Positions 1 to 52,665 of a stretch of 52,665 nt of DNA are shown one piece after another. The notes below the pieces were generated by a model. It saw nothing but the letters and a program-made list of their open reading frames with translations, did not search any database and had not been told where the DNA came from. The stretch is from a virus. Taxonomy: Duplodnaviria > Heunggongvirae > Uroviricota > Caudoviricetes. The stretch lies in the IMG/VR virus record IMGVR_UViG_3300036856_000037; one strand, 5' to 3'. The position numbers were made by a program, and so were the translations under genes. How positions within the stretch are numbered: position 1 is the first letter of the stretch; every line of letters begins with the position of its first letter.

Positions 1-238
1 TGACCGGGTCATCGTCACGCGCTATCCCTTTCGTCAAGACCAGCATCATGATCTGACCGGCTACTACGGTCATGTGACTGAGGTGAACATCAACCCCAAT
101 CCGTATGGCGACCATTGGATATGGGTCCAGGTAGAAGGCCGGATAGAGGGCAGTCGAGCTAGGACCGGCTACGACGACGAATATCCTTTTCCGTTTCTTG
201 AACGAGAGCTGGACCATGCCGACTGACGGAGGTGGGCG

Positions 239-418
239 ATGGCCGCGTGGACCAAAGAGATGAAGTTGGACGCCTTGATGGAAATTCTCGAGGAGCACCG
301 ACCGTATGGCCGCAGATGCACCTGCTTGGAAGGCGACGACTACTGGCCACACCTACGGCAAGAGATCGACAACGAAGGCCTCCTGGACGACGATCCGGGC
401 GCAGTGAGAGGGCAGTAG
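239..418 (+). CDS. hypothetical protein (59 aa, MAAWTKEMKL...)
   Basis: GGAGG RBS, ATG at 239, abuts next gene; preferred over the 232..423 frame. Confidence 0.6.
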   Translation: MAAWTKEMKLDALMEILEEHRPYGRRCTCLEGDDYWPHLRQEIDNEGLLDDDPGAVRGQ

Positions 419-419
419 C

Positions 420-698
420 ATGATGCTGGAAATCAGAGGCACGGACATGGTCGGCGTCCAACCGGAGGACATCCGCTCTCACGGCTGGCGCATTTACCGC
501 AAGACGCACTACACGGCGTGGCCAGGGCGGCAGGTCTGCGACTGGGCGGTGGATGAAGGAGTGGAAGAAGTCATCGCCTACCACCGGGCCAACGACGACT
601 TCGACCGCATTGAGGAATGCAACCCAGGGCACATCCCGCAAGACTTCCCCCACGGCTACCCGCCGGTCAATGGGCTGACGTGGGCACCGGACCGATGA
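420..698 (+). CDS. hypothetical protein
   Basis: ORF coupled to neighbours; no recognised domain. Confidence 0.6.
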   Translation: MMLEIRGTDMVGVQPEDIRSHGWRIYRKTHYTAWPGRQVCDWAVDEGVEEVIAYHRANDDFDRIEECNPGHIPQDFPHGYPPVNGLTWAPDR

Positions 699-940
699 CG
701 ACACTGAAGAGCGGCTGGACATGGCTGACGCTGGGGCTGGTCGTCAACCTGGCGCAGTGGTTCATGGTCAGCAGGATTGAGACCAGTCCACAGCGGATGA
801 ACTGCCTGTCACCGCCCGCTGTGTTGTATTGCGAGTTCTCCCAACAGCCCGCCATGGCATGGGTCTATGCGCTGATGTGGTCGTTTGCGCCGCTGGTGGC
901 GTGCACCGGCATAGCCGTGTGGAGGTTCACTCGCGCATGA
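695..940 (+). CDS. small membrane protein (2 TM)
   Basis: ATGA overlap at 695; two hydrophobic segments. Confidence 0.6.
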   Translation: MTTLKSGWTWLTLGLVVNLAQWFMVSRIETSPQRMNCLSPPAVLYCEFSQQPAMAWVYALMWSFAPLVACTGIAVWRFTRA

Positions 941-1146
941 GAGAGCCCAGACTGATCAAGTCGCGCGTCCACGGTGACCTCATCAAATACTTCATGGTCA
1001 AGCTGGACGACGGCTGGTACTTCGCCAAAGTGACGCCCGAGGGGTACTACTGCAAGCCCAAGGACGGCTGGCGGGTGTGGTGGTGGAAGGCGGTGTGCAC
1101 GCTATATGGCATCCACTGGGGTTTTGAGTACATGGCGAGGCACTGA
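937..1146 (+). CDS. hypothetical protein
   Basis: ATGA overlap at 937. Confidence 0.6.
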   Translation: MREPRLIKSRVHGDLIKYFMVKLDDGWYFAKVTPEGYYCKPKDGWRVWWWKAVCTLYGIHWGFEYMARH

Positions 1147-1340
1147 TGGGTAAGGTGTCGACGAACGTGGCAAAACGGCCACCGTGCGATATGTGCCTAA
1201 GGCCCGCCTATGCCGACGCGCGACTGAAGAAGGGACCCGAAGCCGGGCGTTGGGCCTACGTCTGCCGTGAGCATTTCGATGAGTACGGCTGTGAAGTCGG
1301 TACGGGTCACGGCCAGGTATTGAAGGTGGTGTCGCGATGA
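1146..1340 (+). CDS. small Cys/His (Zn-binding-like) protein
   Basis: CDMC...CREH motif; TGATG coupling. Confidence 0.6.
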   Translation: MGKVSTNVAKRPPCDMCLRPAYADARLKKGPEAGRWAYVCREHFDEYGCEVGTGHGQVLKVVSR

Positions 1341-1570
1341 CGACTCAAGCATTTCACGTCATCTTGCTGTTGGCTTGCGCTCTCCTGTGTGTGACCATCG
1401 CGCTGGTGGCACTGACCTACCTCATGTGGTTGACCAGACGAGACCTGTATGCCTTGCGGGCATTTGTATTGCGCGACCTGGGTCAGGAGTACCTCAACCG
1501 TGTCACTGCACCCCGCGTGTTGACGCCAGAGGAGCAAGACGCCATCACAGAGATACTAGGGCACACATGA
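1337..1570 (+). CDS. small membrane protein
   Basis: N-terminal hydrophobic helix; ATGA overlap. Confidence 0.6.
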   Translation: MTTQAFHVILLLACALLCVTIALVALTYLMWLTRRDLYALRAFVLRDLGQEYLNRVTAPRVLTPEEQDAITEILGHT

Positions 1571-1773
1571 CGACGAGCGACCTCAAACAGGTCAAGCATG
1601 AATTTGTACCCGTAGAGAGCCAGCCAGTGGGGCCGAGTGGCTTATCCAAAGATGCGCCGTGTCAGGTCTGCGCAGGTGAGAGATATTCGTGGCCACACTT
1701 GGCCAGGGAGATCACTAATCCAGAAGCGTTTCACGGCAAGGACTACGACGACAGGATGAGTGAGAACTATTAA
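1567..1773 (+). CDS. hypothetical protein
   Basis: ATGA overlap at 1567. Confidence 0.5.
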   Translation: MTTSDLKQVKHEFVPVESQPVGPSGLSKDAPCQVCAGERYSWPHLAREITNPEAFHGKDYDDRMSENY

Positions 1774-1875
1774 GAAGCGCTCGCGGGTCAGGCGGTTCGG
1801 CGACTGGTGCGAACTGGTGGGTGAGGCCATCGGCTGTGGCATCGCCGCCATCCTGAAGACCCTGCTGGAGGGCTG

Positions 1876-2478
1876 GTGAAGAAGCCGCTAGTGGTGATGG
1901 CCGTCGCGGTGCTGGTCGCCAGTCCGGCCCACGCGCAGACTGACCCACTCGCCGGCATTCCAGTCCAGGCCCGTGAGCGTCACGGCGGCTACCACCGCGA
2001 GCTGTTCGGACAAGGCTGGCCAGAAGACGGCCATGGGTGCGATGTCCGTGACGACATCTTGCGGCGTGACATGTCGGTGACCTCAACCGAAAACGCGCCC
2101 AAATGCGCCCTGGCGGTGAGGAACGGTACCCTGGTCGACCCGTACACCGGCGCGTCAATTCCCTTTACACGCGGCCCTGGGACCAGTAAAGACGTACAGA
2201 TTGACCATGTCGTCCCGCTGGCCTACGCCTGGGACATGGGCGCCTACCAGTGGCCGGAGTCCCAGCGCGCGACGTTCTACACCGACCCGCAGGAACTACT
2301 CGCCGTCAGCGGTGAGGCCAACGACGCCAAGGGTGACAAGCCCCCGGGTCAGTGGTTGCCTCCCAATCAGGCGTACCAGTGCACCTATGTCCAGAAGTTC
2401 GATACTGTCCTGCGTGATTACCACCTGGCCATTGACCCGGCATCAGCCCGGGTGGTCCAGCAGTTGGGCTGCCCATGA
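1876..2478 (+). CDS. secreted HNH endonuclease family protein (DUF1524-like)
   Basis: signal peptide ending AHA; DPYTG, IDHVVPLAYAW, LLAVSGEANDAKGD motifs. Confidence 0.85.
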   Translation: MKKPLVVMAVAVLVASPAHAQTDPLAGIPVQARERHGGYHRELFGQGWPEDGHGCDVRDDILRRDMSVTSTENAPKCALAVRNGTLVDPYTGASIPFTRGPGTSKDVQIDHVVPLAYAWDMGAYQWPESQRATFYTDPQELLAVSGEANDAKGDKPPGQWLPPNQAYQCTYVQKFDTVLRDYHLAIDPASARVVQQLGCP

Positions 2479-2847
2479 CTTCCCCGGCGCCAAAACCTCC
2501 GCACGTCGATGCCTATACCGCTAGCAATGACGGTTGCGGCGTGCGGACCTACTCCCCGGCGCCAAGAGGCAGCACGGCCGCAAGGGACATCCCGGCGCCG
2601 GGACTACTTCCGTACGTCAAACCCACTCACGTCTGCAAGGCAGACCCCGGCGTGCGGTCTTACTTCCCGGTGGCCAAGAACCATCCTGGCGGCAAGACCT
2701 GCCCCGGCCATCGCGGACCCCGGCGACAAGGAAACCGACACCAGCAAGAGCTAACTCGTCGCCGGGGCCAAGCTTCTCCACACGTCAATCGTGGAGCCGT
2801 CCGCATGAGCGCAAGCGGCGTGTGGAGATTTAACAGAGAGGAAGAGG

Positions 2848-3276
2848 ATGGGACTGGACACAACGCACGACGCCTGGCATGGGGCCTACAGCGCATTCAG
2901 CCGGTGGCGCGACAAGTTAGCTGAAGCGGCGGGCTACGACACCGTCAAGCTGAGTCTGGAGGAGATGGGCAGGACGATGGTGTGCATCGACTGGGGTCCG
3001 TGGCCCAAGTCTGCATACTACGACCCGCCCTATATCCCGTGTCGCCTAGATGGCACCCCAGACCCGTTGTTGCTGTTGATCATGCACTCCGACTGTGAGG
3101 GCAAGATCCGGCATGAATTCCTCGCGCCGCTGGCCGACCGGTTGGAAGAACTCATCCCGCGGATCGACAATGAGGATGGGCATGGTCACATCGGCAACTA
3201 CGGCGACAAGACTCGGACGTTCGTCGCGGGTTTGCGCCGCGCTATTGAAGCCGGCGAAGAGTTGGGCTTCCACTGA
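2848..3276 (+). CDS. conserved phage hypothetical protein
   Basis: GAGG RBS; 142 aa with HSDCEG motif. Confidence 0.7.
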   Translation: MGLDTTHDAWHGAYSAFSRWRDKLAEAAGYDTVKLSLEEMGRTMVCIDWGPWPKSAYYDPPYIPCRLDGTPDPLLLLIMHSDCEGKIRHEFLAPLADRLEELIPRIDNEDGHGHIGNYGDKTRTFVAGLRRAIEAGEELGFH

Positions 3277-3439
3277 TGCTCCCCGGCGACAAGCTACCCG
3301 TTGCCCGCAACAACGCCTACGTCGCCGGGGTACAACCACCCCACCCCACCGCTAAAAGTCGCTTAGGGCTACATACAGCCAGAGTTTTTTATGCCTACAA
3401 GCTGGCAAACCGGCCAGTTGTCACCGATTGGAGGAAATA

Positions 3440-3844
3440 ATGGGAGACCGCGCCAACATCTACCTACTCGACACTGAAGACGGGTCGGCAGGGATGTTTG
3501 TGTACACGCACTGGAAGGGGGATTCCTGGCCGCGCGAGCTACAGCAGGCTTTGGACCTCGGCGAGGCTCGATGGGGTGACCCGCAGTACCTGGCGCGCTT
3601 CATCGTCACCCATGTCTTCAAGGACCTCGACGGCCTGACAGGCGGCGGACTCTCCACCCAGATAGGGGACAACGAATACCCCATCCTGTGCGTCGATCTC
3701 CTCAACGACAAGGTCGGGCTGTGTGACCCACACATCGACCCTGGCAACCGAGATAACTGGACCTGCGTCATGTCATTCGCTCACTACGTCGCCATTGATG
3801 ATGTCGACTGGGAAGACTTCGCCACGCATCAGATTGAGGCCTGA
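3440..3844 (+). CDS. hypothetical protein
   Basis: GGAGG RBS before ATG 3440; MGDRANI...YTHW. Confidence 0.7.
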   Translation: MGDRANIYLLDTEDGSAGMFVYTHWKGDSWPRELQQALDLGEARWGDPQYLARFIVTHVFKDLDGLTGGGLSTQIGDNEYPILCVDLLNDKVGLCDPHIDPGNRDNWTCVMSFAHYVAIDDVDWEDFATHQIEA

Positions 3845-4023
3845 TGACCTTCTATAATCTGCCGGATACCGACGTCAAGATCGAGTATGTGCGAGGCACC
3901 AAAAAGGACGGCAGTCCTGATGTACTGCGGATTCACCACCTACCGCAGGGATACGTCTGCGGAGAAGCCACCGGCAACGACGGCAATGAGGTCGTCGTCA
4001 CCTGGGGCGGACGCCATGCGTGA
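3844..4023 (+). CDS. hypothetical protein (59 aa)
   Basis: TGATG coupling; fills gap exactly. Confidence 0.55.
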   Translation: MTFYNLPDTDVKIEYVRGTKKDGSPDVLRIHHLPQGYVCGEATGNDGNEVVVTWGGRHA

Positions 4024-4210
4024 ACCCATTGAGGTGGACTGCACCCGCTGTGGTGCGAGCCCAAAGCAGCCCTGCGTCAGCCGCTACGGCAACACGTTGA
4101 GCTACTTCCACGCCCCGCGCAAGGCGGACGCAGAGGGTGAGCTGGCTGAACTCATTGACCTCCAAGAGGTCAGACGCCGGATTGAGATGCGACGCGCGGA
4201 GGGACAGTAG
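4016..4210 (+). CDS. zinc finger-like protein
   Basis: CTRC...PC...H pattern. Confidence 0.6.
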   Translation: MREPIEVDCTRCGASPKQPCVSRYGNTLSYFHAPRKADAEGELAELIDLQEVRRRIEMRRAEGQ

Positions 4211-4437
4211 TGGACGGGGATTCAATCTATGCCTGGCAGGTCCAGGAGCCTGATGGCAAGTGGTCGATAGTAGCGGCGTCCGTGCCGTCACTCGGCAATG
4301 AGACGTGGCCGCTTATTCACCGCGACATGGCGTTCGTCAAGCACCGGCTTAAGCCGCTGGCAGAGCAACACGCCCAGCTAACGGGCCAGCCCCTACGTCT
4401 TGCTCGCTTCAACCTTGTGGAGGTACTTGATGGGTAA
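4210..4437 (+). CDS. hypothetical protein
   Basis: TAGTG coupling. Confidence 0.6.
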   Translation: MDGDSIYAWQVQEPDGKWSIVAASVPSLGNETWPLIHRDMAFVKHRLKPLAEQHAQLTGQPLRLARFNLVEVLDG

Positions 4438-4720
4438 GCCCTGGCGGGTGGCCGTCGACCAGCACGGCTTCCAGCGCGAGACCATGAAGCACGACGGCAG
4501 CACTCCCATCGAGCTCACGTACTACTCCGGCTTCCAAGACGTCTTTGCCGACATTGAGGACGTTCAGGTGGGGGATGCGGCCACCGTCATGTACCTGGAG
4601 TCGGACAGAATCGCTGATGGGGTGGTCAGCGCAATCAAGCCCGACGACGAGAGTCGCCCCTGGCTGGGCGGCCTTATCTACATCACCACTGACTTAAGGA
4701 CGGCACGCGACGATGGATGA
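4430..4720 (+). CDS. hypothetical protein
   Basis: GGAGG RBS, overlap-coupled. Confidence 0.6.
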   Translation: MGKPWRVAVDQHGFQRETMKHDGSTPIELTYYSGFQDVFADIEDVQVGDAATVMYLESDRIADGVVSAIKPDDESRPWLGGLIYITTDLRTARDDG

Positions 4721-5159
4721 GATTGCCAGCTTCCGACATGACCACGCCTACCTGAGCAACTTCTTCCAGGTGCCGATAGTGGACCACGACATCATCTATC
4801 CGTCGTCGGAGCACATGTACCAGGCGCTCAAGACCACCGACGTGGACACCCGGCGCAAGATCGCCGCCGCTGAGACAGCATCAGCGGCCAAGGCGCTGGG
4901 GCAGAAGGTCGCACTTCGGCCGCACTGGGACCGCCTCAAGTACATGCTGATGGAGGACGTCCTGCGGATGAAGTTTGACCAGCACCCCACACTGGCGGTG
5001 AAGCTGGCCGCGACCGGCACAGACTACCTGGTGGAGGGAAATACCTGGCATGACCAAATCTGGGGGGATTGCCTGTGCCCCCAGCACGGTGGGACCCGAG
5101 GCCGTAACGCGCTGGGCATCATCTTGATGCGCATCCGGCTGGACCTGCAGGAGAGGTGA
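4713..5159 (+). CDS. NADAR family (YbiA-like) ADP-ribosylglycohydrolase
   Basis: LSNFF, SSEHMYQALK, M..VLRMKF.QH, LVEGNTWHDQIWG, RNALG motifs. Confidence 0.9.
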   Translation: MDEIASFRHDHAYLSNFFQVPIVDHDIIYPSSEHMYQALKTTDVDTRRKIAAAETASAAKALGQKVALRPHWDRLKYMLMEDVLRMKFDQHPTLAVKLAATGTDYLVEGNTWHDQIWGDCLCPQHGGTRGRNALGIILMRIRLDLQER

Positions 5160-5305
5160 TGAGAAGGAAGCGGTACCGTAAGTGGTTCTGGCGTTGCCCC
5201 AAGTGTCACGGCTGGCGGCATCGGGCCAGCTACCTCGGCTACGACAACACGATGTCGATTACCTGCAACAACTGCAACTTCAACGAGTACCGGAGGCCCG
5301 CGTGA
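5159..5305 (+). CDS. small Zn-ribbon protein (48 aa)
   Basis: CPKC and CNNC; TGATG coupling. Confidence 0.55.
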   Translation: MRRKRYRKWFWRCPKCHGWRHRASYLGYDNTMSITCNNCNFNEYRRPA

Positions 5306-5481
5306 GCAAAGGTTCCAATACCCCCGGCAAGACGCCGTATCAGGCGGCCCGCGCCATCGCGGCAAAGGATCGCCAGGAGCGTCGTGACCAGCGTCCCGTT
5401 GAGGAGCAACTGGGCCTGCTTAGCGAGCGACCAGGCAAGTCCGAACGTGAGCGCAAGCGTCTCGAGAAGTTGCTCGACTAG
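5302..5481 (+). CDS. small basic hypothetical protein
   Basis: GGAGG RBS, GTGA overlap. Confidence 0.55.
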   Translation: MSKGSNTPGKTPYQAARAIAAKDRQERRDQRPVEEQLGLLSERPGKSERERKRLEKLLD

Positions 5482-5556
5482 TGCGCCCGGTGGGATTCGA
5501 ACCCACACCTGGAGGGGGTTTAAGCCCCTTGCCTGCTGCCGTTGGGCTACGAGCGC
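5482..5556 (-). tRNA. tRNA-Leu(TAA), short variable loop
   Basis: cloverleaf; anticodon arm AGGGG-CTTAAAC-CCCCT; TTCGAAT T-loop. Confidence 0.9.
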
Positions 5557-5901
5557 TTATTCCTCAATCCAGTAACCGCCGCGCCGTACCTCAGTCTTGA
5601 GGTTACGTCGGCCGAGTGCCATCTCCCTCTGGTTCAACTCAGCGATGGCTAACTGCTCCTCTCCCAGCTGTCGGCGCAGTCAAACCTTGAAGGTGTTGCT
5701 CTCTGCCATCCGGCGAAACGCCGTCACCTTGTTCTGCAACTGACTGCGCTGCTCTTGGCTCTCGCCTACTGCACCCGAGGCTCGGTGCACGATACGCACG
5801 GCAGTGTCCCGCTTATTACGGTTCTGGCCGCCTTTGCCACTGCCCCGCTTGGTCTGCACATTGCAGTCCTTGAGCGTGACCGACAGAACTTTCTCTTTCA
5901 T
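5557..5901 (-). CDS. GGQ peptide-chain release factor-like (ArfB/RF-1 domain) protein with an in-frame TGA at codon 74
   Basis: GSGKGGQNRNKRDTAVRIVH motif; frame stays open for 40 codons past TGA (5680-5682) to TAA at 5557. Confidence 0.85.
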
Positions 5902-6119
5902 CGCATCCTCTCAATAGATGGCAGGCTGTTGCGGTTGAGTCGCTGGTGTTCCTTGAGGAAGTCCTCAGGGACATCATGGGAGAAGACCTCTGCCACGTTC
6001 CACCACTCACGCGACGGTAAGAGCTCGACACTGACGCCAACCTTGGCGCCCCGCGCTTCAATCCAGCCGGTGGTCTCCGCGTTGTCCCGACGTAATCGGC
6101 ACTGAAAATATTGCTTCAT
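5898..6119 (-). CDS. hypothetical protein (73 aa, two TTA codons)
   Basis: ATG just after tRNA-Leu(CAA); ATGA overlap with RF gene. Confidence 0.7.
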   Translation of the reverse strand: MKQYFQCRLRRDNAETTGWIEARGAKVGVSVELLPSREWWNVAEVFSHDVPEDFLKEHQRLNRNSLPSIERMR

Positions 6120-6120
6120 G

Positions 6121-6201
6121 TGCCCGAGGTGAGATTCGAACTCACACGTCCGAGGACACCGCAGTTTGAATGCGGCGCGTCTTCCGTTCCGCCACACGGG
6201 C
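6121..6201 (-). tRNA. tRNA-Leu(CAA), long variable arm
   Basis: CCGCA-TTCAAAC-TGCGG anticodon arm. Confidence 0.92.
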
Positions 6202-6212
6202 TGGTGCCGTGA

Positions 6213-6279
6213 TGCCCGAGCGGGACTCAAACCCGCAACCGCCCGCGTCCAGGCCGCTCTATCAATTGGCGTACCGGGC
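6213..6279 (-). ncRNA. tRNA-like RNA with a 4-nt loop in place of the anticodon loop
   Basis: 6-bp acceptor, D-like arm, GCCTG-GACG-CGGGC, T arm GCGGG-TTTGAGT-CCCGC, A73. Confidence 0.6.
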
Positions 6280-6288
6280 ATCACTGCG

Positions 6289-6362
6289 TGCTCCCCGTGA
6301 GACTCGAACTCACACTGAATGGCCCCTCAGACCATTGCCTCTGCCGATTGGGCTAGAGGAGC
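6289..6362 (-). tRNA. tRNA-Leu(GAG), short variable loop
   Basis: ATGGT-CTGAGGG-GCCAT anticodon arm. Confidence 0.9.
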
Positions 6363-6363
6363 A

Positions 6364-6426
6364 TGCCCAGCGCGGGACTTCAACCCGCCTCCCACTCCCA
6401 CATAAACGCAACGTCTAATAGTGGGC
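6364..6426 (-). pseudogene. tRNA remnant/minihelix (acceptor + T arm only)
   Basis: GCCCA.../TGGGC-A acceptor; GCGGG-TTGAAGT-CCCGC T arm; no D or anticodon arm. Confidence 0.45.
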
Positions 6427-6446
6427 GGCTCTACACCACCAGGGCG

Positions 6447-6530
6447 TACCCGAGGTGAGATTCGAACTCACACGTCCGAAGACACTGGTCCCTGAAGCCA
6501 GCGCGTCTGCCGAAATTCCGCCACACGGGC
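6447..6530 (-). tRNA. tRNA-Leu(CAG)
   Basis: CTGGC-TTCAGGG-ACCAG; long variable arm. Confidence 0.92.
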
Positions 6531-6545
6531 ATTGTTAAGTTGTTT

Positions 6546-6637
6546 TGGTGGAGGGCGGAGGTCATGCTCCCCAAGCTCCATTACGGCTTCCCGGGTTTCG
6601 AATCCGGTCGCAGGACTATCCCGCTGCTTCACCCTCC
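6546..6637 (-). tRNA. tRNA-Ser(CGA), aberrant T-loop
   Basis: GGAGGGT/GCCCTCC-ACCA; CCGGA-TTCGAAA-CCCGG; long V arm; T-loop AGCATGA. Confidence 0.75.
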
Positions 6638-6638
6638 G

Positions 6639-6725
6639 CGGAGGGCTGAGGAATTGAACCCCAAGCAGATTAGGCTCGTACGCGGTTAGCAACCGGACTC
6701 CAGCGACCAGCCGGAATAGCCCTCC
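6639..6725 (-). tRNA. tRNA-Ser(GCT)
   Basis: GGAGGGC/GCCCTCC-G; loop TTGCTAA; long V arm. Confidence 0.85.
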
Positions 6726-6729
6726 AAGA

Positions 6730-6801
6730 CTAGGAAAGTCGGAGAGACGAACTTGATCGCAGGAGCATCTGCAATCGTAATAGTCGCTGGTCAGCACGCA
6801 T
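6730..6801 (-). CDS. leaderless leader peptide of the Ser/Leu tRNA operon (MRADQRLLRLQMLLRSSSSLRLS)
   Basis: ATG 7 nt after TATAGT; contains all six Leu codons and five Ser codons. Confidence 0.75.
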   Translation of the reverse strand: MRADQRLLRLQMLLRSSSSLRLS

Positions 6802-6808
6802 GACAAGT

Positions 6809-6836
6809 ACTATAGCGCAACCCGTCGCGACTTCAA
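6809..6836 (-). promoter_or_regulatory. SigA-type promoter of the Ser/Leu tRNA operon
   Basis: TTGAAG-N16-TATAGT. Confidence 0.65.
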
Positions 6837-6918
6837 CACCCCAAAGTTACAGTCATCGACATCCGTATTTCGGGCTGTCATGACGGAGTATGGCGGTGCG
6901 TAACAGTACGCTCTGGGC

Positions 6919-7914
6919 ATGGACAACCTCGACCTTGTGTACCGCCGCATCACTGCGCGCCCATCTCGCCGTACACCGCCTTCCTTCCCCTTCCCTGATG
7001 GGACTGCACCGCGTGTCATCTCCACCCGGCTGGACGAAAACTCCGAACTGCCGGAAGCCGATGCGCTGGTGGTGACCTACACCGAGGCAGAGGGTGAGGC
7101 GCTGGCCGACATCCTGACACCCGGGACGCCGTTGCAGAACTGGACGGACTACAAGAACGGCTGGTCCATCATTCACCAGCTCATCGAAGGTGGCCGCGCC
7201 CCCTCTCTCTTCAGTAAGTGCGCCGGCCAGTGGGCACTCATCAGCATCGGTGACACCAAGGTGGTGGTGATGAAGTCCAACATGCACCCGGCGACGGACG
7301 GCCCCAAGCTCCCCATCGCGACAGCGTGGAAGCGCTGGATCAGTCAGGCCAAGCCCAAGCTCGTCATCTCCACCGGTACGGCGGGCGCGGTGCAGACCAC
7401 TACCCAGCTGGGCGACGTCATCGTGTCCAAGAACGTCAGCTGGGATTGTCGCAGGCAGTTTAAGAACGCCAGCTTCGCCGGCCAGAAGTACACCTCAGCA
7501 CTCCAGTTCGACAGCACGGGTATTGAGCGCGCGCTACCGCTGTTGAGTCAGACCACCCAACCGCTCCCTGGGCTCACACGGGCTCCGTCTCTGTGGCTGG
7601 ACAGCTCGGACCAACCGGCGCATGTCATCACCACTGACTTCTTCGCATTCGATGATGAGGAGAACAGCTACGGCCTACGGTCATTCGACCCGCAGGCGCG
7701 CGCGGTGGAGATGGACGACGCCGCGATGGCGATGGTGATGAGTGAGGTACAGATCCCGTGGCTCATTATCCGCAACGCCAGTGACCCGTGCATGCCGAAG
7801 GAAGCCACTGTCGAGCAGGAAGCCAAGGACGCCAGTCACATCTACGAGAAGTGGGGCCAGGTCACGTCCTGGGGTTCGGCACTCACCTGCTGGGCGGCAC
7901 TGGCCAAGAGTTAG
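6919..7914 (+). CDS. nucleoside phosphorylase / MTA-SAH nucleosidase superfamily protein (PNP_UDP_1)
   Basis: LVISTGTAGAV, LGDVIVS, VITTDFF, AVEMDDAAMA, IIRNASD; leaderless (TACGCT-N6-ATG). Confidence 0.85.
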   Translation: MDNLDLVYRRITARPSRRTPPSFPFPDGTAPRVISTRLDENSELPEADALVVTYTEAEGEALADILTPGTPLQNWTDYKNGWSIIHQLIEGGRAPSLFSKCAGQWALISIGDTKVVVMKSNMHPATDGPKLPIATAWKRWISQAKPKLVISTGTAGAVQTTTQLGDVIVSKNVSWDCRRQFKNASFAGQKYTSALQFDSTGIERALPLLSQTTQPLPGLTRAPSLWLDSSDQPAHVITTDFFAFDDEENSYGLRSFDPQARAVEMDDAAMAMVMSEVQIPWLIIRNASDPCMPKEATVEQEAKDASHIYEKWGQVTSWGSALTCWAALAKS

Positions 7915-7915
7915 G

Positions 7916-8071
7916 TCAAGCTGTCAGCTCACCCGCTGTGGCTTTACCTGACCTGATCCAGCCATGCCGACAGCCCACCCACGGGCAGTCAATTCCGTTG
8001 TCGAACCACATAACATAGCGGCCATCTTCAATTGAGTCATCGTCAATCCGGTGTCGCCCGGCGTTGTCCAT
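7916..8071 (-). CDS. hypothetical protein
   Basis: AGGAG RBS before ATG 8071. Confidence 0.55.
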   Translation of the reverse strand: MDNAGRHRIDDDSIEDGRYVMWFDNGIDCPWVGCRHGWIRSGKATAGELTA

Positions 8072-8072
8072 C

Positions 8073-8339
8073 TCACTCCTGTTCGTGCCGATAACTTTCG
8101 AGAACACACGCAGCGAAATGGCGGGCTACCTGTCCACGTTTTTCGTCGTCGTCCTCATAGCCGTGCTCGTCCAACTCGGCATCCAGTACCGCGACAAGGG
8201 CTTGCTCGAATATCGCGCTGGGTGTCCAGGTGACCCGGCCAACCGCGTGTCCTTCATCACGCAACGTCATGTCTAGCCAGGCGCACGTCGCTGCCGCATC
8301 GCTGTCGCGCTGGTCCTCAATCTCGATGGTGATTTTCAC
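8073..8339 (-). CDS. hypothetical protein
   Basis: GTGA overlap with upstream gene. Confidence 0.65.
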   Translation of the reverse strand: MKITIEIEDQRDSDAAATCAWLDMTLRDEGHAVGRVTWTPSAIFEQALVAVLDAELDEHGYEDDDEKRGQVARHFAACVLESYRHEQE

Positions 8340-8488
8340 CTGTAGTAGTCCTGTTCGTTAGCCGGGCACCAGCCCTTGAACGGAAGCTGGTCGTTGGCAA
8401 TGACCGCAGCCCAAATGTGGTTGAGGATCAAAGGCCAGCCTCGATAGTCAGGCCAGTTGCTGACGTGCAAAACAGTGGTGGCGCCCAT
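8336..8488 (-). CDS. hypothetical protein (50 aa)
   Basis: fills gap; coupled. Confidence 0.5.
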   Translation of the reverse strand: MGATTVLHVSNWPDYRGWPLILNHIWAAVIANDQLPFKGWCPANEQDYYR

Positions 8489-8489
8489 G

Positions 8490-8681
8490 TCATCTCCCGG
8501 TCGGGACGATCTTGGGCGCAGGGACGAACTGATATAGCGGCAGCGGTCGCTCTGCCCATAGCCGCGTCTGTCGGCCTAGGAATGCATCACGGTCGGCTTC
8601 GGTGCGGAAGCCGCGCCCGCGCCATGCGTAGACGGCGCGCTGTTCTGTGAGGCCGTAGACCTCAACGGTTGTGTCAATCAT
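8490..8681 (-). CDS. hypothetical protein
   Basis: AGGAG RBS. Confidence 0.6.
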   Translation of the reverse strand: MIDTTVEVYGLTEQRAVYAWRGRGFRTEADRDAFLGRQTRLWAERPLPLYQFVPAPKIVPTGR

Positions 8682-8693
8682 GGTGATAACTCC

Positions 8694-8969
8694 TTAGTTC
8701 GCCTCATGGCGGCGGCGTAGCCACTCACGTATCTTGCTCGCCTCCCAGTGAACTCCTGCCAGGTCAGGGTCTTGCTCTGTTGGCTCCAATGGCGGCAGCT
8801 CCTTGCGACACGCTAGGCAGATGGCGTAACGGATGGACCCGTCGTTCTCCACCACGTCATAGACATCCTTGTGCCGCCCTACCAGGCACCGAAGTCGCCA
8901 GGGCAACGTCGGACGCGCGACATGCGTCTGGATGCTCTCCCATGTTGATGTGCTCAAGTGAACTTTCAT
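8694..8969 (-). CDS. hypothetical protein
   Basis: ATGA overlap; C..GRH...CLAC motif. Confidence 0.6.
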   Translation of the reverse strand: MKVHLSTSTWESIQTHVARPTLPWRLRCLVGRHKDVYDVVENDGSIRYAICLACRKELPPLEPTEQDPDLAGVHWEASKIREWLRRRHEAN

Positions 8970-9211
8970 CTCTCCCCCATCTGATGTGCCAACAAAACGT
9001 CGTCCAAAAACTGCTCGCGATCATTTACCCACCGCTCCACCCGGCACGCCTTCGCAGGGCCGTTGAGCTCTCTCATTAAATTGAGGTACAGCAGCGCCGC
9101 GACCTCACCAGTCCGCAGAAAATGATGACGGCTCGCTTCCCATAAGACGTGTCCGTCGATGCAGGGAGTAAGTCCCTCAAGTCCTTCGATTTTCTCGAAC
9201 GTCAGTCTCAT
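8966..9211 (-). CDS. hypothetical protein (WEA...ALLYLN family)
   Basis: ATGA overlap; paralog of 9208..9369. Confidence 0.6.
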   Translation of the reverse strand: MRLTFEKIEGLEGLTPCIDGHVLWEASRHHFLRTGEVAALLYLNLMRELNGPAKACRVERWVNDREQFLDDVLLAHQMGER

Positions 9212-9369
9212 GGCTTCTGCTCCCTCATCGCGTTCAGGTACAGCAGTGCGCCGACGTTGCCATCCATTTGAAAGGCCAGGCGGTTGGCCTCCCACACCAC
9301 CATGCGTAAGCCCGCGTGGTTCTCAAAGATGGGGTAGGTGCCGGTGCTGGTGGTGACGAATTGGGTCAT
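9208..9369 (-). CDS. hypothetical protein (53 aa; WEA...ALLYLN family)
   Basis: ATGA overlaps at both ends. Confidence 0.6.
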   Translation of the reverse strand: MTQFVTTSTGTYPIFENHAGLRMVVWEANRLAFQMDGNVGALLYLNAMREQKP

Positions 9370-9692
9370 GCAGGATGCACCCCAGGTGGGCGATTTTGAA
9401 CGGTGTCTCGGAATCCATGGGTGGGGCAGTAAAACTGGGTTGTGCGGTCCTCTTCAACCTGCTCGCCGCAGTGGCAGTACCACGGGCCGGTGTGCTCGTC
9501 GTTCTCTTCCTCTGCGTCGAACAATCCGTCCAGCGGTAGGTGGAGGTTGAGGCTGACATACTGACCGTCTATTTCTCCCTCGTAGCACCCGTACCAACCG
9601 GAGGGGTATTTGAGCATTCTTACCGGCGTCCAGCCTTCGCCCTCACGGCTCTTACCCACGACGAGTTGAATCTCAACGTCAGTGCTTTTCAT
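9366..9692 (-). CDS. hypothetical protein with C-terminal Cys motif
   Basis: WYCHCG...FYCPTHG. Confidence 0.6.
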   Translation of the reverse strand: MKSTDVEIQLVVGKSREGEGWTPVRMLKYPSGWYGCYEGEIDGQYVSLNLHLPLDGLFDAEEENDEHTGPWYCHCGEQVEEDRTTQFYCPTHGFRDTVQNRPPGVHPA

Positions 9693-9930
9693 GCTGGTGC
9701 TCCCTAATCCGCCTGCGGAGCTTGAAGTCCCACCAGCCCACCGGACGCCAGACGGTGTAGCTACTGGACCAGACGACGTTGCCCGTTATCCGCTCGCCAT
9801 CCTCGGCGTACCACCACTGCTCACACACGTCGCACTGCCACAGCGTGCCGGGGTCATAATGGGTGCCCAAGTGTCCGCTTCTAGGTGTGTCGCAGGTGTG
9901 CTCTCTAGGCGGTGCTGGGATAAACGTCAT
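9679..9930 (-). CDS. Zn-binding hypothetical protein (HxC...WxCxxC...WxxVxWW family)
   Basis: GGAGG RBS; shares motif with 10845..11159 and 13014..13259. Confidence 0.65.
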   Translation of the reverse strand: MTFIPAPPREHTCDTPRSGHLGTHYDPGTLWQCDVCEQWWYAEDGERITGNVVWSSSYTVWRPVGWWDFKLRRRIREHQHEKH

Positions 9931-10172
9931 CAGTACTCCACCTCGGCAAATTCCCGGCGCTCCCTGCATTCCTGCCAGCGCGCCACCACTTCCTCTTCGT
10001 GGTCCAGCGGGTTGCTCCGACTCTCGAAACGGCGCGGCACCCGATAGGGGCTGCGCCGGGGGAAGGTCCACCAGGTGCCATCGTGGAACCACACTTGGCC
10101 CGCGGGCGACATGTCGCTGGGAGCCCAGTGGTGATGCCCCCGGTAGCACATCGCGCGAAACCACGCCTTCAC
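9930..10172 (-). CDS. hypothetical protein
   Basis: GTGA coupling. Confidence 0.6.
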   Translation of the reverse strand: MKAWFRAMCYRGHHHWAPSDMSPAGQVWFHDGTWWTFPRRSPYRVPRRFESRSNPLDHEEEVVARWQECRERREFAEVEY

Positions 10173-10381
10173 TGCGCACCCCCTTCCCTCAGCAGGTCCA
10201 ATATCCGGTTGACCTCTTCATTTCGTGCCTCAACCAGCGCGTGGTAGTCACTGGGCACCAGGTTGGTGAGGTCCTTGGCGAGGCTGAGGTTGAACATCGC
10301 CTGAAGAAGTTGCTTCTCCAGCGGGAGCCAGTTTGAGTCGGGGGGCTCAAACCACTCATCCTTTGCTCTGGTCAGGATCAT
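10169..10381 (-). CDS. hypothetical protein
   Basis: GGAG RBS. Confidence 0.55.
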   Translation of the reverse strand: MILTRAKDEWFEPPDSNWLPLEKQLLQAMFNLSLAKDLTNLVPSDYHALVEARNEEVNRILDLLREGGAQ

Positions 10382-10646
10382 GGTTCTCCAATCCCAGCGA
10401 GCTGATCCACTTGTAGTACAGCCGCAACGTGATGCCCCAGCGGGGGTCTTCATGCGTATTCATGTGGATCAGCGCGGTGAACATGTCGCTGAGTTCCTGG
10501 TGCTCTGGCGCGGTGTAGCCCGCAAGATAAGCACACCTGCCGCGGTGGAAGTCCCACATCCCTTGGTTGTCGGTGTAGGCCGTCGTGATTTCCAACTGAC
10601 CGAAGCAGATGCAGCACAGGCCGTTGGTGAGTTCAGGGCTGGCCAC
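10356..10646 (-). CDS. hypothetical protein
   Basis: AGGAG RBS before GTG 10646; CCIC motif. Confidence 0.6.
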   Translation of the reverse strand: MASPELTNGLCCICFGQLEITTAYTDNQGMWDFHRGRCAYLAGYTAPEHQELSDMFTALIHMNTHEDPRWGITLRLYYKWISSLGLENHDPDQSKG

Positions 10647-10848
10647 ATTGCTCCTTGACGTAGAAGAACGCCTCGGGGAAAGTCGTAAAGCACTTGAGGC
10701 CGACGTACTTCTTTTCCGGCTTCCACCCTGGCGGCGGGTAGACAAACCACTTCTGACCCAGTTGGGTGTGGGGCCACAGCCGGATCAGCCAGCCGTCCAC
10801 CGTAATGTTTCCCTCAGCGTCAATACTGTGATCAGGCACGACGTTCAC
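10633..10848 (-). CDS. hypothetical protein
   Basis: GAGGAGG RBS; GTGA overlap. Confidence 0.6.
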   Translation of the reverse strand: MNVVPDHSIDAEGNITVDGWLIRLWPHTQLGQKWFVYPPPGWKPEKKYVGLKCFTTFPEAFFYVKEQCGQP

Positions 10849-11159
10849 GGGTCGGTGACCTCCTCCCCGGTACTGCCCTCTTCGAACTTCCTGATGCGCT
10901 CTCGCGCCGCGTAGTTCCACCACCGGACGCGCCTCCACTCCCTGCCGCCGCCGTGATAGACGCCGTCAAACGGCGGCTTGTAGTCGCAGCACCGCCACCA
11001 GTCGCCGCACGTCGGGCACTGCCACAGGGAGTCGATGTCATACAGCCGAGGTACCTTTACCGACTGACCGAAGACGGTGCGTACCGGCCAGTCACTCATC
11101 GGTCGCGTGCTTTTCGGCGTCGCGCACTCATGGCTGCTCTCCGGCTCGATCAGGACCAT
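10845..11159 (-). CDS. Zn-binding hypothetical protein (HxC...WxCxxC...WxxVxWW family)
   Basis: HEC, SLWQCPTCGDWW, WRRVRWW. Confidence 0.65.
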   Translation of the reverse strand: MVLIEPESSHECATPKSTRPMSDWPVRTVFGQSVKVPRLYDIDSLWQCPTCGDWWRCCDYKPPFDGVYHGGGREWRRVRWWNYAARERIRKFEEGSTGEEVTDP

Positions 11160-11386
11160 GGTCCACCGAAGTTCGTGATCGCGATCCCCTCGGCCATGAA
11201 GGCATGGACCCATGTCTGCTCAAAGCCGCATTCCTCACACCGCAGTGCGTCATTGAAGGCGACCATCGGCGGGTGGTGGTGACAGTCGCACATGAACGGG
11301 TGAAACGCGCCACCGCGCTGGAAGGAGTTGATGCAGTCGACTTCCAGGTCCGTCCACGGCGCTTGCGAGATTCCTTGTTCGCTCAT
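11150..11386 (-). CDS. conserved phage hypothetical protein
   Basis: Q.GGAFHPFMC, CEECGFEQTWVH. Confidence 0.65.
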   Translation of the reverse strand: MSEQGISQAPWTDLEVDCINSFQRGGAFHPFMCDCHHHPPMVAFNDALRCEECGFEQTWVHAFMAEGIAITNFGGPWS

Positions 11387-11865
11387 GCTTCTATCGCCTT
11401 CAGTTGCGGTAGCAGTTCGGGCATCTGCTGTGTCTCATACGCATGGGCGATGTCGGGCTCGATCTCCTCTGCCACCGTCCTGCCGTTGGGGAGGACGGTA
11501 TTGGCAAGAAACTCTGCCTCGAACGTGGAAATCTGTGCCTCCACTGCCTCCAGCTTGGCCTTGATGACCAGGTTCAGCGCGCGCCAGCGTTGCCGTACCG
11601 CCTGCTCATACGCTTCTATCTGCTGGTTCACCGTGCGCCGGCGCGGGCTGGCGTGGTTGGTCCACTTGAACTCCTTGGCCTCTTTATCCGGCATGGGCAC
11701 GACGAAGCGGACCTGTCGACCACGCATCTGAAACGCCACCATCGACTGCTCTCCCGACTCTCCCCACATGAATTGGGTCGCGCCCCAGCGTTGCAACGTC
11801 CGCCTGATTTCCGCCATGCTGCGGTCGGTGGACACCTCTGTGCCCGCGGCGTAGGTGGCCATCAC
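11383..11865 (-). CDS. conserved phage hypothetical protein
   Basis: YAAGTEVSTDRS.AEI, QRWRAL.LVIKAKLEAVE, FEAEFLA motifs. Confidence 0.8.
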   Translation of the reverse strand: MMATYAAGTEVSTDRSMAEIRRTLQRWGATQFMWGESGEQSMVAFQMRGRQVRFVVPMPDKEAKEFKWTNHASPRRRTVNQQIEAYEQAVRQRWRALNLVIKAKLEAVEAQISTFEAEFLANTVLPNGRTVAEEIEPDIAHAYETQQMPELLPQLKAIEA

Positions 11866-12173
11866 TGTCCCTTCTTAAAGCGCGAGATGGCGTCGGAGAT
11901 TTGCCCCTGGACCTCGCTGTAGCTGCGGTCGGGATCGTGGTAGGGCTTTTTGCGGTCCTTGGCATTCGCGTGCGTCTTGGCGCTATTGCGCTGCTTCAAG
12001 TACCGCGAGGAGTTCAGCTGCTCTGCCGCCTTGAGCGCGCCAAACTCTGAGTCATGGCTGGACATCACGTGCTTGCGTTCGGTGTCAATGGTTGCCCATT
12101 CCTTCGGCTCATCCGTCCAGGTGTAGCCGGTGAGTTCACTGGTGCGACAGTGGCTATACCGTGCCATCATCAC
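11862..12173 (-). CDS. hypothetical protein
   Basis: coupled ORF. Confidence 0.6.
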   Translation of the reverse strand: MMMARYSHCRTSELTGYTWTDEPKEWATIDTERKHVMSSHDSEFGALKAAEQLNSSRYLKQRNSAKTHANAKDRKKPYHDPDRSYSEVQGQISDAISRFKKGQ

Positions 12174-12408
12174 CGCGCATCAAGTTGGGCTCGTTCAACT
12201 GCGCCGCGTACCACTCACGACGAGCTTGGTAAATACGCTCCTGCACCATGCCTAAATGGAAGCGGCAGAACCCCCATGCCAAGATGGCAAAACACGCCCA
12301 CAACGGCGGCGTCCACAGGGTGACCAGGACTATCCAGAAGGCGCATTCAGCGAGCGCCGCATACCAATAGTCCTTGCTCCGGAACGGGTGTGATGGTGGC
12401 TCTTTCAT
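12154..12408 (-). CDS. membrane protein
   Basis: GGAGG RBS; two hydrophobic segments. Confidence 0.6.
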   Translation of the reverse strand: MKEPPSHPFRSKDYWYAALAECAFWIVLVTLWTPPLWACFAILAWGFCRFHLGMVQERIYQARREWYAAQLNEPNLMRGDDGTV

Positions 12409-12481
12409 TGCGTCACCTCCAGGTAGCGGCCCGCCGTTGCGTGCGTAGCTAGCGCAAGACGTATTGACGGGCGGCACGTCA

Positions 12482-12817
12482 TCAGTTCAGCCGGTCCTTG
12501 ATCGCGACCAGATGATGCGCGCGGACGGCGGCGGTGGCCGCCTGGCGAAGCGTCATGTCCGGTGGGTCACTCTCAGTACCCGTCCCGTAGCAGGAACACC
12601 TGCCCTCGATGTGCGCCACCGAGCCCAGGATTTGACGCAGGTAGCAATTCTCATGGTAATGAATAATTTGGTTCGTCGGATACACCACGGAGGTAAATCC
12701 GGTGTCGCCGTTGACAATTCGCTCACTACACCAGACGCACTTGGCGCCCACGGGTGTCTCTATATGAAGCTCGGGCTCACAACACGGCGCGCCCCAGTCT
12801 TCTCCGAACCAGTTCAT
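12482..12817 (-). CDS. hypothetical protein (Cys-rich)
   Basis: CVWC, HYHENC; GGAG RBS. Confidence 0.7.
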   Translation of the reverse strand: MNWFGEDWGAPCCEPELHIETPVGAKCVWCSERIVNGDTGFTSVVYPTNQIIHYHENCYLRQILGSVAHIEGRCSCYGTGTESDPPDMTLRQAATAAVRAHHLVAIKDRLN

Positions 12818-12819
12818 GA

Positions 12820-13017
12820 TTATCGCTCCTTCATGATGCGCTCGATCTCACGGCGTTGCCTGCTACACGTCCTGATGAAGCTGACTGTCATGAGAACGTA
12901 GAATCCAGCAGCAACGAAGGCGCCGGGCTTGCTGTGCAGCGCCATGGCGACGGCACCCGCGATTGCCGTGAACACCAGCAGTGCTTGAGTGCTGCGGTAC
13001 CAGCGTTTAACAGTCAT
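12820..13017 (-). CDS. small membrane protein
   Basis: ATGA overlap; 2 TM. Confidence 0.6.
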   Translation of the reverse strand: MTVKRWYRSTQALLVFTAIAGAVAMALHSKPGAFVAAGFYVLMTVSFIRTCSRQRREIERIMKER

Positions 13018-13259
13018 CCTCGCCTCTTCCAACGCCAGGCGGTCTCTTGTAGCCCCTTCTCCTTCTTGTGCTTCTTGATCTTGAGGAGCGCCGGATAGTC
13101 CCAGAATCGCACTCGCTTCCAGTCGGGACCACCCCAGGAGTTCGACTTGACCACCCAGCCCTTGCCGCAACTGCACAGCCAGACAGAGCCGACTGGCGGC
13201 GCCCCCGCACTACGCAGGTAGCAGTGGTGTGGCTCTGGTGCCCGGTAGACCAGATTCAC
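13014..13259 (-). CDS. Zn-binding hypothetical protein (HxC...WxCxC...WxxVxFW family)
   Basis: HHC, SVWLCSCGKGW, WKRVRFWDY. Confidence 0.65.
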   Translation of the reverse strand: MNLVYRAPEPHHCYLRSAGAPPVGSVWLCSCGKGWVVKSNSWGGPDWKRVRFWDYPALLKIKKHKKEKGLQETAWRWKRRG

Positions 13260-13508
13260 CGCAAGACTCGTTGGTTTTCACCGCCGCACCACGGGCGGTC
13301 CTGTCCGGTGAGTGGTTGGGTGGTGACGCGGTAAGCGCCCTTTCCCGGCGGCTCACGATGAGGCGGGATTCTGCCTTCGCCAGTCGGCACCAGTAGGCGG
13401 CGGCATAACGGGCAGGGCCGGTGGACGCCCCTCATAACTCCTCCTTCACGTAGTGCCGCGCGCCGACGTCGCTTATGCCGTCGTCTGAGTCATTGGCGCG
13501 CAGCCTGC

Positions 13509-13904
13509 TCATATGGTCCCGAACCTCCCGAAGTCGGGAAGCGCAGGTGTGCCGTCTTCTTTTCCCCAGAGGTGGAGGACGTTGTCACGGATGCTGATGT
13601 GCTCATCGGTAGGGACGAACGCCTGGTAGGAATATCCCTCGTCAAAGGCCGCTTTGTGAAGCAGTTTCAGGTCGTCGTAGGTGGGCATGTCTTTGGTGTC
13701 TTGATACGACATCGAGGCATGGAGCCAGACAACGCCGTCTGGCTCCATCCATGGGGAGACGATGATCCTGCGCCCGTCGCGCGAGTCGAACACCCAGCAG
13801 TCATCCCCGTACGGAAAGGGTGCTGTCCAGCCCTTGCCTAGTCGTCGCCGGATAGCGAGAGCGTTGATTGTTTCACGTGGAACACCAATGCTGGGCTCAC
13901 TCAC
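13509..13904 (-). CDS. conserved phage protein (DUF7694-like)
   Basis: WLHASMS, MPTYDDL, HI.I.DNVLHLW. Confidence 0.75.
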   Translation of the reverse strand: MSEPSIGVPRETINALAIRRRLGKGWTAPFPYGDDCWVFDSRDGRRIIVSPWMEPDGVVWLHASMSYQDTKDMPTYDDLKLLHKAAFDEGYSYQAFVPTDEHISIRDNVLHLWGKEDGTPALPDFGRFGTI

Positions 13905-14155
13905 GGTGTCACCCCGGCGTATTCCTTCAGCACGGCGATGAGGTGGTTGGCGCCGAAGATGACCCAACCGTCACGTTGGAAGGTGCCGTTCACCCATGAG
14001 CACAAGCAGTACTGGGGGCTGACGCCAGGCCGGTGGTCGGCCATCACGTCGCGGATCTCTTCCTCGGTGAACGCGATCAATACTGCTCCGTTCGTTGGTG
14101 GGCCGCGACGTGGTTCATCTTGACGACGAGGTTGTGGTTGTCGCGGCGTACGTCA

Positions 14156-14181
14156 ATTATACGCCAGGTCACTGGCACATC
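14156..14181 (-). promoter_or_regulatory. dyad promoter, copy 1
   Basis: GATGTGCCAG-TGACC-TGGCG-TATAAT. Confidence 0.75.
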
Positions 14182-14316
14182 AAAAGGTGAACACAGTAGT
14201 AATACCCCTACCGCACGGCGTGTCGGGTCTGCTACAGTTGCGGCATGTTTGCGCGACCCGCCGCCCCACGACCGCCACGATGGCGTCGATATACTCGGGT
14301 TTGACGCGCGCAAAAA

Positions 14317-14355
14317 ATGAGGCGCTCTCCCCTCGGGTATATCTCCGGGGTGTAG
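14317..14355 (+). CDS. candidate leader peptide of the Pro/Trp/Tyr tRNA cluster (MRRSPLGYISGV)
   Basis: M-R start; CCC and TAT codons; ends inside tRNA-Pro; no SD, no Trp codon. Confidence 0.35.
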   Translation: MRRSPLGYISGV

Positions 14356-14421
14356 GGAAGTACGGTATCCCGCCTCATTTGGGATGAGGAAAACGCAGGT
14401 TCGAATCCTGCCTCCCCGACC
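14346..14421 (+). tRNA. tRNA-Pro(TGG)
   Basis: CCTCA-TTTGGGA-TGAGG. Confidence 0.92.
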
Positions 14422-14448
14422 TAAGCTCAAGCCCTTCTGCTCACCAAT

Positions 14449-14524
14449 AGGGGTGTAGCTCAGCGGCTAGAGCAGCGGCCTCCAAAACCGCCGGTCAAGG
14501 GTTCGAGTCCCTTCACCCCTGCCA
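14449..14524 (+). tRNA. tRNA-Trp(CCA)
   Basis: GCGGC-CTCCAAA-ACCGC (C31.A39 mismatch); encoded CCA. Confidence 0.92.
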
Positions 14525-14544
14525 CGTCAAGCCTTTCACTTCAT

Positions 14545-14626
14545 GCCGGCACCTGTTCATGCGGCGAGGACAGCGGACTGTAAATCCGTGGCGAAAGCTG
14601 TGCAGGTCCGACTCCTGCTGCCGGTA
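14545..14626 (+). tRNA. tRNA-Tyr(GTA)
   Basis: GCGGA-CTGTAAA-TCCGT; long V arm; T-loop TCCGACT. Confidence 0.85.
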
Positions 14627-14797
14627 CTCAACCCTGATACGGATGGCGCCGCTCTGTATGGCTGACTGGCCCACAGATGTCGCAGTGTCCCCGCATCGTG
14701 TAGGTATGCGCCGCGCCCCACTCCTCGCGGGTGTGGACGGTGAAGCTGAGATGCGGACACAGGTAACCCCTGAGCGTCACCGGGTCGGAGAACATAG

Positions 14798-15133
14798 TCA
14801 GATGACCAGCCGCGTGACAGGGAATATGTCGGCGTGCTTCTTGAGCAGGTCGTTGCCAAAATCCTCCACCAGCTTGAAATGATCAGAGCCGTCAGGACTT
14901 TCAACATCGTACTTAGCCCACAGGTGATCAACGTGCTGGGTCAGCGGAATCAGGTCCTCAGGCACCATTGCCGCGTTGACGTGGATCAGCCAGTGGTTCA
15001 CCTCGTCGATGAACTCAGGCCCTTCTCGGTGGCCATAACCCCAGAAGATGTCGCCGCGTTCGTCTTCAATCATCTGGAAGATGGGTCCGTCGTCGGTGAC
15101 GAAATGGTGTTCATAGGTGGCACTCTCGGTCAT
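14798..15133 (-). CDS. hypothetical protein
   Basis: ATGA coupling; acidic 111 aa. Confidence 0.7.
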   Translation of the reverse strand: MTESATYEHHFVTDDGPIFQMIEDERGDIFWGYGHREGPEFIDEVNHWLIHVNAAMVPEDLIPLTQHVDHLWAKYDVESPDGSDHFKLVEDFGNDLLKKHADIFPVTRLVI

Positions 15134-15336
15134 AGGATGCGCTCAATCCCTTCATGGTTCTCGGCTCGCTGGATCATCTCGTCGGCGCAGGGTGTGCAAA
15201 CCCGAAACCGGACTTCAAAAAACCGCAGTATCGGACTGAGTCCAATAATCCGACGATCATCATCTTTCTTAAAGGGCTGCAGTTTGGCCTTACAGCGGGG
15301 GCACCGATTGGTTCGCACGAACGACACAACAATCAC
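15130..15336 (-). CDS. Zn-binding-like hypothetical protein
   Basis: CPRC...CTPC. Confidence 0.55.
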   Translation of the reverse strand: MIVVSFVRTNRCPRCKAKLQPFKKDDDRRIIGLSPILRFFEVRFRVCTPCADEMIQRAENHEGIERIL

Positions 15337-15463
15337 GACAGATCCTCATCTGGGACGTGGCAGTGCGGCTTCTCTGGGATGTCGGGACAACCGCAGGGGG
15401 CACCCGGCGGCCAGACATGGCGCAGTTCGCAATCAGGGTCCTGACAGCAGCACGCCGGGGTAC

Positions 15464-16150
15464 TCACGACGCCGCGCCGCCCTGGATCAGCGTGAACGTC
15501 GGACGTGGTGGCGTCGGCGGCTTGCCATTGGGCAACGGCTCTCGGTGCGGATCAGCCCAGGCGTAGAGCTTGGCCCAGTCGGTGTTGAAGTACCGCGACA
15601 GGATGCCGCCGCGGTTCGCCGGCGGGGAAGGTTTGCCGTTCTCCTCCCACTTGCGCCATGCCTCCTGGTGACACAACTGCGCCGCGCGGGTCATGTGCGC
15701 AGTGCAGTAGCCGAGGTACTCACCCTCCCCGGTCTCGGGATCGCGCTGGACCCACCGGGTGGTCGCGTTCTTTCCGCAGGGCTTTCCCGTATTCGGACCA
15801 CGGGTCTTGGGCACCGGGCATGTCACGTTCCTGGGACACGGCACCTCATAGCGCGGGATGTCGTTGGCGATGACGCGCCGCACTGTCTCCACCGCGCTGT
15901 CGTACTGACGCACCTCCCCCATGATGTTCATAGTGCGAACCTTGGGCGTCCCCACCATCATCTCGCCAATGGCCTGGGACCACGCCTTCCCCTTGCCGGT
16001 GCGTTTCTTCTCCGCGCGCTCTGGGCTTGCCAGGTAGGCGGCTAAGCAGAAGGCGAAGAGTTTGGCCGTCTGGTCGAGGTCGTCGTCGGCGGCAATGCGC
16101 AAGAGGAGATTGCGGATACGAAGCGCGCCGGGGAGGTCTTGGCTGGTCAA
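15464..16150 (-). CDS. hypothetical protein (228 aa, Cys-containing)
   Basis: GGAGG RBS; C-terminal FTLIQGG. Confidence 0.75.
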   Translation of the reverse strand: MTSQDLPGALRIRNLLLRIAADDDLDQTAKLFAFCLAAYLASPERAEKKRTGKGKAWSQAIGEMMVGTPKVRTMNIMGEVRQYDSAVETVRRVIANDIPRYEVPCPRNVTCPVPKTRGPNTGKPCGKNATTRWVQRDPETGEGEYLGYCTAHMTRAAQLCHQEAWRKWEENGKPSPPANRGGILSRYFNTDWAKLYAWADPHREPLPNGKPPTPPRPTFTLIQGGAAS

Positions 16151-16368
16151 CTATTCCTCCGCTCGTTGGCCATTTTCCAGAGCGCGTTAACCGCTGTGAG
16201 CAGGCCCATGTCGGGTTCATCTATCACCCAACAGGGTAAGTCGCCGTGCTTCTCGCGGTACATCTCTACGGCTGTGTCGCTCCCACCTTCATAGGCCCAG
16301 CCGATGAAGTCCTGGGCGCGCTGGATCTCAAAGATGTCGGGGACATGCCAGTCCCAGACGAAGGTCAT
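16147..16368 (-). CDS. hypothetical protein
   Basis: ATGA coupling. Confidence 0.65.
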   Translation of the reverse strand: MTFVWDWHVPDIFEIQRAQDFIGWAYEGGSDTAVEMYREKHGDLPCWVIDEPDMGLLTAVNALWKMANERRNS

Positions 16369-17123
16369 TGGATGTGCTCGTCATTCCCCTGGTCTCGCCA
16401 GGAGTGCATCTCACTCAGGTCAGTAAACGGCGGCTGGCCGATGATGGCCGGCGGGGTGCTGAATATATTGGCCGTCTCCAGCGTCGCCACCGTGCGGTAG
16501 TCGAGGTCGGCCATCAACAGCTCCTGCTCTTGCCGCGTACGTTTGCCGTGCTCCATTCGTACCCGCGTACACCGGACGCAATAACAGTCAGAGCTGGGTA
16601 TCCACCGCTTGCACTTCTCTTTGCGCACCGGACCCGACAGTGCCTTGATATGCGGTGGGATGAACCGTGGTTCTGGGGCAGGCTTTTGTGAGTTACCCAG
16701 CTCGCGCAGATAGACACACCGTCCGCAGGTGCAGTTGACACCTTTGGTGGCAGCTTCACACTTGGTGACAATCTTCGGAAACGGGGCGGTCTGCTGTCTA
16801 CCGATCTCTGCCGCCGCGCTCTTACTGCGGTCCATCTGCTCGATCTTGCGGCCGAGTTCCTGGGCCGCTTTATACAATTCCTCGGCTTGCTGCAGCCGCA
16901 CCGCTGTGGTGGTCGACTGACGGGTGATGTTCTCCTCATTGGCGCGCAGTCGCGCAATCTCAATCTCCGGTGCGGCCAACCGCTGCAGCATCTCCAGCTT
17001 GATCTTGCGCCTGACGTGGATGGTGGCGCGCAACTCCCGCGCGCCGTGGTAACAGAAGGGCGTACTCGCTATGGCGGCAAACTCATACCACTGCAGGGCT
17101 GGGAGTATGCACATGAGCGTCAC
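16365..17123 (-). CDS. hypothetical protein with coiled coil and Cys clusters
   Basis: CTCGRC and CYCVRC motifs; start uncertain. Confidence 0.65.
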   Translation of the reverse strand: MTLMCILPALQWYEFAAIASTPFCYHGARELRATIHVRRKIKLEMLQRLAAPEIEIARLRANEENITRQSTTTAVRLQQAEELYKAAQELGRKIEQMDRSKSAAAEIGRQQTAPFPKIVTKCEAATKGVNCTCGRCVYLRELGNSQKPAPEPRFIPPHIKALSGPVRKEKCKRWIPSSDCYCVRCTRVRMEHGKRTRQEQELLMADLDYRTVATLETANIFSTPPAIIGQPPFTDLSEMHSWRDQGNDEHIQ

Positions 17124-17275
17124 CGGGGGTTTTCATCCGTGACGCGCCAGGTGCCATCGTCGTCCACCGCGATGGTCGCGCCGTACTTCCACAGCAGCCC
17201 ACCGTGACGGACCCAGCCGCCGTCTTTCTTCAGCTCCTTGGCGAACCTGCCCACTGTCATGTCGTCGCCTGACAT
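17120..17275 (-). CDS. hypothetical protein
   Basis: GAGGAG RBS. Confidence 0.55.
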   Translation of the reverse strand: MSGDDMTVGRFAKELKKDGGWVRHGGLLWKYGATIAVDDDGTWRVTDENPR

Positions 17276-17643
17276 GGCGTCCCCTCCTCGAGGTACTTTC
17301 CCTCCATCGGCGTCCGCGCGAACCACATGTCCGCCGGATCATGACAGTGCTGTACCCCCGACACGATGAATACCGCGCGCCGACCAGATTGCATCCGCAG
17401 CACAAATTCGTCATAGAGGTCGGGCCGCGGCGTGGTCCAGCCGTGTAAGCGGCGCTGTCCGTCCTCCACGCCGTCATAGACGATGTTGTCGCCCAGGGTG
17501 TTGTGGTCCGCCACCACCCATCGCCGGCCGGGGGGAGGTATCGGCAACTCAGGTTCCATGCGCCGCTGGAACTCCTCATAGCCCGCCGTCCAGCCAGCCA
17601 CGGCGCCAGCACACAGCGCCTTGGCCACCTCTTTGACGTCCAC
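17257..17643 (-). CDS. hypothetical protein
   Basis: TAGTG coupling to the methyltransferase gene. Confidence 0.65.
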   Translation of the reverse strand: MDVKEVAKALCAGAVAGWTAGYEEFQRRMEPELPIPPPGRRWVVADHNTLGDNIVYDGVEDGQRRLHGWTTPRPDLYDEFVLRMQSGRRAVFIVSGVQHCHDPADMWFARTPMEGKYLEEGTPCQATT

Positions 17644-18431
17644 TACCGTTCCTTCCGCCAGTACACGCCTGCCCAGTCGATGACCCGCAGCGGTTCTGAG
17701 ATACAGCACAGGTCACGGTACTCATCCACCGCGCGCCGACATGCATCAAAGCAGTGGTAGTCGTCCACGATGAGGTAGCCACCCACCGACAGCCGTGGGT
17801 AGAGGTACTCCAGCGACGTCATCGTGGACTCATAGAAGTCGCCGTCCAACCGCACCACCGCCAGCGGTGTCGTGCGCAATCGTGGGAGGGTGTCTTTGAA
17901 CCACCCCTTGACGAAGGTGACACCGTCACTGAGGCCGTAGCGGTCCAGGTTGGCCTGCACGCGCTCGAGCGACACCGCAATGCCATCGAAGTCCCAGTCG
18001 TTGAACGCCACGTCGTGCTCATGCTCACCCACCGGCATCCCCTCAAAGGAATCGGCGGCAAACACCACGCGGTTACTGATGCCGCGCGCTTTGAGGATGG
18101 CGCGCATGAGGATGAGACACCCGCCGCGCCAGACGCCCGTCTCGATGAAGTCGCCCGGGACGTCGTTGTCCAGCACGCGCTCCACGCAGAGCTGTAAATT
18201 GTCCAGCCGCTTCTGTCCCACCATGGTCAGCGCGAGCATGGGAACGTGGTCCTTGCCCACTGCGCGGTCGGCGGGGTCGACATCCGTGGTCAGCCGTGTC
18301 CCGTCAGGCAGAAAGCGTTGGAGCAACTTCTCCCTTCTGCTGGAGGGAAGCCAGATGTCGCCGTCGTGGTGCTCATACAGGGAGCAGGTCAGCGACTTCT
18401 TGACGGTGGCGATGTAGAGGTCGGGGTCCAT
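17643..18431 (-). CDS. TylF/MycF/NovP-family (macrocin-type) sugar O-methyltransferase
   Basis: TMVGQKRLDNL, VPGDFIETGVWRGG, ADSFEG, FVKGWFKDTL, VRLDGDFYEST, IVDDY. Confidence 0.93.
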   Translation of the reverse strand: MDPDLYIATVKKSLTCSLYEHHDGDIWLPSSRREKLLQRFLPDGTRLTTDVDPADRAVGKDHVPMLALTMVGQKRLDNLQLCVERVLDNDVPGDFIETGVWRGGCLILMRAILKARGISNRVVFAADSFEGMPVGEHEHDVAFNDWDFDGIAVSLERVQANLDRYGLSDGVTFVKGWFKDTLPRLRTTPLAVVRLDGDFYESTMTSLEYLYPRLSVGGYLIVDDYHCFDACRRAVDEYRDLCCISEPLRVIDWAGVYWRKER

Positions 18432-18435
18432 GGTT

Positions 18436-19371
18436 CTAGGCTCCCACCCTGACCCTGGGCGGCAAGTGGGCGGGGCGCTGTCCGGTGTGCACGTTGGCCA
18501 GGTTGAGGAAGCCGACTTCATCCGTGGTCAGCGCGAGTAATTGCGCCAGGTGGACATCACGCATCGGCAACACACCGTGGCGTGTCGTGGGATGCACACA
18601 CAGCGTGCCGCCACGCTGGCCATCAGGACGTATCCACTCGATGTTCCCCATGGTGCCGCGCTTGATCCGGTAGTGGCCACCGGCGGACCCCATCACCTCA
18701 AACTCTCCGTGTAGCCGGTAGGACTCCAACTGCCGTGCATCGAGCAGGGACAGCAACAGCTCCTCGGCTCTGCGTTCAGCGGCATTCGGGGTGTGGGCCT
18801 GACGCTCTCGCTCTATCCACTGGTTGCGGCCAATCCACTCCAGGCGCTCAGCTTCACGCTCCCGCCGTAGCTCCTCCTGGTTGCGACGCACGGCACGTCT
18901 GACGTTTTCTTCGACAGAGATAGGCCCTTGGACGGGGCTTGTTGCGTCCTCCATACTGCGGAGTGGTTGCTGCTGGGCATCCCAGTCATACAGCCCAGCC
19001 TCATGCTGGTGGATGTTGTGGATATTGATGTTATTGGTCGTGCCGTAGGCGGTGGCATAGGTCCACGTTGGCCAGGTAATCATGGTGGTGGTGGAAGTGG
19101 TGTAGTTGTAGGTCGGCACGGTGTAGCTCGTGGTGCCGCCGCTCCACATCAAATTGCTGGTGTACTGGTACCACATTGGGCGCTCAGTGATCCCCGAGTC
19201 ATCAATGCGCCCCAGGTCGACCCAGCCATTGTCGAATGTAAGGGCGCTACCCAAGACAGGAGGACTCGCCGTCCCATCAATAGCTAAGACGGTCTCGCCC
19301 TCCTGCGGACCTTCAGGCCCCGTGGTGACGGTGAGGGCGCCGTCCACGCCCTCACCGTCAGGCTCGGTCAC
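18436..19371 (-). CDS. hypothetical protein, C-terminal domain with LCVHP motif; partner of the di-Gly protein
   Basis: starts on the base after the upstream stop; AEELL..LL..Q...FEV.GS.G.HYRI...LCVHP...D.HLAQLLAL..DE..FL..AN. Confidence 0.75.
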   Translation of the reverse strand: MTEPDGEGVDGALTVTTGPEGPQEGETVLAIDGTASPPVLGSALTFDNGWVDLGRIDDSGITERPMWYQYTSNLMWSGGTTSYTVPTYNYTTSTTTMITWPTWTYATAYGTTNNINIHNIHQHEAGLYDWDAQQQPLRSMEDATSPVQGPISVEENVRRAVRRNQEELRREREAERLEWIGRNQWIERERQAHTPNAAERRAEELLLSLLDARQLESYRLHGEFEVMGSAGGHYRIKRGTMGNIEWIRPDGQRGGTLCVHPTTRHGVLPMRDVHLAQLLALTTDEVGFLNLANVHTGQRPAHLPPRVRVGA

Positions 19372-19641
19372 CTAGCCGCCAACGGGCGCTGGCGCGCAGA
19401 TGATCTTCTCCGCGTCAGGGTCGAACGTCCTGATCTGCTCACCCTTGGTGCCATCCCGCTTGATGCGGTAAGCGAAGTACTTCTTGATCTTTGTCGCTTC
19501 CTCGAAAGCGCGCCGCGCGATGCCGACCTCGTCGGGGTTGTTCCTGTTCCAGGAAATCTGCGTGTCTCCCGTGCTGTCCATGATGTGCAGCGTGGCGACT
19601 TCGGTGTCTTCCTGGGTGGGTTGTTCTGCGACGGACGTCAT
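19372..19641 (-). CDS. small protein ending in di-glycine (ubiquitin/ThiS-like candidate)
   Basis: 89 aa ending ...APAPVGG-stop. Confidence 0.7.
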   Translation of the reverse strand: MTSVAEQPTQEDTEVATLHIMDSTGDTQISWNRNNPDEVGIARRAFEEATKIKKYFAYRIKRDGTKGEQIRTFDPDAEKIICAPAPVGG

Positions 19642-19743
19642 TGATTCCCCTTCTTCTCAAGCGGCTTGCTGCCGCATCTCGGGGGAGCGGCGACGTACAC
19701 TTCGTAGCCTACGAATCAGTTTTTGTCGCCGGTCCCTACTGCC

Positions 19744-19765
19744 AGTATATGCCAGCGGCCTACCG
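19744..19765 (-). promoter_or_regulatory. partial dyad promoter of the leftward operon
   Basis: CGGTAG-GCCGC-TGGCA-TATACT. Confidence 0.5.
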
Positions 19766-19869
19766 TTACAAAGGCCACGCGCCTGGCTTGTTCATAGGGT
19801 GTTTTCCCTGGTCAAAAACGTCTAGCGCCCGACGCCGGTACCGCGTATAGTGTTGCCAGTACTGCAAAT

Positions 19870-19943
19870 GCCACCGTGGCTGAATGGTTCAAGGCACCGC
19901 CCTGCAAAGGCGGATTTTACTGGTTCGAATCCAGTCGGGGGCT
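19870..19943 (+). tRNA. tRNA-Cys(GCA)
   Basis: CCGCC-CTGCAAA-GGCGG; U73. Confidence 0.92.
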
Positions 19944-20017
19944 CAGGTAGCCGGGGTTCGTTAGGTACCCGTCATTGAGGCCAGCCCAGGGCCAAGAAGC
20001 TACTCGACTGGGCACAT

Positions 20018-20093
20018 GGTGGTTGTGGCCGAGACGGTTTTAGGCACCGGTTTGTGAAGCCGGACTACACGGGTTCGAGTCCCGTCGATCACC
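20018..20093 (+). tRNA. tRNA-His(GTG)
   Basis: G-1, C73; CCGGT-TTGTGAA-GCCGG. Confidence 0.92.
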
Positions 20094-20171
20094 CGACCGG
20101 GGTTAGGCATAGCCCTCATTGAGAGAAGACCTTCGGGTCGCCCCGCTCAAGATGTCACAAAGGGGGCACAG

Positions 20172-20242
20172 GCGTTTGTAGCTCAGTGGTAGAGCATCGG
20201 TTTTCCAAACCGACAACTGGGGTTCGATTCCCCGCAGACGCT
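20172..20242 (+). tRNA. tRNA-Gly(TCC)
   Basis: TCGGT-TTTCCAA-ACCGA. Confidence 0.92.
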
Positions 20243-20298
20243 CGGATTGGCGTCAAGACTTGACCTGATAGCAATTTGGTCGTCGGCGTCGATCTCAC

Positions 20299-20372
20299 GG
20301 GGTTATAGCTCAGCTTGGTAGAGCGCTTCCTCCGCAAGGAAGAGGTCCAGGGTTCGATTCCCTGTAGCTCCA
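20299..20372 (+). tRNA. tRNA-Ala(CGC), C33
   Basis: G3:U70; CTTCC-TCCGCAA-GGAAG. Confidence 0.9.
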
Positions 20373-20383
20373 CTGCCGCCACG

Positions 20384-20410
20384 ATGCGTCGTGCGGTCTT
20401 TGTGCTTTGA
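20384..20410 (+). CDS. candidate leader peptide MRRAVFVL (Ala/Phe/Val codons)
   Basis: ATG CGT CGT GCG GTC TTT GTG CTT TGA ahead of Ala, Met, Phe and Val tRNAs; no SD. Confidence 0.5.
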   Translation: MRRAVFVL

Positions 20411-20423
20411 CAACTACAAAAAT

Positions 20424-20504
20424 GGGCTTGGGACAGTTTCGACCTCGTGACGAAATCCGCACGCGGAACCATGAGGGACGCCGGGGCAGCACCGGCCAGG
20501 TCCA
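20424..20504 (+). ncRNA. tmRNA tRNA-like domain without an mRNA-like domain (mini-tmRNA)
   Basis: GGGCTTG/CAGGTCC-A acceptor with G3:U70; GTTTCGAC D-loop mimic; CTCGTG/CATGAG helix; GGAC-GCCGG-loop-CCGGC T arm. Confidence 0.75.
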
Positions 20505-20578
20505 CGATCAGAGGGTCGGGCTTTCCTGCCCGATTGTTGATGCCTTCCCCGGCTCATTTCCTGACCCTCTGATCTCAA

Positions 20579-20651
20579 GGGCTTATAGCTCAGATGGTAG
20601 AGCGCCGCCTCGGCAGGGCGGAGGTCCGGGGTTCAATTCCCCGTTGGTCCA
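20579..20651 (+). tRNA. tRNA-Ala(GGC), C33
   Basis: G3:U70; CCGCC-TCGGCAG-GGCGG. Confidence 0.9.
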
Positions 20652-20733
20652 CAAGCTGGGTTGGGCAGTTCCTAGGCGTGTTCAAAGCTGTCACGGTGCG
20701 CAGGTTTCCAATGCCGTTTCCTGCGCATCACCT

Positions 20734-20806
20734 GGGGCCGTAGCTCAGTTGGTAGAGCGCCGCACTTGCACTGCGGAGGTCGCGAGTTCAACTCTCGCCT
20801 GCTCCA
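20734..20806 (+). tRNA. tRNA-Ala(TGC)
   Basis: G3:U70; CCGCA-CTTGCAC-TGCGG. Confidence 0.92.
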
Positions 20807-20945
20807 CGTTGCGCCGTAGCGCCGACAGACCCATCAGGGAGGGGCACCACCTGACACGTCTGCAAACGAGCCGTGCAGAGCGGTGACCAGGGTTGATCGC
20901 CTGGTCGACGGCGCTTCATACTTGGGGAATAGCGGTTCCCCACAA

Positions 20946-21019
20946 CGCGCGGTGGGGCAGTTCGGTAGCCCGCTGGGCTCATAATCCAGAGGTCGTCGGT
21001 TCAAATCCGACCCGCGCCA
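20946..21019 (+). tRNA. initiator-type tRNA-Met(CAT)
   Basis: C1.C72 mismatch; CTGGG-CTCATAA-TCCAG. Confidence 0.88.
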
Positions 21020-21031
21020 CGAAGTAGTAAT

Positions 21032-21104
21032 GCCTTGATAGCTCAGTTGGTAGAGCGTCCGCCTGAAAAGCGGAAGGCCCTAGGTTCAATTCCTAGTCTT
21101 GGCA
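21032..21104 (+). tRNA. tRNA-Phe(GAA)
   Basis: TCCGC-CTGAAAA-GCGGA. Confidence 0.9.
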
Positions 21105-21218
21105 CAACCGAAGGTCAACTTGCCTCGTGTTAGCAATGAGCTATCCGGCCTTCGGCCATGCTGGTCACCCTGGAGCCGGGGCTATAAAGCAGATTGGCCA
21201 TCTGTGCGGCCAGCACCC

Positions 21219-21291
21219 GTCTCGTTAGCTCAGCTGGTAGAGCGCCGCCTCCACACGGCGGATGTCCGCGGTTCGAACCCGTGACGAGGCA
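21219..21291 (+). tRNA. tRNA-Val(CAC), C33
   Basis: CCGCC-TCCACAC-GGCGG. Confidence 0.9.
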
Positions 21292-21357
21292 CGTGTCAGG
21301 GACCAGTTCGCGCCTGGTTAAAAGCGCGGGGAAGACAAGAATGGTGAGGTCAGCAAC

Positions 21358-21387
21358 ATGACGTTCGTTTTCCCACCGTCCTGGTAG
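21358..21387 (+). CDS. candidate leader peptide MTFVFPPSW before tRNA-Val(GAC)
   Basis: GAGGT SD; GTT at codon 4. Confidence 0.5.
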   Translation: MTFVFPPSW

Positions 21388-21450
21388 CTCAGTTGGTAGA
21401 GCGCTTGCCCGACATGCAAGAGGCCGGAGGTTCGAAACCTCCTCGGGACA
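21378..21450 (+). tRNA. tRNA-Val(GAC), C33
   Basis: CTTGC-CCGACAT-GCAAG. Confidence 0.9.
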
Positions 21451-21591
21451 CGTCGGTCGATCAACGACATGCTCGTCGGCAAGGACTTTCTCGGTCGACC
21501 GACTTAAGCACGTCCTCCCAGAGCTGAGCAGAGTCAGACTGGCCCGAAAGGGGCGGCGGGGTTCCGCCCCACTACAACGAAAGGAACGACC

Positions 21592-21618
21592 ATGCGAAAG
21601 CAGATCACGCCCCGATAA
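21592..21618 (+). CDS. leader peptide MRKQITPR before tRNA-Lys(CTT)
   Basis: AAGGA SD; AAG at codon 3; 5' region homologous to the 43613 leader. Confidence 0.65.
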   Translation: MRKQITPR

Positions 21619-21621
21619 CAC

Positions 21622-21694
21622 GCGCCCGTAGCTGAGCCAGGTTTAGCTCCGTCCTCTTAAGTCGGAGACGCGGGTTCGAATCCCGCCGGGCGTA
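21622..21694 (+). tRNA. tRNA-Lys(CTT)
   Basis: CCGTC-CTCTTAA-GTCGG. Confidence 0.88.
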
Positions 21695-21869
21695 CGAGGG
21701 AAGTCAAGACGTATTTCGTCGTCAATACTCGCGATGACTTTCCGTAGGAAGTCAATAAATGCCACGCACCGCAATAGCGGGCTCGGCTTCCCGGTCAATG
21801 TAGTAAGCGAAGGCAAAGTTCACACCGGCCAAAAGATCATGTCGTAGCAAAAGACGTACCGGCCCGGTG

Positions 21870-22082
21870 TTACTTCCTCGGATGAAAGACCCATTCCCCG
21901 GGGTCATCGGGGTCTAGGACATCGACGGTGACGTGGTTGTCGGCGATGCCCTTGGTCCCGTAGTTGAAGGTCAGCCGGGTGCGGTCGTCTTCCAGGGGCT
22001 CAACTTCCCTGACGATGGCGTACCCGATACGCATACGGATTCTGTCCCCCGGCTTGAGCTCATCCGCGCGCTTGAGAGGCAT
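21870..22082 (-). CDS. small beta-rich hypothetical protein
   Basis: ADELKPGDRI... 70 aa ORF. Confidence 0.7.
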   Translation of the reverse strand: MPLKRADELKPGDRIRMRIGYAIVREVEPLEDDRTRLTFNYGTKGIADNHVTVDVLDPDDPGEWVFHPRK

Positions 22083-22147
22083 CGTACTGCCACCCTAATC
22101 TCGGGGAGTCAAAAGTTCCGGCGCGAGCAATTCACGACGCGGCTCTC

Positions 22148-22390
22148 CTAGCACGGCGGCTTGGGTGGCGCATTGCGACACTCCTCGTCGTGTGCTGTGA
22201 CCACCCGCTGACACAAGTCCACCATCTTGGTGTTGCTGGTCTGACTGACCCGCACCATGATAGCGAATGCTTCATCAGAAGTGACCGAAAAGCGTTCCAT
22301 CAGAACGCCTTTCGCCGTCGCGATCACGTCGCGCGTTTCAAGCGCCCGCTGTAGCTGGGCGCAGCGTGCGCACTCAGCCACATACCCCAT
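22148..22390 (-). CDS. stand-alone ANTAR-domain RNA-binding protein
   Basis: LQRALETRDVIATAKGVLMERF..T.DEAF..MV..SQ.SN.K. Confidence 0.88.
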   Translation of the reverse strand: MGYVAECARCAQLQRALETRDVIATAKGVLMERFSVTSDEAFAIMVRVSQTSNTKMVDLCQRVVTAHDEECRNAPPKPPC

Positions 22391-22481
22391 GCTAACCGGG
22401 CATGGTGCCTATTTTGGGCAGTGACACAAGGAAGAAGGAGGTGGCTCTCATGGCGATATAGCCAATGAGAGGAGGCCATAG

Positions 22482-22670
22482 GTGGCCGACAAGATCGCGA
22501 AAAAGCTGCCCAAGAGGGTCAGCCGGGGCAAGGGCGCCTGGGTTGCACTCGCTCGGGGACGGGACAGCAAGAACCGTGTCCTGGTCAACCGCAATGCCCG
22601 CCAGGGAATCAACTTTCCCGACCTGGGGCACGTGGGTAGCGCCGCATACCGCCGTCGTAGGCCCCGCTAG
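22482..22670 (+). CDS. small basic protein
   Basis: GAGGAGG RBS; Lys/Arg-rich. Confidence 0.6.
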   Translation: MADKIAKKLPKRVSRGKGAWVALARGRDSKNRVLVNRNARQGINFPDLGHVGSAAYRRRRPR

Positions 22671-22711
22671 TGGGGTGGCGCAAGGTGGTGCACAACCTCA
22701 CCGGCAGGTGC

Positions 22712-22888
22712 ATGTGTCACACGCTGATCTTCAGCAAGGCTGAGGTGCGGGTGGAACTGGGTTACGACTGCGATGGAGAGTCCTTCGCCGGCGCCGCCCT
22801 GTACAAGTTCGGAGAGCTGGTTGAGGTAGCAGAAGCTGACGACGTGGTCAGCAAGGTGGCCGGGTGGATTGAATACCACCGGCCTTAG
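22712..22888 (+). CDS. hypothetical protein
   Basis: AGGTG SD before ATG 22712. Confidence 0.55.
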   Translation: MCHTLIFSKAEVRVELGYDCDGESFAGAALYKFGELVEVAEADDVVSKVAGWIEYHRP

Positions 22889-22901
22889 ACAAGGTGGAAA
22901 G

Positions 22902-22997
22902 ATGTACAAGACGGACGCGGACGCGCGGCCACTCGCCGCGCACCCGCCGTCTCCATGCCGCAGTAGCTTGTTGTTGGAATCAGCACCGACCTCGTAA
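22902..22997 (+). CDS. candidate leader ORF before tRNA-Thr(CGT)
   Basis: AAGGTGG SD; ACG at codon 4; runs into the tRNA. Confidence 0.5.
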   Translation: MYKTDADARPLAAHPPSPCRSSLLLESAPTS

Positions 22998-23032
22998 GTC
23001 GGAGAGCGTAGGTTCAATTCCTACCTGTGGCT
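22957..23032 (+). tRNA. tRNA-Thr(CGT)
   Basis: CCGAC-CTCGTAA-GTCGG. Confidence 0.9.
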
Positions 23033-23200
23033 CGCAGTGACCGCCCGTAAACCGTAGCCAACCGGGACGGACAGGTGCAGGGGTATCACAGCCGCGCGCC
23101 CAAGGCCAGTATGCAAGTTCCTCTGGTCGGGCGGTCACTCATTAACTGGTGGACGGCAATATTCAAGCCGTCAGCAAGGCACCGCGCGTCGTCCACTCAT

Positions 23201-23277
23201 GCCGATGTAGCTCCAATGGTTAGAGCGGCGCCATGGTAAGGCGCAGGCTTCGGGTTCGAGTCCCGACTTCGGCTCCA
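23201..23277 (+). tRNA. tRNA-Thr(GGT)
   Basis: GCGCC-ATGGTAA-GGCGC; encoded CCA. Confidence 0.92.
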
Positions 23278-23365
23278 GCTCTCGGACACCGACAAATCCA
23301 CAGGTGCTGGCTATTGAAGCTTCGTCGCCTGTCCGAGAGCATAAACGAGAGAGAACGGAGCACCC

Positions 23366-23560
23366 ATGATCAAGGCTGAGATCGACGGACGCAATATCGA
23401 GGTCGACTGCCATGAGCACGACACCAACCGGCTCATCAAGTGCGAAAACTGTGGCGACTCCCTGCGCGGCGTCCCCTGTGAGCCCGATGACCAGTGGGTG
23501 CGCCGGGTCGCCGACTGGATAACAGAGCACGTGCGTACAGCACATCCCACGTCCGCTTGA
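23366..23560 (+). CDS. small Zn-binding-like protein between Thr tRNAs
   Basis: GGAG RBS; CENC. Confidence 0.7.
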   Translation: MIKAEIDGRNIEVDCHEHDTNRLIKCENCGDSLRGVPCEPDDQWVRRVADWITEHVRTAHPTSA

Positions 23561-23628
23561 AATGTGCGGAACGGAGCCGGTGGTCCCGTGGACCCAGCCG
23601 CCGGGCATGCGTGCGGCAACCATCACTC

Positions 23629-23701
23629 GCCTTCATAGCTCAGTTGGCAGAGCACTCGCCTTGTAAGCGAGATGTCGAGGGTTCGATCCCTTCTGGAGGC
23701 T
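23629..23701 (+). tRNA. tRNA-Thr(TGT)
   Basis: CTCGC-CTTGTAA-GCGAG. Confidence 0.92.
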
Positions 23702-23719
23702 CTGGTGACACTACCTACC

Positions 23720-23745
23720 GATGCGCCAGTCGCCTGGCCTATAAT
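23720..23745 (+). promoter_or_regulatory. dyad promoter, copy 2
   Basis: GATGCGCCAG-TCGCC-TGGCC-TATAAT. Confidence 0.75.
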
Positions 23746-23766
23746 GGCGGTGGCTGTACCGGGTAA

Positions 23767-23998
23767 GTCGCGGATTACTTCGCACCGGCTATGGCCACCC
23801 GCACTACCTATCGGCCAACTGGAAACCCAGCCGAGGCTCGAGCAGTAGTGCAACCACCGTCCTAGCGGCTGAATCTCTTCTCGTAGTTGGCGACGGCGGT
23901 GGAGCACCCGGGGTCGCAAGCCCACTGCGGTATGCGGTTTAAGCCCACCGGCCGGTGGTGCGTCCCTACTAGCGCCGAGGCGGCGGCTAATCCGCAAC
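23767..23998 (+). ncRNA. candidate structured ncRNA or long 5' leader
   Basis: gap after promoter copy 2, closed by GTCGCGGATTA/TAATCCGCAAC; internal hairpins. Confidence 0.4.
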
Positions 23999-24001
23999 GA
24001 T

Positions 24002-24520
24002 ATGAGCGATGCGACCTTTGGCAGCACCTTCAACGGCGGCCAGGGCATTCACGAATTGACCGGTGAGCCCTATCTGGCGGTCACCATTCACTCCTCCATC
24101 ATCGGTTGGCGCCACCGCAAAGGCGTGATGCAGAAAATCCTGTGGAAAAAGCACGTTGACGCCCGCGGGCGCACGTCCTACCGCGCGCGCAAGTGGCCCA
24201 ACATGCCCTTCACCCTGCTGACCCGGGCGCGGTATGCCCTGCGTCCCCAGCTGTGTGCCGTGGGCTTTCACCACCGCGCCGACATCACCGAGGTGGACGG
24301 CAGTGTGTGGCGCGCGGGCTGCCTGTCGTGCGACACGCTGGTCAGGCCACATAAGAAGCTTCCGGCCAACCCCAGCAGGGTGGCAGAACTACAGGCGCTC
24401 AATGCCAAGGCGGACAAGATGAGCGCCGCCATCGACGCCTACCTGGCGGGGGAGGGTCCGTGTCCGCACTGCGCCTACCCCGATGGGAAACATGAGCCCG
24501 GCTGCTGGGAGGCGGAGTAG
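24002..24520 (+). CDS. hypothetical protein
   Basis: 172 aa ORF; CLSC, CPHC. Confidence 0.65.
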   Translation: MSDATFGSTFNGGQGIHELTGEPYLAVTIHSSIIGWRHRKGVMQKILWKKHVDARGRTSYRARKWPNMPFTLLTRARYALRPQLCAVGFHHRADITEVDGSVWRAGCLSCDTLVRPHKKLPANPSRVAELQALNAKADKMSAAIDAYLAGEGPCPHCAYPDGKHEPGCWEAE

Positions 24521-25031
24521 CCCGCGTCTGCGCAGCACGCGCGACATACGTCAGCAACGTCGCCCTCGGCGTCACAGTTGCTGGAATCACCTCATCGTTG
24601 CGCCGTTGTGGCCGAAGCACGGTGTCAACCTCGGCACCATGTTGCGGACGTGTGATGCCGCGGGCGCGTGCTTGGCCGTCCCGAAACTCCCCTGGGTCAA
24701 GGAAGCATTGGCCAAGGGAAATACATTGCGCACTCCGTCGTGTGTGCACTGGATCTATGCCGATGTAGGCGACTGGCTGAAGCGTCAGCGGGAGGGAGGC
24801 TCTCTGGTGGTGGGGGTGGAATTGACGGAGGAGTCAGTGCGACTGGCCGACCTGCCGATGGCACGTCAGCGGACAGTCATCGTGCTGGGGAATGAGCGCA
24901 CCGGCATCCCCCAAGAAGGCCTGGAGCACCTGGACGTAGCGGTGGAGATTCCGATGATTGGCAGCGGTGACAGCCTTAATGTCGTCATCGCCGGGTCTCT
25001 GGTCCTCTACAAGCTAGCGGGCCTGGTCTAG
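24483..25031 (+). CDS. SpoU/TrmH-family (SPOUT) RNA 2'-O-methyltransferase
   Basis: NLGTMLRTCDA, VLGNERTGI, VEIPMIGSGDSLNV motifs; start uncertain. Confidence 0.9.
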   Translation: MGNMSPAAGRRSSPRLRSTRDIRQQRRPRRHSCWNHLIVAPLWPKHGVNLGTMLRTCDAAGACLAVPKLPWVKEALAKGNTLRTPSCVHWIYADVGDWLKRQREGGSLVVGVELTEESVRLADLPMARQRTVIVLGNERTGIPQEGLEHLDVAVEIPMIGSGDSLNVVIAGSLVLYKLAGLV

Positions 25032-25249
25032 GAGACCTTGCCGCCGACCAGGCCCAGGATGGCACCCAGGGTGGATTTGACGACGAAGTCCAGCACGTCG
25101 AAGACCTTCTGCGCATTGGCCGTGGGTGAATCGAGATACACACCCAGCGCGGCGTAGGTGATGAGCGACAGGATGAAGATGGCGATGACCGCCAGCAGCG
25201 TCACCTTGTAATACGGCCCGACGACGGCGCCCGAGGTCGTCGCCGTCAT
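25028..25249 (-). CDS. small membrane protein (2 TM)
   Basis: hydrophobic; ATGA coupling. Confidence 0.6.
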   Translation of the reverse strand: MTATTSGAVVGPYYKVTLLAVIAIFILSLITYAALGVYLDSPTANAQKVFDVLDFVVKSTLGAILGLVGGKVS

Positions 25250-25422
25250 AAGGGCTTCTGCAGATGCTGCACCGTGACGTTGCCGGTGTCCTGGTCTTTG
25301 AGGATGACCGAGGTTGTGCGAGGGGCCTTGAAGCTGGTACGGATGAGCGCGCGGGTGGTGGGGAACAGCAGTGGCACTAGGGCGACAAGCAATGCGATGA
25401 TCGCGCCCACGATGTAGTCCAT
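25246..25422 (-). CDS. small membrane-anchored protein (58 aa)
   Basis: N-terminal TM; coupled. Confidence 0.55.
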   Translation of the reverse strand: MDYIVGAIIALLVALVPLLFPTTRALIRTSFKAPRTTSVILKDQDTGNVTVQHLQKPL

Positions 25423-25467
25423 GTGTCAAACTGTAACGCTTCACCCCTGGTGAGGGATACTTACGGC

Positions 25468-25662
25468 ATGTCACGGCCTGCTGAACTTCTGATTTTCATC
25501 CTGCTTCTAGTGATTGTCGCGCTGCTCAGTTACGGTGTGTGGATCACCTACAGTGTTCTCACCAAAGTGACGTGGCTCATCGACGCTGTCATCCCGCTGA
25601 TGAACAAGACGAGCCAGCCCACGCCGACGACGCCAACAAGGGCGCCAAAAATCGAGGGGTGA
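25468..25662 (+). CDS. small membrane protein
   Basis: N-terminal TM. Confidence 0.6.
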   Translation: MSRPAELLIFILLLVIVALLSYGVWITYSVLTKVTWLIDAVIPLMNKTSQPTPTTPTRAPKIEG

Positions 25663-25664
25663 AT

Positions 25665-25841
25665 GTGGAGCAGATTGAGTCCGACACGCCGCAATCAGTG
25701 GTGACATGGACGGATGGCCGTCGTCGCTTCGTGGAGTTCTTGACGGCCAATGCGGGCCTGCTGGACTATGTCCGTGAGGGTGTGATGACGGCAGTCGAGG
25801 TGCGCCGGCTTCTCGGACTTCCGGTCAGGGACGCCGCATGA
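25665..25841 (+). CDS. hypothetical protein
   Basis: GAGG RBS; ATGA overlap downstream. Confidence 0.55.
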   Translation: MEQIESDTPQSVVTWTDGRRRFVEFLTANAGLLDYVREGVMTAVEVRRLLGLPVRDAA

Positions 25842-26140
25842 TCGGTTATGACATCGACGGCGTGCTGACCCGTGCCGACCAGTTCTGGGATCTACGGGGC
25901 GCGGTGGTGATCTCTGGTCGCACCTTTGCTGAATACGACGACACCGCCAAACGCGCCGCCCAAATGTGCCCGGTGTACATCCGCGGCGCCGGTACGTTCG
26001 GCGACCAGAAACACGCGGGAGAGTTCAAAGCCGAGACGATCAACCGGCTCGGTGTCACCCGCTTCTATGAGGACGACCCGGTGCAGATCGCCATCATCCG
26101 CGCATGTTGTCCCGACTGTGAAGTAGTCCAGGTGAAATGA
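25838..26140 (+). CDS. HAD-superfamily phosphatase (PNKP-phosphatase-like)
   Basis: DIDGVL motif I, ISGR motif II, K, EDD motif IV. Confidence 0.8.
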   Translation: MIGYDIDGVLTRADQFWDLRGAVVISGRTFAEYDDTAKRAAQMCPVYIRGAGTFGDQKHAGEFKAETINRLGVTRFYEDDPVQIAIIRACCPDCEVVQVK

Positions 26141-26306
26141 AGGGACGAGCGCATGAGTTCGAGTGACCCCGTCCCGTGTGTGGTGGGGGATGCGGCCTTC
26201 GCTGGCATGGTCCACCAGGCCAGCCTCTGTGGCGCCACATCATCCATCGGCAACGACGAGGTCCTTGCCGCCTACGCCGCCATCCCAGGCTATGAGGTAT
26301 CGCTCA

Positions 26307-26591
26307 ATGGAGGATGAGGTGGCCATCTCCTGCCTGGCCCAGGACATGGCAGAGGCACTGGGGGAGCGGTACGACGCCGTGACCATGCCGGGTTGGAAGC
26401 AGGCGGCGCAGAACCTTTTGTCGTTCGGCTGGCGGCACCAGGCGTGGCTGGATGAGCGCATGGACCCGATTGCCAAAGACTGGTTCGCCTTCGGGCGCCT
26501 TGAACTACGACGTGACGGCACGCTGCGCTACCTGGGTAGGGAGCGGACGTACTCCGTCGCCTTTGGTTCAGCTACCCGGGCCAACTGGTAG
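26307..26591 (+). CDS. hypothetical protein
   Basis: ORF; start uncertain. Confidence 0.5.
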   Translation: MEDEVAISCLAQDMAEALGERYDAVTMPGWKQAAQNLLSFGWRHQAWLDERMDPIAKDWFAFGRLELRRDGTLRYLGRERTYSVAFGSATRANW

Positions 26592-26834
26592 CTAGGTGAC
26601 GGTGATGGCCGACGACGTGGCGGTGATGCTGGCCTTCTTTTCCGCGCCCGTGCCCACTACGTCGACGGTCTGAATCCAGACTCGCAACTGCTGCAGTGTG
26701 CAGGGGACCGTCAAAGTTGGCGCGGTGGAGGGGATGTGTGCACTCATGTTCTCTATGATGCAATACGGCTGGCAAAAAACCCCTACCGAGGGTGGCGTGG
26801 CGCTTGCTAGTATTGGCAAATCAGCGAAGCGTAG

Positions 26835-26906
26835 GCATTCGTAGCCAAGTGGTATGGCGTCACCTTGCCAAGGTGGAGATCGCGGGTTCGACCCCCGCCG
26901 GATGCT
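26835..26906 (+). tRNA. tRNA-Gly(GCC)
   Basis: TCACC-TTGCCAA-GGTGG. Confidence 0.92.
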
Positions 26907-26942
26907 CAAGTCGGCCCGGAGACTTAAAACTCCCGGGAGCAT

Positions 26943-27017
26943 GGTCCTATGGAGCAGTTTGGAGTGCTCGCCACCCTGTCACGGTGGAGGTCACGGGTTC
27001 AAGTCCCGTTAGGATCG
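26943..27017 (+). tRNA. tRNA-Asp(GTC)
   Basis: CCACC-CTGTCAC-GGTGG; G73. Confidence 0.92.
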
Positions 27018-27018
27018 C

Positions 27019-27069
27019 ATGTTGATTCAGGGCATACGACGAATTAGGTCGCGGCGACAAAGCCGCTGA
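27019..27069 (+). CDS. leader peptide MLIQGIRRIRSRRQSR of the Ile/Arg/Gln tRNA cluster
   Basis: 11 of 15 non-start codons are Ile, Arg or Gln. Confidence 0.65.
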   Translation: MLIQGIRRIRSRRQSR

Positions 27070-27082
27070 CCTGCGTTTTCAT

Positions 27083-27156
27083 GCCCGTCTAGCTCATTTG
27101 GTTAGAGCGTCGAACTGATAATTCGAAGGCACCAGGTTCAAATCCTGGGTCGGGCA
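27083..27156 (+). tRNA. tRNA-Ile(GAT)
   Basis: TCGAA-CTGATAA-TTCGA. Confidence 0.92.
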
Positions 27157-27167
27157 CGCATGACCAA

Positions 27168-27241
27168 GCCTCTGTAGCTCAGCGGAGAAGAGCGTCCGAC
27201 TACGGATCGGAAGGCCGCGGGTTCGAATCCTGCTAGGGGCA
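27168..27241 (+). tRNA. tRNA-Arg(ACG)
   Basis: TCCGA-CTACGGA-TCGGA. Confidence 0.92.
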
Positions 27242-27284
27242 CGTGACTGGTAAGCGAATAGCGAGCGCGCACGACTACTTGCGC

Positions 27285-27357
27285 GCTCCTGGGGCTCACT
27301 GGTACGGGCGACGTTCTTATAAAACGGAGATAGCGGGTTCAATCCCCGCCAGGAGTA
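27285..27357 (+). tRNA. tRNA-Ile(TAT)
   Basis: ACGTT-CTTATAA-AACGG; A73. Confidence 0.85.
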
Positions 27358-27362
27358 CAGAG

Positions 27363-27503
27363 ATGAAGAAGACGATGCTGGTGCACCGCCATTGCGGTGC
27401 TCGCGTCATGGGTGGGAGCTACGGCACCTATTGCCCACGATGCCGTAAGTGGCTGGTCGGCCCCGCGGTCGACCAGGTTCGAAGGCGACGGTCTAGGACA
27501 TGA
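27363..27503 (+). CDS. small Zn-ribbon protein, in frame with an upstream GTG at 27243
   Basis: HRHCG...YCPRC. Confidence 0.55.
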   Translation: MKKTMLVHRHCGARVMGGSYGTYCPRCRKWLVGPAVDQVRRRRSRT

Positions 27504-27529
27504 GCGACAACCTGATGTCGCTATGCCTG

Positions 27530-27603
27530 GCCGTCGTAGCTGAAAAGGAACAGCGCCAGACTTCTAATCTGGGAAGATGCGGGTTCGAGTCCTGTCGGCG
27601 GCA
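27530..27603 (+). tRNA. tRNA-Arg(TCT)
   Basis: CCAGA-CTTCTAA-TCTGG. Confidence 0.9.
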
Positions 27604-27607
27604 CTGA

Positions 27608-27680
27608 TGAGGTGTGGGGTAAACGGCAGCCCGCCGGATTTTGGTTCCGGACAATGAAGGTTCGAGTCCTTCCGCCTCAG
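27608..27680 (+). tRNA. tRNA-Gln(TTG)
   Basis: CCGGA-TTTTGGT-TCCGG; U1:A72, G73. Confidence 0.9.
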
Positions 27681-27737
27681 CGAGGTGGCGGTCAATGCTG
27701 TGCGCGGACGCAATGTCCAGTCCGGCCGTCGCCCCAT

Positions 27738-27807
27738 GCCTTCGCCGGCGGACCCGGCGTCGAGCTTCCGAAGCTCGGTGGCGGCAGTTCAACTCTGCCC
27801 GGGGGCA
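27738..27807 (+). tRNA. tRNA-Arg(CCG), short D arm
   Basis: CGAGC-TTCCGAA-GCTCG. Confidence 0.78.
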
Positions 27808-27835
27808 CGGACTGTATCGCTGCGATACGCAATGT

Positions 27836-27907
27836 GCCGCCGTGGCTGAACGGAAAAGCACCCGCTTCCTAAGCGGACTTACGTGGGTTCGAATCCCTCC
27901 GGTGGCG
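27836..27907 (+). tRNA. tRNA-Arg(CCT)
   Basis: CCCGC-TTCCTAA-GCGGA. Confidence 0.88.
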
Positions 27908-27912
27908 CTGTC

Positions 27913-27938
27913 GAGGTGCCAGCGCGCTGGCGTATAAT
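27913..27938 (+). promoter_or_regulatory. dyad promoter, copy 3
   Basis: GAGGTGCCAG-CGCGC-TGGCG-TATAAT. Confidence 0.75.
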
Positions 27939-27955
27939 TACCTTGGGTAGGTGGC

Positions 27956-29203
27956 ATGGGGCCGCCGGAGAAAGGTAGTTGGTGGGTGACCGCACCGGAC
28001 TTGCAAGAACAGCTGGAGTACCTAATCCGTACCGGCTCGCCGTACGACTTCGCGCCGGATATCGGGTCCAACATCCTGGACCAGGTCGACGCCTTCCTGG
28101 CGCGCTACGTCGCCTATCCAGATGAGGGTGCGCGGCGGGCACACACGCTGTGGATTGCGCACTGCTGGTTCATGGACGTGTGGCACACGACGCCACGGTT
28201 GCTCTTTGTGTCACCGGAGCCCGGCAGTGGCAAGACGCGCGCACTGACCGTCACTGAGCAACTGGTCCCCCACCCTGACTTCGTCGGTGACCTGACGCCA
28301 GCGGCGCTGTACCACGCGGTGGATGAGACGATGAAAATGGACGGCGCGCGACCCACCGTCCTCTACGACGAGCTGGACACGGTGTTCGGCCCAGAGGCGG
28401 CGGGACGCAACGCGCAGATGCGGCGCCTTATCGACATCGGCCACGCTAAGAATGGCACCGTCAGTCGTTACATCGGCGCAGGCAAGGGCAAGCGCCACAT
28501 CGTCAAGTTTCCGGTGTATGCCGCCATGGCGCTCGCCGGCAAGATGCACGTTGAGGAAGTACCCGCCACCATCAGGTCGCGCAGTGTGGTGGTGCGCATG
28601 CAACGACGCGCGCCGGGTGAGGAGATTGAGCGTTGGCAACGACGCACCGCCCCGGCGGACGCCGCGCCGTTGCGGGACCTCCTGCAATTCTGGGCCGAGT
28701 TTGTCCATGAGCACGCGCACGAGTTTTCCCCAGAACTACCGGACGAGATTGGTGACCGGGACGCCGACGTCTGGGAGCCGCTACTGGCGGTGGCGGACCT
28801 GGCGGGTGGTCACTGGCCCAGGACGGCCCGTGTAGCTGCTGTAGCTGCTGTAGCTGCTGCTGGTGTTAACACCACACCCAGCGCAGGCGTCCAGCTTCTT
28901 TGGGACATCAAAGCCGTTTTCGATGAGCTCGCCGTGGACGTGATCTTTACGGCCAAGCTGCTCATGATGCTGCAGACCCCAGAAGAATCGCCATGGCGTC
29001 GACTTGACGCTATGAAAATGGCCCGCATCTTGCACAGCTACAGGATTGAGACCAATCGAAACCAGCGCATTGGAGAGGTTGTCCGTAGGGGCTACCGCAG
29101 GGAGTACTTCACGGACGCATGGCTGCGTTACCCACCACCCGCGCCAGCTACACCAGCTACACCAGCTACACCAGCTACAGATTTGGATGAGTACTTTGAT
29201 TGA
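27956..29203 (+). CDS. DUF3631-family P-loop primase/helicase-associated replication protein
   Basis: LWIAH, SPEPGSGKT (Walker A), VLYDELD (Walker B), DRDADVWEPLLAVADLAGGHWP, RGYRR.F..AW.RY. Confidence 0.85.
   Translation: MGPPEKGSWWVTAPDLQEQLEYLIRTGSPYDFAPDIGSNILDQVDAFLARYVAYPDEGARRAHTLWIAHCWFMDVWHTTPRLLFVSPEPGSGKTRALTVTEQLVPHPDFVGDLTPAALYHAVDETMKMDGARPTVLYDELDTVFGPEAAGRNAQMRRLIDIGHAKNGTVSRYIGAGKGKRHIVKFPVYAAMALAGKMHVEEVPATIRSRSVVVRMQRRAPGEEIERWQRRTAPADAAPLRDLLQFWAEFVHEHAHEFSPELPDEIGDRDADVWEPLLAVADLAGGHWPRTARVAAVAAVAAAGVNTTPSAGVQLLWDIKAVFDELAVDVIFTAKLLMMLQTPEESPWRRLDAMKMARILHSYRIETNRNQRIGEVVRRGYRREYFTDAWLRYPPPAPATPATPATPATDLDEYFD
28831..28857 (+). repeat. 3 x 9-bp tandem repeat TGTAGCTGC
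   Basis: direct reading. Confidence 0.9.
29144..29179 (+). repeat. 4 x 9-bp tandem repeat CCAGCTACA (near reverse complement of the 28831 array)
   Basis: direct reading; 8/9 match to the reverse complement. Confidence 0.9.
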
Positions 29204-29885
29204 CGGTTTGCCTATTGAGGTTGAAACTGGCTTGCTCGGAATCTCTGGTGTCTACGTCTACACGATGCCACTGTGCCTCGCCTGTCCTATGAATGAGCAG
29301 GGCGACATCTTACTCAAGGTCGGTCACTCCGAAGTCTGCTGTTGGACTCGGTTCAGGAATCAACGGTGTGTGACAGAGGCTCCCCAAGCGATGGTGCTGC
29401 AGCGCATTTACAACACGCCCCAAGGACTTACTGCGCGCAAGCTAGAGGAAAAGTTTCACAACTTGCTCGACGCGGCGTTTGAACGCAGCGACGGTGGCAG
29501 AGAGTGGTGGATAACCAATCTTGAGTTCCTCGACACCACTGCGGACGCACTCGGTGCACCTGTCAAGTTCACTGTCGAGATGGCCCTGGGTACGCTTCTG
29601 CGGCCTACGCCAAGCCGAGGGATTCAGCTCCTGTGGGATATCAAGTCCATCTTCGACGTAAGAGATGTCGAGGTTATTTTCACGAAGGACCTACTAGCTG
29701 ACCTAGAAGTAGGCCGACTACGAACTACGCCCGCATTGGTGGGTCGTACGCTACGCAGCTACGGCATCAGGCCGGTAATGCTCCGCATCGGCCGGGGTGT
29801 TGCTAGGGGTTACCGCCGCGAGCACTTTATCCCTGCATGGTCTCAATATCCTCCCGTTTATAGCGCAGGCGCCGATGAAGCATAG
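29187..29885 (+). CDS. T5orf172/GIY-YIG-like nuclease fused to a DUF3631-type C-terminal domain
   Basis: GVYVYT..LKVGHS..RF..LEEKFH..GGREWW, then GIQLLWDIKSIFD...RGYRREHF..AW..YP. Confidence 0.7.
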   Translation: MSTLIDGLPIEVETGLLGISGVYVYTMPLCLACPMNEQGDILLKVGHSEVCCWTRFRNQRCVTEAPQAMVLQRIYNTPQGLTARKLEEKFHNLLDAAFERSDGGREWWITNLEFLDTTADALGAPVKFTVEMALGTLLRPTPSRGIQLLWDIKSIFDVRDVEVIFTKDLLADLEVGRLRTTPALVGRTLRSYGIRPVMLRIGRGVARGYRREHFIPAWSQYPPVYSAGADEA

Positions 29886-30357
29886 GGGAGATTTCGGCAG
29901 TCCCGACGTGGACTTCGCAGTCGGCATCCACGCACTGCGCACCTTCGGGCTTTATGAGGGCAAGCTGGGGTCCGTCGTCCAAGGTGTGGGCCACTGGGAG
30001 AACGGAGAATGTGTCGCGCGGTGTCTGGTCAGCTCCGAGCACGCGCCGCCCCATGTGGGGTGCAATTGCGGCATCTACGGTTTCTTTTCCGTCGAGGAAT
30101 TGTTTGAGCAGTACGTCGAATTCGCCTGCCACGTCGTCGGGGTCATCGCAGTCAAGGGGCTGACCACCATTGGCACCAAGGGACTCAAGACGGCTGCGGC
30201 GCGCGTGGTGGCCTACTGGTGCAGTGACGATGAGGCGCAGCACTGCCGGGATAGCTTGCCTGGTGCGCGCCGGTTTTTTGACCTCAAGGTCATGGCGCGC
30301 ATGTATGGACTGAATGGACAACCACCGCTACAGGAAGAAGGGGAAGAAGATGGGTGA
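29875..30357 (+). CDS. conserved actinophage hypothetical protein
   Basis: H.PP..GCNCGIYG motif. Confidence 0.7.
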   Translation: MKHRGDFGSPDVDFAVGIHALRTFGLYEGKLGSVVQGVGHWENGECVARCLVSSEHAPPHVGCNCGIYGFFSVEELFEQYVEFACHVVGVIAVKGLTTIGTKGLKTAAARVVAYWCSDDEAQHCRDSLPGARRFFDLKVMARMYGLNGQPPLQEEGEEDG

Positions 30358-30484
30358 CATAGGAAAACCACGCCGCCACCAGATAGAGGTTGAGCCGGTG
30401 GAGCCGTTTGGTGAACCGGCGCGCCAACCCGTACGCGAGGAGCCGGCGAAGCAAGAGCCAGCGAAGGAACCAGCACACACCTAG
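30350..30484 (+). CDS. small Pro/Glu-rich peptide (MGDIGKPRRHQIEVEP..., 44 aa)
   Basis: purine-rich RBS; overlaps the previous stop. Confidence 0.55.
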   Translation: MGDIGKPRRHQIEVEPVEPFGEPARQPVREEPAKQEPAKEPAHT

Positions 30485-30537
30485 CCACGCGGCGCAAAAG
30501 CGGGGCCTAGTGCCCTGTCGGGCATTACCCTGGCCCT

Positions 30538-30819
30538 ATGACCTCCTATAACAACGGGCTCGTCCAGGTGGTCAGCGGCTCACCGACGCTGATCGTCACG
30601 GTGGCGTCGGAGAACGGTGGGGTGCTTATCCAGAACGTCGGCAACGCGCTGGTGTTCCTCGGTGGACCCACCGTGACCTCCAGCGGCGCCAACCAGGGCG
30701 TCAGCGTCGCCGCGGGCGCCACCCTCCTGGTCCCCAGCGTCGGCGGACAGACCAACGCGCTCTACGGCGTCACCGCCGCGACAGCACAAAACGTGGCGTT
30801 TCTGATGCCCCAGCGTTGA
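30538..30819 (+). CDS. small beta-strand protein (virion accessory candidate)
   Basis: G/V/T/N-rich, IQNVG..VFLGG. Confidence 0.65.
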   Translation: MTSYNNGLVQVVSGSPTLIVTVASENGGVLIQNVGNALVFLGGPTVTSSGANQGVSVAAGATLLVPSVGGQTNALYGVTAATAQNVAFLMPQR

Positions 30820-30840
30820 TGCGCGGTTTACCCTGGTGCT

Positions 30841-31209
30841 ATGTCGATGCCCGCTGTGCCAGCTCCACCGGCATTCGATTCCACCGGGACATTCCTGACA
30901 GGCATCGCCAACCAGCAGGATGAAGACGGGTTTTTCACCCTCCCACGTACCATCGCGTCGGGGTCCATCATCGGCGTTGAGGACTGCCCGCCGGTGTATG
31001 ACTTGGTCGGCAATCAGTACTCACAGGTCAACGTCATCGTGTCGGGCCAGAGCCTGGGGTTCGTCAACGCAGAGTATGAGCTTATCCTGGCGCAGTGGCA
31101 GACGGTGGCGGCGGCATTCATCTCCACTCCCACAGGCACCCCGGCAGACGTCACCGGCCTCTACCGCGCGGTGCAGTCACTCGAGGCGCTCGAGCCTCCA
31201 CAGGAATGA
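30841..31209 (+). CDS. hypothetical protein (virion accessory candidate)
   Basis: 122 aa ORF in operon. Confidence 0.6.
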   Translation: MSMPAVPAPPAFDSTGTFLTGIANQQDEDGFFTLPRTIASGSIIGVEDCPPVYDLVGNQYSQVNVIVSGQSLGFVNAEYELILAQWQTVAAAFISTPTGTPADVTGLYRAVQSLEALEPPQE

Positions 31210-32174
31210 GCATGGCGACCTTTACCGTCTCCGACTCCTGGACAGACCAGGGCACCATCAGCGGCACCGTGACGTTCTTTACCGCCGCGGGCAACGCCAC
31301 CGTCGCGTCCATCACCAACAGCGCGCTCTCGGCCACGCTCCACGTCGGGGTCCAGTACGCCGCGGTGTTCACCCACATCACGTGGAATGGGTGGCCCGCC
31401 GCTATACAGCCGATTGGCTTCGTCGGTGAGACCACCGAGACGGTCAGCCTTCGTGCCCTAGGTGGCCTGAGCGCGACGCTGAGCTATCCGTTCCAGCCAC
31501 CAGCGCAGGTGCAAGCGGGTGGCGCGGGGAGTGTCACCAGTGTGGCGGTGGAGCCTGCCAACGGTTTCACCGGCAGTGTTGCTAATGCCACCAGCACGCC
31601 GCAGATCACGATCAAAACATCCGTGACGGGTCTGCTGATAGGAGACGGCACCGCCGTCAGTGCTGCCACCAGCGGCGAGGACTACATGGACCCGGGGCCG
31701 CCCGTTGTCGTAGACCCTGATGGGGACTATCCCGTCACCTTGGGCGACGAGAGTAATGGCTCCAACATCGCATGGCGCCATCCTTCAGCGTTCGTTGACG
31801 GACGACTGAACCAGCGCGCCAACGGCGAGATCGTCTGGTCGGCCAACGTCAACAACGCCGACACCATGGACGACTCCACCCAGCCCGCCGCCAAGTTCGG
31901 CATGGACATGGCGAATGCCTTGATGACTTTCCAGAATTCAGCCGCGGGGAACACCTCGTGGAGCGGTAGCGCCAACGCAGAAATCGACATGGCCACCGGT
32001 GATTGGACCTTCAATCACAACGTGACGGTGGACGGCACGCTGACCTTCGGCGGTGCGGCGCCGGGCACTTCCACGGACGCAGGAAGCCCGGGGCAAATCG
32101 CCTACGACTCGCTCTACCTCTACCTCTGCGTTGCCACCGACACGTGGAAGCGCGTGGCACTCACCACCTTCTAG
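31206..32174 (+). CDS. minor tail/fibre-like protein
   Basis: T/S/G/A-rich; C-terminal G..GQIAYDS.YLYLCVATDTWKR fibre motif. Confidence 0.7.
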   Translation: MSMATFTVSDSWTDQGTISGTVTFFTAAGNATVASITNSALSATLHVGVQYAAVFTHITWNGWPAAIQPIGFVGETTETVSLRALGGLSATLSYPFQPPAQVQAGGAGSVTSVAVEPANGFTGSVANATSTPQITIKTSVTGLLIGDGTAVSAATSGEDYMDPGPPVVVDPDGDYPVTLGDESNGSNIAWRHPSAFVDGRLNQRANGEIVWSANVNNADTMDDSTQPAAKFGMDMANALMTFQNSAAGNTSWSGSANAEIDMATGDWTFNHNVTVDGTLTFGGAAPGTSTDAGSPGQIAYDSLYLYLCVATDTWKRVALTTF

Positions 32175-32184
32175 CCGCTATACC

Positions 32185-32210
32185 GATGTGCCAGCGGGGT
32201 GGCTTATACT
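32185..32210 (+). promoter_or_regulatory. dyad promoter, copy 4 (leaderless ATG at 32217)
   Basis: GATGTGCCAG-CGGGG-TGGCT-TATACT. Confidence 0.75.
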
Positions 32211-32216
32211 GTCCCT

Positions 32217-32408
32217 ATGTCCGCCACCCCTACGTTGATGACTAAGAAGCGGCATCGCTACCGCAAGGCCAAGTTTTATCGACGTAGGCGCACTTATGTT
32301 TTCCATCTCCATGATGTCCATGGCTGGTGCCGGGACTACGGAGATACGCACGACAACAGAGAGGCCGATTACTTCGACCGGGCGACCGGCGGGAAATTGG
32401 GCCTCTGA
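32217..32408 (+). CDS. small basic protein
   Basis: leaderless start. Confidence 0.6.
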   Translation: MSATPTLMTKKRHRYRKAKFYRRRRTYVFHLHDVHGWCRDYGDTHDNREADYFDRATGGKLGL

Positions 32409-32421
32409 TGACGGGAGAGAC

Positions 32422-32598
32422 ATGAGCGGCTGGACTTTTGAAGTCACCCTCGCCAAGGTCACGCGCAAGACGAAGACCGTCAAGGTGAGAGCCTTCTCCC
32501 AGCAAGAGGCCATCGAAAATGCTCAGCGGGCTACCCAGGGTGAGCCATGGGATGAGAAGCGCGAGACCGTGGAATACGACGTGAGGGAAATCTCCTGA
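32422..32598 (+). CDS. hypothetical protein
   Basis: GGGAG RBS; TGATG coupling. Confidence 0.6.
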   Translation: MSGWTFEVTLAKVTRKTKTVKVRAFSQQEAIENAQRATQGEPWDEKRETVEYDVREIS

Positions 32599-33470
32599 TG
32601 GGCGACGGTACCGGCATTGAGTGGACGGATGCGACGTGGAATCCGGTCACCGGATGCGACAAGGTTTCTGCGGGTTGCGACCACTGTTATGCCGAGACCA
32701 TTGCGCACCGCTTCGCCGGCGGGAAGGCGTATCCGAATGGGTTCGCCGTCACCCTGCGGCCTGAGCGGCTGGACCAGCCCATCCGCTGGAAGCGTCCCAG
32801 GCGTGTGTTCGTTAATTCGATGTCCGACTTGTTCCACGATGAGATACCCGACAGCTACATCGCCGAAGTATTTGCCGTCATGGCGGTTGCCCGGCAGCAC
32901 ACCTTTCAGATTCTGACCAAGCGGCACGCGCGGATGCGCTCACTCCTGTCGTCGTCTGACTTCCAGGCCGACGTGGAGCACCGCGCTCTGGACCAGTACG
33001 GAAGCCTGCACAGCGACTATCCGCTGAAGAACGTCTGGCTCGGCATCAGTGCTGAGGACCAGAAGTGGGCTGACATCCGCATCCCGGCGTTGTTGGAGAC
33101 GCCCGCCGCCGTCCGGTTCGTGTCAGCTGAACCCCTCCTGGGTCCCATCAACATGTGGCACTCCTACTGTCCTGAGCACGACTTCCCCGGCGGCATGTGC
33201 ACCTTCTCGTGTCCGCAGAGACGGCGGCTGGACTGGGTCATTGTGGGTGGAGAGTCGGGACGTGGCGCTCGTCCCATGCAGGTCGACTGGGTCAGGGCAA
33301 TCCGCGACCAATGCGTGGAGAACAAGGTTGCCTTTTTGCTGAAGCAATGGGGCGAGTACGGCATACAGGGCTGGCGGGTCGGGGAACTCGACGGACCCAT
33401 GGTGCGCATGGGGAAGAAAAATGCCGGGCGGCAGTTAGATGGCCGCACCTGGGACGAATATCCAACATAG
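32598..33470 (+). CDS. phage Gp37/Gp68 (DUF5131) radical-SAM-like protein
   Basis: IEWTDATWNPVTGCDKVSAGCDHCYA, FVNSMSDLFH, RFVSAEPLLG, DWVIVGGESG, KQWG. Confidence 0.92.
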   Translation: MGDGTGIEWTDATWNPVTGCDKVSAGCDHCYAETIAHRFAGGKAYPNGFAVTLRPERLDQPIRWKRPRRVFVNSMSDLFHDEIPDSYIAEVFAVMAVARQHTFQILTKRHARMRSLLSSSDFQADVEHRALDQYGSLHSDYPLKNVWLGISAEDQKWADIRIPALLETPAAVRFVSAEPLLGPINMWHSYCPEHDFPGGMCTFSCPQRRRLDWVIVGGESGRGARPMQVDWVRAIRDQCVENKVAFLLKQWGEYGIQGWRVGELDGPMVRMGKKNAGRQLDGRTWDEYPT

Positions 33471-33478
33471 GGGAGCAC

Positions 33479-33775
33479 ATGGGAGCAGAGACTTTCGACT
33501 GCACATTCGCGGGCGTTGACGCCAAGGAGGCGTACCAGGAGGCCGTCAAGGACGCCCAGTACTGGCACGGCCACGCGGGCTACACCGGGACTATCGCGGA
33601 GAAGAGCGGCTACGTGATGATCACCAACACCAAGATGTCGGCTGATGATGCCGAGGAATTGGGCGCGCAACTGATCGAGTCGTGCGATGACCGCATCGAC
33701 GACAAGTGGGGTCCAGCGGGCTGTATCCCACTGGAGGACGGGCGGTATTATTTCTTCGGTTGGGCGAGTTCATGA
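33479..33775 (+). CDS. conserved phage hypothetical protein
   Basis: GGGAG RBS; YWHGH.GYTGTIAEK, DKWGPAG, FFGWASS. Confidence 0.75.
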   Translation: MGAETFDCTFAGVDAKEAYQEAVKDAQYWHGHAGYTGTIAEKSGYVMITNTKMSADDAEELGAQLIESCDDRIDDKWGPAGCIPLEDGRYYFFGWASS

Positions 33776-33839
33776 TTTGCCCCGGCTGTAATCACTTCAA
33801 GTTCAGCCCCATTCACCTGTATTACAACTGGATTGGGCT

Positions 33840-34181
33840 GTGCAAGGGACGCAACACCTGGTGACCCTCCCTACGGAGCACCGGCAGTCCCATAACGGCA
33901 GGTTCATCATCTGCGTGGCGGACGGCCAGCGTTGGCCCTGCAACACCGTCGCCGCCGCGATGTCAGAACTTGAAGCCCTGTCGGAGCAGTGTCAGTTCAT
34001 CTGTCCTGACTGCGCAGGCTTTGTGTGGATGCAGATGCAGCACGGTGAGATGTGGTGCCCCAATGGAGGAGACTGCCGGTACTACGCCAGCCAGTTCGAC
34101 ATCCTCAGGCTGGTGTTCGACCCATCGCTGACCGCCGTCCAAGCGGAGGTCGAAGAATACCGGCAGAGGTTCCGCGTATGA
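33840..34181 (+). CDS. hypothetical protein (Cys-rich)
   Basis: start uncertain. Confidence 0.5.
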   Translation: MQGTQHLVTLPTEHRQSHNGRFIICVADGQRWPCNTVAAAMSELEALSEQCQFICPDCAGFVWMQMQHGEMWCPNGGDCRYYASQFDILRLVFDPSLTAVQAEVEEYRQRFRV

Positions 34182-34304
34182 AGACGTCGGACGGCGGCCA
34201 AATGTATTCCCGGGGAGCATATGACCTAGCGGCTGTCCTCCGACTGATGCCGCCCGCCAATTTCCTTTCGGAAGCAACGAGAGAACGGCGGGCGGCATCA
34301 CCCT

Positions 34305-34814
34305 CTAGGCGTCTTGGCCGTATGCCTGGTCTCGAGCACGCCGTAGCGCGCGGATGAGCTTGTTGAGGTCATCCCGACTGAGCTCATCTGAATACATGAC
34401 AGCCGAGCCGTCTGGCTGAACGCCGGCCAGCTCCACCGTATCCTTCAGGATCTCAACACTCGGAGCCTTTTCCAGTCCGAGCACCGTTGCCATGGCACCA
34501 GCCAGGTCGCTAATCCCCTGGGAGGTGTCCAGTGTGCCCAGCATGGTGGCGAGCCCACCTTCGGTCTCATCGACCACATCTCCCTCTAGTCGCTTGGGAG
34601 GGGCGCTGGCCGAGATGGTGGCTGACCTTCTGGGGGGTGGACAGGAGGTGCATCCGGTCAGGACGCCATCGCATCCATTGGGACACGCTTCCTGGACGGG
34701 ATAACGCTGGATGGATAGCTGGACGTAGCCAGCGGGCTCTCGTCGCCAGTGCACCGAGGTTTCGGTGTTGACACGCTTGTCGACGCGCGCGAATTGAATC
34801 TTTTCATGCGGCAT
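34305..34814 (-). CDS. hypothetical protein
   Basis: AAGGA RBS before ATG 34814. Confidence 0.65.
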   Translation of the reverse strand: MPHEKIQFARVDKRVNTETSVHWRREPAGYVQLSIQRYPVQEACPNGCDGVLTGCTSCPPPRRSATISASAPPKRLEGDVVDETEGGLATMLGTLDTSQGISDLAGAMATVLGLEKAPSVEILKDTVELAGVQPDGSAVMYSDELSRDDLNKLIRALRRARDQAYGQDA

Positions 34815-34891
34815 TTCTATTCCTTTGTTTAGGGCATAGCGCCCATCCGTAGCGGACACGAATAAGGTAGCACCGCGCTAGGCTTTACGGC

Positions 34892-35122
34892 ATGTCACAG
34901 GAGACTTTGGAACGTCCTGATACCAAGGCGGACGACGGCCACACCGGCACCGGGCCAGAGGTATTCCACTACGTCAAAAAGGACAAGATCATCAAGAGCA
35001 CGGTCGACGGCGATCACGTCGTGGCGCTGTGTGGTGAGGTCTTCCCGGTGACCAAGCAGGCCAAGCCAGGCTCCCCGGTGTGCCCAGAGTGCAAGCGTCT
35101 GTACCACATGCTCAAGCCGTGA
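34892..35122 (+). CDS. DUF3039-family protein (actinobacterial)
   Basis: FHYVKKDKI..S.V.G..VVALCGEVFPVTK..KPGSPVCPECK; leaderless (TAGGCT-N7-ATG). Confidence 0.88.
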   Translation: MSQETLERPDTKADDGHTGTGPEVFHYVKKDKIIKSTVDGDHVVALCGEVFPVTKQAKPGSPVCPECKRLYHMLKP

Positions 35123-35385
35123 GCGACGACTTCAGCATCATGTCGGAGCGCGCCTGCGCCAAGTGTGGTGATGAGGTCCTCATTCTGTCATCACGCGACT
35201 GGTGTGACGGATGCGAGATGGAGGACGCGGAGTGTCGGCGTTGTCACGCGACCATCGACTTCGGGCTGACCAGCACGGGCGACTGGGAGTGGCACAGTCT
35301 GCGGACCGGTTCAATTCACTGCCCGCCGGGCACGCCTGGCCGACACTATCCGGTTAACCCCATCGTGGGCATCGACTACGGATAA
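35119..35385 (+). CDS. Cys-rich hypothetical protein
   Basis: CAKC, CDGC, CRRC. Confidence 0.6.
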   Translation: MSDDFSIMSERACAKCGDEVLILSSRDWCDGCEMEDAECRRCHATIDFGLTSTGDWEWHSLRTGSIHCPPGTPGRHYPVNPIVGIDYG

Positions 35386-35404
35386 GCTGCCACAAGGAGG
35401 AACT

Positions 35405-35614
35405 GTGGAACGCATTGACCTGGGTGACTTCCCCTTCGAGGTGGTGGCGCGCGACGACATAGCGCCGGGGAAGGTGTACATGGGGAGCGGCGCGGCGGCC
35501 CTGCGTCCCAGTCCCTTGGGCTTCCTGACGGACGGCGGTTTGGCCGAAGCGGGATTCAAGCTGATCGGCACCGTTAGTCCAGAGGACCCGCTGCGCCTTA
35601 AGGAGCAGGAGTAG
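35405..35614 (+). CDS. hypothetical protein
   Basis: AGGAGG RBS. Confidence 0.65.
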   Translation: MERIDLGDFPFEVVARDDIAPGKVYMGSGAAALRPSPLGFLTDGGLAEAGFKLIGTVSPEDPLRLKEQE

Positions 35615-35805
35615 TGGAGCACGTCGACATCTATTACCCCGCCATCCACAACCCGCCCTACAGCGTGCGCGTCACTGACACTGAGACCGGCATGGTAGTG
35701 ACCGAGCATGGGGAACAGGGAGAGCCGATGCTGGTCATCAAACGCCGCGCGCTCAATGAAATGGAGCGTCGTCGCAACGACTTACGACCTCCAAAAACGG
35801 TCTAG
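35614..35805 (+). CDS. hypothetical protein
   Basis: TAGTG coupling. Confidence 0.6.
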   Translation: MEHVDIYYPAIHNPPYSVRVTDTETGMVVTEHGEQGEPMLVIKRRALNEMERRRNDLRPPKTV

Positions 35806-35806
35806 T

Positions 35807-35832
35807 GATGTGCCAGCGCGCTGGCGTATAAT
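35807..35832 (+). promoter_or_regulatory. dyad promoter, copy 5
   Basis: GATGTGCCAG-CGCGC-TGGCG-TATAAT. Confidence 0.75.
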
Positions 35833-35860
35833 TAGCGTGTGACACTTACTGGTACTCGCC

Positions 35861-36199
35861 ATGGCTAGCGAATCGCGTCAGCGCGGCGTAATGATCAGCG
35901 TTCGTGTTGATGACGACGAGGCGGCGTTTATTGCCCGCAGCGCGGAATCGCGCGGTGTCACTGTCAGCGAATTCATGCGCGACCGCGCGTTGTGTGCGCC
36001 GGAATTTGTCGCACCTGACATCAGCGATGAAGAGTTTCGCCGTCGCGTCCGCGCTGCGTGGGCAAACCTCGACTCCATCGAGGAGATGTGTCGGCGGACC
36101 AAGTCGGGCCGCGCGACGATGAAACGCTGGCTTGATGGCACAGCAGTCCCCCATCGAATGGGGCGGCTGACGATACTCATGGCATTGGAGATGGACTGA
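35861..36199 (+). CDS. ribbon-helix-helix + HTH DNA-binding protein
   Basis: ISVRVDDDE..I...A...GVTVSEFMR (RHH); SIEEMCRRTK.GRATMKRWL.G (HTH-like). Confidence 0.75.
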   Translation: MASESRQRGVMISVRVDDDEAAFIARSAESRGVTVSEFMRDRALCAPEFVAPDISDEEFRRRVRAAWANLDSIEEMCRRTKSGRATMKRWLDGTAVPHRMGRLTILMALEMD

Positions 36200-36546
36200 T
36201 GACAGTCATCATCAACCCCGGTAGTCACATCCCGCCGAATATCCCCAACACGTACGAGCGTGCCCAGGCGTACGCGCAGGAGTGGCTCGAGAAGATGATA
36301 AAAGAAGGCTTTGGCGACATCGAAATGGTCAGCACCGGCGAGTGTCATGAGGGCCGGTGGACGTTTATCTTTCGCCACCTCGTCACCCGTGTCCAAGTAC
36401 GGCTGGACCAGCACGGTATCGAGTCCACCGAGGACTTTATCTGTCCGCCGCGCGTGTACTGGAACGGGTCCAGTAGTAGCAGCCCGCAGATAGACGACTT
36501 TGCCGCGAAGGGATACGTGATGACCTACCGGAAAGTGGAGTCATGA
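36199..36546 (+). CDS. hypothetical protein
   Basis: TGATG coupling. Confidence 0.7.
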   Translation: MTVIINPGSHIPPNIPNTYERAQAYAQEWLEKMIKEGFGDIEMVSTGECHEGRWTFIFRHLVTRVQVRLDQHGIESTEDFICPPRVYWNGSSSSSPQIDDFAAKGYVMTYRKVES

Positions 36547-36685
36547 AGTTCCTCAACGAGACCCTGCGGTTGGAGCAGGAGGCCCGACGGCTCAAGGCTG
36601 AGACCAGGCGACTGGAGGCTGAACTACATGTCGTCCAGCGCAAGACCCATGACGCCAAGCACGGCGTCCCGCAGGAGCGTGTGTG

Positions 36686-36961
36686 ATGAAACGTGTCGCT
36701 GTCGTCCTGCTGTTGGTGGCCTCACTGCTCACCGGGTGTCACCAACCCGACAAATGTAAGCACAAGGCCATGGCGCTGGCGTCCCTGCAGGCCCCGCTGG
36801 GTGGTGGTGGTGGCGGGGGTGGTCGCGGTGGTGGAGGCGGCGGGGGCCGCGGCTCCGGTGAGGAAGATGAAGAAGCTCCTGGCGGGGGTGGGGGTGGTCG
36901 CGGTGGTCCTAACCGCCAGCCTGCACCGCTCCCGTGGTACTTCGGCGGAGACGGTTGCTGA
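36686..36961 (+). CDS. Gly-rich lipoprotein
   Basis: signal peptide with lipobox LTGC; poly-Gly tracts. Confidence 0.7.
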   Translation: MKRVAVVLLLVASLLTGCHQPDKCKHKAMALASLQAPLGGGGGGGGRGGGGGGGRGSGEEDEEAPGGGGGGRGGPNRQPAPLPWYFGGDGC

Positions 36962-37176
36962 TGGGCGACCCGTGCTACGACTGCGGCACCCCCAGCGTGT
37001 TCGACGATGAAGGGTGCTATTGGCACTGTCCGAGATGTGGCGTCGGCGTGGACCAGGATGGCCAGACCGTCCTCAAGAACGGCACCGTGGGGTTCACCTT
37101 CTCCCAGCGGACGAAGGACTTCTGGTGGCGACTGTGGTTACGGATGCTACGAGCGATAGGGCTAGGTGATGAGTGA
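36961..37176 (+). CDS. Zn-ribbon protein
   Basis: CYDC, CPRC. Confidence 0.6.
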   Translation: MGDPCYDCGTPSVFDDEGCYWHCPRCGVGVDQDGQTVLKNGTVGFTFSQRTKDFWWRLWLRMLRAIGLGDE

Positions 37177-37399
37177 GTTGAAACAAGGCGTGGACTTTCT
37201 TGCCGACGAGAAGGGAGAGGTCACCCACCGGCGCGGACCAGACGGTGAATGGCACCCCGCGTGTGCAGGGTGTAAGGACCCCATCGTGTGGGGCGACGTC
37301 TACATGTTCGGCTATGAGCGCACCCAGCTAGGGGACGTTGCGCGGATGGTCCACCTATCCCACTTCGACACCGGGCTCGACCGGCAGTCGGTGAATTGA
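37169..37399 (+). CDS. hypothetical protein
   Basis: coupled; CAGC. Confidence 0.6.
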   Translation: MSELKQGVDFLADEKGEVTHRRGPDGEWHPACAGCKDPIVWGDVYMFGYERTQLGDVARMVHLSHFDTGLDRQSVN

Positions 37400-37776
37400 T
37401 GTGGGAGAAGCGCGGCAAGGGGCTGTCCGTGTTTGACATCCAAGCACGTCTGCGCCTGGAGTCCTTCATGCCCGGCGGGAGGAGGCGGGGCGGCAAGGTT
37501 GCGCGCTGGTGGTCTCGTCACAACCTGGTCAAGTGCTTCCAGCGGGGTCGCTGGGAGGACTCCGGCGACGGCATACACGGCAGGTGGTACCCCAAGCGCA
37601 GTGCTGATGAGATTGCCTGCATTTACTACGAGCACTTTGACCGTTGGCCCGAGGATTTCCACTGGGCACAGCCACTTATCAAGCGGGCATTCCTCTACCA
37701 CTTCCCCGGCCCTGAGGGGAATGCGTTCCGTCATATGGTCTGGCCACCCCCGCTGCACCGGGAGTTCGGCAAATGA
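37399..37776 (+). CDS. hypothetical protein
   Basis: TGATG coupling. Confidence 0.6.
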   Translation: MWEKRGKGLSVFDIQARLRLESFMPGGRRRGGKVARWWSRHNLVKCFQRGRWEDSGDGIHGRWYPKRSADEIACIYYEHFDRWPEDFHWAQPLIKRAFLYHFPGPEGNAFRHMVWPPPLHREFGK

Positions 37777-37788
37777 ACGAGGAGTGAT

Positions 37789-38151
37789 ATGCCCAGCTAC
37801 ATCGTGAAGGTCCACCCCGACAAGGACGAGTACGTCTATTGGTCCACCATCGTGGACGCGCCACTATTCCTCGGCAACCGAGAGGACCTGAGGGGATACC
37901 TCCTACACGATGCAGGCGGCAGTGGTGGAGAAGCGGCCAGTCCCGGGCGCTTTGAGCGCGCCGACAAGACGGGCACGTCCAGCATGGACGGGTTCTACGA
38001 CTGGGACGACAAGACGTTCATCGTGGAGCAGCGCGGGGTGGTCAAGCGTGAAGACTTACCTGAACTCGCGCGCTGCATGTCAGAGAACAAGCCGTACCCG
38101 CACCTCCTGCATCCATTCGAGGACGGCCATATGAATGCCAAGTGGGACTGA
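37789..38151 (+). CDS. hypothetical protein
   Basis: GAGGAG RBS. Confidence 0.7.
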   Translation: MPSYIVKVHPDKDEYVYWSTIVDAPLFLGNREDLRGYLLHDAGGSGGEAASPGRFERADKTGTSSMDGFYDWDDKTFIVEQRGVVKREDLPELARCMSENKPYPHLLHPFEDGHMNAKWD

Positions 38152-38368
38152 TGAAGCGCGCCTACCCCTACGTCACCCGCCATCAGTTTGCACACGGCCA
38201 TGGCTACACGCTTTTCTTGACACGAAGCGTCCACATGGAGCTAACGCCCGAGGAGTACGACAACCTCAAGGCGTCGATAGACGAGGTTACAGAATCAGAG
38301 AAGCCCCTCACACGCGAGGAGGTGGACGACATATTGGCGAGTATCGACCGTCCTCCAAGGGATTCGGG

Positions 38369-41300
38369 TCAGTAGCCCGTGGTGTCCTGATATATGCACA
38401 CCCAGGCGGCTTTGACCGTGTCATAGAGGAACCGGACGACGTGTGTCTTGTTCACCACAGTGGTACCGAGCAACGTTCCACTGATGCCCGACGCAGCAAA
38501 CTTTGATCCCCAGGTAATGGTCCTCGCCGTGCCGTTGTCCTTGAATCGGAAGGTTAACTGCTGGCCGTCGATAGGATTGCCCGTCATCCCCGAGGTCATA
38601 GACGTGATTGCAGCGGCCAACGCGGTGATGAGTACCGTATTGGTGGAGTCCGTATTGAACGTCGGCGTGGCCGATGAAGTGATGGACGTGGTCCACGGGT
38701 TGATAAGCGCCGCACTGGTGGCCAGCCGGTACATAAGGATGCCGCTGGTGCCGGGGATGTCAATTGGGGTGCCCGAGACGTTGTAGCCATGCGGGGTGCC
38801 GGTCCAGTTGACCTCGCAGGTGGCGTCTTCCAGGTAGACGATGGCCAGGTTGGAGCCCGGCATAGTCACCGAGTAGACGGAGATGAAACCGCTACCGATG
38901 TCAACCTTGGAGGACTGGGACAAGTCGAACACTGCGCCGGCGTTCGTGGCGTAGGCACGGTTGGAAACCTCCCAGTTGGAGACTGAGCCGGTGGCCTGGA
39001 CGAATTTGAGGATGCCGTCGTTGGCGTTGTTACTACCGATCTCTGTACGGAACTGGTCAATCCGCACGTTGGAGGAGTAGTCAATGTAGACATCCGGTCC
39101 ACCGTTGGTGGACTCATTGACCTCCAGGTTGCTCAGGACAGGCGAGAATTGGATGGTCAGCCTGATCATCGCCTCAGTCGATGGGCAGCCGTTGCGGTCC
39201 TGGTAGATGGCGGTAAATCGGTTAGCTGGCATCCCGACGTTGCCGTTGCCACACAGCCGGATGCAGGAGCCGGTGGTGCCGTATTCCGAACGGATGTTGT
39301 CGAACGTGCAGCCCCATACCGAGACCTGGTGACCGCTGGTCTCTTTCAAGAAGATGCCGCGATAGCACGTGCCCTGGAAGTCCAGGTTTTCAAAAATCCC
39401 GTGCCACCATCCATACCCCAGCGTGGTGGTGCAGTCGAAGCTGATCGCACCCGTACTGCTGTTGGACGAGCTCTGCTGGCTGGCGTAGGCGAAATTCAAG
39501 TTCCTGATGACGAAGTCATTGAAGTCCTCCGCTAGGAATGCAAAGATCTCATCACCATTGGTGGCCTGCGAGATGGTCGCACCCATACCGTTGATGGTCC
39601 AACTGCCGTAATGGGTTGTTGCGCCGGTGGTGCCCAGCGTCAGTGCACTGCTGATCTTGTACGTCTTCCCTGGCGTCAGGTAGCCCGTGCCCTGGTTTTG
39701 ATAGACGTTGTTGAGCCACGCCTGCATCGCAGTGGTGTCGTCCGTCGTGCCGTCCGCGTGGGCTCCGTAATTCTCCGGCACGTTCCACGCCGCCGAACTC
39801 TGCACGGCATAGAAGCAGTCCCAGTTCGCCGCCGTTGTGGGGGTGGCCGTCAAGGCAGTGAAGGTCGCGTTGGTATTGGGCCCCAGGACCACGATGGAGT
39901 TAGCGCCGCTGGACTCTACGGTGACGGCGCCCGTGGAGTTATTGATGACCTGGTACTGCGCACCTGCAGGAACGCTGGTGGTGGGAAGAAGAACCGTCTG
40001 CGTCGTGGTCCCGGTGAAGACTTGTATCTGGTCGCTCGTAATGGTCAGGGTGGTGGTGCCGCCCGCGGTGGCCGTACTGGTCATCTGCGCCAGGAACGCA
40101 TTCGACGACAGGTTGATATTCGCGTCCCACTCGGCAATCGTGCTGGCGGTGGGAGTGGTAGAGCCGCTGGCCGCGCCGGGACTGGCCCAGCTATTGTCGC
40201 CGCGCAGGAAGGTTGAGGTTGACGCTGACCCGGTGCCCAACTGGGCCGCCGCCACCAAGCCCGACGAGTTGAGGCCTGCGTAACCGCTGTTTTGGTTTTT
40301 GTTGCCCTGGACCTCACCCGTCCCACCGCCAGAGGGCACGGTGAAGGTGTTGCCGTCCGTCCCGGCGAGCGTCAGGGAGTTATTGACCGTCAGGTATTTT
40401 CCTGAGGCAGCAAACAGGCCGAGGTACTGGCAGTCCCAGTTGGCGGCGGTGGTGGGCGTCGCCGTCAGCGCAGAGAAGATGCCCGACGTCCCCGCCCCGA
40501 GGATGACGATGGTATTGGCGCCACTGGACTGGACGGTGACCAACCCGGTGCTGTTGTTGATGACCTGGTACTGCAACCCGGCGGGCACACTCGTCGTCGG
40601 GAGCTTGACGGTTTGCGTCGTCGTGCCGGTGAACACCTGGACCTGCGTACTCGCAATGGTCAGCGTCGTCGTGCCCGCCGCGGTGGCCGTACTGGTCGCC
40701 GACGTCAGAAAGGCGTTGGCCGCCAAGTTGAGGTTGGTGTCCCACTCAGCCGCCGTACTGGCAGTCGGAGAAGTCGAGCCACTGACGCCCGAGCCGCCCG
40801 GCGTCGACCAGGTGTTGTCACCGCGCAGGAAGGTGGAACTACTGGCCGACCCAGAACCCAGTTGCGCGGTGGCCACCACACCGGAGGAGTTAAGTCCTGC
40901 GTAGCCGCTGTTCTGGTTCTTGTTGCCCTGGATCTCTGCCGTCCCGCCGCCGGAGGGGACCGTCAGGGTGTTGCCATCGGTCCCGGCCAAGGTCAGGCTG
41001 TTGCTCACCGTCAGCACCTTGCCGCTGGCGATGCTGATGCCGAAGTACTCTCCACTCCACCCGGTGGTCGTCGTCGGGGTGGCCGAGGTGGCGGTGAAGA
41101 TGCCGCTGGTCCCCCCGGCCAGGATGGTAATCGTGCCGCCACCGGAAGCCTGCACGGTGACTGCTCCGGTGGACTGGTTGATGACCCAGTACTGCGCACC
41201 CGCCGGGATAGACGTGGTGGGGAGCTTCACCGTCTGCGTCGTCGTGCCGGTCAGGACTTGAATCTGATCACTGGTGATGGTCAACGTGGTGGTGCCCGCC

Positions 41301-42604
41301 GCCGTCGCGGTGCTCGTCAGTTGCGCGAAGAAAGCGTTGGACGAGAAGTTGACGTTACCGTCCCACTCAGCAATGGTGCTGGCAGTCGGGGTTGCACTCC
41401 CGCCGCCGCCACTGGGTGTTGCCCAGGTGTTGTCACCACGCAGATACGTGGTGCTGGACGCGCTACCGGTACCCAGTTGGGTGGTCCCGACGACGCCCGA
41501 GGAGTTGAGGCCGGCATAACCGGAGTCCTGATTCTTGTTGCCCTGCCACTCCAAGGTGGCGTTGGACCCGGGGAATGTGATGGTCACGCCGTCAGTGCCC
41601 GACAACGTCAGGGAGTTATTGACCGTCAGCGCCTTACCGCTGGCGTAGATGCCGCCGAAGTACTGGCCGTCCCAGCCCGAGGAACTACTGGGCGCGTTGG
41701 CCAGCGCGGTGAAGATGCCACTTGTCCCCCCGGCCAGCGCCACCACTGTACTGGCACCTGAGGCCTGGACAGTCACCGCGCCGGTGCTGTTATTGATGAT
41801 GAAATACGTTGCGCCAGCGACGATTCCCGTGCCGGGCAGTTTCACCGTCTGGGTGCTGGTGCCGGTGAACACCTGGATCTGGTGACTGACGATGCTGAGC
41901 GTGGTGGTCCCGGCGGCGGTGGCGGTGCTGGTCAGGCTGGAGAAGAACGCATTGGCGCTCATGTTCACGTTGCCGTCCCATTCGGCAATCGTGCTGGCAG
42001 TGGGGACAGCACTGCCGGTGGCGCCGCCACCGCTGGCGCCCAGGAGTTCCAGGGCCGCCGCCGCGGTGCTGGCTGACACCAACGAGGCACCGAAGGGCGT
42101 GATGCTGTTGGGGAGCACCACGTTGGGCACCGTGCCGCCGTAGGCCAGCCGGGAGAGATTGGGGTCGGTGATGTTGACCGATGTGGTGTCTGAGGACGCG
42201 ATGAAGGCGAACGGCTGGATCTGCTGGTTACCCGTGGCATAGACGACGTTGGTGAAGGACACGTCGTAGATGAGACTGCCGATACCTTGCGCCGCGAGGT
42301 TGAGGACGGCCGAGTTGGCCAGCAGCTCCACACCGGTGGCCTGGGACTGGCCGATGGTCTCGAGCACCCCTTGGACGATGCGACCCTGGACGGCAGTGAT
42401 GGCGACGGCGGTGTTGGCGCTGTTGCCGCCCCCCAGGTCCAGGTTCTCCACATAGGTGGTGAAGCCGGTGGGGACACGAGGAGTGAAGGTGACAAGGCCG
42501 CTGACCACACCGAAGGCCGGGGCCGTTTGCTCCCCGTACAGCGGCGGGTTCTGGATGTCGTTGAAGTTGCCGGTGACGGTGAAGTACGTCAGCTCATTGG
42601 CCAT
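38369..42604 (-). CDS. tail fibre/spike: four ~200-aa repeats plus pectate-lyase-like beta-helix (depolymerase) domain
   Basis: repeats PTAST.AEWD.N.N..., NKNQ.SGYAGLNSSG, LRGDN.W; NVPENYGA.ADGTTDDTTAMQ...YKISS.L beta-helix start. Confidence 0.85.
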   Translation of the reverse strand: MANELTYFTVTGNFNDIQNPPLYGEQTAPAFGVVSGLVTFTPRVPTGFTTYVENLDLGGGNSANTAVAITAVQGRIVQGVLETIGQSQATGVELLANSAVLNLAAQGIGSLIYDVSFTNVVYATGNQQIQPFAFIASSDTTSVNITDPNLSRLAYGGTVPNVVLPNSITPFGASLVSASTAAAALELLGASGGGATGSAVPTASTIAEWDGNVNMSANAFFSSLTSTATAAGTTTLSIVSHQIQVFTGTSTQTVKLPGTGIVAGATYFIINNSTGAVTVQASGASTVVALAGGTSGIFTALANAPSSSSGWDGQYFGGIYASGKALTVNNSLTLSGTDGVTITFPGSNATLEWQGNKNQDSGYAGLNSSGVVGTTQLGTGSASSTTYLRGDNTWATPSGGGGSATPTASTIAEWDGNVNFSSNAFFAQLTSTATAAGTTTLTITSDQIQVLTGTTTQTVKLPTTSIPAGAQYWVINQSTGAVTVQASGGGTITILAGGTSGIFTATSATPTTTTGWSGEYFGISIASGKVLTVSNSLTLAGTDGNTLTVPSGGGTAEIQGNKNQNSGYAGLNSSGVVATAQLGSGSASSSTFLRGDNTWSTPGGSGVSGSTSPTASTAAEWDTNLNLAANAFLTSATSTATAAGTTTLTIASTQVQVFTGTTTQTVKLPTTSVPAGLQYQVINNSTGLVTVQSSGANTIVILGAGTSGIFSALTATPTTAANWDCQYLGLFAASGKYLTVNNSLTLAGTDGNTFTVPSGGGTGEVQGNKNQNSGYAGLNSSGLVAAAQLGTGSASTSTFLRGDNSWASPGAASGSTTPTASTIAEWDANINLSSNAFLAQMTSTATAGGTTTLTITSDQIQVFTGTTTQTVLLPTTSVPAGAQYQVINNSTGAVTVESSGANSIVVLGPNTNATFTALTATPTTAANWDCFYAVQSSAAWNVPENYGAHADGTTDDTTAMQAWLNNVYQNQGTGYLTPGKTYKISSALTLGTTGATTHYGSWTINGMGATISQATNGDEIFAFLAEDFNDFVIRNLNFAYASQQSSSNSSTGAISFDCTTTLGYGWWHGIFENLDFQGTCYRGIFLKETSGHQVSVWGCTFDNIRSEYGTTGSCIRLCGNGNVGMPANRFTAIYQDRNGCPSTEAMIRLTIQFSPVLSNLEVNESTNGGPDVYIDYSSNVRIDQFRTEIGSNNANDGILKFVQATGSVSNWEVSNRAYATNAGAVFDLSQSSKVDIGSGFISVYSVTMPGSNLAIVYLEDATCEVNWTGTPHGYNVSGTPIDIPGTSGILMYRLATSAALINPWTTSITSSATPTFNTDSTNTVLITALAAAITSMTSGMTGNPIDGQQLTFRFKDNGTARTITWGSKFAASGISGTLLGTTVVNKTHVVRFLYDTVKAAWVCIYQDTTGY

Positions 42605-42839
42605 GCCAGTTCTTTCCTGGAGCGACTGAGACGAGTCAACTCTATCGGCTGGGTAGCGACCAGACGGTTAACCTGCGCCGCTGTTTTGGCGGCTGTACGG
42701 CGCGTAGGCCGACGTTTGGCGCGGCGGCGGGGTATGTGTTGGGTATGGCTGACGACGAGAAGCAGGACGACAAGGACGACGAGAAGGTTGGGGACTTGAG
42801 CCGCGACCCCGACAGCGCAGGCAACTTCGTACCGCCGTT

Positions 42840-43538
42840 GTGGCTGGGGAAGATCATCAAGTTCGCCCGCGGTCGATAAAGTACCGTGAACGCGCTGTCG
42901 TCCTGCGTCACCAGCAGGCGCGGGAGCACGACTGGACCGTCACACTTCTGACGCGCGACCATCACGTCCTGACCGCACTGCTCAAGTACGCCCAGCGACC
43001 GTCGAACAGGTTGCGTCCCCGGCTTCGGGTCGGCGCGCATGTTGACGTGGAGTTGTACCGGGGGAATGTCATCACGCACGTCCAGCCGGTGGACGCGGTC
43101 CTCACTCACGCCTACGTCCCGGCCATGATGGAGGCGGCGGAGCTACTGGCTGAGGAAGGCCCGTGTGGTGACCTCTACTGGCTGACCGTCACGACACTGC
43201 GGGCCAAGGTGGCGCCGGGTCCGATGTTTGCCTCCTACCTCCTGCGCGCCATGGAGCTTTCCGGCTGGGGGCTGGCGCTGGCAGCGTGCGCGTGTTGTGG
43301 GGCACCGGGACCACACAAAGCGTTCCACGTCGCCGCCGGGGGGAGCGTGTGCCTGCGCTGTCGACCCCCGGGCGCCATCGTGGTGGAGTTGGAGTTGGTG
43401 GAGTTGCTGGCGGCATTGCGTGGGGAGAAGTGGGTGGTGGTGGAAGCCGCGCCGGCGAGCCTGGGCGCGCGCGCGACGGGGCTGATCGTGGCGCACTTTC
43501 AACAGCAGGTGGAGTGTCAGCTTGAGCGGTTGCCGTAA
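42840..43538 (+). CDS. recO: DNA repair protein RecO (actinobacterial type)
   Basis: YRERAVVLR, VTLLTRDH, YLLRAM..SGW..AL..CACCG.PGPHKAFHVAAGGSVC..CRP; start uncertain. Confidence 0.88.
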   Translation: MAGEDHQVRPRSIKYRERAVVLRHQQAREHDWTVTLLTRDHHVLTALLKYAQRPSNRLRPRLRVGAHVDVELYRGNVITHVQPVDAVLTHAYVPAMMEAAELLAEEGPCGDLYWLTVTTLRAKVAPGPMFASYLLRAMELSGWGLALAACACCGAPGPHKAFHVAAGGSVCLRCRPPGAIVVELELVELLAALRGEKWVVVEAAPASLGARATGLIVAHFQQQVECQLERLP

Positions 43539-43612
43539 CCTGCTACCGCACGCGGGTGGCGGCTGGTACTGTCATTGCCGTTACGTACCAGTCACTACGA
43601 GAGGAGCCGACC

Positions 43613-43675
43613 ATGCGACAGCATCGTAAACACGAGCCCGAACGCATGCAGAATAACGTCGGCGCTCGTAGCTGA
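43613..43675 (+). CDS. leader peptide MRQHRKHEPERMQNNVGARS of the Lys/Glu/Asn/Gln/Met tRNA cluster
   Basis: GAGGAG SD; AAA, GAG, GAA, AAT/AAC and CAG codons; pairs with the tRNA-Lys 5' strand. Confidence 0.7.
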   Translation: MRQHRKHEPERMQNNVGARS

Positions 43676-43733
43676 GTGGTTGTAGCTGGGGACTTTTAAT
43701 CCTTAGACGGGGGTTCGATTCCCTCCGGGCGCA
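43662..43733 (+). tRNA. tRNA-Lys(TTT)
   Basis: GGGGA-CTTTTAA-TCCTT. Confidence 0.9.
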
Positions 43734-43789
43734 CCGATTGGTGTCAATAACAGCATCGTTAGCAACGAGCGCTTCGGCACCAATCTCCC

Positions 43790-43863
43790 GGTCCGGTGGG
43801 GTAGTGGTTCAGCCTGCCGCCCTTTCAAGGCGGACGACCTCGGTTCGAATCCGAGTCGGACTA
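43790..43863 (+). tRNA. tRNA-Glu(TTC)
   Basis: CCGCC-CTTTCAA-GGCGG. Confidence 0.92.
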
Positions 43864-43864
43864 C

Positions 43865-43937
43865 GGCTCCTTGGAGTAGACGGAATCTCGCCACCTTCTC
43901 ACGGTGGAGAACACGGGTTCGAATCCCGTAGGAGCTA
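43865..43937 (+). tRNA. tRNA-Glu(CTC)
   Basis: CCACC-TTCTCAC-GGTGG. Confidence 0.92.
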
Positions 43938-43996
43938 CGTGACAACTGGATAGAGAATTCGTACGTTCAGGCGAAAATAAAAGAACAGTACGACAT

Positions 43997-44070
43997 TGGC
44001 TCGTAGCTCAATGTGGCAGAGCGCTCGGCTGTTAACCGAGTGGTTGAAGGTTCGACCCCTTCCGAGTCAG
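43997..44070 (+). tRNA. tRNA-Asn(GTT)
   Basis: CTCGG-CTGTTAA-CCGAG; G73. Confidence 0.92.
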
Positions 44071-44082
44071 CGCAACACTTAA

Positions 44083-44153
44083 TCCGGGATCGTCTAATGG
44101 CAGGACAACACCCTCTGGAGGTGGGAACCGAGGTTCGACCCCTTGTCCCGGAG
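44083..44153 (+). tRNA. tRNA-Gln(CTG)
   Basis: ACACC-CTCTGGA-GGTGG; G73. Confidence 0.9.
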
Positions 44154-44171
44154 CGTAACAACTGAAGACTT

Positions 44172-44249
44172 AGCGCGGTAGGAAAGTTTGGTAATCCGCT
44201 GGGCTCATAACCCAGAGAACGCTCGGTTCAAATCCGGCCCGCGCCACCA
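44172..44249 (+). tRNA. initiator tRNA-Met(CAT)
   Basis: A1.C72 mismatch; three G:C pairs CTGGG/CCCAG; encoded CCA. Confidence 0.88.
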
Positions 44250-44273
44250 AGCGCCCTGGCATATAATGGCAGG

Positions 44274-44444
44274 GTGATCTACCTCGACGTAGTGCCGCTA
44301 CACCGGCTCAAGCCCGGTGAGAAGTTTGTTCTGACGTCCGGTGGCGCTTCCGACAACCCCATCGAAGTGCTCTACCGGACCCCCGAACTTGCCAACATGC
44401 CCGAGGGTCAACTGTCGGTTATTCGAGTCAAAGACAGCATGTGA
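44274..44444 (+). CDS. hypothetical protein (56 aa), leaderless
   Basis: TGGCA-TATAAT-N6-GTG. Confidence 0.55.
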   Translation: MIYLDVVPLHRLKPGEKFVLTSGGASDNPIEVLYRTPELANMPEGQLSVIRVKDSM

Positions 44445-44742
44445 TGAGCTACGCGCGGACCACCTGGACCCACGCCGCGTCGAGCGAAAGCTACCTCATC
44501 TTCCCCTGCCTCAAATGCGGCGACCCTCATTGGATGGAGGCCCCGAAGGAGGGGGACGTGGTGTCCGAGTCGTTCGACTGTGGCGTCACCATCACCGTGG
44601 GGCCAGTCCAATGAGTGAATGGGTCGACTGGGGTAAAGATGACACCGTCAGCACCGGCCCGTCGCCGAGCATCATTCTCGCCGCTATCACCATCGCCCTC
44701 GCGGTACTCACGGCCATAGTGCTTCTCCGGTAATTGACTACT

Positions 44743-44768
44743 GATGTGCCAGTCGCCTGGCGTAAAAT
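44743..44768 (+). promoter_or_regulatory. dyad promoter, copy 6 (leaderless ATG at 44775)
   Basis: GATGTGCCAG-TCGCC-TGGCG-TAAAAT. Confidence 0.75.
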
Positions 44769-44774
44769 GGCGGT

Positions 44775-45215
44775 ATGGACTTTTTACAGAAGGACCAGCT
44801 ACAGCGCGGCGGCATCTACGCCATCCGTAGCCGCAACCTCATCGTCGGCGCCTATGACGGAGAGCGTGGCTTCGTCGGTATCCGCGAGAAGTTCGGCGAC
44901 AAGTACCTGTTCAAGGAGTACTTAGGCCGCGAACACGGCGGGGAGCCGGGGTTTGACACCGTCCACCCGGTGAAGCTCCTCGACATGGTCCCTGATGGGA
45001 TGGAGATCAAGGAGTACGGCGACCTCATCTGCATGACCTGCAAAGAGAATCCCCGGCCAACCGGCAAGGACTGGCCTGAGCGGGATGAATGCGCCTGCGG
45101 GACTAACGCCGAGACGACGGACCAAGACATTCGGATACCGATGTACCGACCACTGTTCGACCTGCTCGTGCCTTATGAGGAGCGACAGGAGAAGGAGTGG
45201 TACGGCGACGATTAA
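44775..45215 (+). CDS. hypothetical protein, paralog of 47582..48058
   Basis: RGG.Y....RNL.V..YDG..GF.GIR.K.G..YLF.EY. Confidence 0.75.
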   Translation: MDFLQKDQLQRGGIYAIRSRNLIVGAYDGERGFVGIREKFGDKYLFKEYLGREHGGEPGFDTVHPVKLLDMVPDGMEIKEYGDLICMTCKENPRPTGKDWPERDECACGTNAETTDQDIRIPMYRPLFDLLVPYEERQEKEWYGDD

Positions 45216-45419
45216 GGCTGCTCAGGGTGCGGATCGTCCCTAATGCGCCGGCGCCCGTCGTTGTCTACCCAGGAGCGGCGAATGCGTACTTTGCTCAGCG
45301 GGCGGCCACCACTACGGTCGACGCCAGACGAAGAACCCGAGCAGTAGCAGGGTGTTGATAACCGTAAGGATCAGTGTGATTAGCTCGATGGTGTTCGCAG
45401 GCATGGTTGGTACCTCCTA

Positions 45420-45569
45420 TCAGTAATAATGTCTTCCCCCGACACCGTGGCCGGTGGCGTGAAGGACGTATAGGACAGCACCAATGACAAGGATGATGGC
45501 GCCGATGTCGAAAATGATCGGCGCGAAGAAGTAGCCGACGACCATCAGGATGATCCCGAGAACAATCAT
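45420..45569 (-). CDS. small actinobacterial membrane protein (DUF6131-like)
   Basis: MIVLGIIL...IGAIILVIGAVL...GHGVGGRHYY. Confidence 0.7.
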   Translation of the reverse strand: MIVLGIILMVVGYFFAPIIFDIGAIILVIGAVLYVLHATGHGVGGRHYY

Positions 45570-45639
45570 GGGTTGAGGTTACCCCGGCTTTGCTCGACTA
45601 ACCCCCCACTGGTGAGTGTCTAGTTCATGGCTACCTACC

Positions 45640-45665
45640 GATGTGCCAGGCCGGTGGCGTATAAT
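45640..45665 (+). promoter_or_regulatory. dyad promoter, copy 7
   Basis: GATGTGCCAG-GCCGG-TGGCG-TATAAT. Confidence 0.75.
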
Positions 45666-45712
45666 TTTCCCAGGGGTGGCAAGTGTCCATCCATGGGGAG
45701 GAGCGCAGCCAG

Positions 45713-45982
45713 ATGCGAATTGACGTGACCGTCCGGTACAAGCCGGGAGAATACGGCCACGCCAGGAGTGTTCATCAGGGCATCTTGGCCGAGATCGGCC
45801 AGGACATCACTGTCACCCGAGAGCGGCTCATCATGGACCCGGGTTACAGCTTCGGTGACGTGGTGGCGCAGTATGGCCGCGCGTTCACCCACCTGGCAAC
45901 GCTGGCCAAACTTCGGCTGGGCCGCCAGGTTATTAAGGTGCTCGACCTCCCCGTGGGACTGCGGAAGATCAGTGATGGCTAG
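45713..45982 (+). CDS. hypothetical protein
   Basis: GAGGAG RBS. Confidence 0.65.
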   Translation: MRIDVTVRYKPGEYGHARSVHQGILAEIGQDITVTRERLIMDPGYSFGDVVAQYGRAFTHLATLAKLRLGRQVIKVLDLPVGLRKISDG

Positions 45983-46193
45983 CAACGGCAGAGGTGTCCG
46001 ACCGGCGGACGGTGACACCACCTATGCCCGGTTGCTCCGCAAGGGTGACCGCTTCTACCGCAGTGGTGACCGGCTGACCGTGGCGGATGCGCCGGTAATG
46101 AACGGCGAGCATGTCGTTGTCCCCATCGTCAACTCCCATGCGCTGTGGCTGGGCCGCGATACCCGGGTGTACCTGAAGCGGCGGGTGCGATGA
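45975..46193 (+). CDS. small SH3-like hypothetical protein
   Basis: ARLLRKGDRF. Confidence 0.6.
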   Translation: MASNGRGVRPADGDTTYARLLRKGDRFYRSGDRLTVADAPVMNGEHVVVPIVNSHALWLGRDTRVYLKRRVR

Positions 46194-46408
46194 AGACAGT
46201 CAAGATCGAGTGGGTGACGTCGGAGCGCCACAGCGGCAACTTCAATGTCCCCGACGACTTCGACCCCGGCAACTACAACATCGAAGACGCGCTGGCTGAC
46301 CACGATGAGGAGACGTTCGACTGGCTCGAGCGCGACAACGTTGAGGTCTATGACCAGCCGTATAACGAGGACCACCACGTACTAGACCTAGAGGGATACC
46401 GACTGTGA
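46190..46408 (+). CDS. acidic hypothetical protein
   Basis: ATGA coupling. Confidence 0.65.
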   Translation: MKTVKIEWVTSERHSGNFNVPDDFDPGNYNIEDALADHDEETFDWLERDNVEVYDQPYNEDHHVLDLEGYRL

Positions 46409-46599
46409 GCACGGCAAATGACGTCAAGCTGGCCATTACGCGAAGCCCCGACCGCTTTGAAAACGCTTTGTGGAGCGTCCAGTTCGCGCGTAAGAACTGG
46501 CTGTCTGGCCCTGACCAGGCTCAGAACTACCGGATGCACGCCCACGAGATGTCCAGCGCGATTGGCGAACTGTTGCGCGCAGTAGGAATCCACGACTGA
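46405..46599 (+). CDS. hypothetical protein
   Basis: GTGA coupling. Confidence 0.6.
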   Translation: MSTANDVKLAITRSPDRFENALWSVQFARKNWLSGPDQAQNYRMHAHEMSSAIGELLRAVGIHD

Positions 46600-46608
46600 G
46601 AGGTCACC

Positions 46609-46968
46609 ATGGCCAAGGAAACACCCCAGGAGGCACCCCGTCCCATCGAACGCCTGTCGCCGGAGGACCTCACCATGTGGGCCGAAGGCTTGGCCAAGGG
46701 TCAGGTCTTTACCGGCAACGACTGTCCGCCCGACTTGCTGGCGATGGTGTTCATGCCACTGGGGATGGGTGCGCTCAGCGGCCAGCAGATCGACTGGGAC
46801 AGCATCGGCAACGTCGTGCAGTGGATCAGCAAAGCGGGGCCGCAGGGTATCAATGGCCTGCCGGTCTTCATGTCGTGTCACATCATCCACAAGGACGACT
46901 GGACCATCATCGCTGACCGAGCGCTCAAAGCACATGAAGCACTGCAGGCCGCGCTGAAGGGTGAATGA
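46609..46968 (+). CDS. conserved phage hypothetical protein
   Basis: GAGGT RBS; MVFMPL.MG, INGLPVFMSC. Confidence 0.75.
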   Translation: MAKETPQEAPRPIERLSPEDLTMWAEGLAKGQVFTGNDCPPDLLAMVFMPLGMGALSGQQIDWDSIGNVVQWISKAGPQGINGLPVFMSCHIIHKDDWTIIADRALKAHEALQAALKGE

Positions 46969-47197
46969 GCCTGTGAGCCTACAGTGGAAGGCTGATGAGA
47001 CCTGCCGGTTGTACACCGCGCTGGAAATGACCCGAGTGTGGGAGATCCAGATGGACGGTGACCAGTGGCAGCTTCGCGTCCGCCCACGCGCCTGGACGAG
47101 AGACCCGCTTGAATGGCGCGTCCTGGGGGAGTACAAGAATCCGGCGACGGCGATGGCGTATGCCGACTACGAGCGAGAGACCATGACAACGCCGTGA
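46961..47197 (+). CDS. hypothetical protein
   Basis: coupled ORF. Confidence 0.6.
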   Translation: MNEPVSLQWKADETCRLYTALEMTRVWEIQMDGDQWQLRVRPRAWTRDPLEWRVLGEYKNPATAMAYADYERETMTTP

Positions 47198-47417
47198 CTG
47201 ACCTTCGTACCCGTATCGGCTACCTGCGGCCATGGAATTGGGCTTTTCCTTGGCGGCGCTGCCAGTGCTGCCATGCCCGCAACACTTCAGTCACCGACTG
47301 GTCGTTCAAGATTCGCAATACAGGCAAGCCGAGTCGACGAACGTGGATGTGCGGGGAGTGCGGCTACGGGCTGTGCAACTTCGACTGTAACGGCGTCCCA
47401 TGGAGACGGAGGCATGT

Positions 47418-47582
47418 GTGAACTTTTTAATACTGACCTTGACCTATCTGGTGCCCGTCATGGCGGCGGTAGGGGTGGGCTGGTACATCGGCCATGGCCG
47501 TGGTCACGACGTGGGTTACCAGCAGGGCTACCACGACGGCCAGTTTGACGAGAAGATGGGCACGTTCGGAGGAAGACGATAG
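47418..47582 (+). CDS. small membrane protein
   Basis: TM then GYQQGYHDG repeat. Confidence 0.55.
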   Translation: MNFLILTLTYLVPVMAAVGVGWYIGHGRGHDVGYQQGYHDGQFDEKMGTFGGRR

Positions 47583-48058
47583 TGGAGCTATTACAGCGGG
47601 ACAAGCTGGTCCGGGGCGGCCTCTACACCGTCACCTGCCGCAACCTGGAGGTCGCGGTGTATGACGGCGGGGAGGGATTCATCGGCATCCGTGACAAGGT
47701 GGGCGCCCGCTACCTGTTTACTGAGTACCTGTCGCGCGCCTGCGGTGGCACCCAGTTGGGCTCCGACACCTGCCGACCTGAGGTGTTACTGATGCAGGTA
47801 CCCAATGGGATTGAACTGCGGGAGAACCTGGGTGAGGCCTGCAGGGAGTGCAAGAAACCGGTGTGGTGGACCGGCCCGCCGGCGCCCGCTGAATGGGCCT
47901 GTCAGTCAGGGTGCAAGAATGTCATGCCCGAGGGATTGGGAAACACCCCGCTGTTCGACTTCCTCGACAGCTACCTGCGGGAGCGGCAAATTCGAGCGGC
48001 CACGTCAATCAAGGCGTTCTATGACCAGACGGAGGGAAGCGATGCTACCGATACGTGA
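47582..48058 (+). CDS. hypothetical protein, paralog of 44775..45215
   Basis: shared N-terminal motif. Confidence 0.75.
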   Translation: MELLQRDKLVRGGLYTVTCRNLEVAVYDGGEGFIGIRDKVGARYLFTEYLSRACGGTQLGSDTCRPEVLLMQVPNGIELRENLGEACRECKKPVWWTGPPAPAEWACQSGCKNVMPEGLGNTPLFDFLDSYLRERQIRAATSIKAFYDQTEGSDATDT

Positions 48059-48184
48059 CCTGCGGCCTACCGACGAGATCGTGAAGGAAATCGACGAGCT
48101 GGACAACCGGACGGGTGACGCCGCTGGCGCGCGTCAAGAGTATCTGCTGAACGAGATTCGACTGCGCAAAGACGAGGGAACGCT

Positions 48185-48553
48185 CTAAAGGTCGGCGCGG
48201 GTGGCTTCCCAGCGGCCCCACGCGGTGGGTTTGCCGACGTTGTATATCGCCGTGCCGTTAACCGCCTTGATGGACAAGATGGCCCCGTAGAAGCAATGCC
48301 CCCCGCGCCACCGCTGGCAGCACATGACGGGGTCGCACATATCAAAAGCCTGATAGGTCACCGTGACCCACGGGTTGCTCTTGTTCGGCCCCGCCACCTG
48401 GTAGAGGAAACTGTCTTCGAGCCACACGTCCCGGTCGGCGCGGTCGATGAACAACTGGCCGTCCACCATGCGGATGCGGCACTCGCCCCGGGAGTTGTGG
48501 GCCAGTCGACGTCGCTCGGTACCTCTGGTGCGCTCAGGAAGATTGACGATCAC
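48185..48553 (-). CDS. hypothetical protein
   Basis: GGAGG RBS. Confidence 0.65.
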   Translation of the reverse strand: MIVNLPERTRGTERRRLAHNSRGECRIRMVDGQLFIDRADRDVWLEDSFLYQVAGPNKSNPWVTVTYQAFDMCDPVMCCQRWRGGHCFYGAILSIKAVNGTAIYNVGKPTAWGRWEATRADL

Positions 48554-48680
48554 GACCCCTCCAGCTTCTTGGCGATCCGCTCCAGCTCGGCGATTATTGC
48601 CTTGCTGTCCTCTATGTCATCGGGGTGACGTGTCCAGTATGCAATAGCTCCACGGACTTGTCCGAGCGTTACGGCGTCAC

Positions 48681-49271
48681 TCACTGCTGTGGCTGGTTCT
48701 GCGTCGCAGCAGGGTTACCCTGGCCGCCCGGGTTGGTCAACGCCGGTGAAGTAGGCGGGACATACGGGGGGAACGATCCTTGGTCAGGACGGACCAATTC
48801 ACTCGTCGGACCAGACGGGGTCGCGTGTTCCGGCGGCGGCGGGCGTGGCACCATGAAGTCCTTCCACGCACCCGGCGGGTTGGGCGCAGGTGCATCGGTA
48901 TTGTCCGGCCACCGGAAGCCGCACATCATGCCACTACCGCCGATGCCCTCACCAAATCCCAGGATGAAGCCGCCACTACCTATATTGGTGCCGCCCACCA
49001 GGTCGCCCAGGTCCCAGCCAAGAGAATGGCAATGCCAATGGCTCCCGTTGATCTCGGTGGGAAAGTCACAGAAGCCGCCCCAGCCACCCATGACGTTGGG
49101 GACGCCCCAGCCGACACCGGGGTACTGGCAGGGGAACGGCGGTGGGTTGGGTGAAGCGTGTGCAGTAGGCGTCCCGAGCCATATCGCAAGGGCCGCGCAA
49201 ACCGACAGAGGCGGCGCCGTTAGCCAGCGCCGCCTCCCTACGTCGGTCAATGCCGAAACGGCTCCGATCAT
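48681..49271 (-). CDS. secreted Cys/Gly/Pro-rich protein (CDGP-like)
   Basis: signal peptide ending AHA; GGFCDFP..GSHWHC..CGFRWPDN; Pro-rich tail. Confidence 0.65.
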   Translation of the reverse strand: MIGAVSALTDVGRRRWLTAPPLSVCAALAIWLGTPTAHASPNPPPFPCQYPGVGWGVPNVMGGWGGFCDFPTEINGSHWHCHSLGWDLGDLVGGTNIGSGGFILGFGEGIGGSGMMCGFRWPDNTDAPAPNPPGAWKDFMVPRPPPPEHATPSGPTSELVRPDQGSFPPYVPPTSPALTNPGGQGNPAATQNQPQQ

Positions 49272-49447
49272 ATGGCGGTGAGAGCCTTCTCGACTGCTGT
49301 GAGGATCGAGAGCGCTTCGCCAATCGGCCCCTTGATGCTGGCCGGGATGAGGCTGAAGTTCTCGGCGAACGTCACCACCTCAGTTAAAGCCGCGACGGCC
49401 TGCTGGACCTCAGTCAGGCTGGGGAGCGAGATATCTTCATTTGCCAT
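49268..49447 (-). CDS. small helical protein in the lysis cassette (59 aa)
   Basis: GAAGGA RBS; ATGA coupling. Confidence 0.55.
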   Translation of the reverse strand: MANEDISLPSLTEVQQAVAALTEVVTFAENFSLIPASIKGPIGEALSILTAVEKALTAI

Positions 49448-49463
49448 GTGTCGTTCCTTCTTC

Positions 49464-49673
49464 TTAGGAGGTAGGAGCCGGCGGCTCCAGGTTCTGCAAT
49501 GCGGTAACCGCAGCAGTCAGGGCGCTCTCATCGGCGTCAGGCAACGGGGTGCTCTGGTTGGCGAGAAGCGTCGTGATGTAGCCGCTGATGGTGGTGGCGG
49601 CGGTCTGGACTTCACTGGCGAAGTTGTCGAGGTCGGTCTGCGCGATCTGGACAACACCGGAGGGGCTGGACAT
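49464..49673 (-). CDS. small helical protein in the lysis cassette
   Basis: AAGG RBS. Confidence 0.6.
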   Translation of the reverse strand: MSSPSGVVQIAQTDLDNFASEVQTAATTISGYITTLLANQSTPLPDADESALTAAVTALQNLEPPAPTS

Positions 49674-49864
49674 TATTCGTGCCTTTCGTGTTGGTGAGGG
49701 TGTTTATTTTCCTCAGGCACAAGCGCCTGAAGTTTTGCGGCTTCAGGCACCAGTGCCTGAAGTTCTGCGATGGCCGCTTCCAGTTTGCTGGTATTGGCCA
49801 TGGGGAGTGCCTGTGACACCAGGCTTCCCACAAAGGTGCCGAAGCTATCCCAAAAACTCATCAT
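49673..49864 (-). CDS. small protein in the lysis cassette
   Basis: TAATG coupling. Confidence 0.55.
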   Translation of the reverse strand: MMSFWDSFGTFVGSLVSQALPMANTSKLEAAIAELQALVPEAAKLQALVPEENKHPHQHERHE

Positions 49865-49870
49865 TCGCCC

Positions 49871-50815
49871 CTAAATGGTGTGTGGCAAACTCAACCCGAG
49901 TTGGTATGCATCTTCGATACAGGCGTTCATCTGCGGGAAGTACTCATAGTGAGGTGCATTCATGCCCGCAGCGAAGAACACCATGGTGTGGAACAGCTCT
50001 TCGATGCCGGCAATCGGGTGCTCGAGCACCTTGGCCAGCGACACGACGTCAGCGAATGTCGGTTGCATGACCACCTGCATGAACAGGTTGCCGATGTCAC
50101 CTTCAGCCGCCGGGTTATTCCACGGGTCCAGGCCCACACTGCAGCAGGAGTAGAGGTCGCCCTTGTTGGCGCAGGAGTAGACCACTGGGCCGCCATCCGG
50201 TGCCGGGTAGTTGGTTTGCTCAGGCGTCAGGTCCAGTCCCAGGCCGATGCCGCCGGTTTCAATACCGTCCTGCTTGATGCTCTCCGGCAGTCCCGCCAGC
50301 GCGTTGCCGTGCGCAATTCCAGGAGAACGGAAGACGTGCCCGAACTGGTAGATGCGGTACACGTAGGGGAGGAGGAAGTGAAGCTGGCCGTCCACCGACA
50401 TGATGTCGTAGACCCACACCTGGTCGACCACCATGGAGCCCTGGCTGTAGCCGCTCAAGATGATGGCCAGGCCGTCGTAATTCCCATAGAGGGAGTACCA
50501 CATGCCCGCGATGGCCTGTAGTCGCGCGACCACCCCGGCGCGACCCTGCTGGACACTGGGCCACATCGGCAGGGTCAATGCCTCATAGCCGATGCAATAG
50601 CTGACCCACAGCCCGTCGAGCATGTTGGCCAGGCCGCCCACCATGCCGGATGAGAAGCCTGCCCACCAGCCGGTGCCGTCATTAAGGATGGGCTGGGGTG
50701 GAGCAGGGGCGCCGGCATACACCGTGCCCTCTACGGCGATGAAGAACCCTGCTGGCCTCCAGTACCGACCCGCCAGCTTCTGGCGGACCGAGACCATCGG
50801 GATTGAGCTGGTCAT
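49871..50815 (-). CDS. lysB: Lysin B (cutinase-like mycolylarabinogalactan esterase)
   Basis: SGYSQGS nucleophile motif, FG...R.PG, GDLYS, H.EY; next to the lysin. Confidence 0.85.
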   Translation of the reverse strand: MTSSIPMVSVRQKLAGRYWRPAGFFIAVEGTVYAGAPAPPQPILNDGTGWWAGFSSGMVGGLANMLDGLWVSYCIGYEALTLPMWPSVQQGRAGVVARLQAIAGMWYSLYGNYDGLAIILSGYSQGSMVVDQVWVYDIMSVDGQLHFLLPYVYRIYQFGHVFRSPGIAHGNALAGLPESIKQDGIETGGIGLGLDLTPEQTNYPAPDGGPVVYSCANKGDLYSCCSVGLDPWNNPAAEGDIGNLFMQVVMQPTFADVVSLAKVLEHPIAGIEELFHTMVFFAAGMNAPHYEYFPQMNACIEDAYQLGLSLPHTI

Positions 50816-51316
50816 TTAGTCAATCGTGTCGTTGGACGGGTTGGAGAAGTTGTCCAGCGGAGTCGCCGCGGACGGCGTGGGGTAGCTGTGCTGGCTCTCT
50901 CCCGGCTGGGCACCGGGGTAGCCCTGGGGCCATGGGCGCAGGCGTGAGGCCAGTTCTTGATAGAGCGTGAACCGGTTACCCGGGGAGCCGATGGCGCCTT
51001 GGTTGGTCGGACACCCGTCAAGGAACCAGTACCACAGCAGCAGCCACACCTTGCGCAGTTCGGCCACATTCCCATAGGGGTCGATGTGACGGCCTACCGC
51101 CTGCTGTCCCGTCCCGGTGACACCGTCATAGGACGCGGAGCTATTGGGCGTGTTGCCACTACCCCAGTTGGTTTCAAAAGGCGTCTTGACGTCGTTGGTC
51201 CCGAACAGGATGCGCGCCAGAATGGGGAGCGACTGGTAGTCCAGCCATGCTCCGGTGCCGGGGTCTTGTCCCGCCAGGTGCGCCGCAACAATCTGGTCAG
51301 CGATGGGTCCAGTCAT
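50816..51316 (-). CDS. hypothetical protein between lysin A and lysin B
   Basis: ATGA coupling. Confidence 0.7.
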   Translation of the reverse strand: MTGPIADQIVAAHLAGQDPGTGAWLDYQSLPILARILFGTNDVKTPFETNWGSGNTPNSSASYDGVTGTGQQAVGRHIDPYGNVAELRKVWLLLWYWFLDGCPTNQGAIGSPGNRFTLYQELASRLRPWPQGYPGAQPGESQHSYPTPSAATPLDNFSNPSNDTID

Positions 51317-52641
51317 TTCTTCTCCTTCTTGGGTGCCCGCAGGCTGACCGGGGACACCGGGATGGCCAACACTTGGCCGGGATAGATCAAATCAGGGTCG
51401 GTGACCTGCGGGTTCGCCGCCAGCAATGCTCCCTCACTGATGCCGAACTGGTTGGCGATGCTGGTGAGGGAGTCACCCGACTGCACCGTATAGGTCTGAC
51501 CCGGCGCGGGACCAGGCGCGGGCGCAGGCGCCGGGGGAGGTGGGGTCACGTCGGCCGGGACGAATTGGCCGAAGTCCGGTGTGTGCGCTTCGTTGATGTC
51601 ACATTCCACCCCATCGACGAACATGTAACCCGCATTGTTGCGTTGCATGATGTTGACTGCCGAGGTGACGTTGCCCCCACTCCACGCTTCGGTCTGCCAG
51701 AGGTAGCGGCAGCCCGTCGCGGCCTGCGCGCGCGTACAGATGTAGTAGCTCCCGTAAATCCCGACGTTCTGGATGCCGCCCAGGACGCTGGCCGCGCCCT
51801 GTAGGTAGTCCTCAATGGGCGCGTCCTCATCGGGTGATTCATCAAAGTCACAGGAGAAGTACACGACGGGCGCGTAGCCGTCTGGAATCGTCCCCGGCGG
51901 CAGCGCCGGGAGCAGGGTGTTGTCGATATAGTCCAGCGCCGCCTGGGCATCACTAACCCCCGCGCTGAACCCGCCGAGCATGAAGTCGGTGGTCGTCTCC
52001 CAGTTGAAGACCACTTGGAGGCCCGAGGAGACGAGGTCGACGAACTCCAGCGCCAGTAGTTGCTTACCCGGTAGCCCCTCACCGCCATCCGTCAGGTAGC
52101 GGCAGACGAAGCTGACGCCGGAAGCCACCAGGCCAGCGCCCGAGCACCGGCCCCCGGCATAGTCGAGTCCTAGTGGATAGCTCATGGGCTGCCTAAAGGT
52201 CGTGTCTTCGGTGATACCGCCGTCATCGTAAACCCACCAGTCGTTCCAGAAGTCGGACGCGATGCCGGTGATTTCCCCTTCTTCTGTGCAGACCCCGTAG
52301 TCGCCGTTGGACTCCATGTCGATGCCGTCGATCTGACACGCCATGTGACTGTCGGGGCCGCCACCGCCGTGCATGATCATCACTTTGATGGGGTAGCTGC
52401 CGTTGACCAGGTCATCCTGGGTGGTCTGCTTGAAGTACTGTGCAACATCGCTGTCGTAGAACGTCTCGGTGCTAAACAGCCGGGTCCAGCTCATCCCCTG
52501 CGGTCCGTTGATGGCGGCGCCGATCATGATGCCGCACAGGCCCGAGCAGTCGGCGCCGACGCCGAAGTTGAAAGGGTCGAACACGCCCGCGTAGTCGTAC
52601 TCGTCGCCGGGGCCTTCATCAATGTCGCGGGGCTGCACCAT
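51313..52641 (-). CDS. lysA: Lysin A: cysteine-peptidase-like domain + DUF1906 (GH25-like) muramidase + LysM
   Basis: ADCSG...SHMAC; GLDYAGG, FVCRYL, VYFSCDFD, GIYG.Y, WQTEAWS; YTVQSGDSLTSIANQFG...LIYPGQVL. Confidence 0.88.
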   Translation of the reverse strand: MVQPRDIDEGPGDEYDYAGVFDPFNFGVGADCSGLCGIMIGAAINGPQGMSWTRLFSTETFYDSDVAQYFKQTTQDDLVNGSYPIKVMIMHGGGGPDSHMACQIDGIDMESNGDYGVCTEEGEITGIASDFWNDWWVYDDGGITEDTTFRQPMSYPLGLDYAGGRCSGAGLVASGVSFVCRYLTDGGEGLPGKQLLALEFVDLVSSGLQVVFNWETTTDFMLGGFSAGVSDAQAALDYIDNTLLPALPPGTIPDGYAPVVYFSCDFDESPDEDAPIEDYLQGAASVLGGIQNVGIYGSYYICTRAQAATGCRYLWQTEAWSGGNVTSAVNIMQRNNAGYMFVDGVECDINEAHTPDFGQFVPADVTPPPPAPAPAPGPAPGQTYTVQSGDSLTSIANQFGISEGALLAANPQVTDPDLIYPGQVLAIPVSPVSLRAPKKEKK

Positions 52642-52665
52642 GGGCTGCTGGTCAGTCGTCAGGCG

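Follow-up and report, generated by a model that had tools for sequence, protein, structure and literature searches.

We found that the 64 nt separating a tRNA-Asp(GTC) gene from a tRNA-Ile(GAT) gene in an actinophage-like genome hold a very short ORF whose codons match the seven tRNAs encoded behind it. A stable hairpin overlaps the end of this ORF, and sibling leaders precede other tRNA blocks of the same phage. The window (the whole stretch of DNA analysed, 52,665 nt) has 61% GC and carries 37 tRNA genes in six clusters; in a large collection of proteins, the contig to which it belongs measures 116,665 bp. Its sequence suggests that ORF 27019-27069 is a translated, ribosome-sensing leader, one of four or five in this phage, a reading that we regard as evenly poised between right and wrong.

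The features discussed here are collected in Table 1. The ORF reads ATG TTG ATT CAG GGC ATA CGA CGA ATT AGG TCG CGG CGA CAA AGC CGC TGA. Eleven of its 15 non-start codons specify Ile, Arg or Gln (ATT twice, ATA, CGA three times, CGC, CGG, AGG, CAG and CAA), and AGA is the one codon missing, exactly as a previous sequence-only reading of this DNA had claimed; AGG can be read by the anticodon UCU via wobble. The ORF ends 13 nt upstream of tRNA-Ile. ATG 27019 is its sole possible start, because upstream the same frame is closed by a stop ending at 27012. The tRNA genes behind it start at 27083 (Ile(GAT), ending at 27156), 27168 (Arg(ACG)), 27285 (Ile(TAT)), 27530 (Arg(TCT)), 27608 (Gln(TTG)), 27733 (Arg(CCG)) and 27836 (Arg(CCT)). 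The only interruption of this seven-tRNA block is an ORF at 27363-27503 that encodes a Zn-ribbon protein of 46 aa. The C-terminus of the Zn-ribbon protein reads RRRRSRT.

Table 1. The candidate leader, the elements around it, its siblings in the window and its counterpart in StAugustine (window positions, unless another phage is named).
Feature	Position	Strand	Description	Basis
tRNA-Asp(GTC)	26943..27017	+	acceptor 3' strand 27010-27016, discriminator G27017, CCA not encoded	ARAGORN, Rfam (57 bits), sequence
SD-like AGGA	27012..27015	+	4 nt before ATG, in tRNA-Asp acceptor stem, where it is probably sequestered	sequence
Leader ORF, MLIQGIRRIRSRRQSR-stop	27019..27069	+	16 codons; 11/15 codons cognate to seven downstream tRNAs, 7/7 covered	
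GGGCAT	27030..27035	+	complementary to ATGCCC 27081-27086 (tRNA-Ile -2 to +4)	
Central run of candidate sensor codons	27034..27048	+	ATA CGA CGA ATT AGG	sequence
Hairpin	27046..27072	+	AGGTCGCGGC / loop GACAAA / GCCGC-T-GACCT; arms 27046-27055 and 27062-27072; stop codon TGA 27067-27069 in 3' arm	
TTTT run	27076..27079	+	short terminator-like tail 3 nt past hairpin	sequence
tRNA block behind leader	27083..27908	+	Ile(GAT), Arg(ACG), Ile(TAT), Zn-ribbon ORF, Arg(TCT), Gln(TTG), Arg(CCG), Arg(CCT)	
Sibling A, MRADQRLLRLQMLLRSSSSLRLS-stop	6730..6801	-	leaderless-like; ends 4 nt before tRNA-Ser(GCT), then four tRNA-Leu	
Sibling B, MFARPAAPRPPRWRRYTRV-stop	14245..14304	+	TACAGT-N6-ATG; before Pro/Trp/Tyr tRNAs	
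Short homologue of leader F, MRKQITPR-stop	21592..21618	+	contains AAG; shared GACCATGCGA start module; before tRNA-Lys(CTT)	
Sibling F, MRQHRKHEPERMQNNVGARS-stop	43613..43675	+	SD GAGAGGAG; before Lys, Glu, Glu, Asn, Gln, Met tRNAs	
StAugustine leader, MRTRIIARPLVAPRRRYSRR-stop	StAugustine, Val-to-Thr spacer		start GAGGAAGGAG-TGACC-ATG; before Thr(TGT), Ile(GAT), Arg(ACG), Tyr(GTA), Arg(CCG), Arg(TCT)	

The codon loading of ORF 27019-27069 exceeds chance. Ile, Arg and Gln codons amount to 0.18 of the background over all frames; at 11/15 the ORF comes top among 339 small ORFs, and it is also first among 697. Only two loci in the six frames of the 52.7 kb reach 11/15, and the loading has P = 2e-4 when judged against 20,000 shuffles of the spacer that preserve its dinucleotides. 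Scored at the level of anticodons, with standard wobble, coverage of all seven tRNAs together with 11/15 cognate codons has a joint P of 2.5e-5 relative to random stop-free frames. For its own tRNA set, the ORF ranks first among the 746 small ORFs of the window, by a wide margin (0.73 vs 0.38). The signal is carried neither by Arg nor by the CG-rich hairpin alone: with Arg set aside, 5/9 of the non-Arg codons are cognate (P = 1.5e-4), and so are 6/8 of the codons lying outside the hairpin (P = 7.6e-4). The idea that a leader concentrates the codons read by the downstream tRNAs has come through every statistical control that we applied, and both the siblings and StAugustine add weight to it.

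The siblings emerged when all ORFs of at least 8 codons with a stop at most 45 nt from a tRNA start were scored against the downstream tRNAs of the same cluster. Four of these 36 ORFs have P<0.01, namely ORF 27019-27069 and three that we call A, F and B, whereas disjoint swapped tRNA sets give 1.2%. Coverage of the tRNAs behind is complete in each of the three (5/5 for A, 6/6 for F, 3/3 for B), and the matrix of leaders against tRNA sets is diagonal. When the 746 small ORFs are ranked for each leader's own set, A comes first, as does ORF 27019-27069, F second and B third. The probability that four window ORFs hit their joint P values by chance, with 36 candidates, has an upper bound of about 3e-7. 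The region upstream of A reads TTGAAG-N16-TATAGT-N7-ATG, and a 12-bp hairpin covers the last codons of B. Taken by itself, the short ORF at 21592-21618 is weak (P = 0.08). No leader lies within 330 nt upstream of three of the seven tRNA groups, i.e. the Cys-to-Lys, the Thr x3 and the Gly/Asp groups.

We applied the same scoring to 13 loci of other phages, with 250 tRNAs and 125 candidate ORFs (Tonenili, Myrna, ScoobyDoobyDoo, GMA2, Sixama, Trina, Byblos, Nanosmite, a Microbacterium phage, StAugustine and three IMG/VR contigs). The single locus with P<0.01 belongs to mycobacteriophage StAugustine, and the other 12 loci show no codon-matched leader signal; the Sixama array is one long cluster, in which the downstream tRNA sets are too broad to inform. 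The StAugustine leader covers 6/6 tRNAs with 12/19 cognate codons (P = 2.5e-5) and ranks first among 351 small ORFs. The best DNA match of the Ile-Arg tRNA pair of the window is the Ile-Arg pair of StAugustine; at the protein level we found no kinship between StAugustine and the window. The 10-mer GACCATGCGA is common to the start of the StAugustine leader and to the two window leaders that precede both tRNA-Lys genes, and it occurs nowhere else in the window or in the 46 kb of StAugustine examined. We also tried AGGA-N1-3-GACCATGCGA as a way to recognise tRNA leaders and rejected it, since none of the first 120 IMG/VR matches listed directly precedes a tRNA.

The main rival to the leader reading is a fortuitous ORF in an ordinary non-coding, structured spacer. 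The hairpin would then have a role in processing the pre-tRNA, in protecting the 3' end or in terminating transcription weakly after the Gly-Asp tRNAs, and the codon content would be coincidental, helped by the CG-rich hairpin and the AT-rich flank. We consider this a serious but minority possibility. The stem spanning the stop codon, which had been proposed from the sequence, does exist; below it, GACG 27038-27041 pairs with CGTT 27074-27077 in a lower stem. The fold of 27046-27072 has a dG of -19.4 kcal/mol and a z of -3.4, with 1/200 shuffles equally stable, and the entire Asp/Ile spacer has a z of -2.7. Taken alone, this hairpin is unremarkable because 8/24 of the inter-tRNA spacers in the window are equally structured (z <= -2.4), as expected if structured spacers are ordinary in this phage. 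The rival also draws on the fact that 5/11 of the cognate codons come from the hairpin itself. But local composition fails to explain the codons (P = 2e-4 in the dinucleotide shuffles), 6/8 of the codons in the non-hairpin half are cognate and all seven anticodons are covered. Moreover, the coincidence would have to recur at three more blocks of the window, within the bound of about 3e-7 for the four ORFs, and once more in StAugustine, and the controls with swapped tRNA sets and other phages are clean.

As a regulatory element, the hairpin is only terminator-like: with its tail, GCGUUUUC, it receives no call in a simple consensus terminator scan. An Rfam scan of 26000-28500 with E up to 1 gave tRNA matches only, with no T-box or other cis-regulatory RNA, which is again what a plain structured spacer would give. 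In the search for an antiterminator no alternative helix exceeded the controls, and reading the sequence otherwise offers only a 4-bp CGAC/GUCG option. GGGCAT had also been proposed to pair with the ATGCCC at the beginning of tRNA-Ile. The complementarity is there, but 25-28% of controls reach the energy of this duplex (-10.8 kcal/mol), so that it is not above chance. In the MFE structure of the spacer with tRNA-Ile, positions 27020-27026 of the leader pair with the 3' acceptor strand and GGGCAT (27030-27035) pairs with ATGCCC at the 5' acceptor strand. An anti-acceptor pairing common to all leaders is absent, the 27019 leader, A, B, the ORF at 21592-21618 and StAugustine being ordinary in this respect. 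The sole leader pairing with a tRNA 5' end beyond chance is that of F (-16.6 kcal/mol, P about 0.01). We found no terminator common to all leaders either.

The start is the weakest point of the leader reading for ORF 27019-27069. ATG 27019 begins 2 nt after the discriminator of tRNA-Asp, with no free SD, which fits a spacer that is not translated. The AGGA put forward earlier as a possible SD does lie in the 3' strand of tRNA-Asp, but it makes a weak SD, consisting of four bases at a spacing of 4 nt and buried in the tRNA. An RNA cleaved behind G27017 would begin with C-AUG, and this is not a true leaderless end. Reading the sequence, we found no -10 box at the right distance from ATG 27019. 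TAGGAT, inside tRNA-Asp, fits the consensus TANNNT and was rejected as a -10 box, since it lies only 3 nt from the ATG. Other leaders have much better starts: A and B have a -10 box at leaderless spacing, F and StAugustine have a strong SD, and two of the siblings in the window carry such an SD in all.

Close relatives of the window were sought, and none was found, in INPHARED (megablast and blastn), IMG/VR, JGI metagenomes, GTDB genomes and a set of 5.8 billion proteins. The IMG/VR search used the exact leader pattern and two tRNA-anchored patterns, and those of JGI and GTDB one anchored pattern each. The relatives of the protein anchor P0001 (DUF3631) come without tRNAs, P0002 and the Zn-ribbon P0003 have no match but themselves, and the Logan contigs of run SRR11836412 are identical to the window and thus add no variation. 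There are hence no relatives that could reveal purifying selection on the ORF, and this too favours the structured spacer.

The sole positional counterparts available are in the cluster C mycobacteriophages, which have in common with the window the order Gly(GCC), Asp(GTC), spacer, Ile, Arg(ACG). In cluster C an Ile2(CAT) tRNA follows the spacer, and the window tRNA-Ile(GAT) is 71% identical to this tRNA, vs 60-62% to the cluster C tRNA-Ile(GAT). The Asp-to-Ile2 spacers of Bxz1, Alice, Tonenili and Myrna span 57-86 nt, consist almost entirely of a stable hairpin and, as in the window, have an ATG straight after tRNA-Asp. Yet their sequences are unrelated to that of the window, and their frames (MQKDRRLPG.., which runs into the tRNA, MQKRFGDRT.. 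and MQKRFGDRTRLTPRAPGVM-stop) show neither enrichment in cognate codons nor an Ile/Arg/Gln peptide. Conservation of the ORF in orthologous spacers, suggested earlier as a check, is thus absent from these counterparts. This weakens the leader reading without refuting it, because those phages are distant. The structured-spacer explanation gains from the same comparison, the cluster C spacers being hairpin-filled and variable, with no conserved peptide, and missing in ScoobyDoobyDoo, where only 3 nt separate Asp from Ile.

The cluster C spacers also bring up a second alternative, namely that a decayed remnant or a palindromic insertion, now without function, separates tRNA-Asp from the Ile tRNA. 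Relative to ScoobyDoobyDoo, the Bxz1-type spacers resemble a perfect palindrome inserted at ..CGCAAT/GCC.. (the slash marks the point of insertion), spacer length ranges from 3 to 86 nt, and in the alignment the spacer has a short GATTC-GGG similarity to that of Tonenili. We find this very unlikely, since the palindromes of cluster C and the window hairpin have unrelated sequences and the codon match would be left unexplained. The spacer contains no tRNA-like remnant either; a decayed tRNA was rejected because Rfam gives no tRNA match in the spacer at E up to 1.

The small ORF of Arg-rich 'protamine-like' character in the tyrT operon of E. coli brings to mind a third alternative. We think it the least likely of all that a basic, Arg-rich micro-peptide (e.g. 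one binding RNA or tRNA and co-expressed with the tRNAs) is what matters here and not decoding, even though all the mini-ORFs are Arg-rich (21-42% Arg vs 12% in the background) including where no Arg tRNA lies behind, and the neighbouring Zn-ribbon protein also ends in RRRRSRT, because the peptides share nothing beyond MR, their codons are varied and not optimised, and in every one of them the non-Arg residues follow the set of tRNAs behind the ORF, which a peptide function would not predict.

If ORF 27019-27069 is a ribosome-sensing leader, it might work as follows. Poor decoding of Ile, Arg and Gln codons, owing to a high codon demand of the phage or to depletion by a host anticodon nuclease, would slow ribosomes on the leader. 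A ribosome held on ATA-CGA-CGA-ATT-AGG (27034-27048) would, to judge from its probable footprint, cover the 5' arm of the hairpin at 27046-27072, and one stalled earlier in the ORF could also mask the segments able to pair with both acceptor strands of tRNA-Ile. With the inhibitory structure blocked, the seven downstream tRNAs would be transcribed or matured faster. Under fast decoding, or if the leader is not translated, the structure would form and tRNA output would fall. We infer the translation, the stalling, the direction of control and its level, whether termination or processing and folding. The step in which the hairpin is occluded seems doubtful to us, and we keep processing and folding open, because control of termination fits poorly with a stop inside the hairpin and with a start for which tRNA-Asp probably has to be processed first. 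The codon-specific logic is not obvious, because the stop lies in the 3' arm and the hairpin would be broken up by any ribosome that translates the ORF.

One might speculate that these leaders make up a circuit for on-demand supply of tRNAs, where four or five codon samplers, each listing the anticodons of its own block, switch on exactly that block upon stalling, e.g. when those tRNAs are depleted by host anticodon nucleases or by the codon demand of the phage. This is a tentative proposal, and we would not call it probable. In such a circuit the actinophage units, in contrast to the terminator-based ones of phiCbK-like phages, would act mainly on the folding and processing of pre-tRNAs, where either the spacer hairpin or the acceptor strands of the block's first tRNA would be set free. 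The unit at 27019-27069 would be an internal one that gates the Ile/Arg/Gln tRNAs, with Gly/Asp expressed constitutively.

The proposed leader resembles the attenuators of trpL, hisL, leuL, pheL, thrL and ilvL, where a very short ORF just upstream is rich in codons by which the supply of the controlled product is sensed and a GC-rich hairpin overlapping the end of the ORF is followed by a U run. Like the multivalent thrL and ilvL, it would sample several amino acids together. But here tRNAs would be controlled instead of enzymes, the one hairpin has no convincing antiterminator to oppose it, the U-tract is short and does not directly follow it, no SD is free, and the element lies inside a tRNA array after another tRNA. 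T-box riboswitches are also cis-acting RNAs that sense the status of tRNAs. They differ in binding uncharged tRNA directly, in not needing translation and in controlling synthetase or amino-acid genes, and nothing here matches them in Rfam. The trn tRNA array of Anabaena is induced under translational stress and controlled by a protein repressor, TrcR (PMC8421152, PMC10272220). It is likewise an accessory tRNA array that responds to translation trouble, but its control is by repressor and PMC8421152 describes no leader ORF.

The closest precedent for the mechanism is, by analogy, that of the Cys-rich leaderless sORFs of mycobacteria, where stalled ribosomes relieve an inhibitory RNA duplex (the 'ribulon', bioRxiv 10.1101/834739). 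According to the work of Barth 2021 as it is cited in PMC10264068 and PMC13096801, cleavage of tRNA-Cys by VapC4 stalls ribosomes at Cys codons. Both systems would have a tiny ORF rich in sensor codons and a stalled ribosome proposed to block an inhibitory duplex; depletion of a tRNA by a nuclease is a known trigger in mycobacteria, and the host of this phage probably belongs to the same group, the Actinobacteria. Siblings A (TATAGT, 7 nt, ATG) and B (TACAGT, 6 nt, ATG) are also leaderless in style. In contrast, ORF 27019-27069 is not leaderless and follows a tRNA within the transcript. Furthermore, the mycobacterial duplex hides the RBS of a protein gene, whereas the target here would be the terminator-like hairpin or the acceptor strands of a tRNA.

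The role of tRNA arrays in phages has been debated for 50 years. One proposal is that phage tRNAs counter tRNA-targeting defences, and the other main idea is codon compensation (PMC10264068). A full-text literature search returned no paper describing leader ORFs that control tRNA genes. Relative to published work, leader-peptide control would thus be newly applied to tRNA genes, a claim whose support is statistical and which we hold to be as probable as its opposite. If it is true, the phage gauges decoding capacity at the level of single codons and tunes its tRNA supply to it, i.e. ribosomes feed back on tRNA genes, and the logic of attenuation extends from amino-acid metabolism to the decoding apparatus. 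Annotators would also have a reason to seek mini-ORFs inside tRNA clusters, where gene callers ignore them.

Units of a similar kind, which back the leader reading, occur in the Caulobacter phage phiCbK (JX100813), although a literature search found no paper describing its codon-matched mini-ORFs with terminators. The ORF gp083 covers 10/10 tRNAs of the next block with 23/44 cognate codons (P about 1e-4), and an ORF of 32 codons (..YRQFVRQIQVVRNIR..) covers 8/8 tRNAs of the block that follows it. The mini-ORF thus covers every tRNA behind it in both phiCbK units, as ORF 27019-27069 does with 7/7. The phages and their hosts are unrelated, and the two arrangements differ in their terminators: in both phiCbK units a strong rho-independent terminator annotated in GenBank sits between the ORF and the tRNAs, whereas in the window a terminator-like hairpin overlaps the stop codon.

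Leader A, the mini-ORF preceding the Ser/Leu tRNAs, has a start arrangement of leaderless style and uses each of the six codons for Leu as well as five for Ser; tRNA-Ser(GCT) and four tRNA-Leu genes begin 4 nt past its end. For this tRNA set it ranks first among the 746 small ORFs of the window. In leader B, a 12-bp hairpin (GATATACTCGGG / CTCGGGTATATC) lies across the final codons and stops 2 nt short of tRNA-Pro. Leader F belongs to a homologous module pair, one copy of which precedes each of the two tRNA-Lys genes. The longer copy encodes the peptide MRQHRKHEPERMQNNVGARS-stop, with a codon for six of the six tRNAs downstream, and the tRNA-Lys 5' end pairs with it at -16.6 kcal/mol (P about 0.01). 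The ORF between tRNA-Ala(GGC) and tRNA-Ala(TGC) is a borderline candidate for a fifth leader: it covers five of the six downstream tRNAs (Ala, Met, Phe, Val, Val, Lys; P 0.014). No leader ORF seems to precede the Cys-.. and Gly/Asp clusters, which have -10-like boxes 12-20 nt upstream of their first tRNA.

Features in the window and in two other phages (positions in the latter are given with the locus labels L004 and L160)
Feature	Position	Strand	Description
Leader A ORF region	6730-6836	-	TTGAAG-N16-TATAGT-N7-ATG; peptide MRADQRLLRLQMLLRSSSSLRLS-stop
Leader B ORF region	14245-14345	+	TACAGT-N6-ATG; peptide MFARPAAPRPPRWRRYTRV-stop; upstream of Pro/Trp/Tyr tRNAs
Homologous module pair	43590-43675, 21570-21621	+	Shared CACTAC..GA.AGGA.CGACCATGCGA.AGCA
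Ala(GGC)-to-Ala(TGC) spacer ORF	20678-20743	+	Peptide MFKAVTVRRFPMPFPAHHLGP
-10-like boxes	19845-19869, 26805-26834		TATAGT, TAGTAT; before Cys-.. and Gly/Asp clusters
Structured spacers (examples)	6202-6287, 20244-20298, 20808-20945, 23034-23200, 27359-27529, 43736-43789
SpoU-family methyltransferase	24483-25031		Directly upstream of the tRNA cluster studied
Zn-ribbon-like ORF	27363-27503	+	46 aa; HCG..CPRC, C-terminal RRRRSRT
Two DUF3631-domain genes	27956-29885		Directly downstream of the tRNA cluster studied
Unannotated SD-led ORF	L004 1310-1415		Mycobacterium phage StAugustine, PV251870.1; peptide MRTRIIARPLVAPRRRYSRR-stop
gp083 and unannotated 32-codon ORF	L160 19540-19792, 21341-21631		Caulobacter phage phiCbK, JX100813

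Codon-matched ORFs are also found in other phages. The StAugustine ORF lies between tRNA-Val and a Thr-Ile-Arg-Tyr-Arg-Arg block, has a codon for each of these six tRNAs, and a long hairpin (z -3.2) encloses its SD and start. In phiCbK, gp083 and the 32-codon ORF each have codons for all tRNAs of their own downstream block, from which each is separated by a rho-independent terminator annotated in GenBank.

Spacer structure is a general trait of the tRNA arrays of the window phage, 8 of whose 24 inter-tRNA spacers are far more stable than shuffles (z -2.4 to -5.9). Among cluster C mycobacteriophages (L025-L030, L005), the Asp-to-Ile2(CAT) spacer varies: Bxz1, Alice, Sauce and Gizmo have a nearly perfect palindrome of 50 nt, Tonenili and Myrna a different structured insert, and ScoobyDoobyDoo AAT only. 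The spacer has the look of a palindromic element that was inserted.

Within the studied cluster, the Zn-ribbon-like ORF sits between tRNA-Ile(TAT) and tRNA-Arg(TCT), a tRNA 3' end supplying its SD (AGGAG); a homologue was absent among 5.8 billion protein clusters. The IMG/VR relatives of the DUF3631 protein do not adjoin tRNAs. The tRNA-Ile(GAT) of the window (27083-27157) shares 71% identity with the cluster C tRNA-Ile2(CAT), against 60-62% with their tRNA-Ile(GAT). Its acceptor stem carries a U6:U67 mismatch, and AUA decoding in the window phage is served by a separate tRNA-Ile(UAU).

Follow-up and report, generated by a model that had tools for sequence, protein, structure and literature searches.

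Does the short open reading frame (ORF) that precedes a cluster of phage tRNA genes, and runs into the first of them, tie maturation of the tRNA to the decoding of codons read by that same cluster? The purpose and expression of tRNA arrays in large phages are still debated. The locus considered here lies in a 52,665-nt stretch of DNA from a tailed virus (IMG/VR record IMGVR_UViG_3300036856_000037; the whole stretch is called the window below), across which 37 tRNA genes are distributed in six clusters. The cluster in question encodes tRNAs for Lys, Glu, Glu, Asn, Gln and Met. Comparison with related sequences indicates that its leader, of about 120 nt, is a real and conserved element, which is probably a control element tying tRNA maturation to ribosome decoding.

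The window encodes a lysin A-like protein, and its tRNA order (Pro-Trp-Tyr; Cys..His..Ala-Phe-Val..Lys; Thr x3; Gly-Asp..Ile-Arg..Gln-Arg) resembles that of Mycobacterium phage Cali, a Bixzunavirus whose array (92217-99156) is largely collinear with it. On this order the tRNA arrays of the window and of Bixzunavirus are of common ancestry, and the window is taken to be part of an uncultured phage with a host of the Mycobacteriales type. The Lys-Glu-Glu-Asn-Gln-Met block and its leader are missing from the Cali array. No close relative was found among deposited phages, blastn and tblastn searches of GenBank phages giving only tRNA or distant lysin matches.

The leader region is the 123-nt spacer between a RecO-like gene and tRNA-Lys(UUU) (Table 1). 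The RecO-like protein matched only itself and cellular Mycobacterium RecO proteins at no more than 46% identity; one Logan contig (L001) is identical to the window sequence. The hairpin that separates this gene from the leader has a predicted energy of -19.3 kcal/mol (z -2.6), and an equally stable structure was seen in 3 of 200 shuffles. The tRNA-Lys gene matches Rfam RF00005 over 43662-43733 with 64.3 bits, above the gathering score.

Table 1 Positions of the leader, its tRNA cluster and related elements in the window
Feature	Position	Strand	Remarks
RecO-like gene	42840-43538	+	Pfam RecO_N/RecO_C
Stable hairpin	43556-43598	+	18 nt past RecO-like stop, immediately 5' of leader
Block common to both Lys leaders	43593-43623 and 21570-21602	+	CACTAC, GArAGGAr, GACCATGCGAmAGCA; about -20 to +11 of start codon
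SD-like GAGGAG / GGAGCC	43601-43608	+	Six bases before ATG
Copy A, anti-junction motif GCCGAC	43606-43611	+	Perfect complement of 43658-43663
Leader ORF MRQHRKHEPERMQNNVGARS	43613-43675	+	20 codons, 16 before tRNA
AAA codon	43628-43630	+	Cognate tRNA-Lys(UUU)
Copy B ACGAGCCCGA	43632-43641	+	Codons cAC GAG CCC GAa; 5' arm of the helix first proposed
Target C	43658-43669	+	Last four leader bases and tRNA nt 1-8
tRNA-Lys(UUU), first gene of cluster	43662-43735	+	ARAGORN, Lys(ttt)
Glu(ttc), Glu(ctc), Asn(gtt), Gln(ctg), Met(cat)	43790-44249	+	Remaining cluster
Paralogous leader before tRNA-Lys(CUU)	21570-21621	+	ORF 21592-21618
Promoter-like repeat copies	23715-23751, 27908-27944, 32180-32216, 35802-35838, 44738-44774, 45635-45671		Weaker copy at about 44250-44273

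A sequence-only reading of this locus had proposed that the leader ORF holds a codon for every tRNA of the cluster, that a segment just past its AAA codon sequesters tRNA-Lys, and that a stalled ribosome frees the tRNA acceptor strand. Every coordinate and letter of that proposal proved correct when re-read. GAGGAG at 43601-43606 lies six bases 5' of the ATG at 43613, and the ORF (ATG CGA CAG CAT CGT AAA CAC GAG CCC GAA CGC ATG CAG AAT AAC GTC GGC GCT CGT AGC TGA) contains AAA, GAG, GAA, AAT/AAC and CAG twice, just as claimed. It terminates within the D-arm of the tRNA, its TGA (43673-43675) being tRNA-Lys nt 12-14. The tRNA proposed to match the start codon is initiator-like. In this last tRNA of the cluster (CAT, 44172-44249) positions 1 and 72 are mismatched and the anticodon loop is adjoined by three G-C pairs, and the second tRNA(CAT) gene of the window (20946-21020) has a 1:72 mismatch too (A x C and C x C in the pair of genes); by their sequences both genes carry initiator-like features.

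The combination of an SD sequence and an ATG was discarded as evidence in itself, as the window has 109 such sites, many of them before ORFs of fewer than 25 codons. The codon content is another matter. Cognate codons make up 8 of the 15 free codons of the leader, with p ~1e-4 in dinucleotide shuffles and p = 0.003 when the composition at each codon position was kept. Among 1108 stretches in the window consisting of an ATG and 15 open codons, the leader is the only one containing all five codon classes, and none of 6193 stretches of like kind within 19 likely genes does so. AAA is rare in the genes of this phage (5.1 per 1000 codons in the 19 likely genes). The codon match exceeds chance.

Relatives of the locus were reached through the TrmH homologue of the window, which has a counterpart of 77% identity on an ENA phage-like contig, L022, carrying the cluster Lys(ttt)-Glu(ttc)-Glu(ctc)-Asn-Gln(ctg)-Met-Met. 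Patterns built from the window and L022 leaders led to the IMG/VR contigs L025, L026 and L027 (one sequence type, V), L073 and L074. The order Lys-Glu-Glu-Asn-Gln-Met is unchanged in all of these. Five orthologous leaders (window, L022, V, L073 and L074) were compared, which amount to two to three effectively independent lineages, L073 and L074 being near-identical. Other routes gave nothing of use. Exact leader and tRNA patterns had no match in IMG/VR or metagenomes, the 28 matches of a relaxed leader pattern in GTDB genomes included none adjoining a tRNA, and a tRNA-Lys pattern found mostly unrelated phages. Homologues of the 146-aa protein encoded downstream were on contigs without tRNAs, and the TrmH homologues P0103, P0110 and P0107 were bacterial.

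In the regions retrieved, the related contigs have almost no protein genes in common with the window, and the surroundings of the leader differ. The RecO-like gene is missing at the corresponding place, and the upstream neighbour in type V is a divergently transcribed gene. In L022 an 86-aa acidic ORF lies upstream and ends with a TGA one base before the leader ATG, and in L073 and L074 the leader is inside the array, with tRNA-Gln(ttg) about 92 nt upstream. At the place of the window hairpin, a hairpin of different sequence is found in the V-type contigs, L073 and L074.

Against these changing surroundings all five leaders retain GGAGCC, the 6-nt spacing, ATG CGA, and in-frame AAA, GAG and GAA, the shared core being [CGT or CAC] AAA C[AC or CG] GAG CC[C or T] GAA C[G or A]C. 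The ORFs have 17-21 codons, 13-16 of them before the tRNA, with no earlier stop, and all end at tRNA nt 12-24. The leaders differ by four indels of 3 nt and one of 4 nt (at the junction, in the window), so that four of five keep the frame (~0.045 by chance). Among V, L074, L073 and L022 the leader is 82-95% identical and tRNA-Lys 73-77% (the L073/L074 pair being set aside in the latter range), and between the window and the others the leader is 62-73% and tRNA-Lys 73-84% identical. The inter-tRNA spacers of the window are absent from the compact V-type cluster. Conserved about as well as tRNA-Lys or better, the leader is thus under purifying selection no weaker than that acting on the tRNA.

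The codon content is conserved as well. Cognate codons account for 8/15, 7/13, 7/13, 7/12 and 6/12 of the free codons of the five leaders, with shuffle p values of 8e-5, 5e-4 and 8e-3 in the three leaders tested. In the variable 3' part of the leader the sequence turns over and cognate codons are kept at 4/5, 3/4 and 2/3. Several features together argue that the leader ORF is probably translated: the SD spacing is constant, four of five indels keep the frame, no stop precedes the tRNA, a rare codon, AAA, is invariant although outside any conserved helix, cognate codons abound, and the junction in L022 is of the coupling type.

The same leaders also have a conserved pairing potential. The motif GAGCC(N)GA is present twice in each, in the window as copy A between the SD and the ATG and as copy B in codons 7-10. 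In the relatives the motif is GGAGCCTGA, again with copy A between SD and ATG and with copy B in codons 6-9 (CGGAGCCTGA at the homologous codons). Both copies in the relatives complement the leader/tRNA junction, which reads TCAG/GC(G)TCCG there and GTCG/GC..GCTCGT in the window. The 5' acceptor strand and the site of RNase P cleavage both fall within this target, whose possible partners are copy A, copy B or the tRNA's own 3' strand. Copy A forms a perfect 6-bp helix with the junction in every sequence. In the relatives this helix is GCCTGA with TCAGGC, three pairs being changed on both sides relative to the window, and these changes are compensatory.

The helix of the sequence-only reading, ACGAGCCCGA paired with TCGG-c-GCTCGT (43659-43669), was found as described. 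It has 10 bp with C2 of the tRNA bulged, covers tRNA nt 1 and 3-8 and has a duplex energy of -15 to -16 kcal/mol in the window. In four other distinct relatives, too, this stretch of the leader pairs with that target. With their own sequences the copy B:junction duplexes have energies of -14.2 to -16.0 kcal/mol, and combining an arm of the window with a target of the relatives, or the reverse, gives only -6.6 to -10.5 kcal/mol. A 10-mer at the same fixed position of shuffled leaders pairs equally well in at most 0.005 of cases in the two relatives tested, the remaining two carrying the arm and target of L022. The leader ORF, its AAA, GAG and GAA codons and the anti-acceptor helix thus all recur in five related phage sequences.

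Complementarity of the leader to tRNA-Lys recurs in relatives, but in the window alone the helix is at chance level. A duplex as good with the same target formed in 14-17% of shuffled leaders (13.7% in dinucleotide shuffles), the minimum-energy fold ties up six or more of the 7 acceptor bases in 40% of shuffled leaders, and the proposed helix has a probability of about 0 in the thermodynamic ensemble of the window. By leader-tRNA interaction energy tRNA-Lys(UUU) ranks only fifth among the 37 tRNAs of the window. These shuffles led us to reject the helix as significant in the window by itself.

Folding predictions gave a similarly divided answer on release of the tRNA. In the minimum-energy fold of the window, tRNA nt 1-16 are paired with 43590-43607 and not with copy B. 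In L022 and L027 the copy B:junction helix does belong to this fold. Masking 43620-43645, which on the sequence-only reading should free the tRNA, left it sequestered in silico, because copy A and the upstream CACUACGAG pair with tRNA nt 1-16 instead. All five untranslated precursors are predicted to hold the acceptor strand in a helix with the leader, and the best structure that contains the acceptor stem is 2.5-13.3 kcal/mol less stable. A ribosome positioned with AAA in the A site reduces this gap to 0.5-5.2 kcal/mol in the four relatives but leaves it at 10.6 kcal/mol in the window; note that such gaps only rank states, since nearest-neighbour energies undervalue real tRNA folds. Stalling thus narrows the predicted gap in four of five sequences, as the proposal would have it, but the acceptor-stem fold is lowest in energy in none of the four relatives even with the ribosome on AAA, and the window tRNA is not released. 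The copy A:junction helix, the copy B:junction helix and the acceptor stem are, in silico, mutually exclusive and lie within 2-13 kcal/mol of each other. An intrinsic terminator (a G+C hairpin with a U tract) was absent between leader and tRNA in the window, L022 and L027.

Taking these data together we favor, with a probability of roughly 0.4, a ribosome-dependent switch working in the direction first proposed, in which copy B is an anti-acceptor element and the tRNA becomes free to fold when a ribosome dwells on AAA..GAG..GAA. When no ribosome covers copy B, the local copy B:junction hairpin would capture the 5' acceptor strand before the 3' strand of the tRNA has been transcribed, and formation of the cloverleaf and RNase P cleavage would be delayed. 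A ribosome dwelling on AAA-CNN-GAG-CCN-GAA would mask copy B, allowing the acceptor stem to form and tRNA-Lys to be released. Since the first three tRNAs of the cluster are the ones that decode AAA, GAG and GAA, slow decoding would give more output of those tRNAs that are in short supply. The competition would be kinetic, and the downstream tRNAs might also be affected.

What keeps the probability of the switch at this level is that copy A can stand in for copy B, that several matching codons are located in helix arms, and that the case is built from sequence. GAG, GAA, the junction CAG and the internal ATG are all within helix arms, and hence their conservation may be structural; GGAGCC could likewise be retained for pairing and not as an SD sequence. 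Other findings also weigh against the switch. The sensed codons are present once or twice each, unlike the runs of hisL or pheL, an intrinsic terminator is lacking, masking does not free the window tRNA, shuffled leaders often sequester the acceptor strand and four tRNAs of the window rank higher in leader interaction energy. The paralogous tRNA-Lys(CUU) leader is without sequestration, the arrays of phages Cali and GMA2 are without codon matching, and the independent lineages are only two to three.

If the leader were conserved only as an RNA, for instance as a stem for processing, a hairpin protecting the 5' end or a device delaying RNase P, the ORF would be incidental, GGAGCC would be kept for junction pairing and ATGCG for pairing with CGCAT. 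AUGCG does pair with CGCAU in four of the five leaders, and the RNAalifold consensus is one long hairpin, closing copy A on the junction and AUGCG on CGCAU, in which the conserved blocks are helix arms. The encoded peptide changes at most variable codons, with one synonymous difference against several replacements. This explanation must, however, take as coincidence the optimal and invariant spacing of SD and ATG, the in-frame indels and the lack of a stop in all five leaders. It also leaves aside the richness in cognate codons, which extends to the variable part, and the TGAgATG junction of L022, typical of translational coupling. Moreover, the invariant AAA sits 1-2 nt 5' of copy B and outside any conserved helix (CGTAAAC/CACAAAC). 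We consider a purely structural leader rather unlikely.

Translation could also matter without any sensing, and we think this unlikely. Ribosomes arriving from the SD or from an upstream gene would unwind the pairing of leader and tRNA and stop in the D-arm, maturation of the tRNA would need ongoing translation, and the codon match would be fortuitous. Consistent with such a role, the ORF always crosses the junction and stops within the tRNA, the L022 ORF is coupled to the ORF upstream, and the acceptor strand is leader-paired in every untranslated state in silico. The enrichment of cognate codons and the placing of an invariant rare AAA just before copy B are left unexplained by it.

That the leader has no function, and hitch-hikes with a mobile tRNA cassette carrying a helix and a codon match that arose by chance in one ancestor, is very unlikely. 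The chance-level helix of the window would fit, as would a look-elsewhere effect, several similar leaders having been proposed for this window, and the spacers 43736-43789 and 43939-43996 are cognate-rich too, without a start codon and absent in relatives. Against this, conservation of the leader among four lineages exceeds that of the tRNA, the adjoining spacers and genes are not conserved at all, and both helices show compensatory changes. Most improbable is a functional basic micro-peptide (MRQ.RK.EPE...) whose overlap with the tRNA reflects genome compaction, since, although all five leaders begin M-R-(Q)-(H)-R/H-K-x-E-P-E, the C-terminal third is tRNA sequence read in two different frames and completely different, most differences are replacements or indels, and the Lys(CUU) paralogues share only Met-Arg.

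The tRNA-Lys(CUU) gene of the window (from 21622) has a leader of its own, with an ORF of 8 codons (ATG CGA AAG CAG ATC ACG CCC CGA TAA) that ends 3 nt before the tRNA. The block common to the two Lys leaders gives a local alignment score of 34 (null 14 +/- 5), and CACTAC..GARAGGAR is present at these two places only in the window and in none of 100 shuffles. That both leaders have their initiation region in common speaks for the favored switch. Sequestration of tRNA-Lys(CUU) by this leader was rejected, as folding predicts none, and the two peptides share only Met-Arg. In the relatives the corresponding spacers (L027 6101-6159, L073 1740-1798, L074 5398-5459) have ATG (ATG) CGA directly after tRNA-Val, and the frame passes through a conserved hairpin, with an in-frame AAG in its loop (GCGAAAGC), up to or into the tRNA; in L027 it ends in a TAG at tRNA nt 8-10. 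These spacers contain several Thr, Arg and Asp codons, an enrichment that was not significant in shuffles.

A test of all 28 spacers of the window showed one sense frame to be enriched in codons read by the tRNAs of the cluster to which each spacer belongs (p = 0.0005 by label permutation; 0.17-0.3 on the antisense strand; 0.023 on the sense strand without the Lys-Glu-Glu-Asn-Gln-Met cluster). Matched leaders at all tRNA clusters of the window were nevertheless rejected, because part of this signal is artefact and because codon matching was not found in the tRNA arrays of Cali and GMA2. Of the spacers responsible, 23278-23628 is the off-frame of a real 64-aa gene and 6531-6637 is interrupted by stops. 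A leader at 27019-27082, rich in Arg, Ile and Gln codons (p 0.005-0.02), is among the remaining hits. Within the Lys-Glu-Glu-Asn-Gln-Met cluster, spacers 43939-43996 (8/18) and 43736-43789 (5/17) each have one open frame rich in cognate codons (p ~0.02 each), lack a start codon and are missing in the compact V-type cluster; the latter contains a partial copy of the leader (ACAGCATCGT..CGAGC, AATAAC). Of the leaders in the relatives, the one before Lys(UUU) is conspicuous, and besides it just a mini-ORF of L022 before Asn-Gln-Met-Met. There (6380-6450) a promoter-like TGGGCA, 17 nt and TAGAAT with a TG lie 6 nt before an 11-codon ORF, MLSRRQQRNPR, that has CAG CAG and AAT just 5' of the four tRNA genes and looks leaderless (shuffle p 0.005-0.008).

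Some further features of the window may be recorded. A TrmH/SpoU-type tRNA 2'-O-methyltransferase (24483-25031, plus strand) is 70-77% identical to proteins of Nocardia and other Mycobacteriales and apparently host-derived; L022 also encodes one. Between tRNA-Lys(CUU) and the Thr tRNAs is a gene for an 80-aa ANTAR-domain protein (22148-22390, minus strand; Pfam E 5e-21). ANTAR domains are RNA-binding regulators of the antitermination type, and Rfam detected no ANTAR-target RNA near the leader. A 1411-aa ORF (38369-42604, minus strand) has four repeat copies spaced by about 615-620 nt and only a sub-threshold Pfam match (DUF7363), and is possibly a tail-fibre-like gene. A promoter-like repeat, composed of GATGTGCCAG, a short inverted repeat and CTGGCGTATAAT, is often 3' of a tRNA cluster. 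At both sites checked (44274 and 44775) a start codon lies 6-7 nt past its -10-like hexamer, which suggests leaderless transcripts. The repeat is present several times on two IMG/VR contigs having nothing else in common with the window, and a search for relatives with it gave contigs sharing that repeat only plus one unrelated AT-rich phage.

The closest known parallels are the attenuators of trpL, hisL, pheL, thrL and ilvGMEDA, which likewise place a short SD-led ORF, with codons matching the product, upstream of the genes controlled, and in the ilv and thr leaders several amino acids are represented at once, as here. The attenuators have mutually exclusive helices overlapping the ORF, as is predicted for the phage leader. 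In contrast to them, the phage leader has no intrinsic terminator, its last helix is the acceptor stem of a tRNA, its codons are single or double and not in tandem runs, and its ORF runs into the controlled gene. Because a terminator is absent and tRNA genes stand where the attenuators have genes for biosynthetic enzymes, the leader would not be a member of the attenuator family but a variation on its principle. Translational attenuation of ermC, ermB and cat resembles the proposed switch in that a helix further downstream is rearranged post-transcriptionally, with no terminator, according to where a ribosome sits on the leader ORF. In the erm and cat systems a downstream ribosome-binding site is freed, whereas here the hidden element would be the RNase P site and the 5' strand of tRNA-Lys, the next gene, with no drug or arrest peptide implied.

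Leaderless polycysteine short ORFs are reported to attenuate operons in mycobacteria (bioRxiv 10.1101/834739). These too are actinobacterial elements in which the codons of a tiny ORF report the supply of one amino acid or tRNA, but they are leaderless and control protein-coding operons, whereas the phage leader is SD-led and precedes tRNA genes. The mini-ORF of L022 before Asn-Gln-Met-Met does come closer to them in its leaderless look. T-box riboswitches are also cis-acting RNAs that respond to tRNA status. They bind uncharged tRNA directly and without a ribosome, whereas the proposed phage switch would depend on one, and no T-box (RF00230) was detected, cmscan of 42500-45000 at E values up to 1 giving only the tRNAs and two sub-threshold unrelated matches. 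Our search of the literature found no publication on such control of phage tRNA genes, feedback control included.

A conserved 5' leader that masks the RNase P site of a polycistronic tRNA precursor would be of interest even if the RNA alone were selected. If the favored switch is correct, ribosome-mediated attenuation would have a new output, the maturation of tRNA in place of the transcription or translation of mRNA. A more far-reaching extension, put forward tentatively and in our view rather improbable, is that the phage gauges its own tRNA supply, the speed at which AAA, GAG and GAA (plus the Asn, Gln and Met codons) are decoded licensing RNase P maturation of the cluster only when it is slow, for example when host tRNA-Lys(UUU), Glu or Gln has been lost to anticodon nucleases. 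The leader would then be a leader-peptide switch having a tRNA acceptor stem, not a terminator, as its effector helix, and phages would meter their tRNA supply by decoding speed.
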